NCBI GenBank assembly: GCA_013115145.1
Contig: JAAPAO010000120.1
Span: 6,750 to 70,749 of the forward strand
DNA length: 64,000 nt
Source of the DNA: Perkinsus chesapeaki ATCC PRA-425
Lineage: Eukaryota > Protista > Perkinsozoa
Reading direction: 5' to 3'
Shown here: positions 1 through 64,000 of the stretch, piece after piece
Numbering within the stretch: the first letter of the stretch is position 1
How the letters are laid out: every line of letters starts with the position of its first letter
Translations under genes and position numbers: made by a program
The notes under the pieces: generated by a model
Told to the model about the DNA's origin: nothing
What the model saw: the letters and a program-made list of their open reading frames with translations, nothing else
Databases searched by the model: none

Positions 1-409
1 TCTTTCCCTGAGGGAATCATTCCCTGCACAGCCCGGAGCTCTGCTGGTTCGAAGCTCAATCGGCCGAGCGTAACGGGTTCGCTCGTCTCCGAGGAACGGT
101 CGAAAGCAATGGTTAGTAGGATGAACACTCGAGGATTTTTCATGACGACTGTCAGGCTGACTATCAGAAGTTGCTGGATTTGGTCGACTGGGGGGACGCC
201 GAGTGTGTCGAGGCATTCCTCCAAGCTACAGGGATGTCCCCAAAGGAATGCTTCTATGTAAGCGCTTATCTAACGAGCCCTAACCAACTGCCGGTTTGTA
301 GGGTTATCCAACCCTTGAGTCCTGGCTCGGGGAGTGCGTGCTAAAGCATGAAGACGGTTCAGTAGGTGAAGAGACTGAGGAGCTGCATCAAGTTTCAAGT
401 GCAAGTTAA
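1..409 (+). CDS. 3' end of a spliced hypothetical protein gene (truncated by window start)
   Basis: Exon-like frames (YQKLLDLVDWGDAECVEAFLQATGMSQRNASM / GYPTLESWLGECVLKHEDG...SSAS*) joined by a gtaagc...ttgtag intron; stop TAA at 407-409. No family recognised. Confidence 0.4.
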
Positions 410-578
410 CGAGGTTGTTTTCTTATGTTTACCTATTGGCTCCCCTTTGTCCTATAACGTCACGTCACATTTGATAAGCCTGCATCAAGCCGTAGTGTTG
501 TGTGCATTAGCCGCTCTAATTCCCATCTTGTGCTCTTATTTCATTGTATTGGCAGTGGACGTTACTGACGTTGCTTTA

Positions 579-3007
579 ATGGCGGCATCGAGCGGCCTCA
601 GGTTGCTCCTAGTGCTCTTTTCGCCGTTTATTTTCGCATCCTATACTTTGGAGCCCCCTTCGGACTTGGTGAACGTCCTAGCCGGAACTTTGAACACCAA
701 TGCGATATCCACTGGTGGTAACATGCCCATCATTGCTAGACCTTTCGGGTTCAATCATTGGTCGATTGTCACCGACACTAGCAGAGAAGAAAGAGGATTC
801 TCCCCATCTTCAGTGGATTTCTACGGCATCATCTGCACACATAAACCGTCTTTCTGGATTGGCGACTACGGCTACTTCATGCTGCTTCCTAGAGTCCACA
901 CGCATGCATCTTCATTCATTCCCAATAGCTTCGCGAGCCTTTTCAGACCCGACCAGGCGACCTACAAGCCCTACTACTTCCGCACTACTCTGGCGAATAG
1001 CCAATCAACAGCGGGGCAGGGCTACATTATTACAGAAATGACTCCAACAGAACATGCAGCAGTATTACGTTTCCAGTTTGTGTCAAAGGATGACAGAATC
1101 GTTCTTATCAGAGGTGTGAATCTCACTCTCCACAGCCAAAAGGATGATCCATCGAAGCTAGTGTTCGACACTACTGCTAATTCTGGTGGAGTGCCCGACA
1201 ACTTCCGCATGTTCATCGTTATCGATGCGATGCCTTCTCCCCAACCTGACATAAAGCAGCGGTCGTATGATGAAGCGTTTGAACTAAACTTCGGTTCGTC
1301 CAAGAATAGCGGAGAATTCGTAGAGCTGCGGATTGCGACTTCATTCATATCCGAAGAGCAGGCTTGGATAAATCTGGAAAATGAAGCCCCTCGGAGCTAC
1401 TCGTTCGATACCATTAAGGAAGCCGGCAAAAGCATTTGGGATGAGAGGCTGACTAGCGTGAAATTTGATCGCGGTGTGAATGGGTATACATTTCAACGTA
1501 CCTTCTATACCAATTACTATCGTTCTCTTCTATTCCCTCGATTATTAACGGAGACCAATGCATCTAATGTCGATGTACACTACAGCCCCTATACAGGAAA
1601 TATCCACGATGGAGAGCTCGCAACGGATAGTGGCTTCTGGGATTCCTATAATACAGTATATCTCTGGCTTGATATAGCGGCGCCTGACATGCTCAGTCGT
1701 ATTCTGAAAGGCTGGGTAAGCGCGTACAAAGAGGCCAAATGGCTCCCTACGTGGCCTTCACCAGGCGAGCGACAGTCTATGATTGGAACTATGGGAGATG
1801 TGGTAAGATAGTTAATTTATGACCAACTTGAAAATGTCTTGAACAGGTGTTTGCATGGGCTATTGTTGCCGATAAGGTCAACAGTCAGATGAAGTCTGTG
1901 ATGTATGAAGCCATCAGGCTAGATGCTTTTGGGGATTCGTCAGAAATTTCGCCATATGGGCGAGACTGCGGCGTGAAGGAATACAAAGAAAAAGTGTGCG
2001 TTACAGCAGAGGTTTGGTGATTCGTCGGACTAGTTGGCATTTATGCTCCTTGAATACCACTTATCAGGTACGTTGGGTATTTAGTATGCGGAGATTGTGT
2101 GTCGAGGGTTTTATATAATATGGTGGCTGATGCGGCCATTGCTGATGCAGCAGAGAAGATGGGAGAGCACGAGGATGCAGCAGCACTGCGAGAACGAGTA
2201 AACCGCGCCGTTGATGCCAACTGGAACGCTGATCTCGAACTATTCGGCCCACGCAAAGAAACGGGCGAGTGGGTGAGTATATCTAACAAGACTTGGACTG
2301 TTAAAGGTTACACTGAAGGAGGCGCTTTGCAATACCGCTTCTACTTACCTTTCAATGTTCCAAGGCTGGCAGAACTTTACGGTGGCAAGGACAAGTTATG
2401 TCGGAGAATCCACGAGCATTTCAGTACCAAAGAGCTCCCGTTGTTCGAGCCTTTAGACGGCTGGTCCGTGTCCCACGAGCAAGCCGAGCTTAGCTTAATC
2501 AGCCACAGTTTCGGTCAATACGCTCATAACAATCAACCTTCTCATCACGTCCTTGGAGTAGCTTTAACTGCTGGCTGTGAGACTACGGCTGATGAGAATA
2601 TGAGGAAGGTCCTCGAAGAGCTTTATAACCCAGATGGATGGGCCGGCGATGAAGACAATGGGGAGATGTCGGCTTGGTTCTTGCTTAACGCTATTGGCAT
2701 TTTCATGGTGGACTTCGGCAAAGATGAACTATTACTGTTTTCGCCAATGGTGATCGGTTCTATTTACATTCAGTCGATGAATTTGACGATTGAATCATAT
2801 ACCACTTCCGAGAAGCCATGCGATAGATGTCCTTATGTATGTTCAATTAGATGGTTTCCTCATCTAACCTCACCACGAAGGTCGCCGAAAGGCGTAGGTC
2901 CTACTGAGGGGCAACTTTTGTCCGGCAGGACACTTCCTCGATCTGAAGTGGAGAAGGGTGGTAGAATACTTTTTCAACTCTCCTCTGTACCATGTAGCAG
3001 TCTTTGA
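579..3007 (+). CDS. Secreted glycoside hydrolase family 92 alpha-1,2-mannosidase
   Basis: Signal-peptide-like N-terminus (MAASSGLRLLLVLFSPFIFA). GH92 motifs: PFGFNHWS, THKPSFWIGDYG, EMTPTEHAAVLRF, FYTNYYRSLLFPR, GFWDSYNTV, WLPTW, MIGT, YTEG..QYRF, GQYAHNNQPSHH, GDEDNGEMSAWFLLNAIGIF. Two short introns near 1803-1846 and about 1995-2067. Confidence 0.9.
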
Positions 3008-4937
3008 GGCTCCCATTCTGGGAGTCCGATATCCATGAACTGATTTCCAGTTTTCATGACTATTTCTAATGAGTCTAATGTCTTATTACCAAGTCACGTG
3101 ATTCGAACGAACGTAGCTGAAATTACGGTGGTGGCCTTGCACGTGACGATTAAGATCACGCTCGCTTTCGCTGTCGTGGGATGATTTTTTATCAATTTAC
3201 TTCGTTTGTCTCTTTCGAGTTGCGTTACTTGTATCAAAGAAATAATAGTATTGATGTAGAATGATGCGTAGATGAGCGTGACGGCCTACTGTTTTCATGT
3301 TCCATCACGTCATTTACGACCAAGAAAAGGTTGTCACGGGAAGCTGTTGATTCTCCAGGGCCAGGAGGAAAAACTTGGCAAACTATTGTCTGGTTTGCCC
3401 GACGCCCAGACCAACTTCCAGCGAACAAAGTGTCCTATTTAAAGTGGTACTGCACGTTTCGGTCACGACAGGCGCATGCTAGAGTGATTGATCCAAGACT
3501 AAGGGTTGCCTCTATATCCGAAGTAGATTCTCTAACGATTCAACAACTTAAATCGACTTGCAGGGAGCTGCGCACCACAGAAGGACCGCAAACTCGTGGG
3601 AAAGGCTCTATGAACGAGCGTATCGGAGAGGACCAGTTCTGCTCGTATCCCCAGCTCGCTAAGTGATGGGCCACACCTACACAAGAATGCGGCTTCACGA
3701 GATCCCTTTTAAAACTCCACGACCGTGGAAAATCGTTGCTAGACCCTCCCCGTCACTTCAAATTGGAAAAACTTCGAACGATCACTTGGCAATTAGGATG
3801 TGAAGGATACCGACCTCGTGGCACGAGCCTCAGCCAGATTTTGGTGGCTCCATGGTATGGCACATGTTCTCCAGCTAGCTCATAGGTGCTTACCTAAGAA
3901 CTCACTCCCCGGTTGTACGTGTACGTAGATCAACTTTGGACTACTCTACGCTGAATCCATGCTGAAAAAAGCCTACAGCAGCAAACGCCGATGTTATTCG
4001 TAGCATTTGTGTTTATGCCAGTGCAGCCTCCCTTCCTCGCTCTTTGTGGTGCTTCCTTGTTTCCATTGCCTTTCTCCTCGGGGTTCATGATGGTTAATGC
4101 GTGAGCATGCAGTGCGTCGCACAGGCGAGTGGGAGCGAATCGTTTCCGGTCGTTTGCGTATAAGCGGATTTGGGCCCTCTCATTTGTTACAAGAGCTCCG
4201 TGAATCGCAGTTACTACACATTACTACACATTTACACTTGACAGTTGCCTTTGGCGGCGCATTTGGTATTAGCAACCATCGATTTATCGACTCATAACCG
4301 TACTTTTTCCGATGATGGATGATAAAGAATCAATAAGCATCGGACGAAGCATAGCTCTAGATTGATTCCCCCTCAGTAGAGCACTGGAAGTTGAGCGCAC
4401 CCCTGAAGCGCCGTCTGTTGATATCAGGAAGTATTTTTGACGCCGCAGTCTCACCACGCCACTCGAAATCATTTGATTTAAGGAGCCGGGAGCCGACATC
4501 TGCAAGCAGCAGATGCAACTTGTGACGCGTAAGAACATAATCAGCACGCGAATTTCAGCAGTACTATACACGTTGTATAACTCTGAGAGCGACTCTTAGG
4601 TTGATATATCTTATCTGAAACCTTCCTTTCGCTCAATCTAGAAAATTTCTCGAGCGACCACTTGGCAACTGTAGCGCGGAAGATATCGGGCGCGCGGACA
4701 CAAGCCTCATGCTACCGAGCTTCAGCCATGCTTATTGCTATGATATTCCTACCAGGAATAGCGAGCAATCGATCGTCCGAAGAGCTTAAGTTCGGACTCA
4801 TTCGAAACTCGGCGGGGGGTTAATTGTTAAACGCCTGACTTTGGAATTTCGGCATTGCCGAACAGGCGAAGTTCCAATTCAGGCTTACGTTCATGCGAAA
4901 GCTATTTCTAGAGTAATCAGTTACCTTGTTGTTACGC

Positions 4938-5699
4938 ATGTCCACCTTTCTGGTCTTTGCTGGCATTTTTTTCTCCGTCCTGGAGGTCAACAACGCCCAA
5001 GAAGTGGGCAGATATGTTCTGGATACTCCAGCTTATTATATGTTCTTTGATGTGGGCGAGGATAAGTCAGTGTATCTGGACTTCCGTTGTAAAGAGAGCA
5101 GCTCCTTCAAGGATACTTTCGAAGACGGCCCCTATCCTCTCATTGAAGGCTCTGGTACACAACAGTATACGATTGACTTCAGCCTCGTTCGAGAAGGCTC
5201 TGCTTACTGGTATGGTGGAATCAGGTCGGTCTGTAATGACATCAAGCCCATCGGTGGTGATTTAACCCGTCTCTCCTACTCGAACAGTGACGAACTGCAT
5301 ACCCAATTCCTGGGACAAGACAAGACATTCAAAAGGTACGCCCATGAGCTAACTTCGGGCTCGTTCAAGTATACTTCTAAAAGTGCAGCCAATCCTGATG
5401 GTATTACTATTCACTATAAAGTCCGTAGTGACTCCATAGTTGAAATGGACGCTGAATGCTCTGGACGGTCTACAAGCATTTTTGCATTCCGTCTGGAACG
5501 TAACGACGATCGCTTCCAGTTCACAACGTATGATGTGGTGGATGCCGGTCGTGGCCCTGTGAGCAAGTTTCATGACAAAGTCAGATGGGCGTGTCCCAAT
5601 GTCCTTCACTCATTAGACTTTGGGTATCTGGTCTTCGCCACTGACTCCACCATATTCTCTGAGCTAGGTGGTGCTCGCATATCGCTCCGCAGGGAGTGA
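4938..5699 (+). CDS. Intronless secreted hypothetical protein with two roughly 120-aa beta-rich repeats
   Basis: Signal peptide MSTFLVFAGIFFSVLEVNNA. Two similar halves (GRYVLD..YMFFDVGEDKSVYLDFRC / GSFKYT..ITIHYKVRSDSIVEMDAEC). Resembles expanded secreted families of Perkinsus (recollection, not a search result). Confidence 0.75.
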   Translation: MSTFLVFAGIFFSVLEVNNAQEVGRYVLDTPAYYMFFDVGEDKSVYLDFRCKESSSFKDTFEDGPYPLIEGSGTQQYTIDFSLVREGSAYWYGGIRSVCNDIKPIGGDLTRLSYSNSDELHTQFLGQDKTFKRYAHELTSGSFKYTSKSAANPDGITIHYKVRSDSIVEMDAECSGRSTSIFAFRLERNDDRFQFTTYDVVDAGRGPVSKFHDKVRWACPNVLHSLDFGYLVFATDSTIFSELGGARISLRRE

Positions 5700-5748
5700 C
5701 TTATGTTGGCCATACTTTCTCAACTTGTTATTATGATGATATGTTACG

Positions 5749-7820
5749 CTAAGAGATGATATCATCATCCTCAGCCTCATAGAGGGCCTCTATTTGAGGC
5801 ATTGTCGTGTCAGTCTTATCAAAAGTCTTAACCAGCTGGTCGAGGACCCCTAAAAAATCGTCCCGATTTCCAGCATTGTATTGAAACCCCAATGAGAGCC
5901 TTAGGCCTTCACTGGGTGTTGAAAACTCGTTCGATGGCAACCTAGATACGTTAAGGTTTGGAAATACTGTATGGAGTGATCATATCGTTGCTATTCTTAC
6001 CCAGCAGCTGATCACCGTTGCTCTTATTCGCCATTGATACATTCACAAGCACACACGGGTTTGCGTTTTATGGATGAGTTCATGTAATAAACATGTTATG
6101 ATTAACTCACATCCCCTTCTTCCGAGAGGATAGCGATTCATAGGACAGATGTCGGTGCTTTGGCACGATATACCATTCGGTACGCCGACCTTAAGTCCTT
6201 GTATTCCGCCGGCTGGGCGGGGCCAGAGCGCCCCAGCCTACTAGGAACCAAACACCCTTTATGTATATTGATGCGGACAGTTGGGGATGATAATCTAATT
6301 GAGCATGTTAATACTCTGAATTCACGGTATGGCTCAGTACGCATATTGCGTAGATCAAGAAGCTCTCGTTAAAAGAGGGTACTTCCGGGATAATATTAGC
6401 CACTTTTGTGGACTTCTCCGCAGACTGGAGCTCGCCTTCACCCATTCGGCCACTCTCCACCGAAGTCGGACAGCAGCAGCCTGAGAACCTAATGTGTCAA
6501 ACCGACTTAACAGCGTATTACTGAACCAAGAATATGACATCGCATTAAGTGGTAGGCTTCCGGCGAGGCTTGCGCTTCATTCAAAGCTCTGGATGCAAAC
6601 TGCCGAGCGGTCCGTAGTATTCCGATCATATCGGCAAGTATCGGTGCTGATCGAGCAGCAGAATGACGAGCCGAAGCTAGCGAGAAGGCTCACCAAATCC
6701 ATCAATTGATGAGTTGTCTTCATCGCCTACTTCAGCCAGCTGGAGGAGCCTGCAGTCGACCTCGAGGGAATGTGCGCGTCTTTGAACCACTCTAGGGGAT
6801 AGGCCTATTAGCCTGGCGCATATTCCTGCTAAAAATAGACCTTGAGTGCCACACAGCTATGCTACCAATAACGGAAGTATAAGGTTTGATGCTAGTGCAT
6901 CCATCCTCGCTATCTTGAGGGGTTCCCCTGTTATAATCGTCCACCTGTACGATTCTACCTAAAGTTCAGTTACTCTGTTGTATTTGGGAGCAAGGGAAAT
7001 GTTACCTCCGATGCAACGACTGTATCTGAGACGGGGAGAGTCTTCGGCGACTGCGTGAACTTGACCGATCTCACATTGTGCCGTGATGTATCTCATTCTG
7101 CATGATAAATGGTGGGAGCCAGCTCGACTGTGCCACGATAAGAAGGATGTGTGGACAGTCCGGATCCCTCTGAGACAATCACAGCATAAGACGAAAAGAC
7201 AGGTTCGATACCATGGTCTGATGGCCTTGCTTCTCCATAAGAAACGCCAACCTGTCCGTGAGCCTTCCCGTCTCGAACTCGTTAAAGGGACGTCTCTCAG
7301 GCAAAGTCGCCGTCGAATTCTGGCCTCCTGATACCAGCATGGCACACATCACCCACAGGCACTTACCATAAGAACTAAGTTTCGTGGATGCATTGCCGCC
7401 GCTCCATCCTTCGTCGCGTCCATACTGATCATCCTCGTAACTTGTAGTACCCGGCAGTCTTTCAAACTCCCTGGCATCGGCTGCGGTAGACTCTGTCTCC
7501 TCTGGCCAAGTTCTGCTGCTTTGAGAACCCTCCTGCAGTCTTTTGTATCCAGTGCCCCATCGGCTGTTGCCCGCTCACCATTTCGTGGTGCCAGCCAGTC
7601 CACCCGTGATCGTTTGTAACCATCTTCGCCTTGGCCATAGCCCTATCGAGCGGCCCCAAGAACACACAGCTAGCGAAGGGTCCCTGCAGCTCAAGTACGT
7701 CGGGAGAGTCTCAGACCACTTTACAGAGTCAAGCCCCTGCATTGGGGCTGTAGCATTATTCAGACCCCAGGGCTTCTCAGGAGCTTCGACTCCCGGAGGA
7801 GGTTGCTCTCGGAAATACAT
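5749..7820 (-). CDS. Multi-exon hypothetical protein
   Basis: Chain of GT-AG-bounded exons that splice in frame (e.g. ...GGNASTKLSSY|GGQNSTATLPERRPFNEFETGRLTDR); last exon ends ...QIEALYEAEDDDIIS*. Not all junctions resolved; no family recognised. Confidence 0.45.
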
Positions 7821-8073
7821 TCCTATTATAATAGGTAGTTGTTATTGACCAACGCAACGCCTAGGTGGGATAAGGAATATTCACTCAGGTGTAAACTACA
7901 GTCGAGATTGCATCACAAATGTTCCAGGTAGCACTATTATGAATCAATAACAAAACCACGACTACCAAGTAAGAGTCGCACCTCAGGCCTCGAGGACACC
8001 CCTGGACTTCAGACCATCGCGCAGTAGCTCATACCTATGCAAACATTCACGGAGGAAGACGCACCGAAGAGCG

Positions 8074-9939
8074 TTACAATTGTAGCTGCTCTGAGTCTGA
8101 AAGTTGCATGACCTTCTCCAGCAGATTAGTGAAGGCCGCCGCGCTGTCGGCTACCACGAAGTTGGTGAGATAGACGTACGTGAACATACCCATCACAACC
8201 TGACAATGCTGAGTGAGAAAGAGAGTGCCCGCCGGGAGGACCGACCTGACAATCGAAGCGATCAGTGAGGCCACCATGACCGGGAATAGAATCGCCAAAG
8301 TCCTTGATCTTGAAAGCTCTCTTGAAGCCTGAAGCCAGGAACCCACCGAAGGGCGCCACTAGAGATGCAAATATACCGAGGACCTGATAACACGCTTGGA
8401 AGAATGAAAGGAGAATATAGAAGTCGGTGAATAGAGAGTTCAAGAGGATGCTACCAAAGCATGGATCTGCATATCAGTCAGTTGCACTTCGATGCCGAAT
8501 GGCGGTATAGTGTACCTAGGGTCATCAGATATTGGGAAGGAGTTACGGAAGGAGCGGTATGAGCTTACGTTCGGAATACAGTGTAGATCTCATCTGGTGT
8601 GCAGTGGGGATAAACGAAGGGCTTAAATACGATCTCCTCTTGTTTGCAAGTGAAGTACTCGTACTTTTGAAGGAAAGAACACCAGACTGAGAACAACTAT
8701 CCACAAGGCCGGGAAGCTAAAGCTAAGTACTAATGGCAAATATCATAGTGGCGAAGGAGCCGCCGATAAAGCCTTCCCAGGTCTTCTTAGGAGATAATTT
8801 TATAAGGGGATGATCTGATCGATGAGACCGGCATCACCGTGCAGCAGCTACAGCGAGGAAACTTACGGCCAAAGAAGAAGCCGAAAAGATAAGCAAAGAT
8901 ATCATTAACAATAACCAGGGATGTGGGCAAGAAGAACCAGATGAGCCCATTGTAGATGTTAGCAGTCATGGCGATGCCTTGGACCTGCACGAGGGAAAAT
9001 GAGGGAAAATGAGAGAGGGAAATACCTACCACGACTATGACAAGGGTAACAATAGTCCAAGCCAACTGCCCAAACTGATATCGCAGGGTGTATCTGAGGT
9101 AAGATTGTAGAAAAGAGCGGTATGAGAATACAAAGGGAAGCTCACTTTCGCAGACTCAAGACGAATGCCACGAGACCGATTATCAAAAGAGTGTATGAGA
9201 TGACTCCGTGGTATTTAACAATAAAGTGGATGGAAGGGTACACCATAGCCAGACGGTCGAATCGGTCTGTCATGAAACGCTTATATCTGAACAGGACCCC
9301 AACTTGAGCTATTTTGTATCTTTCATATCCTACCCAATAAATACAGTGACAAAGAAGAGGTACCAGCGGAGAGAATAAAACAATGGAAGCTGCAGGTCCT
9401 TCTCCTTGTTACGCTTAAGCATGCATATCTCTTGAAACATGCCAGCTGCAATACCGAGTACCTGATACCAACTTTACCTCCTCCACCCCTAGGGCGGCTA
9501 TTACCAATAATGAACAATAGAAATGTCCCATGGCCACTACCAGCATGAAACCGGATATCATGATGACAGCCCAGAATGTTCGAACTTTAAGGTTCTTCAT
9601 CTTGCTCGCTGAAAGATTCCAATCCTTCCAACTTTTTTAGATCCTCCTAGTACCCATGGGCTTGTCTGCTGACAGCTGGCCTGTCGCGGTCCCGGCGGCC
9701 GAAGCGGCCCGTTCATCCCTCTCCTCTTTAGTGAGCAGCTCATGCTTCTGAACGGTCCTCTCTGAGACAGCTCCATAATACCATCACTTCGCCACGAATT
9801 CACCTCTGGCAGCAGAGCTGTCCCACTCAGAATCATCATCTGGCTCTGTCTGTGATAGAAGATCTCTCTCGGTGCTAACACGTCTCTGCCTCAAGCTAGA
9901 GGCCTCCTCCACCGCCGATTGCTGTTTTTTACTAGGCAT
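8074..9939 (-). CDS. CDS1: Phosphatidate cytidylyltransferase (CDP-diacylglycerol synthase)
   Basis: Spliced frames give [53 protein letters not shown] and [42 protein letters not shown] (eukaryotic CDS signature). ATG at 9939, TAA at 8074. Confidence 0.93.
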
Positions 9940-10490
9940 TTTATTCCAACTACACAAAGCACCCCACCAGACCTTGAATCGTTAAAGACTCAACGACAAG
10001 CAATTAGGAGAAACATACACTATAGCTTCGCACTTAATGGTGACGGGAGGCTGCCCGGTTATCACGGAACCTGAACCGGCTCTTTAATAAGGGCAACGAA
10101 GTGGAATTATCCTTACTGTTGGACCTTCCCTACGACCTTATCTTTCATCGTTTTGGTGCCTTCTATACAGGGATCGAAGCACGGCCTGAATGCTGACGAA
10201 CAACTGGGCAATGTCGGTCAATATTGTAGCCTACTGTCTCCTTTATATGTCCCTACAGCAATGCCGACAATGAGGCCCACACAGAGCTCGATAATCATCA
10301 CCAACGGAGATCACCAACAAAAACTACATAAGAACTATGTAGACTGGAAAACTCAAGCCCACAAGATAAAGGAAAGGAGTGATATTCTGCTTAGTGTTTG
10401 GCTTAGTAACCATCCCTCCATAGCATTCTTCTCAATATGGTAGTACCACACCCCTCCCTGTAATAATTATACGTCAGATCAGACTGCTGC

Positions 10491-12297
10491 TTAGATCAGA
10501 TCGGCAACATTCATAGGCATCTCATCGATCTGGGTGGAGTAGTACCTGAGCAGCAAAGCCTTGGTCCAGAAACCACCGAAGGTTAAGCATTAGTACTGTT
10601 CGATATCTCTCAGGATCCTCACATCATCCTCCTTCACGAAGTTGATGGCGACACCCTTACGACCGAAACGACCAGATCGACCGATACGGTGAATGTACCT
10701 TTTAACGAGAATGATAATATGGAGCTTCGCTCCCCCTTTTTACAATTCACGATTATTAGGAAGATCATAGCAGATAACGAGGGACACTTGCTGGACATCC
10801 AGACCGCGACCCCAGATATCGGTGGTGATCAAAACTCGGGCCTGGCCGGACCTGATCGATTCACAAAAATAAGAAAAAGATGGTATGAGATGGTATCGCT
10901 TACCTGAACTTCTGCATAATAGCATCTCTCTCCTTTTGTGGCATATCGCCGTGCATTGAGACAACGGTGAAGTTAGCCTCCCTCATCTTATTGGCCAACC
11001 AGTCAACCTTCTGCTTCGTATTGCAGAATATAACAGCTTGAGTGATAGTAAGGGTGTCATAGAGATCGCATAGTGTATCGAACTTCCACTGTTCCTTCTC
11101 AACCGCCACGAAGAACTGTTTGATGCCTTCTAGCGTCAGCTCATCACGCTTTACGAGAACCCTACCGACAATCCAATCAACAAAGACCAAGTCCGGTGCT
11201 CCCCTACCTGAAGGGGTTGTTCATGAAGTTGTTAGTCATCTCAAGAATCTCGTTAGGCATGGTGGCCGATACCAGAACGCATTGGGTGCTCGGGGGGAGA
11301 TAGCGATAGATATCATAAACCTGACGCGGGAATATCTTTTCAGCTGCGAAGAGCTCCGAGCTGGTGACCTGTTCCTTGAAGCCTCTGTCCAACATTTCAT
11401 CGGCCTCATCAAGAACAAGCATTTTGAGATGCCTAGTTGACAGGTGACGCTGTGAGATCATATGATACACACGTCCGGGTGTGCCAGAGACAATATGGAC
11501 ACCGGCCTCCAAGGCACGGATGTCGTCGGTGAGCTTCTTGCCACCGACACAGCAGTGAACCTATCGAGACCAATAGAACAACAACCGGCTTGATAGTAGG
11601 AGAGACATACCTGGACGTTCATATAGTCTCCAAGGGCCAAGCAGACCTTCTGGCTCTGCTCGGCCAATTCACGAGTAGGGGATAGTATCAATACCTAAAC
11701 AAAAGGTTGCTGCTAGCTGGCACGTCTAGTACAAGGTACTTGGGGATCTCTCTCGGTAGGCTTGACAGTCTGCAATGCTCCCAGAGCGAAGACGCAGGTC
11801 TTACCGGTACCTTAATAACGCGGCGGTGAAGGGGCCTCGTAGGATGTTGTTAACAAGCCTTACCGGACTGACTCTGTACGACAACATCCCGTCCTTTGAT
11901 GATGGGTAAGATGGCACGTTGCTGGACGGCAGAGGGCCGCTCGAAACCGTATTGGTAGATACCACGGAGAAGGTCCTGAACAAAGGTAAGTTAGCAGTGG
12001 CAGCGGCCAGCACTAATACCTATAACAAACACGTCCCCTCGGGCCCCTCTTTATAGCACAATAACGATTAAGATACTATAGAGGAGACCAAGGGGCCAAG
12101 GGCCAAACGAGGGGCAACCGAAAAAGGATCATGTCCCCCATGAGCGCACCTCCTTCAATCCGAGGGCATCGAAGCTGTCTAGAACTTGAACATCTTCGCT
12201 GAAAGGGGAGTGCAATGGAGCTAAAAGATACGTTGGCCGAGGCGGCGCCTTACCTGGTCTCGAAGATGAGTTCGTGATCGTGCTCGTCAAGGCCCAT
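10491..12297 (-). CDS. EIF4A3: DEAD-box helicase eIF4A-III (exon junction complex core)
   Basis: FETSEDV N-terminus; [55 protein letters not shown]; eIF4A3-typical [25 protein letters not shown] and C-terminus [17 protein letters not shown]. Confidence 0.95.
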
Positions 12298-12520
12298 TAG
12301 ATGTGTAAGGTACGAAGGAGTCGGTAGGAGATAATAAACCCCTGATGGAAATAGTAGTGTCAAACTTAGATGACACGTGTTCAGTGATTAGGCGTTGAGG
12401 AAATGCAAGATCTGCGAGATTACGTAAGATTCCTCTTTTCGGTCCTCGGAAGTCTCTACAAGGTCGTGCGGGGATCACCGTTTGTATCCTAGTTTTTATC
12501 AGGATCGTTACACTAGCAAA

Positions 12521-13414
12521 ATGGCTGCTGCCGCCAGGGGGGCGAATCCTTTTTCAGCGCCCAGTCCGGTAGTTAATAAATGGATGGCCGGAGACACTAA
12601 GGAGGGTGACGTTATTATACATAGGAAGCATCAGGTTGAAGTAGTTCGGGACAAAGAGGGCCATAAGGACAAAAGAGAAAATGATATAGTGGAGATGGCC
12701 ACAGCGAACGCTGGAGGCTTCGACGTTGTTAGGATGGTACACGAGGATAAGGAAAGGAGTAACCCCGCGGCTCAGGTGGCTGGCCCAATGGGGCCGGGCC
12801 ATAGAGGCTGCATACTGGACGGTTACATCAATGAGAGAGTATCTCACGGGGATCCGGTAGCTCGACACCGATATCTACTGGAGCACTCCCTGGCCCGGGA
12901 CATGGGATGCACTGGAGATTTTTATTCACAGTACTTCGGCCAACACGACGCCTTCAACAGGCTTAGTGACTATAGATTCTTCCCAGTGCGTCACAAGGAA
13001 AGATTCGATCCGGCCACCGGGCAGGGTCTAGGCATTCTAGCCGAAGATTTCTACGACTCCGTTGGTCGGCCAATCAGTCCTGCTCATCATCACCGTGCTT
13101 TGCACCGGAAACGACCGCCGGCGGGCGTTGAGTCCGCCAAATGCATCTGGGTCTTTCGGAATGGCGACGGCCATGACATTGGGACGAGGTACTTCCTCAA
13201 GACCAATCAGGGCCGGTACACTCTAAAGCACATATGCGTTGAGCTTTCCGGTATCTTGAAGCCCACTGGAGGAGCTATTAGGGAGCTGTATGACCAAAAG
13301 CTGGACAAGATCACCAAAGTTAGTGAGCTGAAGGACGGTGGCTGCTACCTGGCATGCGAAGGCAGCGGACCTACTTCTAATAGGCGTAGGTTGATGCGAT
13401 TTATGTCAGCTTGA
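12521..13414 (+). CDS. Apicortin-like protein (partial p25alpha + doublecortin domain), intronless
   Basis: Partial p25alpha-like segment AFNRLSDYRFFPVRHKERFDPATGQGLG followed by DCX domain IWVFRNGD...LKPTGGAIRELYDQKLDKITKVSELKDGGCYLAC. This pairing defines apicortins. Confidence 0.75.
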   Translation: MAAAARGANPFSAPSPVVNKWMAGDTKEGDVIIHRKHQVEVVRDKEGHKDKRENDIVEMATANAGGFDVVRMVHEDKERSNPAAQVAGPMGPGHRGCILDGYINERVSHGDPVARHRYLLEHSLARDMGCTGDFYSQYFGQHDAFNRLSDYRFFPVRHKERFDPATGQGLGILAEDFYDSVGRPISPAHHHRALHRKRPPAGVESAKCIWVFRNGDGHDIGTRYFLKTNQGRYTLKHICVELSGILKPTGGAIRELYDQKLDKITKVSELKDGGCYLACEGSGPTSNRRRLMRFMSA

Positions 13415-13738
13415 AAATTCACATGTAATGTTGTAATCACTATGGCCTTTGGGATTGTGTTGGCAGTGGGAGGAGCACGAGGACAGTTAAGCTCATGCCA
13501 GATGTTCGAAATCCGGGCCGGAGAAATCGAAAGGGACATGGTCCGGCTGCTGCAGTAGTGCATGGTACTGCTGTGAGGCTGCAAGGTGCTTTTTAGGAAG
13601 GACCCCAATGCGGCTGGCTCGTCCAAGCACGAAAGGAAAGCCTTGTATCCGGCGCCGCCAGCTCATCGGGGGATAGCTGTTAGGATTGCTTCAATTAAGG
13701 GTGATGATGATATAAGTTTTTGGTAGGCGTCCATTAAT

Positions 13739-14172
13739 GTGGTGCTTAAAAGGCACGGTCTGGCCGGACTGCTGACAGAACGGAAGAGAGAGAGTGAAAC
13801 TGATGAAGAGAGTTGCCCAGCTTGGCCGGTAGCGTTCGGAATTCTTTATAGTGCGCACAACATCTTTCAGAGAGGTATCTTCCTCGAGCCCGAGCAAAGC
13901 TATTGCCAGTTGAACCTAGTCACAATCGAAGACGTATTGCTACCTCGGTATAGGCAGTCGGGAAGGTAAGTCTACGCGGTCTCGGCGTCAACTAAGCCAT
14001 CGGCTACAGGCTGCCGACGGACTATCATGACTTTTTCGATCGGCTACGGGAGGAATACGAAGATTGCCGGGATGATGCGCAAAGGGCGGTAGGTGTATGC
14101 CGGGATGAAGAACTAACTAAAACACTGCACAACATAGAGCTGAATTTACGTGTGAAAGTTAGCCTAGAATAG
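13739..14172 (+). CDS. Hypothetical spliced gene (5' end undetermined)
   Basis: Exon ...LLPRYRQSGR, then gtaagt...ctacag intron, joins in frame to LPTDYHDFFDRLREEYEDC...KVSLE* (TAG 14170-14172). Confidence 0.35.
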
Positions 14173-14253
14173 GCATTGACGGTTCAACACAAGTTTTTCA
14201 CTTGGAGAACCTCTGCGAGAGAGTATTATTCACCGGCGGTGAATCGTCGTCAT

Positions 14254-14843
14254 ATGGCGTCGTTGTGGCTTACCGCTCAATCCGCAAAGAAATGGCGGCT
14301 TCCTGTTAGTTTTCCAACGCACAGAGCTCTATCTCTAACATACAGTTAGAAAGAGCTAGCATGGAGTTACCTTGTCAGGGCCGAGTCCGAGAGGTTCGTC
14401 GCAGGAGAGCCGCCATTCACTTTACTAAATAATAGTCTACCATCTGCAATATCATGCCAACCCAAGAACTCATTTGTGGTGTCTGTCCGAACATAGTGTT
14501 GAGTTGTGCAGTGAAGTATCCCTGTAGCTCTGTTGATTTATCTTTACAATGCTAACAGCTCAGGTGAAGGAGGCGTATCTTGCCCTCAACCTGTGAGCAG
14601 CTCCCTATTGGTGAAGATCTTCATGGTTTTTCTTAGGTCCTACGATGCGGAGTGGGAGAAGATCCTTGAGCGAGCCAAGAGCCTGAAACACAGGTCAGCT
14701 CCTTGGTGGTGACGATACCCTATTCCAGTGGCAGGTATAAGGCGGCGGGAGATAGGCGGAGGCTGGCTCGAGTCTATAAAGCATTCTCTATCTTGGAGGC
14801 TGATAGGAAGAAGAAGGTGATACAAGGGGAGATTGGATGGTAA
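14254..14843 (+). CDS. Small spliced protein with a J-domain-like C-terminus lacking HPD (Pam16-like?)
   Basis: 3' exons splice to QVKEAYLALNLSYDAEWEKILERAKSLKHSGRYKAAGDRRRLARVYKAFSILEADRKKK...GW*, a J-fold-like helix pattern without HPD. 5' exons tentative. Confidence 0.4.
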
Positions 14844-15176
14844 CCTCGTGGGGACAAGCTGGCGCCGTAGTGTTATGGTAGAAGCAATTCACCGTGGCAG
14901 AGAAGGTGCTTTTAGCAGAGCCGTCATTGCTTAATTGAATAGAGTTCATGGATATGAGATAACCAATTCACGTTTCTTCCCTTTGTCCTGAAATAACAAG
15001 AACTCAAGTCATGCTCTTAACACTTTAAGAGGGTCTTCAGCCAACACATAGGTGGATAATAAAACGATCTGGAGCTTCTTGTTTGGGAACTCATATACTT
15101 TTCACAAGTATAATTTTTTAGTTATACGGCGGAGACGAGCAGTTGATTGGGCGATCCCGACGAGACCGTGAGCTCG

Positions 15177-17126
15177 ATGGAATGTAGGTGAGCTAGGGTG
15201 CAGTTGAAGGGCTAATGCGTGGTCGGAAGGTTCAACCATATGAGTAAGGAGATCGCCAAGCGTCATCGTGAAGAGAGCGTGGCTGGTTCGTCATCTGGAG
15301 TGGGTCTGCTTCGCTCCGCCTTTTTTTATTCTTCGTTTAGGTCGATCTCATGCACACTGTTGTGGCGGACGACACAGTGCATACTGGAGAGCTTAAAAAG
15401 CAAGAGCCGTCCTCTGCAAGGTACAGCTCACCGGGGCCCACTAATTCAACGTTATTGTAGTTCCTCCTCCTCCTCCTCATCGTCGTCGAGTAAGAAGGAG
15501 GAGCCTCCTACCAAGAAGGCCAAGGAGGGGTCGAAGAAGGAGGAGGAGCCAGAAAGTGAAGGAAAGGACGAGCCACATCATACAAGTAGGGATGAGGAGA
15601 CCGATGGTGGGTGATCTAAATTTTAGAGATGTCCGAAGTTGACTGGCCAGCACAGTTCGCCCGTATGCGAGAGGGCATGGCCAAACACGAGAAGTGAGGA
15701 GAGCGGGGATGTGGAAGACCGTTAACGGCGGTTGGCAGGTACTTTCTGGTCTGCAAGTTGTTTCTGGAAAAATTCAACAAGTTCATGCGAGAGCCCACAA
15801 TAGAGCGTCGGGAGATCCTGCATTGCATTGACGCTGTGGCCACTGCGCCCTACACTAAGTCGTAGGCGATGCCCGGGCATGAAGGTCTCGTTACTTTGTC
15901 AAATCAGGATGCTCAAAACCTTCACGTTCGAGCGTGACGCTCCGCACTCCAATGACATCTATCATTGCAATAGCGAGACGCTCAGGGAGAATAGGGAAGT
16001 GGCTCAGAAACTGGTCAAAGGGGTGGGTGTGGCGCGCCACGGTCTGGCTGTCGATAGGGCATGTCAGGTTGTCCTCAATCAGCGCTATTTCACTAACATT
16101 CCGGACGGAGTGTTGGAGGCACCTGAGGGGGTTCTCTCCATTTTCGATGTTTGGGACTTTACCGTCCAGAAGAGGAACAGCCTTTATTCAAGCGATAACT
16201 TCGTCTTCACTAAGGCGTGCAAGGACCTCACTGCACTGGTAGTGCGAGGAGGTTAGTCTTGGCTTGTCTACCGGCTCAAGCAGATGCTCGCTAAGGAGAC
16301 CAAGTGGAGGGGCTTGAACCAGGACCCGCTGGCATCTAGTGAAGCTTCCCCCGAGGAGAGTGATGATGTTGATGGGGAGGAGTGTATTGATGGGGAAGGG
16401 CTCGAGGTAGGCTGTCACACCTTCGTATATCATTAGCGTTCACAACGTGTCTGTGATCTCCCTGTGTAGGGCACGTTATAGTGGCCTGCGTTGTTGTCAA
16501 GTGTATGCCTCTTACTGTAGGACGATGACATTCCCGATGGATTGAAGTCAGAGGCTACAAGTGAGGGTGATGATGATGACGATGATGAGAAGGAGCCAAA
16601 GCCGAATCTCTTGGCCATTACACCCTCCAGAGGTGGATGGACCCAACCTAATGAAGAGTAGGCTCATATACGTCGTAATGGGGGTTGTGGCACCGCCTTG
16701 CAGGACCCTCGAGCGTCGACTCAGAGCGGAGTTCGTCCGTTCCATTGGGGCCATGGTACGAGCTAGCCATCGACCAGGCCGTTCCAGCGATGCTAAGGAG
16801 ACCATGAAGCAAGTGTAGGTTCCTATGGCAATTTGATCCGCCATGAACCTGCCTCATTGTTGATAGGTATCAGCATCGGGATATATTCTCTAAGGCCCAG
16901 CAAGAGTCTCTCCTTGAATACAATATGGCTATCCATCAAACACAGCTCAGCACTCAGAACGACAAGGTGAACCGCCGTGAGCTCCTTGCTGTGTGTTTTT
17001 AGTGCCTTTCAGGCCTACCGTTTCGAGTACCGCAGCATTCTGGAGTCGAAGGCTCCTGTTCGTGACTCTAGAGAGACGAGGATTTCGTTTGACCATCAGC
17101 GTGGTGCCTTCGCTACGCCTATGTAA
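15177..17126 (+). CDS. Multi-exon hypothetical protein with Ser/Glu/Lys-rich and acidic low-complexity regions
   Basis: About ten exons with GT-AG joins, several checked in frame (e.g. HHT|KMSEVDWPAQF; TQNDK|AYRFEYRSIL...FATPM*). No family recognised; start uncertain. Confidence 0.5.
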
Positions 17127-17256
17127 ATGATTCCTAGTATAATACGTTACCACTGCTTAATTGCCGTTATAACATTCAAAACGGCAATTTACACTGTCGT
17201 GTTCAACTATACACTTTAATCAAATGAAACGAGGAACTTTAATGGAACAAGATTGT

Positions 17257-18007
17257 CTACTCGAAAGCTCCGTATTGCCACCGTTCACTCGGCTTGGCGG
17301 GCGGCAGTTCTCGCTTGTCCTCGGGCTCGGCGGCGCCCGCACCTAACAAACCAATACCATAACAGACAGGGCCCAAAAGCTACTTCGGAGGATGTTGGCG
17401 ACATCACTTCTTTCGTGCTCCTTGGCGAGCTCGAGTGCCGTTACACCTGCCAGGAAAGTGAAATGAATGCGGAGGTAAGCGCTTTACCATCTTCGTTGGC
17501 ATAATTAACATCAACTCCTTTCTCTAGTAGTAGCTTCACTGTCTCAGGGGACCGTCCCGCACTAGCAAGAATCTGAAACGGAATCTTTACAGTGCGGTTC
17601 GGTTGATATCATTACCAGGCAGTTGGAGAGATCCTCGGTCTTGGCGTTAATATTGGCGCCGTGTTCCAACAGCAACCTATAGGGAAAACACTATACCTCG
17701 AGAAGCTACTGAAACACCGGTATCCACATCTTTCTAAGCTGAACTATATCGACCATTTAGACGATGCTTAAGGATACCGCACAGGGGCTTACTTGGCTAC
17801 ATCAGTATGACCGTTCCTGCAAGCCATAAGGAATGGAGTGCTACCATCATAGGCCTCGTAATCATCAGGCTTCACTGACTTGTCCACAACGAGCAATCGG
17901 TGTACCTGTTGGCTTTGAATGGACGGTTGGGACCAATGCTTCCTTACTTCTTCGAAATTCCCTCGACGAGAATACTCGAAAAGTTCAACTTCCTCTTCAC
18001 TATTCAT
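17257..18007 (-). CDS. Small ankyrin-repeat protein
   Basis: Spliced frames: DGSTPFLMACRNGHTDVAKLLLEHGANINAK; TVKLLLEKGVDVNYANEDGVTALELAKEH (ankyrin consensus). Confidence 0.82.
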
Positions 18008-18180
18008 TTTCAAGACAAACAACACTACATGGGGCATTATGTGGCCAACTTCAACAACTCGACAACATCATAGATTCACACATGCGAAACGGTTACGTGA
18101 CAAGTATGATAAAAACATTAAAAACTCGTATGCCAATGGCGAACTTTTAACTATGCCGTCGGTCGTTGTGACAAAAGCCC

Positions 18181-24948
<6,768 letters not shown>

Positions 24949-25132
24949 TGAAGATGGGGTTCCCAAGAAAGGGCTGTCGGACAGTGAGATTCGTTTTGGC
25001 GCAAGATTATAACGAGTTCCCAAAACCTGTATTCGTGAATCGCTTCGCTCCGCTAGACCTTCGTGCAGTTTGCATGCACGCAAACCACACCTTTGTGGAG
25101 ACCTTCTCCTTCTTTCGACCGTGGCATTAAAA

Positions 25133-25710
25133 ATGAACTCGGCACAAGAATTATTCGGAGATCAGCAGGATGATGACCATCAGCAAAACTACATACGTAG
25201 TAGAGGGGCTTCATGGGGGTGCGGCTATCGGTTGCCACGAAACCGTCAAAATTTGGGAAAGCTGTTGGGTGGTGGGAACGAGCCTGTCTGGGATGTCATT
25301 GGCCGATAGTAGGGTGATTAGGAGAGTTACAAGGCTTATTTAGTGGCGCGCGGTAACTTGGGAACTGGTCGTCAGATATCCGCAATCAGCAACGAAATGG
25401 TAGGAAGAGTCTGACCATCATCCAGGGCTTGCCGAAGCAGTTCAGCTCGAAGAAGATACTCAAGCACTTCAAAAAGGTGCTATTGGCCGATGTTTTGTTG
25501 TTGGGGAATTTATTGCTAGGAGTTCAACTGCAATGGTAGCATAACAGAGGATCCTGAGTTCGGTAAGGTCATTATGATCCAAGGCGACAAGCGAAAGCTC
25601 GTAGGAGACTTTCTGGTCCATGAGGGGATTGCCGAGAAGGACTTCGTGAAGGTAAGATACTTTTTAGGTTGACTTGGATTAGTGGCGTCTGACAGGTTCA
25701 CGGTGTGTAA
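25133..25710 (+). CDS. SUI1: Translation initiation factor eIF1 / SUI1
   Basis: Four exons splice to YIHIRNQQRNGRKSLTIIQGLPKQFSSKKILKHFKKEFNCNGSITEDPEFGKVIMIQGDKRKLVGDFLVHEGIAEKDFVKVHGV*. Confidence 0.93.
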
Positions 25711-25879
25711 GCCTGCCATTTACCTCTGACGTTGTTCCTCTGGATTGTAGCGGTCTGGATTGTCCTGTAAAATAAAGGCCTTCTATCCTTCTGCTTCCAT
25801 AGTGTAATGTTATCTTGTTTTTCGGGGTAGCCTTATTCTTCCTTAGCAATTAGTATCATCCTCTTTGCTTTGCCTCTCT

Positions 25880-27127
25880 ATGGCCCAACGAAGTGTAGGT
25901 GAAGATGGCGCATCAGCCGCGGCGGCGGCCGCAGCAGCCAGTGCTGTCTTCGACGCCGCTGCAGTGGTCCCTCAACCAGACGATGACCAAGGGTATCAGG
26001 CCCAGCAAGATGCCTTGGCCGCCAGTGGTATGGTACCAGCCTTTGAGTTCCCCGGTGGCAGAGACGGTATGCCTCCGCCATGGGCTGCCTTTGACCCTAC
26101 GGCCATGGTTTTTCCGCCCATCCCTCCGGGCTTTGGTCCTGGATTCTTCCCGCCTCCGCCACCGATACCACCAGGAGCCACTACGCATCATTTATCACCA
26201 GAGAGTCCCGCGGCCATGGCTGCGGCTGCAGGGCTGCCTCCGGGCTGGGCGGACTACCTGGCCACTGCTGACAACCCGGGGGAGATCGTTCAGGCCATAC
26301 ATGACCTCGCTGCTATACAACAGTTGGGGCCCGAGGACGACTCTGTGCTGCCTCGAGGAGTGTGCCGAGAAGGACGTGGTTGGGTTGCCAGTGTGAGGCT
26401 GTTACGCAAGCAATTGAAGGGTCCAGTGAGACATACGATACAGCAGGCTGCCAGCGATCGGTTGCATATGACTATGCTTAAGAATACAAGGCCCCATCAC
26501 GAGGTGCTGGAGATGGTACGAGCTATGAAGCGACGGAAACGACCCAACAGGCAACCTGGCCTTCCACCACCGCCAAAGCAGCCGCGGAAACAGAATAGGA
26601 TAAGGGACTCTGAGGGCTATGAGGACTTGCAAGGGCCGCCATCTCAGCACGGTATGGCCGACGACAAGTCTGATGCTGCGGCAGCCGCGGCTGTGGCTGC
26701 GGCCTGGCCTGCACCACCTGGAACTGACAACGGCAGCTCAGTCCTCGAGATGGGCCCCTCCTCTGCTGGGGAAGCCTCTAGCAGCTCAGCTGAGCAGGAA
26801 AGTGGTGACAGGGACACTGAGGCCCTATTGGCTGCCAACATCCACCAAATGTCGGTCCTTCAAGCACAGCAACTCAGTGTGCTGCAACAGCTCATGTTCA
26901 CACAACAGCAAGCAGCTGCCATTGCTGCCTCGGCTGGACGAGGAGGCGAGGACGGTGTTGAAATCAACATACCGGCCGCGGGTGAGGATGGGATATCTAG
27001 TACGGATGGATCCCTGTCGCCTCCGCCCTCTGGAGATGATATCACAGCAGCAGAAGCCCAGGATTTGGTAGGCCACATGGGGGGCCAGGATCCTAGCGGC
27101 CCGAGTGACGGCAGCGGTGCAACGTAA
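25880..27127 (+). CDS. Intronless putative transcription factor with a divergent AP2-like DNA-binding domain
   Basis: LPRGVCREGRGWVASVRLLRKQLKGPVRHTIQQAASDRL fits the AP2-like GV..WVA..helix pattern. Basic NLS-like MKRRKRP; Pro-, Ala- and Gln-rich flanks. Confidence 0.6.
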   Translation: MAQRSVGEDGASAAAAAAAASAVFDAAAVVPQPDDDQGYQAQQDALAASGMVPAFEFPGGRDGMPPPWAAFDPTAMVFPPIPPGFGPGFFPPPPPIPPGATTHHLSPESPAAMAAAAGLPPGWADYLATADNPGEIVQAIHDLAAIQQLGPEDDSVLPRGVCREGRGWVASVRLLRKQLKGPVRHTIQQAASDRLHMTMLKNTRPHHEVLEMVRAMKRRKRPNRQPGLPPPPKQPRKQNRIRDSEGYEDLQGPPSQHGMADDKSDAAAAAAVAAAWPAPPGTDNGSSVLEMGPSSAGEASSSSAEQESGDRDTEALLAANIHQMSVLQAQQLSVLQQLMFTQQQAAAIAASAGRGGEDGVEINIPAAGEDGISSTDGSLSPPPSGDDITAAEAQDLVGHMGGQDPSGPSDGSGAT

Positions 27128-27492
27128 AATGTCACCACACTGCTGCTGTTGTTGTTGTACCTGAATTATAAGAAGGCTGGCGGCTACTAGTCAGCAGCCT
27201 TCGTAACGTAGTATTCCCTTTATCGACCTGTTAATCCCCTTTTACGCAGCCTGCTGAACCCCCTCTAATGAGAGCCCTACTGTGTCTTATATAACAAAAA
27301 AAGAAGAAGGCCACGGCCCCTACTGCTGCTGCTGTTGAGGCCGCGAGGAGATAGGATGATAACGATAATATAGCCACCATTGCCCTATAGAGAGACTACA
27401 ATCTATAGTCTGAACCGCCGTAGCACTGTTGCGTTGCACTTAGTCAATAATTAACTGCAAAACAACAGCACCACCACCAGCAGCAGTAGCAA

Positions 27493-30473
27493 ATGCGTTT
27501 GTTCATCAACAACGTTAACGCTCCTCTAGGCCGGCTGGTCTGTGCCCAGCTGAGGCAAGTTGCCAAGACCGAAGATGATGAGGAGCCACCAGAGCTCCCT
27601 AGGGTCATTGGCACCATACGAGAGGAGGAGGTCCAAGCTTGTGAAATGGTCACTCGGGAATTGCATCCTCAGGTGGCCGAAAAACCGAAAGCGGTCCAGA
27701 GGGTGCTGTCGAAAAGCAAGCCCAAGGTAGTAGGAGTAACCGGTGTACTGGTGGGCCATGGGCTTCGGGTAAGATACTGGCTAAGGCCGTGTTCGAATGT
27801 GATGCGGCTGTGTACTGCATGACCGAGTGTGATCCATGGGAAGTTGAGAACGTTCTGAACAGAGCTGAGGTGCTGCAGCTGCTGGGATATGGCAGTGGCC
27901 AGGGTTGCCACTTAGGCCCACGATTTCGACCATGCATTCACCTTTATATTGTTAACAAGCGCGGAGGGATGGACCGGCGCTTATGAGGGCCGTGGTGAGC
28001 TTTCACAGAGAAGCAGTGATATGTGTGTAACTGTCAGAGTTATCGGCGTCGAGCCCCGAGGACTTCGAAAGTCGGCGCGCTCCAGAGGGTGCCTCGGGCC
28101 TATGGCGGGCTTTGGAGGACAAAGCTCTGGCTCTCAACACTAAGCCTAATGTCAGGGTCCCTTGGTGGATGTTGGTTACTACTGATTGGACAGGTTATCT
28201 CCTATGTGGTATGCCATGGAGTTCTGTATGGCAGGGGGGAGCTGCAAGAGGGTTTCTATGGCCTTTTCAAGTCAGCACCTGGATATTGGTCAATGTCGGA
28301 GCCGATGTCAGGGACTCCTGGAGGGGCCAGAGAGACTCGCTTTGTATATTCGGGTCGGGTGACAACTGTTTGCCGATGATTCACATCTTGGACTTGGCCA
28401 GGATCGTGAAAGTAGTGCGGTGATGGTAGCTGGTACCAATGGCCTGAGATAGGCCCTCTTTACTCGTGCTGCTGCAGTGGCAAGTGGACAGGAGGACCCA
28501 TTTAAGGTGAATGAGGTGTGGCAATGGCAGGGCAGAGCTAAGGTTAGGCTCCAGCGGAAGAAGGAGAGGAGGGCGGTAAAGAAGAGGAAGCCGAGCAAGC
28601 TGCCGGCGGGTTTTTGGGTACCATGGCTGGCTGGTGATAAGGTGACCGATGCGGTAGGTAATTATATAGTAGCCGTGGATGACGCTAAAAGTACGCAGAG
28701 GGAGGTCATTAGAGCGGTTGCAGAGGAGATACTAGGCATTGAGGAAGATACTGGGATAAGGTCAACTGCCGCCGCGCAGACTTGCGCATGCGTGCAACCT
28801 GAGTCTACTGTGTCTGTCAGGGAGGTTGGCATGGACATGTGTCCTGCTTGGCTATCACTCAACCTGAAGATTCGTCAATCGGATATGTTGAAGCACCCTC
28901 ACTTCTCCTGGTCAGTGCCGGAGCGGCCAGTTCCGTCAACATCACCTCCAGGCACTGTAGAGAGGGCCTTGTACGCAAAATCAACGACGTGGCTAAGGAG
29001 TTCTGTCGAGCCAGGAAGCTTGAGCCAGTAACGCCGGAACCCCCAGCTCGTGGTTGTCCGTGCCGCAGATCCGAGTGCTGATCTACGGCGAACCTCAGTG
29101 TGGAAAGAGTCACTTCGCCAAGAAAATATCCGAGCACTACAACGTGGGTTGTTGGGGACGCAGCCAGAACTGCTGCTGTAGATACCTCTGGTCTCGCTGG
29201 AGTCCGCGAGGGCCCTACAGAAATCTCGTGAAGGTGCTAAGTTTCGGAGCCCCTCGCATCAGCTTCATCAGGCGGGAAACCGGACGAGGCGGACAGCGCT
29301 GTGATGCGACGGTATGGAGTGGACAGAGCAGAATGCAAGTACAGGGGATGGGTACTGGACGGGTGAGTTACTATGAAGGAGAAATACCATCGGCGGGGAT
29401 CGAACCTGCGTTGTTTTGTAGTTATCCTTCAAACGTAAAGGAGGCCCGTGGTATGTTCTTCGATGAGATCCCTAATGAAATAGAGCAACCAGAAGATGCC
29501 AAAGACGAAGCCGAGGTGAGCCCCACGGGCAAAAACGGTGACTCTGCCGCTAGGCTCCTGACAACGTTGACCAGCCAGCTGCGGTCCCCCCTCGGACCAA
29601 GACTGTCCCCGCTCGCCAACGCATACCTCACAGTGCTATACGCTTCGTGGTAGCCCTCCGCCGTGGCGTCTGATTATACTGGCCACTTCAGACCTCTATC
29701 GGGGCCCAAGAGGGCAGCGAGCACCAGAGCAAGGCCGAAGATATGTGTGATGTCCTTCTGCAGGTAGGGGCGCTGGTCAGGTGTGATTGCCCACTGGGTG
29801 GCAGGACCTCGGCGTTGAGACCCTGGCTCTGGACGTGAGCAGCTCAGTGGCGGGGGATCCAGAGAGGGAACTAATGAGATTCGAGAAACTGAGAATGTAT
29901 ATTGAGAGGAATGGTGGGAGGGGACCCCTCATGGGATGGTAGATAGGGAGAATTTGATAGGGAGACCCTTTAATTTCCTGGCGAGTGACGCAGAGGTATC
30001 CAAGGAGGTTCGCCAAGTGCTAGATCGTGCAGCTCATGCTCTGCGGCAGATTTCGGAGGTGGGACGGCGTGGGCCTTGGTAAAGTAGCTTGATTCAGGAC
30101 GAGGAAACGAAAGCTAATTTAAGAAGAGCGGAGGTAGCCCGAAAGGAAGCTGTCTTCGACGTTGAGAGGCAGTCGGCTATAGCCGAATGGCGGGAGAAGG
30201 TCATAACCTCGCCTCACAGGCCCGCTGCTGCTGCTGCTGGATGGTGCTTTATAGGTGTCGATATTAAGGGAGAAACCATTGAGGGAGTATGTCCTAGAGT
30301 AGTACCGGAAGTTTGAAGGAGGGGTAGGAGGCTCGGCCCAAGCCGCTTGGGGCAGATACATCATCCCTGATTTGACGGAGGGCCTGGCGGAGATGTGTAA
30401 GGTGGACCCAGACGACCCTATCGAGTACATCGCCAACTACCTTGAGGCAAAGGCGGCAGAGACTACCACATAG
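27493..30473 (+). CDS. AK7: Adenylate kinase 7-like flagellar protein (Rossmann-like N-terminus, AK domain, Dpy-30 motif)
   Basis: N-terminus MRLFINNVNAPLGRLV; P-loop RVLIYGEPQCGKSHFAKKISEHYNV; C-terminal Dpy-30 motif YLGRYIIPDLTEGLAEMCKVDPDDPIEYIANYL; stop TAG 30471-30473. Confidence 0.8.
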
Positions 30474-30563
30474 TACCATGCATCCCTACTAATGTTATAA
30501 GGAAACGCTGTGGTGTTAGTCTGGGGAAAGTGGGGTGATCAGCTTTGATAAGCGAGAGCCTAT

Positions 30564-33500
30564 ATGAACGCTCATCCTGTCGCGCCGCAAGGGCCCCACA
30601 TGCCACCCTCCTCGCCGGGCCCACCGATCTCCCGGTTGGAGAGGTTCCTGCGGCTGGGCCCTCGTGGGACTGAGGTGTCAGGGCCGCGGAGTAGCGGTAG
30701 TAGCAGCAGTAGCTCAACGGCAGCGACAGCTAAGAAGGCCACGAAGGGCCAGGCCGTCAAAGACGCTCGAGCAGTGTGCCTTGGAGAGGATAATATCACT
30801 CTAGAGGATGTGGCTGAAGTTGATTCCCTGGCTGAGAATGTAATAGAGGGTGGGAAGATATGGACAACAATTGGAAACGCATTGGTGATGGGGCGTGGCA
30901 GGTTGACAGCCCCGAATCCATGTGGCGCTATCTGGAGCTACTATTCCTGCCCCAAGACAGGCGGATGGCTCAGCTACTACGGGAATGGCTTAGAGGAGGA
31001 GCGGGCCCTGAGCCCATGGACGGGGATTCTAGTGAGGATGGTACTGGAGAGCTGCTGGGGTCTGACCATTACGTTGGCCTTTCAGTGGCAATGAGTGGCA
31101 TCCAGTCGCAGCCGGCGCTGCTGCCCGAGTTAGCAAGGGCCGAGAAGGCCATGGCCCAGTCTTCTACGGTAGTGTGGCATGGATGGTGGGGCGGTGGCGG
31201 AACTGAGCATATCAGATTCACTACAGCTGGGACTGGGCTTTAGAGGATGCAATAGCTCCCAGAGAGCAAGCATTGGGGGTAACTCAACTGCTACGATGGT
31301 GCTGCTTGGTACACGGTGTATAGGTTTACGCAAGGTTAGGGATACCACCACCTAGGGATCTTAAGGAGTTGAAGAAGAGCTTTCCTCGTGTTCAACTAGC
31401 AGGACCAGATCACACCTTCGACGTTAGGCTGTCTGATAGGCCAATACGGACCAGACGTTTGCCTACCGCTCCCTTCTCCTACTCACCGTTACTGTAAGGC
31501 TTTGATGCAACTGTCGAATGGCAGTGGCTTGCCTTCAGATCTCCCTATCTCTCCAATCCTCTATTACAGCCTCCTCCACCCCTACCGACCCTCCTCACAA
31601 CATCTGTGTCCTCCTCCTCCTCCTCTGACTGCATAACCGACCAAACGCTTGCAGCTGGTGGAGTAGCATATGTACCGCCGGAGTCAGGCCCACAGTTGTT
31701 CTCGGAGCCGGCCCGGGCTCGGTCGTCCAGCGACGAATCGGTGAGTGTCGGCAGCAATGTCGTTGAAGCTATCTTGGTTCGGCAGTCCGATTTCGCTCCA
31801 GCCAGGCATCGCTCACATAGACTTGGAGACAGCACATTCAGGCAGCTCTACGAGGACCTTAAGTCAACCTACACGGTATCTTTATAGCTTGCTTTCGTGG
31901 CATATCTTTTGGTCTCCAGGAGAACCGTGAGCTAGGCCGGTATATATTGCGCAACATCATGGCGAATGTGGAGACCGAGGAGGAACGAGGGCAGGCTACA
32001 CGGGCCTTTATGAGGACGTTATCAGAAGCAGCGGGGCATCATGTTATGAGACTCGAGTGAGCACAGTTGCGAACAGGCGTATCTTAGGTTGGAGTGTGCA
32101 TTTAAGGTATGACCATTGGATAGATAGCGTTGATGAGCTATTCCCTGCACCACCTCAAGACTGGCCAAAATACGATGGCAAGCTACTCGTAGTCTTCGAC
32201 GACTGCATCACCAAGATTCGGGCCAGGGCGATCGACCGGAATGTTGTTGTGGGGTAGGGGTGGCTCAAGGCCCATCCTCCCTCCCTCTCGGTCATCTGTC
32301 TCACTAGGTATCTCCGAGATCGCCAGCAGCGGTTCATGACTGGCTATGACGACGTGCAGCAGTTCTCTCTGACTACACGGCCTTTGAGGAGCCATGACCT
32401 GCCCTCTGAGGTTGAAGATGATGTTAGTGTCCCAAGTTGCAGTGACGAGACTCTGGAGGGCCTCCCGGACCTACCACAGATTGGTACGGCAAGCCACCTT
32501 TGAAGGAATGTCTTTGCTTTTGTCAGGTCCGTTCTGCCACATTTGCCGGCGGTCCGCTAAGGCGGTAGCTGCTGGAGCCGCCGATGCAGCGAGGAAGGAG
32601 GCCCTGGGTCTGCCACCCACTAGTAGGAACCTGTCCCGTAGCGGCGGCCAACAAATTCCCCCGTTCAGGCTTGATAAATGTGGATGCGCGGCAGAGATCT
32701 CAGATGGCAGTCTGCAGTGGAGTCCTTGATGATGCCTTCGAAGGTAATGTCGCCATCTCTACGCCGGCGATCAGTCCTCCGCCGCAGGTTGGCCGGGCAC
32801 CACTCCTTGCCACAGACGTTTCTGTCACACCTGTCTGGTTTTGTACAGTCACCAAGCCCCTATTGAAGGTAAGGGAATGTCGATGGTCGCTGTGAAGGAT
32901 TGCTCTCAGGGAAGCCGTGGAAGTGTCCAGTTTGCACGAAGTCTTGCTCTTGTGAACGGTGTACTCGGGCCCATTACATTAAAGAAATTCGAGCCTTTGC
33001 TCTTGCGTGAGAGAACCGATTGGATTCTGACTCGACGGTAGCGTTCCGTGTTTAGGAACCTGGGCACTGGGAGGCTGCGAGACCTGATAAGTCGGCCAGC
33101 GGACGAACCACGGGAGAAGTGGAAGCCTGGTTTTCCCGTGCCGTGGCCACAGTTCATGAAGATGGCCCCAGACAGTAGGGATGTCGATCCCTGATCCGAT
33201 GATTGAATCGTATACTGCATCCCCGTCCAGGTAGCTTTATAATTCAACCTGACGCCGAGGTCCACCGGCAAGCTCTGGAGATCGAGAGCGCACTCGCCCG
33301 CAAGGAGCTTCATAAGGCTGCTGGGGCAGCGGCCAAGGCCATGAAGGATTATACTCCACGAATGTCCACACGGTCGAGTCATGGCCGACAGAAACAAAGT
33401 GGTGGGGTCTGGAAGCGGTGACTCTGGTGTATCTCACACTTAGGCCGGTCGAATGCCTCCAAGGCTGCAGTAGCCTCCCCAGCAGCCACATCTAGAAGCG

Positions 33501-34295
33501 CTGAGACTCCACCTTCGCTGGAGCTACACTCTCCTGAAGATGTCGCCGCTGCATTCCTCAGAGTGCTGCTGTATTTCGGCTAACCATCATGTTTATTGTT
33601 TGTTGGTGTTCAGGAACTGGTGCCACAGGGAGCCGGACCAACATCAACCGAGAAGCTGCTCGTGCTGCGGAAAGCTGTGGAGCGTCTCAGGGATGTACAG
33701 AAATTGCGGTAGGCCTCCGAAGCCGTAGAAGACACAGATAGATACTCTCTCTAGGTTAGAGGCAGTCGACCTGCTGAGCCAGCGAGAGTCGACCCTAGCA
33801 GCATCGCTGGAAGGTTCTGGCCCTCAAGTCCTCGCGCGGTCACTGCTACACCCGACGCCTGACTGGCTTCCTACTGATGACCTCTGCATTAAGGATGATG
33901 ACTTGGCGGATGAGTTCATTACGGCACTACATCGGGTCCTGCCCGAGAAGCGTTTGCGTCAAGAGGTGCCAGTCGAGGACAGCGAAACCGAGATCGAAGG
34001 AGGGCCTCCGCCAGATCCCTCTCGTGCTGCACGGAATGCTGTGAAATGGCGGCGACTTACTCGGCGATGTGGAGTTCGTAAGCCTTCAAGTGTGGCCCTA
34101 CATCCCGGAAGGTCACGTACCAAAACAGCAGGCGACGAGACTGACACAGAGATGATGCCGCCAAAGCATGCATCGCGTGGGCGAGGGAGGAAGCCAGGCT
34201 CAAAGCGGTCTGCAGCTGCAGCTGCTGCTGCCACCGTGCGCAGGCCGGACAGGTTCCCTGCTGCTGTCCATTATGAGATTATGGATTTCGTATAA
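30564..34295 (+). CDS. Large multi-exon hypothetical protein
   Basis: Series of GT-AG-flanked coding frames ending ...AAVHYEIMDFV*, with a basic RGRGRKPGSKR stretch near the end. Could be more than one gene; no family recognised. Confidence 0.5.
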
Positions 34296-35116
34296 TACGC
34301 ATAGTACTGCAAGATGACACAGTCTTTTTGTTAACAATCCTACTACAACATTTGAAGCTTCATTTGTATTATTGTAAATTACGTTGGAGAAAAAATGCCA
34401 ATGCTGTGTTGTTAGTTAATGAACATTAGGACAGAAAAAGAGAGCCAATATGAGCGATTTGGTAGATGCTCCGAACTTGAGCGAGCGCGAGAGTTTCAAG
34501 TCCAACGCCGCAATTCGCCTTAGCCCAACACCAATGGACTTGAATATACAAAGGATATGAACTCTTGTTATCTTTTCCAAACTTCTGATGTACTTAGTAA
34601 TGCGTCTCAATGATGTATTGTCTTGTAGTACGCTCTACGAGCCGGAATCAATCCCTCGCTCGTCTATTTGCGTTGCCACGATTTTAAAAGGGAGTTATAC
34701 TGTGCCTTTGCGATGAGTCAACTTGAGCGGTACTGTAAAGGTTATTTATAAAATATGCACACCCACCCCAAACTCCGTTTAACGTAATATCATTGCTTGT
34801 GACATGCTTTCATGCGACTGCCAAGCATCCCGCTTGTTTTGGAAAGCACTAAGTGCTTCGAGGTACAGTTCGAGCCGGAGTCTGTTCATCACCTGTGTAT
34901 TTGTCTTGCCACACAATCCTGCGCAAGCTAGATGGTACATTTACAATTGTAACGACAATATGATTGTTGTCGGACCATATATTGTTCCAATCCTGGCTCA
35001 AGCTCGTGGTGAGAACACATACTCGATACGTATATGGTATTTGCTGGTATTATGCGATTGCCTTCCGACAGGTGCTAAGCATGTTCAATTGATAATAATC
35101 GGGCATTGTTTAAGCC

Positions 35117-35186
35117 TCAGCAATAGGAAGTTATCAATCACTTACAATCCGTTCTAACGTATGTGATATTTGATTAAGATCATCAT
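35117..35186 (-). ncRNA. Box C/D snoRNA candidate A (LSU guide)
   Basis: Minus strand: C box ATGATGA, D' CGGA, D CTGA. The D' guide is antisense to TCTAACGTATGTG (plus 35153-35165), matching the conserved LSU GAGUCUAAC region. Confidence 0.65.
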
Positions 35187-35203
35187 TGGCATCATCACGT
35201 AGG

Positions 35204-35268
35204 TCAGAGTATATTAAAGTTGTTTGAATCGATCACAGTATCATTCACTTGATAATATCTTTCATCAT
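35204..35268 (-). ncRNA. Box C/D snoRNA candidate B (SSU guide)
   Basis: C box ATGATGA, D box CTGA. The 16-nt guide is antisense to GTATATTAAAGTTGTT (plus 35209-35224), a universally conserved eukaryotic SSU segment, and lies one base from the D box. Confidence 0.85.
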
Positions 35269-35300
35269 ACCATCAATTTCGTAGGAGATCAGCCAGTAAG

Positions 35301-35354
35301 TCAGCGAGTAATCTCTTCACAATGTTCTGTGGAAAGAAGATTGCTTCGCATCAC
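35301..35354 (-). ncRNA. Box C/D snoRNA candidate C (LSU guide), paralog of D
   Basis: C box GTGATGC, D' CAGA, C' GTGAAGA, D CTGA. The D' guide is antisense to GGAAAGAAGA (LSU GGGGAAAGAAGACC). Confidence 0.7.
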
Positions 35355-35387
35355 CTCCTAGACACAATACTTTAATCAGACGGTAAG

Positions 35388-35447
35388 TCAGCGATTCAAT
35401 TCTTCACAGTAATTCTGTGGAAAGAAGAATATGTCTTATCGCATCAC
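35388..35447 (-). ncRNA. Box C/D snoRNA candidate D (LSU guide), paralog of C
   Basis: Same boxes and D' guide as candidate C; the sequence between boxes has diverged while boxes and guide are conserved. Confidence 0.7.
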
Positions 35448-35472
35448 ATCAACTTCCCCATTCAAGCATGGC

Positions 35473-35548
35473 TCAGATTTGCAGAATTCCAAAGGTGTTC
35501 TCTTCACGCGCGTGGCGTCAGAGTCTAACGTATGAAAGATGTCATCAT
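35473..35548 (-). ncRNA. Dual-guide box C/D snoRNA candidate E (5.8S + LSU)
   Basis: C ATGATGA, D' CTGA, C' GTGAAGA, D CTGA. The D guide is antisense to ATTTGCAGAATTCC (5.8S UUGCAGAAUUC region); the D' guide is antisense to AGTCTAACGTATG (LSU). Confidence 0.88.
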
Positions 35549-35671
35549 TATCATGCATCATAAACCAATCCCATTAACAAGAATGACACACAACATTAAA
35601 AACAACGACGCAACCGCGAATCAAGGTCGCAGGGAACAACCTCGCCAATGATCACGACTTGGAGAAAGCAT

Positions 35672-36357
35672 TTACTCTTCCTGGTTGATGGAGAAGTAAC
35701 GAAGCTCGTAGGTGTTCTTGTTGCTGGCGACAACCCTCAAGAAATCACGGAGGAGCTGCTTCTTCAAGTACTTCTTGGTCAAGTACTACACAAAACAAAA
35801 AATCATGCAATTAATTAAGACGCGCAATCCACACGCATTATATTCCTCTTAACGATATACCTACTAGGAAGACGCACACGACAAGCGCGGCGTTTTCCAG
35901 GGAAGATAGCCCTGGGCTCACCTTAAGATAACGCTTGGAGAAGGGGGCAGCGGCGGTCACAACAATCTTGGCCTTGCCAGTCTTGGTGACAGTGACGCTC
36001 TCACCGAGGTTACCGGTCTTGCCATCAACCTTAATGCGGTTGCGGAAGAACTCAGCCTGAAACAGGAGTAGATACAACCAAGAACTGGGGATAGATAACT
36101 ATCAATGTCCTCAACGATGCATTCAGAAAAGAATTAGTCAGCTGTGGTATAATCATCATGATCATACGGGGAAAGAATAGGTCTCATCATTATAGCATCG
36201 GCAATGTCAGGTCAAATTACGAGCAACCCGCCCCACTTACCAAAGACTCGGCGTCGATGACGTTGTCGTTGACAGGCTTCTCGCAGTCAACAACGAACTT
36301 CAAGGTCTGCTTCTCGACCTTCTTGTTGGCCTTCTTAGCGATTCCCTTAACAACCAT
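35672..36357 (-). CDS. RPL22: 60S ribosomal protein L22e (snoRNA host gene)
   Basis: Three exons: [39 protein letters not shown] / [23 protein letters not shown]...PFSKRYLK / [31 protein letters not shown]...EE*. Confidence 0.96.
36138..36190 (-). ncRNA. Intronic box C/D snoRNA candidate F in RPL22 intron 1 (LSU guide)
   Basis: Sense to RPL22 within a 180-nt intron: C ATGATGA, D' ATGA, C' ATGATGA, D CTGA. The D' guide is antisense to CGGGGAAAGAA (plus 36167-36177; LSU AGCGGGGAAAGAAG). Confidence 0.78.
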
Positions 36358-36507
36358 AGTTATTGATTCGTGGTTTGGAGTTGTCCATCCTCATAGCATA
36401 TCGCTAACGTCTTATCGATTAAGCAATCGATGAAGATTTTCATGCAGTTGCAGGAAAACTGCACGCGCATTCTCCTCGTGTTGGCCAGAGACACTTGCAC
36501 AGCTGCC

Positions 36508-38808
36508 ATGACGGACACCATTCGCATACCGGTTCGACTTTTCGTTGGCAAACTCCCGGCCGCTTGGAAGGAGCAAAATGTCCGCGATCTTTTTGAAGCG
36601 TAAGACACTCTGAAAAGTGAACGCTTGAGCGGGTGAATCACTTGTTTAGATATGGTGAGGTCCAAGAAGTAGGCCTAATTAGGTCCAAAGAATCCAGCAA
36701 GCAGCAGACAGGTAGCACATTGCTACATAAAATGGCAATATCGCTCTAGCAGTGTCTCAAGTGCTTACCACACCTCTTTTCAAAGTGTTATTAATGCACT
36801 TATTATTATTATGAACCCCGTTTAGCTCGCAAAGTGTCATTGTCGTGTACCCATCATCGCAGCTTTAAAGTGTTATTTATTAACTCGTTTGTCTTCCTTC
36901 TTTGCAGCAGCACCCAATGTGATTGTTTGTTGTTGTTCCTCCAGGCTGTGCATTTGTTAAGTTCGGTGCTGTCCATGAAGCCGCTACTGCTATCAAATCT
37001 CTTAATGGAACTTATAAAGCCGACGATGTACTACTAACAATCGACTCACTCTCTTACGACTGCTGACGGTCGTCATCATCATGATCATCACGGTATTGGT
37101 GAGCTTTCTGGTATCATTTTTATGTAAGCTCGTTATGTCTTTTCTCACAGTGTAACCGTGTATCTCGCATTCCCGCTGTTGTCAGCAGCTGATTGCCAAT
37201 CTTGTTCCTTCAGGCGTGTGGTTTTATCCAAGTGCAGTTCGCTAATGGCGAACCCGAGAGGCTTGGTCTTCCGGATGATACCGAAGGTTACTCTCAAAAG
37301 CTCTTTGTTGGCAATGTAAGCCTACAGGCTTCCGACCCAGTCAGTGCAATTTCTCAGGTCCCACCGTCCGTCAGCGATGATGAACTGAAGAAAATTTTTG
37401 AGGAGTGAGTGACGACAACTTTGATTGGTCTTTTCATCCTGATTTGCGCTAAGGCATGGCACCGTCAGCGAGGCCTACAGTCTGGAGTCGAAGCGCTCGG
37501 GAGGCAACAAGGCCGCCTTCGTGAGATTCTCTAAGAAGTCGGACGCATTGAAGGCCATCGAAGCTATGAACGACAAGTACACTTTTCCTGGGGAGCAACA
37601 TCCCATTGCAGTGAAGTGTGCGGACACCAAAGAGCAAAGGTGAGGGAAGCCTCTGGAGCCCATGAGAGGCCAGGAGTGGTACTTGCTCAGATTGGCACAC
37701 AAGCAAGAGGCCGAACAACATCGTTACCCAGGCGGCGGTGGGGATAGATCGTTCAACACCCCTGATCAGGGCAGCGGATATGACCGTATGGGTCGCATGG
37801 GAGGACCTAGAGATGGCTTTCAGACCCGAGGAGGAGGATACCAACCACCTGTAGGTTTGCGATTGACAAAGGTGCCTTCATTGGCCGCCATTTCAGCCGC
37901 CACCAATGGCAGCAGCTCAGCCAAGGCGTGCTGGGCCATGGACCGAGTACCTTAACCATCCAGATGGTCGCTACTACTACCATAACTCTCAGACGGGTCA
38001 AACACAATGGGAAGTGCCCTATGAGGTAACGAAATCTAGTGGTGATCAATCGTCATAGACTGACGCCTGTTTAGTTCCAGAACATGGGTCCCCCTCCCCC
38101 GCCCAACCCACAGCCTCAAGCTGCTGCTCCGGGGTAGCAAAGCGCCGCGTAAGCTCTTCATTTACTTCAACTTAGGTTCCAGCAAACTCCTCAAAGTAAC
38201 TTTGGTCCTGGTGGCGGCTATGGGCAGATGAACATGCCGTCCGGCGGTGGCAGCCACCAGTCTGGTAGATCACAGCACCCTCGCAACGGTCCTCCTGGAG
38301 GTATATCTCTATAGGGCATCGTGTGCCGATTTTATTCCATCTTTTCAGCCAATATCTTCGTATACAATCTTCCCAACGACTGGAAGGATGGCGACCTCGC
38401 ACGGGAGTTTGCATCCTGTGGGACGATCACAACCACCAAGTAGGGCAGCCATCCTGCTCCTCTTTCTGTCATTTTTTATTGCTAGAGTTATCGTGGATAA
38501 TTCTAACGGCCAATCTAAGGGTTACGGTTTCGTATCGTACAACGAGGTCCCCAGCGCAGTGACCGCTGTTCGGACAATGGATGGTTTCACCACTCACACT
38601 GGCAAACGGCTGAGAGTCCAGGTAATGGAGGATCAGGCAGTGCGTGGTAAACGTTATGTTGGCTTTAGATCAAGAAGGGTGAGGAAGAAGCAGCTGCACA
38701 GGTGATGGGCGTGCCAGTGAGTCAGATTGGCGGGCATTGTAAGAACCTGTTCCTTTTGGTAGCCTGGTACTCCTTCTTTCAGCGAACCGTGGATCAAATC
38801 CATATTAA
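36508..38808 (+). CDS. CELF/Bruno-like three-RRM RNA-binding protein
   Basis: RRM1 RLFVGKLP...GCAFVKF; RRM2 KLFVGNVP...AAFVRFS; long linker; RRM3 ANIFVYNLPNDW...SKGYGFVSY...RLRVQIKK; predicted end ...NRGSNPY* like CELF proteins. Confidence 0.82.
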
Positions 38809-38949
38809 TGGCCGAGTATTTTACGCCGCTTTTAGTTGATCAAGTTACGTAACCATTGCTTGTAGAATATATACCAACGATTTGAGTTCGTCATCATTTT
38901 GAGGGATGTTTGTCGAGCCACGGACTTCCCCGAAGCTTGTAGTTATAAA

Positions 38950-41262
38950 ATGTCGCGCACCTACGGCGGTGCCCCTATTGACCCTCAAGAAGAGGCAGTT
39001 CTGGTGACAGGAGCCGGAACGGTCCGCACCAACGGTCGGTATTATAAGACAGACCGAGCGAGTGTGGAAGGAGTAGCGATGTACAGAAAGGTAATAGAGG
39101 AGGGAGGTTCAAGTTGTGAAGTTATGTCCGATAGCCCGGTAGTAGTCTTGGTCTGATATATTGGGAAGATGGGAAATGGTATATAGCGGACTGTGGTGAT
39201 GAGTTTAGTCCAGCTGGAGAGGATCACCTGGATTTTTACTCTGCGGATGCTGGAGTACTCAAAGAGAAGGTCCCAACGAACGGGTAAATACAAGGCCTCC
39301 ACTGGCTTGAGCTTCTATAGAGAAAGTGCCGTATGCATAGGTGGGCCGTTGAAGAGGACGGAATGGCCCCTCCACCAAAGGTAGACTTTGGTGATGATTG
39401 CGCTGCTAAGGGAGCAGCTTCGATGCTCATGGGTAACAAAACTTCTCTTGATTCGAGCTCTTTACGAAGATGTATAGGTAAAGTGAAGGTGGATATGAGG
39501 CGAGCAGGCAATAAAGGCTCTGATGAGCTGGTCGCCGACTGTCGCTCGGCCATAGCCCTCAATCCGACCTTCGACTCTTACTTCACTTTAGCAACAGTAG
39601 GGCAGCTCTGCTGTGGAAATTCTGCAGAGTGCGGATAGATACTCGAGGGGCTGGAGAGGAAGGATGAGGCGTATGAAGCACTGGCCGAGCTCGGAGGGGC
39701 TGATTGGATTAAATACGGTGCACCGGAGAACTACTATGTTATGGAACAGCGGAAACAGGTAATGCTGGACCAATGCATTCAAGTGTACTCGTTCCGCGTA
39801 GGCTAGTGAGCTGCTGGCCAGGGTGCACGATCCGGCGAAGGAAGACGTTGCTCATCTTTGCAGGATCTTGCTTGATACAAGAATACACCGGTGGGTGGTC
39901 CGCAATCTGTAGGCATTCGTTGACGGAAAGTTTAGTTTCACCGATTACATTGTTCGAGTATCGAAAACTCTGCGAGAAATGCTAGACCAAGAAGGAGGGC
40001 ACGGCTACTATACGAGTGATGGCAGTACGAACGAGGATGACCATGAGGAAGAGGCACGAGCTAGAGAGTTCGCGAAAAGGTATATTGGTTTAATGCGGGT
40101 GTTGGGCATATTGTAGAATATGTCAGGCAGAGGGAGTTCAGGGACTGTGATGGCTTGACAGTGGCCCACAATATGCGCATGCTTTACAGGAATATTGAGA
40201 AGTTCACGTTTGATGTAGTGATCGTTGGGGGGGGCGAGTCGCTTTGTAATCGGAGCTTAGACGCGCGATTTGGCCTTGACTCGTACCAAGCTCTTTTCGG
40301 CTGCTGATGCCTTCCGAGCATTTGCCACTCCAGAGGTTCAGAGAATCGACAACAGAGGCGTTGACGCCACGTTTAAAAAGTAACCTTCGGTGATCGAACC
40401 GGGCAAGAGTTTCGGTTAGGTTTTGGCAGACAGACGTCAAGAACGACGAAAATCCTTACGAGAGTACCGAGTCCAAGTTGAAGGACACCGACCCGGAAAA
40501 AGAAGACAAATGCCCGGTCATTAAAAACATAAACGAAAGTTAGTTCAGAATCACAGCTTCTCGTTTAGAGTTCATTCTTCCAGGTGACGATATGGACTCT
40601 GAGAGAGAGCGACAGGAGACATACAGAAAGCGTTTGTGGGACAGCGGGAAACCGTGGGAGGCAATGCTTTTATTATTATCTTCGCGTGATAATATCGGTC
40701 AACTCTCGCAGGTTGGGGAAATCTCCTTGGGCACTCTCCACGCCCATGACTGTAATGCCCAGCTGAAGCTTATCTCGGTGCATGGTGTTGTCTTCGATGT
40801 CTCAGAGAATCTCGATAAGTACTATTTCCATACTTACTATTTAGCATCTTGAAGTGGTCTGTAGATACGCTCCGGATGGGGAATACTTTTTCTTCGCTGG
40901 GCGTGATATCACCTGGCCGCTGGCGACCAGTGCTCTCAATGGGGAGTACGCGGACCAATTTTATAATTTATCTCCGGAAATGCGGAAAAAGGTGCGCTGT
41001 TATGATCCGGCAATGATGATGCAATCGCAATACCGGCGTCAGGTGTATGGATGGATGGAATACTACGAGAAAAAATATAAAGTTGTGGGCTACTTGGATA
41101 AGTACCACAGCGAGGAGGCATTCCCCGAGCCACCTCCTGAAGATGAACAACCAGAAATGGAATGTAATGAGGGCGGGGGAAATCATTTACTCTTCAACGT
41201 CCATCTATACTACTCTTATGCAGAACACTTTGACGTCAACTTGTGCAGGTACGATCATGTGA
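38950..41262 (+). CDS. Multidomain protein: N-terminal beta-rich domain, TPR-like region, cytochrome b5-like heme/steroid-binding (MAPR) domain, C-terminal CaaX
   Basis: MAPR motifs LISVHGVVFDVS, YAPDGEYFFFAGRDITWPLA, WMEYYEKKYKVVGYL. TPR-like VADCRSAIALNPTFDSYFTLA. Last intron (gtaatg...tgcag) splices to give ...PEMECTIM* (TGA 41260-41262). Confidence 0.72.
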
Positions 41263-41440
41263 AAACATTTTTTAACCTTCAAGACTTCTCCAATCTCTAA
41301 TCGCGTGTGTACGTTTTTGTTATTGAATTCGATGTGAACATTACAGTGTTGCGTTTATATTAACCCAACTAAGCAGCATGTAGGAAACAAAAGAATTAAG
41401 ACGTACATCATACTATCTAATAGGCTACTACAGTAACCAT

Positions 41441-44400
41441 CTACCATTTATCAGATTGCCTACGATAATACGCCATATCGTGCCCGGCTGGTCTATCGTA
41501 CACCATGTGCCCAGTTGGCGCCTCACCAGTTGTCCGCCGCTGCGAGCTCTTCGCTCGAGGCTTCGATGGTCGTACCGGTTTGGTAGGCAAAGGCCGAGGA
41601 GCACACCTATGAGAACCTTTAGTGAAGTCACAGAAGCGTTGGTATTCTTACCGATCGTCAACGATACTCGGTTCTCGGGCAGCCTCTGGTCGTGGTCGAA
41701 GCAAGACAGGTCGGTCGACTGGGCTCTCCTTCCGAGGCTCTTGGGGTGGAGGGGTCCGAACAAGCTGAAAGCAATATGGGAAGGGGCATAATATCTTCGA
41801 AGTCCTCACTGGTTTCAGCCTATTCTGAGATCGATCACGGCTTCTAGAATGCTGCCTCCAATCCCACACAGGGCCTGGCTGGCTTCGACTGCTGAGTGGT
41901 GTCGTGTCGTCCTTCATCGTGTAGCGTGTCCTCTGCTTCGCATGAACTGGAAGGTTCGGCATTCTCTCCCTTATGGGAGCTGCTGCTGCTACTGCTGCTG
42001 GTGGTGGTTGCCGTTCACAAGCTAAGGATGGTCGCCGAGCGTCCCGAATGACCGACAAGGGTTCAGGCTAGAAATGAGATGGCATGATACAAAGAGTTAA
42101 CCCCTACCTCCGCCTTCTCCTCCCAAAAGTCTTTCGGCACCTCCGACTTTGTCCACTCAGCCGCGTAAGATGACCGCCACGACGGCGATGCATCTGCAGC
42201 TTCTTCCTTAGTCTCTCTCTCCCAAGCATCCGCCCACTTCTCACCAACCCCAACGGCCGCCGGCTTCGACTCTTCCCAATCAGAGCGCTCCCATTCATCC
42301 CAACGCTCCCAAGTAGTGCCTTTCCATTCCTCATCCTTCTTCTCCACTCTTTCCCAGTCCTCCTCCTCCTCTTGCTTTTCCCACTTTCGGTCTACGTTCT
42401 CCCAACCCTGGTCCACCTTGTCCCAACTTCGGTCCTTCTTTGACCAATTGTGGTTGTTTTGGTCCCACTCCTGGTCCTTTTCCCATTCGTCAGACCAACT
42501 CGATTTCCCCTTCTGAGCGGCCGTAGTGCTCCTGTCATTGGCTTTACTGCAATAGACCTCCCAACTCTCCGCCTTCCTTTCGACAGCTTTCTTCCTGGAA
42601 TCACATATCTGGACGGCTGCTGACGGACTAGCGTGGCTCGGGGTTAAAGGCTTATTTGAAGATTCATGGTGCTTGGTCATCGGTGGCCTTGAATCATACG
42701 CAGAGGGACCGCGACGAACCTGCTGGAGAACAGTGAGATACTCAGAGCCCTGCGGCCCCTGCCACCAACCTTAGCTGGGGGAGGCTGCTGCCCTCCTTGG
42801 TCCTCTTCCTCCTGACTTGGATCCGTAGACTTGCGTTTTTTCTCCCATGTGCCACTATCTGGTGTGCCCCAAGAATCCTCCTCTTTATTAATTCCCTCTT
42901 CCTCTGTCTCATCGTCTCCTTTTGCCTTCTCGCCCACAATCACCTTTGCCTCCCCCGGTTTGTGTGTGATAACAGTAATAACTTCTTGTTTGCCGTTCCG
43001 GTTTCTGCCGCCTCTCCTTCCCCGATGGCCAGACTGCCTGCGGTGCTCTTGAGCTTGCTCGCCATTGGCTCCCCCATGCGTTGGTCGAGGCTGCTCATCT
43101 GCCATCTCGGTGACTGCAGCGTTGTTCTGCTGGGTGTTTCGCTGTTGCTCTGCAACCTCTTCGTGATTAGGGAAGGCCGGTTGTATCCACCTAAGGATCA
43201 TTCCCATCATCAACTCCGATACAGTAGTACTTCCTTCCCTGCGAGATCTGAGTGCCCCCACCCTGCCCCTTTCCAGGCACCCCGACACTTGCTTTAGCTT
43301 GGGCTGGCACCGACTGCTGCCCTGTGCCACTAGCAGCTAAAGCCAGCTGTCTTGCTGCTTGCCGAGCGGCTTCAGCCTGGCACGGTGGCACCATGAGCCC
43401 GTTCTATCACCGATCCCCCTCAGTTTCCAACCTCTTTGTCCAATTCCATCTGCTCCTGAGCCTTCGCCTTTGCCTGAGCATCTGCCACCTCCTGTTTGGT
43501 CTTCAGCCACGACGAGGTAAATGCTACCTGCACGAGGCCCAATCGATCACCTCTCCAGGTTAGTGCCCCCACTACTTTCACAACAACATCTTTCTCGCTG
43601 TCCACCACCATACTCCTGATCACCAGCTTGCCCGAACTGTCAATCCATCCAGCTTCGATCAGCTTGGCAGGATCGGACTGGAGATCCAGAAGGCCGGACC
43701 ACCCCCTGAGGACAGCACTCTCACTTCCACAGTGTCGCCGTTGCTGTCTCCTACAGTGTGGGCTGCTGCTTGCTGAACACTCCTGGACCATACCGAATAA
43801 TGGAAGTGCTCGGTGACCTAATTGAAACATATCAGCCATCCCAGGGAGGAGCATTGCTGCAGCCCACTTGTAATTGGGTATCCAGACCATAACTTGCTTC
43901 TTCAATTCTGCCGACATCCACGGGTAGGTTGTACCTGACATGGCTCACACTGGCCTCATCAAGGCAAAGACGACCTACCAGCGAAAGGGCTCTGCGGCTT
44001 AGGTTCATGCTCGACGATGACATTGACCGCAAGCCAGCTGTCCGTGGGCTTCCTCTGGGCCGCTGGAAGATCCTTAAGTTGATATCTGAAACCCGAGCTC
44101 CACCCGCACCAGTGGGCCACCACCGTGCCTACCCCCTCGGATAGATCTGCATGCGATGCCTGTAGGTGTGGTCGGGTGACGTTTGCCACCGACTTGTGAG
44201 AATCGTGGAGCGCATCGGGAACCGTGCGCGTTTGTCCGTCCACATTTCCAGTATCTGACACCTCTAGCCATCCCCTGCAGCATTTCTCTAAAACCCTACA
44301 AACTCAGCTTCCCCGGGCCTTAGTGGTGGCAACACTGACGTCATCAGTTCCGAGTATTTAGCACCCGAAGCCGGAGAAGACTGGCTCAGCCCTCGAGTGT

Positions 44401-45820
44401 CGCTGATGGTGATGCTGCCTGCCGACTGCATAACGGAAGCGCTCCCTGGACCAGCTGGCCTATGTTGGCCTGCTGCCGTCGGCCCAGCTGGCAGTTGCGA
44501 TGGTGGTGGTGGTGGTGCAGTACTCGCCACTGCTGATACTGCCTTAGGTCTAGCCTGGCCCTGGATACCATAGCCAGTAGCCATGGCAAGCGGAGGGGAC
44601 ATTTGCCCTTGGGGCCCTGCCGCATCACCAATGCATCTTCCCATACCTGCCGTTTACTACCTGTATACTGCTGCTGCTGGGTTGATGGCGGTGAGGCGGC
44701 TGCTGCTGTTGCCTTGGGCTGAGGAGGGCTCGAGCATCTGCCAGGTATCCACAGCTCCAATAGCCAGCAGATATCCCCTCCCCTTACTGAGTTGCTGGCG
44801 ATGCTGCCGTTGGCGAGCTTTGCTGTTGCGCTGCCTTCCCCTTGCCACCCTTTCCTCCTTTTCTTTGCCGTTGATCATATCGACTCCCCGAGCGGGCGAC
44901 ACCCAGGCTCGGCCGTCCAGTGGCCTGGTTGGGAGCTCCCTGGTTGACCGGCGGGCTAACGACCTTCAGAGGGGTAGGAAGCAGCGCACTTCCCACCGCC
45001 GCCGCCGTTGCTGGTAGTGCTGGTGGTGGCTGCTGGTCACTTCCAGTCGAATAACGTGGCGCGTGACTAGGGCCCGCAGCAGCCGGCGACTGCTGCTGCT
45101 GCAGCTGGTTCTGGTGATTCTGACTAATCGGTCGGGCCGGGCTCTGTTGAACCCATCGTTGCGGTTGGCTGGCTCCGCCTTTCCCAGGTGGTGTGGCCGC
45201 CACTGTGTGCCCCCCAAACTGGTTTGCATACTGCTGCTGTTGCTGATAGAGGCCAGCTGCGTCCTGCTGTCCTCCTCCCCCTGCATAAGGCATATTTTGC
45301 TGCTGTACCCCATGTGGACGGGCAAAGGCAGCGGCCGCCGATTGATAGTACTGATTGTACTGCGGGTAATAAGGGGCCGCCGCCGCCGCAGCCGCACCAG
45401 CGTAAGCCGGCTGCCCAGCTTGACCCGCCGATGATGATGATGCTTGCTGCCCAGCCGAGGCAACAAAACCAGGGTACCCCTGGGCTTGGGCATAGTACTG
45501 ACATCGACTGGAACTAACTATTTGCTATCCAACGCTACTACTACCTGTCTCCCAGCAGAAGCAGCTCCGCCCCACGGCGAGAAGTCACCATTATTAGAAG
45601 CACTGTTGCCGGGTGTTGCGGCCGCCGCCGCCGTAACTGCCGTCATCTGCTGCTGCTGATGATACTGCTGGCTGTTGGCCACCGACATGGGTCCTATATG
45701 GTTGGCATACTGCCCGGGGGCGGTGGTAGGAGGGGCCGAGGCCACCAGACCTGGCATGAACGCACGTTGTGGTGGTGGGGGTGGGGGCTGTCCTCCTCCT
45801 GCTCCTCCGTAATAAGACAT
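41441..45820 (-). CDS. Large Gln/Pro-rich protein with a MATH-like domain and a Trp/acidic repeat region
   Basis: Q/P/A-rich N-terminal exons. HKHRMQIYPRG and GWSGLLDL...AGWIDSSGKLVIRSMV resemble the start and end of a MATH/TRAF fold. W-rich exon at 42063-42680; predicted end ...YRRQSDKW*. Confidence 0.55.
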
Positions 45821-46454
45821 AGGACAGGCAACAGCGACCTAGCAGACAGAAACTTTTCTACCTACACCTGAGTCACCAACTACCTATCAGTTTACATTCA
45901 ACGCAAGACTTCACTGTTGACATTGATAAGTGAAAGAGCATCATATTCTTGAGCTAGCGATCAATCAGCGACGAGACAGAAGCATTGAGCTCGGGTAGGG
46001 TGGTGGCTCATACGTGGAATGATTATATCTTCGGACATGCTAATCAATCTCGAGGAGGCCAACAACTGCACTTTGCAATTTCATATCGAAGGACTACTAT
46101 AAGGGGTAGAAAAATTTGCCGCAAAATAGGTTAGCAGCCCCCAATTCCATAACCACGGACGGAGCTGCCCGAGTGCCGCTGCTGCCGCTTGGCGAGTGTA
46201 ATGGCAATCGAGCTGCAGCAGCAGCTGCAGCCAGCGGCCGGGGCGAGTCTCGGCAAAAAGGGTACAAACCCTAAGAAGCGTTGCATGGATGAGCATAATC
46301 ATTAGTTGCTTGACAAGTGAAAAAGTATTGCAAGTAATAGGTACTGTAAGGTGGCGTTGTCGTTATTGCCATTGGTAATAGACTATGTTAAAAAACATAA
46401 AAAATAATAGTAATGGTATACTTGGTAATTGCTGTCCACATAGAATGGTACTAC

Positions 46455-48798
46455 TCATGACGGTGATGGAAATGCAACACCAGCAGCAGCACATATAATC
46501 ATTAATACCACCAGCAGCAGCATCAGCAGCACTACGTCACCAGAACCACGACGAGAATGGGGAAAAGAGTACCACTTACTACCAAAGTTAGCGAATCTTA
46601 GCGCAGTGAGGCGTGTCACTAGTTTCATCGCCGACGTCCCGGATAAGGGTAAAAGCCCCAAACACACAAAAGGGAAATAATTGCGGAATGCGAATGTTAC
46701 ATCCTTCTAGACAACGACTTCGCCGCCGGCAATGTGGCGAATGATGATGTCATTCTACGTAAAAGAGATCCAGCTGGATCTGTGAACTAGGATTCTACTT
46801 TAATAACGAGCTTTTAAGGGAAAAAGATAAACAAAAGTTAATGACCAGAATAGGTCCATATCGTGCTGAGCGTCACTTCGACATTGATGACGCCCCACGC
46901 GAGGATTTATGTGGGGGCAAAGACAAAGACTGTAGGGCTCTACGACTGCTTGCTGAAGCCAAGGTGAGGATCGGTCTGAAGAAACTAATAACAATTCACA
47001 ACCTACTTACGTCATCACCTTGGGAAGGGTTGTTGCACTCCATTCAGAAACAGAGCTGGCACAGCAAGCTCCTGTAGGCCAGCGTCAAGCTAAAAATACC
47101 ATCATGTAGAACGAACCAGGAACACTTGCAAACATACGTTGTTAAATACATTTTGCGCGTTCCAAATTGGGCTGGTTAGAAAACGCTCAATGTTAGCTTT
47201 CAACCCCTGTACACGGGCCAAGGCGACCGTGCAAGCCTGAAAAAGGCCGATGGCGGCGGCATGTGTACCACTATTCCTTGCACTACAACCTACCATTTTC
47301 CTGTATCCTGCCCCGGACAAAATAGCACCATGGAAAGAGTCGAAGAATGATTTCACATATAAGGGGCTCGTCATGTTAACGAAGGCATAACCAAAATTGC
47401 AAGTGGAACGGAAATCCATCGGCAAGTAGACGAAGTCGAAGGACGCCGGAGGTAAGCGTCTCTCCAGCTCAGCTATCAGTTCCACACGGGTATATCTATA
47501 CACTACATCACATTAATGCTAGTATCACCGCTCCTACCGATACGGTATGTTCTTAATCATCAGGGTGGTCCTATTATCATAGTCTTTATTCGCAAAAGGG
47601 ACAGCCATTGTGTCAGACGTCCTTAATGAACGCCCTATCCTATTAGATTTCATCGTGGGATCTTGTAGGAGATCGTGAGGGCCTTGGATGTTGTTTGGTG
47701 CGGAGAAAATCGCCCATCCAAGAGTCACCGCTGATCTGAAGGGAACGGTAGCAGCGGGAAATAAGCACCATACTCACCTGTAACGTAGGAGGAGGAGGAG
47801 GCATCAAGTCAGAGTTAAAGAGGCTCGGAAACCTAACAAAACAAACTGTCCACCAAGACAAGGCCGGGGCGATTGGATTGGAGTCCCCCCCCCCTCAGGA
47901 ACAGTTAGCACTCAGTACAGTGGAATACAATGTCCTATAATGTAGCTAGCTCCACATACGTCACATTCGTGACGCAATATATCCTACCTCAAATTTCCCA
48001 AGCCTATGCACTGCCGGAATACAGCCATACGAAAATCGCAATTTCCCCTTATCATTGCATAACTCCCCCACAGATGCATTACACAATGTCGAGGCTTTCA
48101 AACCTGGACAAACTTTTACACCTAAGCAGTCAGTTGGACGGGAAGAGCATTCTCGTTGGAGCAGTCTGTGGGTTGGCCAATATTATAAAGAAACTTTTGC
48201 CCGTGACGTACCCGACTGAGTCTTGCTGGCAGACATCCATATACGTGGCGTTAGTGGATGACGGTGAGAAACCACCACGGACAGAGTTGGGCTGAAACCA
48301 TAATAAAGTAACAAGATACGGCTTATGACCAGACTTACAATGCGATAGGTCCTACTAGCTATCTCTCTGAACGCAGAGGCCAAGCCAGCAGTATGAGAGT
48401 CCGAAATGAGCTGATCGATAAGTGCCGTGATAGTGTTGTGATTGCTATATTACTACATTTAGAATATCTGACACCAGATCAACATCCTGACAGTGCGAAG
48501 GCGCCCAAATTTTCCCGGGGTCATCTGTCAAAGCACCCGGTAGACATACTCCGTCCAAGGGTGAGTTGCTGCAGTCCATAGATTGAAGGTAATAAGACCT
48601 CGTTATATTAGTAACTTCAACGCGGGGCAGGTCATATGATAGAAAAGGTATAGCAAGTTTTACGCTCATTCTCATCGTCACAATAAACCCGAGAAGCCAC
48701 ATCGAAGATAACGTCTCGAGCAGCAGCAGCAGCGAGGAATACAACAGAAGGAGACAGCAGTGGTCACAATACAACATTACTAATATAGAGCGATGCAA
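46455..48798 (-). CDS. Mei2-like RRM protein A (both ends uncertain)
   Basis: RTTLMIKNIPYRYTRVELIAEL...FDFVYLPMDFRSTCNFGYAFVNM...ARVQGLKANI is the Mei2 C-terminal RRM signature (exons at about 47100-47600). Confidence 0.75.
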
Positions 48799-49349
48799 CT
48801 ACAAGGTGGTAGAGGCCGCCGCTACATTCCTAGTGATGGAGCAACGATTGCGCCTGGGATGCGAGCAGTAGGAAGAGGACACAGTAAAGGAGAAGGCAAA
48901 GAGCAGCAGCAGCAGCAGCAGGGAGAGGAGGAGCACAGGTGACAAGAATATAGTATCCAAGACCGAAAATTTCATGATACAAAATGCCTTCTACGGTGAT
49001 GATGGTATCAATACAGTGTGGAGAGGCCTGCCAGAAGAGGAATAGCAACCACCCAGGCGAGTGGGACAACAAATCATTTAAGAGGTGGTCAACGAGAAGT
49101 GACAGGAGAAGAAGAAGACATAACAGAGCATATCAACGCTCGTACCAGAATTACTGCTACAGCGTCGTCGCTAAGTGAGATAAGGGGAGCGGTGCTCGGT
49201 TACTATGGACAAATATAGGGAAAAGCAACATCACGATTGCCAAACGAATGTACAACAGCAGCCTACTGATAATACCGTTGCCACCACCACCACTATTATC
49301 ATACCGCTCTACTTTATAATCGTGAAAGTATATAGCCACCGACAGTCAG

Positions 49350-50847
49350 CTACTCCAGACTAAGCATGTTCAAAGAGTCTAAGACTAGACGATCGGTATC
49401 ACACGGCTGCCAGTCGGGACTCTGTAGCATATTCTTGTGATGATCTCCTTGCTCCTCTTCAACTAATTTCGCCGATGTACCCGTCATCGTTGACAAACCG
49501 CCGTACTGTCCACCATTTGCACCAAACAAGAGCGTTGGTGCTGAAACGAAGCTACTGGTATCGTCCAAAGGCATGGTGTCCCATAACAAAGATTCCAATC
49601 CAGGACCAGTCGGCACGCTCGATATAGTAGGAACCCACGTGTCGCTCGCACCCCCAACTGAACTGGGCGGCGGCGGCGGAGGTGGTGATGCCGCACTCTG
49701 CATCGGGGCCATCTGAGAGTCCTCCGCAATTGTGGGCTGCTGCAGCTGTTGCTTTGGATGATGATGTTGTTGCTGTTGACGTTTAGTAGCCCTAAGCTGC
49801 TGTTGGCGCTCCCTTCGCATCTGTGCCAGCTTTTTAAAGGGAATCTGCTCATTATGCTCTCCAAACACCAACGGCAAGGCATCATCGTCATCCTCCGGAG
49901 TACAATCCAAAATTGGAGAATTTATCAGACGATTAACATTCGCCTGCAAGCCCTGCACACGGGCGTATACTACTTCGCAGACTTTACTGCTCTTAACACC
50001 TGGGAGCCTAGAATTCTTGAAAGCGTTGAAGAACGTCCTAGTGTATTTAGGATCGGTGACGTTGACAAAGGCGTAACCAAAATTACACCGTGAACGGAAG
50101 TCAATGGGCATATAGACAAAGTCAAATGATCCTACCGGCATACGGGCCATAACCTCATCAACCAATAACTGTCGAGAATACTTGTTTGGTATATTCTTCA
50201 GCATCAGCGTGGTTCTAGGATCAGTCGAATCCATGGTAATGGTATTTGAAACATTCGGCTGAGATCTCCTTCTCTGCCGAGCACTTGAAGATGCCAATCC
50301 GGGCTTGTGGCTTGCCGTAATCCCTCTAGGCGTCCGATTAGTAACAAGCGGTGGATGAAGAGCATTGGCGCCGGTGGCATACGAGGAAGAATGGTTACCG
50401 ACTGTATAGGATGACGACGAAGTAGGCATACCTCCCTGCTGCCCATCGCCCATAACGCTAATAGGAGCGAAAGGCTCGGCCTCAATACCGCTACCAAGCG
50501 CTGATGAGGTTTGCCCAGTGATACCGTTGCTATCTGAATAATTTAGATAATATATGCAATTAGGATAATTGAGATATACCTATACTAGGGGCAACGGTGG
50601 GAGATGTGTGATGGTCTCCAGAAGCCCTAGGAGGCACCCCTCTGCCATTCTGCCGTTTAGCTACTATTTCTTCGGCCAATTTCCATATATCTTCGAGGCT
50701 TTGACCGGACGATCTTATTTCGGGATTCGCCAGCAGCATTGCAGCGGTCTGAGGTAATGCTATCAACCTCTCAGGAATCTTTCATTCTCTTACCTCAACG
50801 ACCGGACCATTCGGAGAATCCGCTGGAACATCGTCGTTTACCGGCAT
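49350..50847 (-). CDS. Mei2-like RRM protein B
   Basis: RTTLMLKNIPNKYSRQLLVDEV...FDFVYMPIDFRSRCNFGYAFVNV...CEVVYARVQGLQANV. Two short 5' exons splice in frame from ATG 50847 (MPVNDDVPADSP...). Confidence 0.85.
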
Positions 50848-51008
50848 TCTTAGCGAGAACAGATAAACTGATCACCACCCTAGCACACCGATCCGATCCG
50901 TTGGCTTCCAATGCTCGCGGTGGGGGAGCAGACTAACCGTTTAGCGCGCGCCCTGGTGATCGATTATGTGCGCAGAATTGAGGGTATCAACAGGTTTGGT
51001 TTTCCAGT

Positions 51009-54000
51009 ATGGGTGATGATCCTTATGCGGATCTTATCACTGAAAGGGGCGATATGTGGCTTGGGCGGGAGGATTGCGGTCAGCTGGTAACCTCTGGAGT
51101 ATCTTCGGGTATCTTTGAGCTCGTACAGGTCCACGACCTGAAAACGCCCTTTAATGGAGTTGTAGGGTTAACGGAAGCCATGAAGGTTATGGTGCGAGAC
51201 GATGCCAAGCGCCGGTTACTAACAATGATAAACCGGGCCGGTACGAGGCTCGTTGAATATGTAAAAATCACCGTAGATCTCTCTGAACAGCTTATCTCCA
51301 GGTCGAGCGAACGCTGGAAATCGACGAGCTCTCGCGGGGCACAATGTTTATGCAGCGTAATAAAATGTGTTTTTCCTGGAAAGCTTTGTAGTCAGGCCAG
51401 GAGGTCGACATTGGGCTCTCTATCTTGGAGGCAGTGGAGCTTATGCGATACGCGGAGGACAAGAACGGGGTGCCCGTGAGAAAGAGCACTGTGGAATTGG
51501 TAGTGTCAGTGGGGACATAGGGAAGGTGGTCAGGGTCTCTATACAGATTCATGATTGTCCTCCGGAATGGTCTGAGGGCGGAGGGCCAATGGTCGAAGGG
51601 GATGATATGAAAATCTCGAGGATAATCTATCACATACTAGACAATGCTCTCCGTTACACCGAATCCGTAGGAGGCCGGGAGTTAGTGTGTCATTGTAAGC
51701 ATCCTCCGCAGGGAAGCGTGACGGTCTCCGGCAGACAAAGCTCCGACTTTATAACTATCACTATAGCGGATACCGGTATAGGTATCGATCCTGACCGGCA
51801 TGATGAGTAGGCTGTTCCTGTTGTGGTGCCGTAGCAATTGTCTCTCGTAGGATTTTCATACCGTTTCGTCGACTGGCGTACCCATCGGATGGATGCCTCG
51901 GACTAGGCCTCTCAGTTGTCCTCGAAGTAAGCCTGTTCGCGCTTATGCTGCCTAAATTTTGTATAGACTCTTCATTTGATGGGCGGAGCGATTAGTGTTG
52001 TGTCTCCGGGTCGAGGCCAAGGCACCACCGTTACTGTTAAAATACCAATGAAGATGAACTCATCAGTGCCGCTACAGACGTAAGGATAAGCAGCAATCAC
52101 CATTTGGATGGTCCTATCAGGTTCGATCGAGGCCCGGAGGGGTTCGGTCTCTACTTGAACATGGACCATCCTAGACCGTCACAAAGGCTGTTGATGAAGC
52201 ACACAGTTGGGCTACTGGCCCATGAGCTTCGGATACCATTTCTGGGTGTTATTGGGTCGAGCGACTATCTGGTAGTGATGGTTGTTCAGCCTCAGGAGGA
52301 GGCAATAGGTATTTGGCAGGTTCGTACGGAGGAGAAAAAACCGTTACAAAAGCAATTGGGAATGATAAATCGATGCGGCATTCGGTAGTAGAAGAGCAGC
52401 TGTTTGTAATACTACCGCCGCCCTTTATTAGACTGGTTGATGTTATTGAAGTAGTCAAGGATGCTGCACTTATGTTAGAGTTACCTCCTGGTCTATCCCT
52501 TAGAGCAGTAAGGGGGGGAGTGATCCAGTCCTTTTATAAGCCTTAGTCCTTTTATAAGCCTTAGTCCTTTCATAAGCCTTAGTCCATTTATAAGCCTTAG
52601 TCCTTTCATAAGCCTTAGTCCATTTATAAGCCTTAGTCCTTTCATAAGCCTTAGTCCATTTATAAGCCTTAGTCCTTTCATAAGCCTCAGTCCTTTCATA
52701 AGCCTCAGTCCTTTTATAAGGTCGTTTGGTCTATCAGGTTAAAGTGCCCCTACTGGTCGAGAATGCTCATGCCCAGCTCGATGTCGCTAAGGTATTATTT
52801 ATCATAGTTTATCACCGTCTCAAACTCATTCAGGATAAACGAAACCAGCCGATGAAAAAGCGAGAAGTCAACTTCTTCAACGAGTGTCCAGCCACACTTC
52901 CCGAAATACAAGGGGATGAAGCCCAGCTGGCAAAGGTGCTGCCGCCCGCCGGGCTCGCAGGGAATATGATATAGCGAGTCTTCAGGTTATCGAACATGTT
53001 GCTGAGAACGCACTGAAGTTTACTAATAAGGGTCATGTTAGGATAGACGCCAAGGCAACCAAGGATACCGTAGGCATCTGCTAAATCTATGGCGTTGGGG
53101 GTATATATACTCCTTATGGTTGATAGAGTCAGCATTTATATTAGTTCGGTCGTTTGAATCCTGCTTGAGGGTCTGGTATGTCAGTTGTGATAGGTAACAA
53201 TAATTGTTGAGGACACCGGTATTGGTATACCTGACGAGGACCAGGAGAGGATTTTTCAACCTTTTTTTCGGTAATCCCGTGAGGCTGTGGCTGGCAGCTT
53301 TAGTGACGTCAGGCTGGAGCCCCAGAACTACTATGGCCTCGGCCTGGGCTTAACAGTCGTATACGAAATAGTTAAGCTGGCAGGAGGCAATCTGGAGATA
53401 GAATCCGCCAAGGATAAGGGCACCACGGTAGCGCTCACTTCCGTGGATTCGGACCGGGGAGTTCCTTTCAGTTTTATATACGTCTGCCGACAGTTCAGCC
53501 TAAGATGGCCTATTTGGATCACTTAGACGATGTTTTCGTGGAGGTCTCGAAGAAGTCTGCTCACGAATGTACGACAGATGGGGAATGTAGGCACTACTTT
53601 TGGCCACCCCCTGGGACCCGTCGCGCTTTCAGCCCAACCGCCCCCGCTGCCGGTCTCGAGCGAGTCGGTCAAAGAGGAGGTCGAGAAGCGGCCAACTGTT
53701 AGCTTTATGAACTCGGAAGAGTCATTATCACTTTTCTCACGGGAGAGTAGCCCGGTTGCGAGTAACATGCCTCAGGTGACTATCAAACCCATCGGATGGA
53801 CTGATTCTTCTCACTCAGGCGTCTGGTAGCTCCATATCGCCTGACCAGCCTACAGTCTCCGTAGAGAGCAAAGCGGCAAACCTTCAGCCCGTCGAGTCTG
53901 AACAAGCCGTGCAAGGCGCGGCTCAAACAGAGGTGGTTTCGAACGAAAACTCGGGGATCATAGAGGTGGGGGAAATATGGACTCATTTTCATTTGAAGCG

Positions 54001-56203
54001 TTCAATAAAGGTTGTAGTTTACCTATGTACGGTTTATAGACTTTCAGGGAGATATGGGCAGACTAAATTTGATTCGAAAGTCGGATCATCTTTAGTATCG
54101 ATTTCTGAACTTTCGGCCCGTCAGAGGCCCTACAGCCTTGTGATAGGAAATGAAAAGAAGGTATGAATCTTTGAAAGAAGAGCGAGATCTGTTGGATCGT
54201 CGAAGGACCGAAGAGAACGATCGATCGGTGCGCGAGGTAGAGCATCTTATGGTTATGCAGTGAGATATCATATGACTAGATACAACTGTTGAAGAAAGAC
54301 TTAGGGTCGACCAAAGAGGAGAATCATTGTAAGCTGACTCTAGAGGGCGTGGGTTCGATCCTTCGGCTCGACATATTTTACATTCTATTTTGGAATTACA
54401 GAAGACTGCCCTTGTTAGCTCTACAAGCTTCGCTATGTCGACGAGATGAAGAGATAAAGCGCCTCGAAAAGGAAAAAGGTAAACGCCGTCGTCTTTGCCA
54501 CTACCGCCATGGGGCACGGCTGCACCACTATTTCAGCCGCGGCGTTGTCGAGAGCGGAAAACGCCGAGGCTCAGCTTGTCGAAGAGAAACGTCAAAGATC
54601 GGAGGAGGCGAAAAACCAGTCCACTCCTCCGAAAATTATAGTCGCCAAGGCAAGAATTTCGTGGCGCGTTGGAATCGAAGTGCCTGATCAGGACCCGTAC
54701 CCAGAGGAGGGCTCAGAGGCGTCGGAACTCCGGCGTCGGCTTGAAGAATCGGAGGAACAACTCCATACGACACGCCAGCAACTCGGAGCGGCTAGAACCG
54801 AGGTATGCGAAATGCTGCTTTGGTTTGTGCTTTAGTGATTCCGGCCTTTTCAGCTCGAACTACTCAAGAAGGAGGAGCGATCGTTCGACGAGACAGCGAC
54901 CGTCAAGAGTTTGCGATCTAAACTGGACCGGGCGAATGACGCGGTGAGTGGAGGAAATCTTCGTGGATGCACTGGTAGCGGCCACGTTCAGGTTGATGAC
55001 CTCCGAGGAGAATTGGAAGATTCTTTGGTGGAGCATAAAGCCATGACTCGCGAGCTTGAGAAGCTCAGGAGCCAGCGCACTGGTGGGCAGAATAGGACTG
55101 AAGATGGACGCGTGAGATTTTCACATCTGGTGCCTTTGAACTTTATCGTTTTAGTCGGTCATACATGCGGTAGAGCAGCTGAAAGGGATAGCCAGTATTA
55201 TGCAGCGAGAAATAGAGGAACATGTAAGGAAGCCTTAAGGCTATAGTGGGCCATTCGGTCTCTGTGAAATTGCCTGGACGTTGAGACTGCCGCTACTCAT
55301 AGACCTGTTATCGGTTTTGTCAACCTGGAAGTCATTGATGTTAGGTATCTCGGCGAGGAACGGAGACATCCGAGGCATTGCGCTCCTTACGAGAAGAGAA
55401 CGAGAAGCTGAGGGCTGAGTTGAGGGGATGCGAGCGCGATGGACGGGTGAGATACCAATTGCCTTGTTGCACAGCATGTCGTATACGTGCAGATTCCCGG
55501 TAATCCACAGGGAGAAGAGGTTGAGGCCGAATTGAAGCGCACTATAGAGTGAGTGAAACTGCCTTACCTTTTCCGGGAGTGAGATGCCGTGTCTGTAGCC
55601 GCCTTCGAGCGGACCTTGGCCATAGAAGTGCTCGGATACTCAAGCTGCAGCAGGAGATACGACTGCTACGTTCGCATATGGCAGATCTCAAACTAGCTTC
55701 TCAGGAGACCGATCGAGCGTCAAGGTCTGCCTTAACATTTATTAGTGTGATTATGGCTGCTTCGAATCAGATTCTATAATCTTGCCAATAACCGGATGAG
55801 TGGTACGGCCCCAGTGTTCTATCGTCGATGGCGATGCCCGAGAGCTGCTGAAGGTAGGTCGGTTTTTCCTGGCTCTAGTCGAATCCTTGGCTCTATTCAG
55901 ACATGGTGGAGTACGACTACTCTACAGGGGAGCTCCCTAGTAACCCTCTACCAGCCCTGCCCGCTTCACAGTCGTATCGATCTCCCTCAACAATCCTTCC
56001 GGAGACTGCAAGATCCCTGGCTTCACCAACCGAGATACCGTGGTCGACGTGAGACGCCATCCATAGCCAGTGTCGGCTCCTATTTGAACCATTTCAGGCC
56101 GGCTCCACCTCGGACTCCTTCCGGTGGATCCCGTTATCGCAGTCCGCTGTTGCGACGCCTATATGGCCCAGACGATGCGACAGGGCCGAGAACTTCACCA
56201 TAG
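51009..56203 (+). CDS. Histidine kinase with two tandem HisKA-HATPase cores and a long coiled-coil tail
   Basis: Core 1: HDLKTPFNG, ILDNALRYT, IADTGIGID, IFIPF, LGLGLSVV, GTTVTVKIP. Core 2: HELRIPFLG, VAENALKFT, EDTGIGIPDEDQERIFQPF, YGLGLGLTVV, GTTFYIRLP. Exons downstream can be spliced in frame into a coiled-coil region; that tail (about 53600-56203) could be a separate gene. Confidence 0.8.
52527..52720. repeat. 18-bp minisatellite (about 10.8 copies) inside an intron of the histidine kinase gene
   Basis: Unit AGTCC(T/A)TT(T/C)ATAAGCCT(T/C); 10 full copies plus 14 nt; lies within intron 52508-52737 (gtaagg...atcag). Confidence 0.97.
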
Positions 56204-56642
56204 CTTTGCCGCCTTCAAGGCTGATAACATTTCCGCACCATTACCCCTAAGTTTACCATGGTATCATGAAGCCTAGAATACCCCACCTGTGATGTACAGA
56301 CAATCTTGATGATTTGTGTTATAGTTTGGGTGGGAGGAGTGGAATGTCTATGAATTCCGTACCGCAGACAGTAGAGACGCATTTCACTGCTTCTTGACGA
56401 GGACCTCGCCCCACTATTCACCTTGCCGGCCTGGAGACTTGGTCATACCGTCAGTGACCGCTGAGTCTTCCAATCAGTTTGAGACAACTGCTTCGCTTTG
56501 CCTCTTGACGGTTGTGTTGTATCGGCGGGTGGTTCGCATTTGTGTGCTCAATGGCGTGTCATTAGTCAACTCTGAGGGTTGTGTTGTAGTCCATCTTGTT
56601 TCCCGATAAGACTGTAGGCCACATCTAGGAGTAGTTACCCAC

Positions 56643-58850
56643 ATGTCCGACATATACTCTGTGATCAAGTTGCAGGAGCGCTTCGTGCCAGCCGACCAAG
56701 TACGATCTCCAGCCTGACATAACGACCAGCTCCTCTCCCTTTGTAGATTAACTCATTGATGTCTGACAAACGAATTGTCCAGCTGCGTGATTTGAAGTGG
56801 GGGCACGATCAACTCCTAGGAGCATAGCACTGAGGTTTTGCCTAGGTTCGAGATTAAATCAAAAATCGAGCAAGACCGTGTTGTGACTGGGATGGTATAC
56901 AAGGTCTCGCCGACTCGAACAGGAAAGTTGGGCAGAGGCCGATTGGCTCGGACCGCTCAGTACGGTCTAGGGCTTGTGTGCGGAGCTCAACGTACCGATA
57001 TGTTTAGGTATGCCGACGCCTGGATCACAGACTTCCACCCTTACAGTCCGACCTATGCCCGCCTGCGGATAACAGACACTGCGGCAGCCATAAAGCTTCA
57101 TAGGGGAGATGTGTGGTATCTTCTGAATCCAGAACTAACAGCAGACGATGACAAGGTGGTCCTTTGGTGTCCATCCTGTCTTGCACGCCAGTGTGGTCAG
57201 GGATCAGTGATGGCCCCAGTTGCACTTACAGTCGATTCCAAGGACAAAATGCTAAAAGTTGGTATGGCCAGCGGTGTAGGCGACTGCAAGGCTTTCTTAG
57301 GCGCTAAAAATGGCCAACAATGCTCGTAAGCTGCAAGTTAAACTCATGGATTAGCCTCATAGTTGGGTTTGTAGGTTCCCAGTGAACTCGGAGCTCGATC
57401 GGTCTGGACTGTGTCATGTGCATTTGGAGGAGCAAAGGTCGAGGTCAACGAGTTCGCGCACTATGATCGGTCAGGCTTCAGCCAATAAAGTGGAGAACCC
57501 GCCGCTGGACGCTTCCGTCAGGCACGCGTCTTTGCGTCAATGTTCCAGGCGCGCGATTCTCAACTGAAATGAAAATGGTAACCACAATAAAGAGATGGAC
57601 TTGTGATTGGTGGTAGGCGGATGCATTATTGAAGCCATCGGAGGATAGTCTGAAGTCGAGGCAGGAAGATGAAGCTGCAGAAAAACAGGGACAAGCTAGG
57701 AATCTGTAAGTTGTGTCGCGGCTAATATCCGACCACTTCTGCCACGTCCAGGTCCTTGAAGCTCTCTCGTCAACGGGAGACGAGCGGTCAGTATGCCCGC
57801 TCCAACAGCGGCTACATTAACGCCGTTGTTAAGAACTTCAACCCACAGCAAGCAGCGACGAGTATTGTCCCCTTACTAGGTGATCGCCGCATGCTACCGG
57901 GTGCTGCAATGATTCCTTCAAGTGCAGGTCGCGGTCTTGCCGAAGACTCTTCAATCGACTTTTTAATTAACGAGAATGACGGTGGCCGATTGCAGAATTC
58001 ACAGTCGGTCTCAACGCAAAATAAGAAATGCGAGGTACCCAAGTCGACGATGTTCCGGATACCACCGGTGCCGACCGCTCCCGACGAGAGCCAAGATAAG
58101 GAGTTTTCGGAACAGATATCAAATGTGAAGACACAATTGAGTGAGGCTAAGTCCGTACCCTGCAACAAGGTTACCGCGTTTTCTGTCAGACTCCGCAGCC
58201 GATGAAATCGACGCAGTAGCCCGATTAAGGGACATTATCAAGATTCTCGACTCCGGGCTGCCAGCCGAGGTGAGCTGGTGACTGAGAAGGTTATTTATTC
58301 AGGCTTTCAGGTCATACGGAAGTCTGGAATATACACACTTGTCGAAGGGCTCGCATCCAAGAGCTCCTCCCATGATATAGTCCGGCCAGTGGCTGAGACA
58401 GTTGCTAAGAAACTTAAGGTTAGTTCCACTCCTACGCTAAGGCTTCTCGTTCTTCCTCAGGCACGGTGTGAGGCGGATTTACAGTCTAGGAAAGCTCGAA
58501 AGGACATAGATGCTGCGGCCAAGATGTGACAACATTTGATGCTGGACAATGGTCATCTACATCTCAGATCCTCGAGTGGGTTCACCCTCACTGATCTAAT
58601 GGACCGATGCGTGCACGGCGATAGGATGATGCCCAAAAGCTCTGTGGAGAAAGGAAAACGGAAGCGTAGAGAACCCGATAATGATCAGACGCAGGCGCCA
58701 GAGACGAAACGGCGCACTGGTGAGGAAACAACACTGCTAAATGACTTACTTTGTACAGCTACCAAAACGGAGAAGAAACCGGTCAGTCAGCCAATGTCCG
58801 AAGATGAGAGAAATCGACTAAGAGAACTCAAGTCAATATTAAAGCGATAA
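56643..58850 (+). CDS. MCM10: MCM10-like replication factor (OB fold + CCCH zinc finger)
   Basis: Spliced: DIYSVIKLQERFV...KRIVQLRDL...DRVVTGMVYK; GDVWYLLNP; LTVDSKDKMLKVGMASGVGDCKAFLGAKNGQQC...VNSELDRSGLCHVH (MCM10 zinc-finger pattern). Extra 5' exons possible. Confidence 0.72.
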
Positions 58851-59813
58851 AAATGTTAAGTTTATTGAATACACGTTGAGCATGCTGTTTCATGCATTTG
58901 ACTCGAGTTGACAAGTGTAAATGCTCATTTTGAATCATAGACTGGCCCTATAAAACCTTCAGCAAGCTATAAGAAAGTAATCTAACTCATAAAACTATTA
59001 GGCGAGGCATATCTACTACAGCAGGGCACAGTTGATACCATAAGAACCCGGTTACATTGTGGCCTCCGATTCTCAGCACGATTCCTGTAACACGAAGAAT
59101 AGGCCACTGAGTTGAATGTCTAACGGCCCGTTGCCAGGCGTCCTACAGCGCTTATTATGCCTGTAACATTAAGCCTCAATCAATTCAGAGTTTCAAGGGA
59201 TTACCGGCCTGGATTCCTGACCTTACTTGCGTCTCACCTGTGTATGATCTCACGTGACGCAACAAGTCGCCCTGATAAAATGGGTCACGTAGCGCCTGAT
59301 GACTAAAGAAGGTGCCCACGCGTAGTTTGAAAAGGCTTCGGGGCCCAGCAGTTATCTGAGATGCCAGTCTAATCCAGATTGTCTACTTGTTGAATTCACA
59401 TTGTTGACGGAAACTTATTGATTGTAGACTCCCACAGTCTTGACTGCACTGCAGAGGATGTCACTTGGAGGGCTATACAACCGAACTCCTGGCCAGCGAT
59501 AGCGGTTCGAGAGACTCGAATTGCCAGTGGAAACTGTTTAGGACTATAAAGGAAACTTTTCGATTTGCCGAGCGGGACTTTGAGGTTCCCAGGGAGATCT
59601 AGGTGAGAGAACTAGTAACACCACATGAGCGATAATATGATAAGTGCGTAAATCCAATTGCATAGCAGTTGAAATGAAAGCTACTGCTACTATGGGCGTT
59701 AGCTCGGCATTCGCCGTCAACAAAAAAAGGAGTACTGCCCTGACTCGCACTGTTCTACATCACTAAGCATAGCAGGCTTTCTGAGTCTAGACTTGGTGGT
59801 CTCGCTGGAAAGC

Positions 59814-60245
59814 CTAATATCTAGATAAATGAAGGAGACCACGTTGGTAGGTTATGTTCATGTAGCTATTCTTGGTATCATACAACATATACCAAAAATC
59901 ATTAGGATGATGGTCAGTGTATCCAAACCTGCCACAATAAGTCAGACCCTATGATACCATGTCATCGTAAGTTGAATCGTTCATACCCATCTTGAAAACC
60001 AGTACGTCAGGCCAGGGAGAAGGTAAAGGTACGATACGGAAAAGCGGAGGCCAGAAAGGTTCAACCTTAGTGGTACACTTCAACTCGACTTTCTGGAAAG
60101 CCTCCCAGAAGAAGGTATATCTCAAGAAATATCGATGATGCTTGTCGAAGTAGTGAATATAAGTGCCTTCTGGTGAAGAGTCTTCCTGAGCCATCACTGA
60201 CCAGTTCAACACGACAGCTACGACTGATAAGACGATGCAGCGCAT
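59814..60245 (-). pseudogene. Secreted-protein paralog with an in-frame nonsense codon
   Basis: Aligns along the full length of 60875-61309, but the Tyr codon TAC is TAG (59949-59951). The frame continues intact after the stop to ...LHLSRY*. Confidence 0.85.
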
Positions 60246-60874
60246 TCTAAGAGTTCAACACTTAATACCTTGAACAACGGATCAACAGTGAAAGTTTCCG
60301 CTTGATATTAGAAGGGCAACTATAGGGTGTCACCGTGACATAGCTTGTTAGCTACCATCCAGTTTGTGCATAGGCGTGTTGGCAATAGCTCTTCAGCGCA
60401 GCGCGTTACATGAACATTCATTCATTGAGCCATGAGGCCAGATTAAGCGTAAAATTCGGACCGTTTGGCCACAGTGAAGACTCATGGAGTTCGCTTTGTC
60501 CAGAAAAGTTCTGATCACTATACATTATACTAGACATCAAGCTTGACAGGAGCTATGTTTCATCCTATCCCAGTGAATATAGCTGGGAAATTACTATCGT
60601 AATGGTCGGCCAAGATCTTCAAAAAAGGAGCTCCTCCATCAACATCAAGTAGCGGCTCTTGACAGTTCCATGTCTGATGGGATCCTTCTGTTCACTATAA
60701 GCGCGGGTATGCTCGGTTGCGAGGAAACTTAAGGTGACTCACCTTAGGTGAGTACGACTGAATGGTAGCTATCAGGCTATGTCACGGTGACACCTTATAG
60801 TTGCCCTCCTGATATCAAGGGGAAGCTTTCACTGTTGCTTTGCTGTTGGAGGTGTTAAGTGTTGAACTCTTAGA

Positions 60875-61309
60875 ATGCGCTGCATCGCCTTATCAGTCAT
60901 AGCTGCCACGTTAAACTGGTCAGTGATGGCTCACGAAGATTCTTCACCAGAAGGCTCTTATCTTCACTACTTGGACGAGTATCATCAATACTTCTTGAGA
61001 TATACCTTCTTCCGGCAGGCTCAAATTCAAAGTGTCCAGTGGAACTGTACCAATAAGATTAACCCCTTCCGACCTTCGCCTTTTCTCACTATCGCTTTAC
61101 CTGCTCCCAGGCCTGGCGTAGTGGCGTACAAGATGGGTATGGACTATTCAACTTACAGTGGCATGGTGTCATACGGTCTAACTTATTGTGGTTCGTTTGG
61201 ATATACTGATCATCATCCTGATGATTTTTGGTATATCTACTATGATACCAAGAATAACTACATGAACATAACCTACCAAGGTGGTCTCCTCAATTTATCT
61301 AGATATTAG
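60875..61309 (+). CDS. Small secreted protein (144 aa), intact copy
   Basis: Signal peptide MRCIALSVIAATLNWSVMA; aromatic-rich mature domain (PEGSYLHYLDEY...FWYIYYDTKNNYMNITY); intronless. Confidence 0.8.
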   Translation: MRCIALSVIAATLNWSVMAHEDSSPEGSYLHYLDEYHQYFLRYTFFRQAQIQSVQWNCTNKINPFRPSPFLTIALPAPRPGVVAYKMGMDYSTYSGMVSYGLTYCGSFGYTDHHPDDFWYIYYDTKNNYMNITYQGGLLNLSRY

Positions 61310-62272
61310 GATTTTAAGCGACATCATCCAAGTCTAGACTCAGAAAGCCTGCTATGCTTAGTGATGTAGAACAGTGCGAGTCAGGGCAGTACTCCTTTTT
61401 TTGTTGACGGCGAATGCCGAGCTAACGCCCATAGTAGCAGTAGCTTTCATTTCAACTGCTATGCAATTGGATTTACGCACTTATCATATTATCGCTCATG
61501 TGGTGTTACTAGTTCTCTCACCTAGATCTCCCTGGGAACCTCAAAGTCCCACCCGACAAATCAAAAAGTTTCCTTTGTAGTCCTAAACAGTTTCCACTGG
61601 CAATTCGAGTCTCTCGAACCGATATCGGTGGCCAGGAGTTCGGTTGTATAGCCCTCCAAGTGACATCCTCTGCAGTGCAGTCGAGACTGTGGGAGTCTGC
61701 AATCAATAAGTTCCCGTCAACAATGTGAATTCAACAAGTAGACAATCTGGATTAGACTGGCATGTCAGATAACTCATGGACCCCGAAGCCTTTTCAAACT
61801 ACGCGTGGGCACCTTCTTTAGTCATCAGGCGCTACGTGACCCATTTTATCAGGGCGACTTGTTGCGTCACGTGAGATCATACACAGGTGCGACGCAAGCA
61901 AGGTCAGAAATCCAGGCCAGTAATCCATTGAAACTCTGAATGGATTGAGACTTAATGTGACAGGCATAATAAGCGCTGTAGGACGCCTGGCAACGGGCCG
62001 TTAGACATTCAACTCAATGGCCTATTCTTCGTGTTACAGGAATCGTGCTGAGAATCGGAGGCCACAATGTAACCGGGTTCTTATGGTATGAACTGTGCCC
62101 TGCTGTAGTAGATATGCCTCGCCTAATAGTTTTATGAGTTAGATTACTTTCTTATAGCTTGCTGAAGGTTTTATAGGGCCAGTCTATGATTCAAAATGAG
62201 CATTTACACCTTTCAACTCCAGGCAAATGCAAATGAAACAACATGCTCAACGTGTTTTCAATAAACTTCATT

Positions 62273-62667
62273 TTATCGCTTCAATATAGATTTGAGTTCT
62301 CTTAGTCGATTTCTCTCATCTTCGGTCATTGGCTGACTGACCGGTTTCTTCTCCGTTTTGGTAGCTGTACAAAGTAAGTCATTTAGCAGTGTTGTTTCCT
62401 CACCGGTACGCCGTTTCGTCTCTGGCGCCTGCGTCTGATCATTATCGGGTTCTCTACGCTTCCGTTTCCCTTTCTCCACAGAGCTTTTGGGCATCATCCT
62501 ATCGCCGTGCACGCATCGGTCCATTAGATCAGTGAGGGTGAACCCACTCGAGGATCTGAGATGTAGATGACCATTGTCCAGCATCAAATGTTGTCACATT
62601 TTGGCCGCAGCATCAATGTCCTTTCCAGCTTTCCTAGACTGTAAGCCCACCTCCTATCGTGCCTGAG
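62273..62667 (-). pseudogene. Inverted duplicate of the last two MCM10 exons
   Basis: Nearly identical translation to 58536-58850; begins at the ctcag|GCACG acceptor and has no upstream exons. Confidence 0.85.
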
Positions 62668-62682
62668 TGAAAAAGGGCCTGT

Positions 62683-62882
62683 TGTGAGGCGGATTTACAG
62701 TCTAAGAAAGCTCGAAAAGATATTGACGCTGCTGCCAAGATGTGACACCATTTGATGACGACAACGTTCATTTACGTGCCCAACAGCTCTGTGGCGAGAG
62801 GAAAATGGAAGCGCGGAGAACCCGACGATGACCAGACGCAGGAGCAGGAGGTGGAACGGTGTCCCAGTGAGGAGACAACACT
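62683..62882 (+). pseudogene. Third, direct-orientation and degenerate copy of the MCM10 3' region
   Basis: tgtgaggcggatttacagtcta...gagacaacact matches 58467-58735 with substitutions and an internal deletion of about 70 nt. Confidence 0.85.
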
Positions 62883-63179
62883 TTCTTTGCGAGCCCAATT
62901 CAGACTGTGCACTTGTTGAGTTCATATCATCAACAAAAACTCATTGAAGCGAGTTCCTCAGTACCGGACAACATTGCTTGTATCTGGTCAAGTGCGGAGG
63001 ATCTCATTTGGAGGCCTGTTTCACCTTTTCTGGCCAGAAAAGGCTTGCCAGAAAAGCGAAAGCTTCCCATTGGAAAGCTTCGAATTGCTACTGGAACAGG
63101 CGCTTTTCAGAATTATCAGGGAGACTTTATAGCTTGCCTTGTTGGATGGTAAGAATCCCGGGAAGCTCTTCCGTACTTA

Positions 63180-64000
63180 CTGAGAGAACTAGTGACGCTA
63201 CATGGACGATAATGGATGAAAATTATTATGGAATAAATGGGAGTCAACAATGAAGATTGCTTCGGTATTCGTTGATTTCCAGAAAGCCTTTGATTCCTTG
63301 GTATGGTCTTCATCATGGAAGATTTTGGCTGCTGCAGGGATGCCAAAGTTTTTCGTGGAATTGATAAGAAGATTATATGATGATGCTAAAGTTACTATTA
63401 GGATTAATAAGGAAGGAAAAGTGTCTGATATTTTTGATCAGAAAATAGGAGTGAGACAAGGATCATGTTTATCTCCGATTATCTTTATATTGGTTTTGGA
63501 TCATTGCATTAGAGCTGCTGTAGAAGCGTGTGAAGAGAGAGGGTTCGAAGTAGAGTGGTTGGGATATGCTGATGACTTATATATAGCAGGGAATTCTGTA
63601 GAGGAGGTGGAATTCTTCTTACAAGAGTTACAAGCTGCTGCATATTATGTTGGGCTTATGATTAATGGAGATAAAACAGTAGTTATGGCCAAGGGGATGA
63701 CTACGAAAAGTGTATTGTGCAAAGGTGGATTAACTGAAGAAAGGGTGGCAGTTAAGTGGGATGATGGAATTTATGAAGGATGGCTCAGACCTGTGGTAGA
63801 TGATGATTTGGATAGTCGTTTTCATCCAACACATCAAGTAATATATGATGATGGGTCTGTTGTGGCATATATTGTGAAGAAGGCGGGTTGGATACAGGAT
63901 GAAGACGGTGATAAATTGAGAATCACAAGATTAGGATTTAATAGATTGGTTGGTGGTAATGATAGATGGAAATGTTCTTCATGTGGTAGTACATTTCATA
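63180..64000 (+). mobile_element. 5'-truncated non-LTR retrotransposon (LINE-type RT), running off the window end
   Basis: Open frame 63220-64000: FVDFQKAFDS, GVRQGSCLSP, YADD (63565-63576), GLMINGDKT. Abruptly AT-rich and intronless; a frameshift near 63215 separates the upstream RTSDATWTI motif. Confidence 0.93.

What the first reader, a model, noticed from the sequence alone, without database searches (positions are those of the whole stretch)
35117..35548. Unannotated tandem cluster of five compact C/D snoRNAs directly downstream of RPL22
An apparently empty AT-rich gap holds five consecutive C..D units of 54-76 nt on the RPL22 strand, 17-33 nt apart. The cluster starts about 120 bp after the RPL22 stop. 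Each unit has a 10-16 nt guide next to a D or D' box matching conserved rRNA. This suggests a polycistronic or read-through snoRNA precursor coupled to a ribosomal protein gene, with guides near the small end of the eukaryotic size range.
Basis: partly seen in the sequence, partly recalled or inferred. Interest (0 to 1): 0.75.

Follow-up and report, generated by a model that had tools for sequence, protein, structure and literature searches.

The report
snoRNA gene cluster behind Perkinsus RPL22
Just after the ribosomal protein L22 gene of the shellfish parasite Perkinsus chesapeaki lie five tightly packed box C/D snoRNA genes, with a sixth inside the gene's first intron, that should guide methylation of ribosomal RNA; they look real, but this layout is already known from malaria parasites, plants and yeast.

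Summary
On the minus strand, 115 nt after the RPL22 stop codon, five box C/D units of 72-91 nt are separated by spacers of only 9-13 nt (window 35113-35556).

- **Guides tested on the genome's own rRNA.** U1 pairs 15-16 bp with 5.8S (human Gm75 / Arabidopsis Gm79 site). U4 pairs 16 bp perfectly with 18S (Arabidopsis Um602 site). U2 and U3 each pair 10 bp with LSU helix 73.
- **Guides not testable on own rRNA.** U1 and U5 share a D' guide matching the universal LSU segment GAGUCUAAC. That part of the LSU is missing from this assembly.
- **Chance control.** Across the whole window, no other CUGA-adjacent match reached 14 bp. Controls peaked at 13 bp.
U0 lies in RPL22 intron 1 (36115-36200). It is a SNORD12/snR190-type snoRNA, and U2 and U3 are its paralogues.
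- **Sizes.** These are ordinary for eukaryotic C/D snoRNAs, not unusually small.
- **Co-transcription with RPL22.** This is plausible but only inferred.
- **Precedent.** The arrangement is known in Plasmodium (PMC2656528).
- **Earlier notes of this scan.** This same stretch was read twice. Similar clusters were noted in this genome after RPL24, RPS21, RPL13A and RPS4.

Verdict: new members of a known kind, of moderate interest.

The parts
36241..36357 (-). RPL22 (eL22) exon 1, 39 codons from the ATG at 36357
   Evidence: Reading frame and GT splice donor read from the sequence. The exon model fits the 121-aa P. chesapeaki eL22 protein.
36115..36200 (-). U0: box C/D snoRNA in RPL22 intron 1, SNORD12/snR190 type. 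C box at 36190, D' AUGA at 36165, C' at 36159, D box at 36126, 6-bp terminal stem CGAUGC/GCAUCG.
   Evidence: Rfam RF00581 scores 32.2 bits, E 4.9e-4, below the gathering score of 43. It pairs 12 bp with own LSU GCGGGGAAAGAA, ending directly at D'. Fold z-score is -3.9 with the terminal stem formed.
35922..36056 (-). RPL22 exon 2, 45 codons
   Evidence: 100% identical to residues 40-84 of P. chesapeaki eL22, P0043. Pfam PF01776 is recorded for the homologues.
35672..35785 (-). RPL22 exon 3 with stop codon TAA at 35674-35672
   Evidence: Translation.
35466..35556 (-). U1: box C/D snoRNA, 91 nt. C AUGAUGA at 35548, D' CUGA at 35521, C' GUGAAGA at 35507, D CUGA at 35476, 5-bp stem GCAUG/CAUGC.
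   Evidence: The D guide pairs 15-16 bp with own 5.8S GAUUUGCAGAAUUCCG, placing G74 of the fragment at position 5. The D' guide is complementary to AGUCUAACGUAUG. Its core AGUCUAAC is in every metagenomic LSU that covers this region, and 11 nt match one of them.
35372..35452 (-). U2: box C/D snoRNA, about 81 nt, paralogue of U3 and U0. C GUGAUGC at 35447, D' CAGA at 35417, C' GUGAAGA at 35407, D CUGA at 35379, weak 5-bp stem.
   Evidence: It pairs 10 bp with own LSU GGAAAGAAGA, ending 1 nt before CAGA. A second element, UCGCUGACU, pairs with the adjacent AGUCAGCG.
35282..35360 (-). U3: box C/D snoRNA, 79 nt. C GUGAUGC at 35354, D' CAGA at 35329, C' GUGAAGA at 35320, D CUGA at 35292, stem UAGGAG/CUCCUA.
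   Evidence: Same 10 bp LSU guide as U2. The second element CUCGCUGACU pairs 10 bp (1 G-U) with own LSU AGUCAGCGGG. The terminal stem appears in the MFE fold.
35201..35272 (-). U4: box C/D snoRNA, 72 nt. C AUGAUGA at 35268, C'-like GUGAUCG at 35236, D CUGA at 35207. Only a 2-bp terminal stem.
   Evidence: 16 bp perfect Watson-Crick pairing with own 18S GUAUAUUAAAGUUGUU, ending 1 nt before box D. The predicted target is U147 of L002.
35113..35191 (-). U5: box C/D snoRNA, 79 nt. C AUGAUGA at 35186, probable D' CGGA at 35151, C' GUGAUUG at 35141, D CUGA at 35120, 3-bp stem GCC/GGC.
   Evidence: Weak Rfam C/D hits: snoR122 at 29.8 bits and snoU25 at 25.3 bits, both below gathering. Its D' guide shares the 11-mer CAUACGUUAGA with the U1 D' guide. 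The D guide has only a 9 bp match to own LSU.

Best explanation
The stretch is a polycistronic cluster of five genuine box C/D snoRNA genes (U1-U5) directly downstream of the eL22 gene of Perkinsus chesapeaki. A sixth, U0, lies in the gene's first intron.

How it most likely works:
1. Each RNA assembles with the fibrillarin snoRNP proteins on its C/D and C'/D' kink-turns.
2. It base-pairs with pre-rRNA through the 10-16 nt element in front of box D or D'.
3. This places the nucleotide opposite the fifth guide position in the methyltransferase site.

Predicted targets:
- 5.8S: G in GAUUUG*CAG (U1, D guide)
- 18S: U in GCGUAU*AUU (U4)
- LSU helix 73: third G of GCGGGG (U0)
- LSU helix 73: A in GGGGAA*AG (U2, U3)
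- LSU: two adjacent nucleotides in GAGUCU*A*AC (U1 and U5, D' guides)

U0, U2 and U3 are SNORD12/snR190-type. They carry a second antisense element that pairs with the rRNA just 5' of the first target. They may therefore also, or instead, act as folding placeholders, as yeast snR190 does.

Biogenesis (inferred): the five units are cut and trimmed from one precursor. That precursor is most likely a read-through or 3'-extended RPL22 transcript. U0 would be released from the spliced intron. snoRNA output would thus be tied to ribosomal protein gene expression.
For: Shown:
- Boxes, spacing and stems.
- 15-16 bp and 16 bp guide duplexes with the genome's own 5.8S and 18S, correctly placed next to box D. 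These are unique in the 64-kb window. Reversed and antisense controls reach at most 13 bp.
- 10-12 bp duplexes of U0, U2 and U3 with own LSU at the SNORD12/snR190 target stretch, plus a sub-threshold Rfam SNORD12 hit for U0.
- The second element pairs with AGUCAGCG. This includes a G that is specific to this genome's LSU; most other eukaryote LSUs sampled read AAUCAGCG.

From the literature:
- The 5.8S site equals human Gm75 / Arabidopsis Gm79 (PMC8351944).
- The 18S site lies 22 nt after the 530-loop U, which equals Arabidopsis Um602, guided by snoR115 (PMC8351944 supplementary table). The bases at the four neighbouring listed Arabidopsis sites also fit L002.
- snR190/snR107/SNORD12 have ASE1 at G2395/G2483/G3878 and an ASE2 that reinforces pairing (PMC8536666; bioRxiv 10.1101/2024.10.03.615557).

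For coupling to RPL22:
- Same strand and a 115-nt gap.
- Spacers of 9-13 nt.
- The paralogue U0 sits inside the RPL22 intron.
- In Plasmodium, snoRNAs lie downstream of and inside the 3'UTR of RP genes and move between intron and downstream positions (PMC2656528).
Against: - No expression, methylation or snoRNP data were available.
- No Rfam family reaches its gathering score.
- U4 has almost no terminal stem, and U2 and U3 carry GUGAUGC rather than RUGAUGA.
- U5's D guide and several other guides have no convincing target in rRNA, U6 or U2.
- The LSU segment targeted by the U1 and U5 D' guides is absent from this assembly, so that match rests on other eukaryotes' rRNA.
- The U2/U3 guide duplex of 10 bp is within chance range on its own.
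- Two other RP loci checked the same way, RPS19 and RPL35A, show no such units. RP coupling is therefore not universal in this genome.
Confidence: 0.6

Rival explanations
1. The snoRNAs are real, but the cluster is its own transcription unit. A promoter would lie in the 115 nt after the RPL22 stop codon, or the cluster would be a separate non-coding host transcript. It would then be only a neighbour of RPL22, not processed from RPL22 transcripts.
For: Independent polycistronic snoRNA clusters are the rule in plants, trypanosomatids and several yeast loci (background in PMC2656528). In Plasmodium, RT-PCR linked PFS9 to the upstream RP mRNA but failed for PFS11 (PMC2656528). Nothing in the sequence proves read-through here.
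Against: Only 115 nt separate the stop codon from U1, and this must also hold the RPL22 3'UTR and poly(A) site. A paralogue, U0, depends on RPL22 transcription by sitting in its intron. Other notes of this scan, unchecked by me, report similar clusters right after other RP genes in the same genome.
Confidence: 0.3
2. U0, U2 and U3 do not guide methylation. Like yeast snR190, they would act as chaperones or placeholders that shield LSU helix 73 during early pre-60S assembly.
For: Yeast snR190 has the same two-element design, yet G2395 is not methylated (PMC8536666). U2 and U3 have degenerate C (GUGAUGC), D' (CAGA) and C' (GUGAAGA) boxes. Their predicted A site has no counterpart in the yeast, human or Arabidopsis rows I saw. 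Two elements cover about 19 contiguous rRNA nucleotides.
Against: S. pombe snR107 and human SNORD12C do methylate the equivalent G, and Arabidopsis G2385 is methylated (bioRxiv 10.1101/2024.10.03.615557; PMC8351944 table). U0 places exactly that G at position 5.
Confidence: 0.3
3. The motifs are a chance cluster in AT-rich intergenic DNA, and no RNA is made.
For: Loose C..D patterns are frequent in the window: 32 found against 21.6 expected. 11-13 bp rRNA matches next to CUGA occur by chance.
Against: Five back-to-back units sit on one strand. Two guide duplexes of 15-16 bp match the own rRNA at sites methylated in other eukaryotes. The paralogues conserve exactly the boxes and guides.
Confidence: 0.03

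Closest known systems
Plasmodium snoRNAs downstream of or inside the 3'UTR of ribosomal protein genes (PFS8/9/13 after L7a, PFS11/12 after L5, PFS10 in the L5 intron; Mishra et al. 2009, PMC2656528)
   Same: Both are alveolates. C/D snoRNAs, some in small clusters, lie on the same strand just after an RP gene's stop codon. Related copies switch between an intron and the downstream position.
   Different: Here there are five units packed in 445 nt only 115 nt after the stop codon, against 367-629 nt in P. falciparum. Co-transcription is not shown here; in Plasmodium it was shown by RT-PCR and ESTs for one case.
SNORD12/12B/12C (human), snR190 (S. cerevisiae), snR107 (S. pombe)
   Same: U0 has an antisense element before D' that places the G2395/G3878-equivalent G of LSU helix 73 at position 5. 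It also has a second element before box D that extends pairing next to that site. As in human, there are three paralogues at one locus.
   Different: Rfam RF00581 scores below gathering. U2 and U3 are shifted 3 nt, predicting an A. No 15-nt complement to LSU domain I (yeast box B) was found. There is no U14 neighbour. The host is an RP gene, not a lncRNA or a snR190-U14 unit.
Arabidopsis snoR115 (18S Um602) and snoR39BY (5.8S Gm79 = human Gm75)
   Same: U4 and the U1 D guide predict methylation at the same rRNA nucleotides (PMC8351944 tables).
   Different: Only the target was compared. U1 pairs its 5.8S guide with an LSU GAGUCUAAC guide, whereas snoR39BY pairs it with 25S G812.
Polycistronic snoRNA clusters of plants, trypanosomatids and yeast
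   Same: Tandem same-strand snoRNA genes with short spacers, presumably cut from one precursor.
   Different: Those clusters usually have their own promoters or lie in introns. This one abuts the 3' end of a protein-coding RP gene.

Membership tests
box C/D snoRNA | Box C (RUGAUGA) near the 5' end and box D (CUGA) near the 3' end | tested here: met
   U0, U1, U4 and U5 have AUGAUGA. U2 and U3 have GUGAUGC (one mismatch). All have CUGA.
box C/D snoRNA | Short terminal stem bringing C and D together | tested here: met
   6 bp in U0, 5 bp in U1, 5 bp (weak) in U2, 6-8 bp in U3, 3 bp in U5. U4 has only 2 bp.
box C/D snoRNA | Antisense element of at least 10 nt ending 0-2 nt before D or D', complementary to rRNA | tested here: met
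   Against own rRNA: U1 15-16 bp (5.8S), U4 16 bp (18S), U0 12 bp, U2 and U3 10 bp (LSU). The U5 and U1 D' guides match only other eukaryotes' LSU because the own segment is missing.
box C/D snoRNA | Stable 60-100 nt RNA bound by fibrillarin, Nop56, Nop58 and Snu13; target is 2'-O-methylated | not testable with these tools
   No RNA-seq, RIP or RiboMeth-seq data were available.
SNORD12/snR190/snR107 | ASE1 before D' pairs with LSU helix 73 with the G2395/G3878-equivalent at position 5 | tested here: met
   Met for U0: CCCCGU|AUGA puts the third G after the C of GCGGGG at position 5 (numbering from PMC8536666). Not met for U2 and U3, whose register is 3 nt further 3'.
SNORD12/snR190/snR107 | Score at or above the Rfam RF00581 gathering threshold | tested here: not met
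   U0 scores 32.2 bits against a threshold of 43. U2 and U3 give no hit.
SNORD12/snR190/snR107 | Second antisense element (ASE2 / box B) before box D | tested here: inconclusive
   An 8-10 bp element pairs next to the ASE1 target, as described for part of yeast box B (PMC8536666). No domain I complement was found, but the own LSU 5' end is available only as a degenerate copy.
RP-gene 3'UTR / read-through snoRNA cluster (Plasmodium type) | snoRNAs on the same strand shortly after the RP gene's stop codon | tested here: met
   115 nt after the eL22 stop codon, same strand.
RP-gene 3'UTR / read-through snoRNA cluster (Plasmodium type) | A transcript physically joins the RP coding region and the snoRNAs | not testable with these tools
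   No transcript data were available.

The most novel reading that the evidence does not exclude
In Perkinsus, snoRNA clusters fused to the 3' ends and introns of ribosomal protein genes may be a main, conserved way of making snoRNAs. One transcript would then deliver both a ribosomal protein mRNA and several rRNA-modifying or rRNA-folding RNAs. At RPL22, this unit would include a locally triplicated SNORD12/snR190-type RNA. Its shifted copies would either create a lineage-specific methylation or act as placeholders at the root helix (H73) of the peptidyl-transferase domain.
Probability: 0.3. Interest if true: 0.55.

Novelty: new member of a known kind. Interest (0 to 1): 0.35.

Why it matters
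- The paper search found nothing dedicated to Perkinsus snoRNAs. These six genes give concrete, testable predictions of rRNA methylation sites in a shellfish pathogen that branches at the base of the dinoflagellates.
- They extend the RP-gene-linked snoRNA arrangement, first called unique to Plasmodium, to another alveolate lineage.
- They show that the two-element SNORD12/snR190 design predates the split between opisthokonts and alveolates.
- The practical value is for annotation, and as a handle on how snoRNA and ribosomal protein output are co-ordinated.

Tried and rejected
- **Rfam at gathering thresholds.** No match in the window. Only sub-threshold C/D hits appeared with the E-value setting.
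- **Own rRNA.** Rfam SSU and LSU searches of the genome gave only fragments. A Perkinsus-specific LSU pattern found nothing in the metagenome collection. A universal pattern gave 115 eukaryotic rDNA loci, and one of them served as a BLAST query to collect the own fragments. LSU model positions about 618-950 and SSU 343-453 and 1064-1399 are not in the assembly. A direct pattern search for the GGAGUCUAAC region found only chance hits.
- **Spliced RPL22 model.** The exons were searched one by one, by reference. The joined protein was not built.
- **Orphan guides against own U6 and U2 snRNAs.** Nothing convincing.
- **U2/U3 D-guide region as a true guide.** Its best conserved match is 8 nt, to an LSU 3' segment that differs in the own copy. 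Rejected in favour of accessory pairing.
- **The gap downstream (34790-35112).** No significant fold (z -0.28) and no Rfam hit.
- **Generality.** The RPS19 and RPL35A loci show no C/D unit by the same test.
- **My own numbering error.** My first assignment of the LSU target to yeast A2280/A2281 (snR13), made from memory, was wrong. It was corrected to the G2395 region using PMC8536666. Likewise the GAGUCUAAC site is near yeast C663, not A649.
- **Other motif hits.** The other CUGA-adjacent 11-13 bp matches, and a C..D motif at 45432-45501, lack C boxes or guides and are taken as chance.

Full report
**Organism and gene.** The window is positions 6750-70749 of a 70,749-nt contig. The cluster listing for eL22 holds a P. 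chesapeaki protein (P0043, KAF4672091.1) seen on a contig of exactly that length. Exon 2 of the gene here is 100% identical to residues 40-84 of P0043. RPL22 lies on the minus strand in three exons: 36357-36241, 36056-35922 and 35785-35672, with stop codon TAA at 35674-35672. The exons were searched singly by reference; the joined protein was not built.

**The observation.** On the same strand, starting 115 nt after the stop codon, five units follow each other with spacers of 13, 11, 9 and 9 nt.

| Unit | Coordinates | Length |
|---|---|---|
| U1 | 35556-35466 | 91 nt |
| U2 | 35452-35372 | 81 nt |
| U3 | 35360-35282 | 79 nt |
| U4 | 35272-35201 | 72 nt |
| U5 | 35191-35113 | 79 nt |

- Each unit begins with AUGAUGA (U1, U4, U5) or GUGAUGC (U2, U3) and ends with CUGA.
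- Internal D'/C' pairs are recognisable: CUGA/GUGAAGA in U1, CAGA/GUGAAGA in U2 and U3, CGGA/GUGAUUG in U5.
- Terminal stems appear in the MFE folds of U1, U2, U3 and U5. U4 has only two possible pairs.
- A loose C..D pattern alone is not rare in the window: 32 matches against 21.6 expected.
- Five non-overlapping units on one strand within 445 nt is very unlikely, at about 0.08 expected by my estimate.

**Own rRNA.** The assembly holds the rDNA only as small pieces. I collected them with Rfam, pattern searches and a BLAST using a metagenomic eukaryotic rDNA unit as query.
- Recovered: SSU model positions 1-342, 454-1063 and 1400-1831; 5.8S 1-120; LSU 200-617; and LSU 951 to the 3' end.
- The LSU 5' end is present only as a degenerate copy.
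- Missing: LSU about 618-950, and SSU 343-453 and 1064-1399.

**Guides.** Tested against these own fragments:
- **U1, D guide.** Pairs 15-16 bp (1 G-U) with 5.8S GAUUUGCAGAAUUCCG. G74 of the fragment falls at the fifth position.
- **U4, D guide.** Pairs 16 bp, all Watson-Crick, with 18S GUAUAUUAAAGUUGUU. It ends one nucleotide before box D and targets the U in GCGUAU*AUU.
- **U2 and U3.** Each pairs 10 bp with LSU GGAAAGAAGA, one nucleotide before CAGA.

In a window-wide scan of every CUGA on both strands, these 15 bp and 16 bp duplexes were the only ones of at least 14 bp. Reversed and antisense rRNA controls gave at most 13 bp. The other 11-13 bp hits have no C box.

The D' guides of U1 and U5 share the 11-mer CAUACGUUAGA. 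They are complementary to (AG)UCUAACGUAUG. The core GAGUCUAAC is universal in LSU and the following bases vary between lineages. One metagenomic LSU matches 11 nt. The own segment is missing, so this target is inferred.

These guides have no convincing target in rRNA, U6 or U2:
- U5's D guide, whose best match is 9 bp.
- U4's D' region.
- U0's D region.

**A sixth snoRNA and a paralogue family.** RPL22 intron 1 contains U0 (36200-36115).
- It has a 6-bp terminal stem and canonical boxes, and its fold z-score is -3.9.
- It gives a sub-threshold Rfam hit to SNORD12: 32.2 bits, E 4.9e-4, against a gathering score of 43.
- Its element before D' pairs 12 bp with own LSU GCGGGGAAAGAA. This puts the third G after the C at position 5.
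- PMC8536666 places C2392 next to the predicted snR190 target G2395 in helix 73. By that numbering, this is the G2395 / human G3878 / S. pombe G2483 site (bioRxiv 10.1101/2024.10.03.615557). The site is also mapped as methylated in Arabidopsis, at G2385 (PMC8351944 table).

U2 and U3 align with U0 over the boxes, this guide and a second block, GCUGACU. Their guide is shifted by 3 nt, predicting the A in GGGGAA*AG. I saw no counterpart for that site in the yeast, human or Arabidopsis rows.

The second block pairs 8-10 bp with AGUCAGCG(GG), immediately 5' of the first target. Most other eukaryote LSUs sampled read AAUCAGCG there. The snoRNAs therefore match a base specific to their own rRNA. This two-element design is described for snR190, where part of box B reinforces pairing near G2395 (PMC8536666), and as ASE1/ASE2 of snR107/SNORD12.

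**Target identities.**
- **5.8S.** The G corresponds to human Gm75 / Arabidopsis Gm79. The equivalence is stated in PMC8351944. The position matches fragment numbering and my own count of the human sequence from memory.
- **18S.** The U lies 22 nt 3' of the 530-loop U, taken by me from memory as yeast U578. In the Arabidopsis table, U580 (human Um627, yeast Um578) is followed by G597, U602, G609, U613 and position 621. The bases at the corresponding offsets in L002 are G, U, G, U and A. U4's target therefore equals Arabidopsis Um602 (snoR115), a site not methylated in yeast or human.
- **LSU GAGUCUAAC.** By my alignment from memory, the predicted nucleotides lie 2-3 nt 5' of yeast C663. This numbering is not verified.

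**Mechanism.**
- *Shown:* sequence architecture and complementarity.
- *Established knowledge:* C/D snoRNPs methylate the nucleotide paired to the fifth guide position.
- *Inferred:* the five units are one precursor, because the spacers are too short for promoters. That precursor is a read-through or long-3'UTR RPL22 transcript. The grounds are the same strand, the 115-nt gap, the intronic paralogue and the Plasmodium precedent (PMC2656528).
- *Open:* U0, U2 and U3 may act as methylation guides, as snR190-like placeholders, or as both.

**Context in this genome.** Other notes of this scan report similar clusters after RPL24 (followed up and judged real, conserved in three species and of a known kind), RPS21, RPL13A and RPS4, and in an RPS28 intron. 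I did not verify these. This same stretch was also read a second time (s1-235030). The RPS19 and RPL35A loci, which I picked myself, show no such unit within 1.5 kb by the same test. The coupling is therefore frequent at best, not universal.

**Limits.**
- No transcript or methylation data exist here.
- Part of the rRNA is missing from the assembly.

**Verdict.** This is a real and well-formed C/D snoRNA cluster with a sixth intronic member. It adds new members to a known kind in a lineage with no described snoRNAs. The sizes are ordinary. Interest is moderate.

Noticed in passing
U2 and U3 of the cluster are its paralogues, so three copies sit at one locus, as with human SNORD12/12B/12C.
   Followed up: yes
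G000 contigs C2389, C2253, C1889, C2590, C1160, C3059, C2713, C3219, C2962 (loci L126, L002, L123, L130, L122, L125, L006, L003/L124, L133): The rDNA of this assembly is broken into 0.3-1.3 kb contigs. LSU model positions about 618-950 and SSU 343-453 and 1064-1399 are absent. Truncated or degenerate LSU pieces lie inside larger contigs (C2962 near 13.4 kb, C3219 near 4.4-5.0 kb).
   Followed up: partly
L144 (G000:C2837:216474-219605) and L146 (G000:C2891:5013-8126): The RPS19 locus is only 28% GC and the RPL35A locus 36% GC, much lower than most of this window (about 50-58%). Neither has a C/D unit with an rRNA guide within 1.5 kb. I did not check whether C2837 belongs to the same organism.
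   Followed up: no
window 45432-45501 (plus): C-box-like UGAUGAUGAUGC and CUGA with a 5-bp flanking stem in GC-rich sequence, but no rRNA complementarity. Taken as chance.
   Followed up: partly
window 34250-35112: The rest of the AT-rich gap downstream of the cluster (about 860 nt) has no Rfam hit. The 34790-35112 part has no significant fold (z -0.28). The strand and identity of the next gene below 34250 were not resolved.
   Followed up: partly
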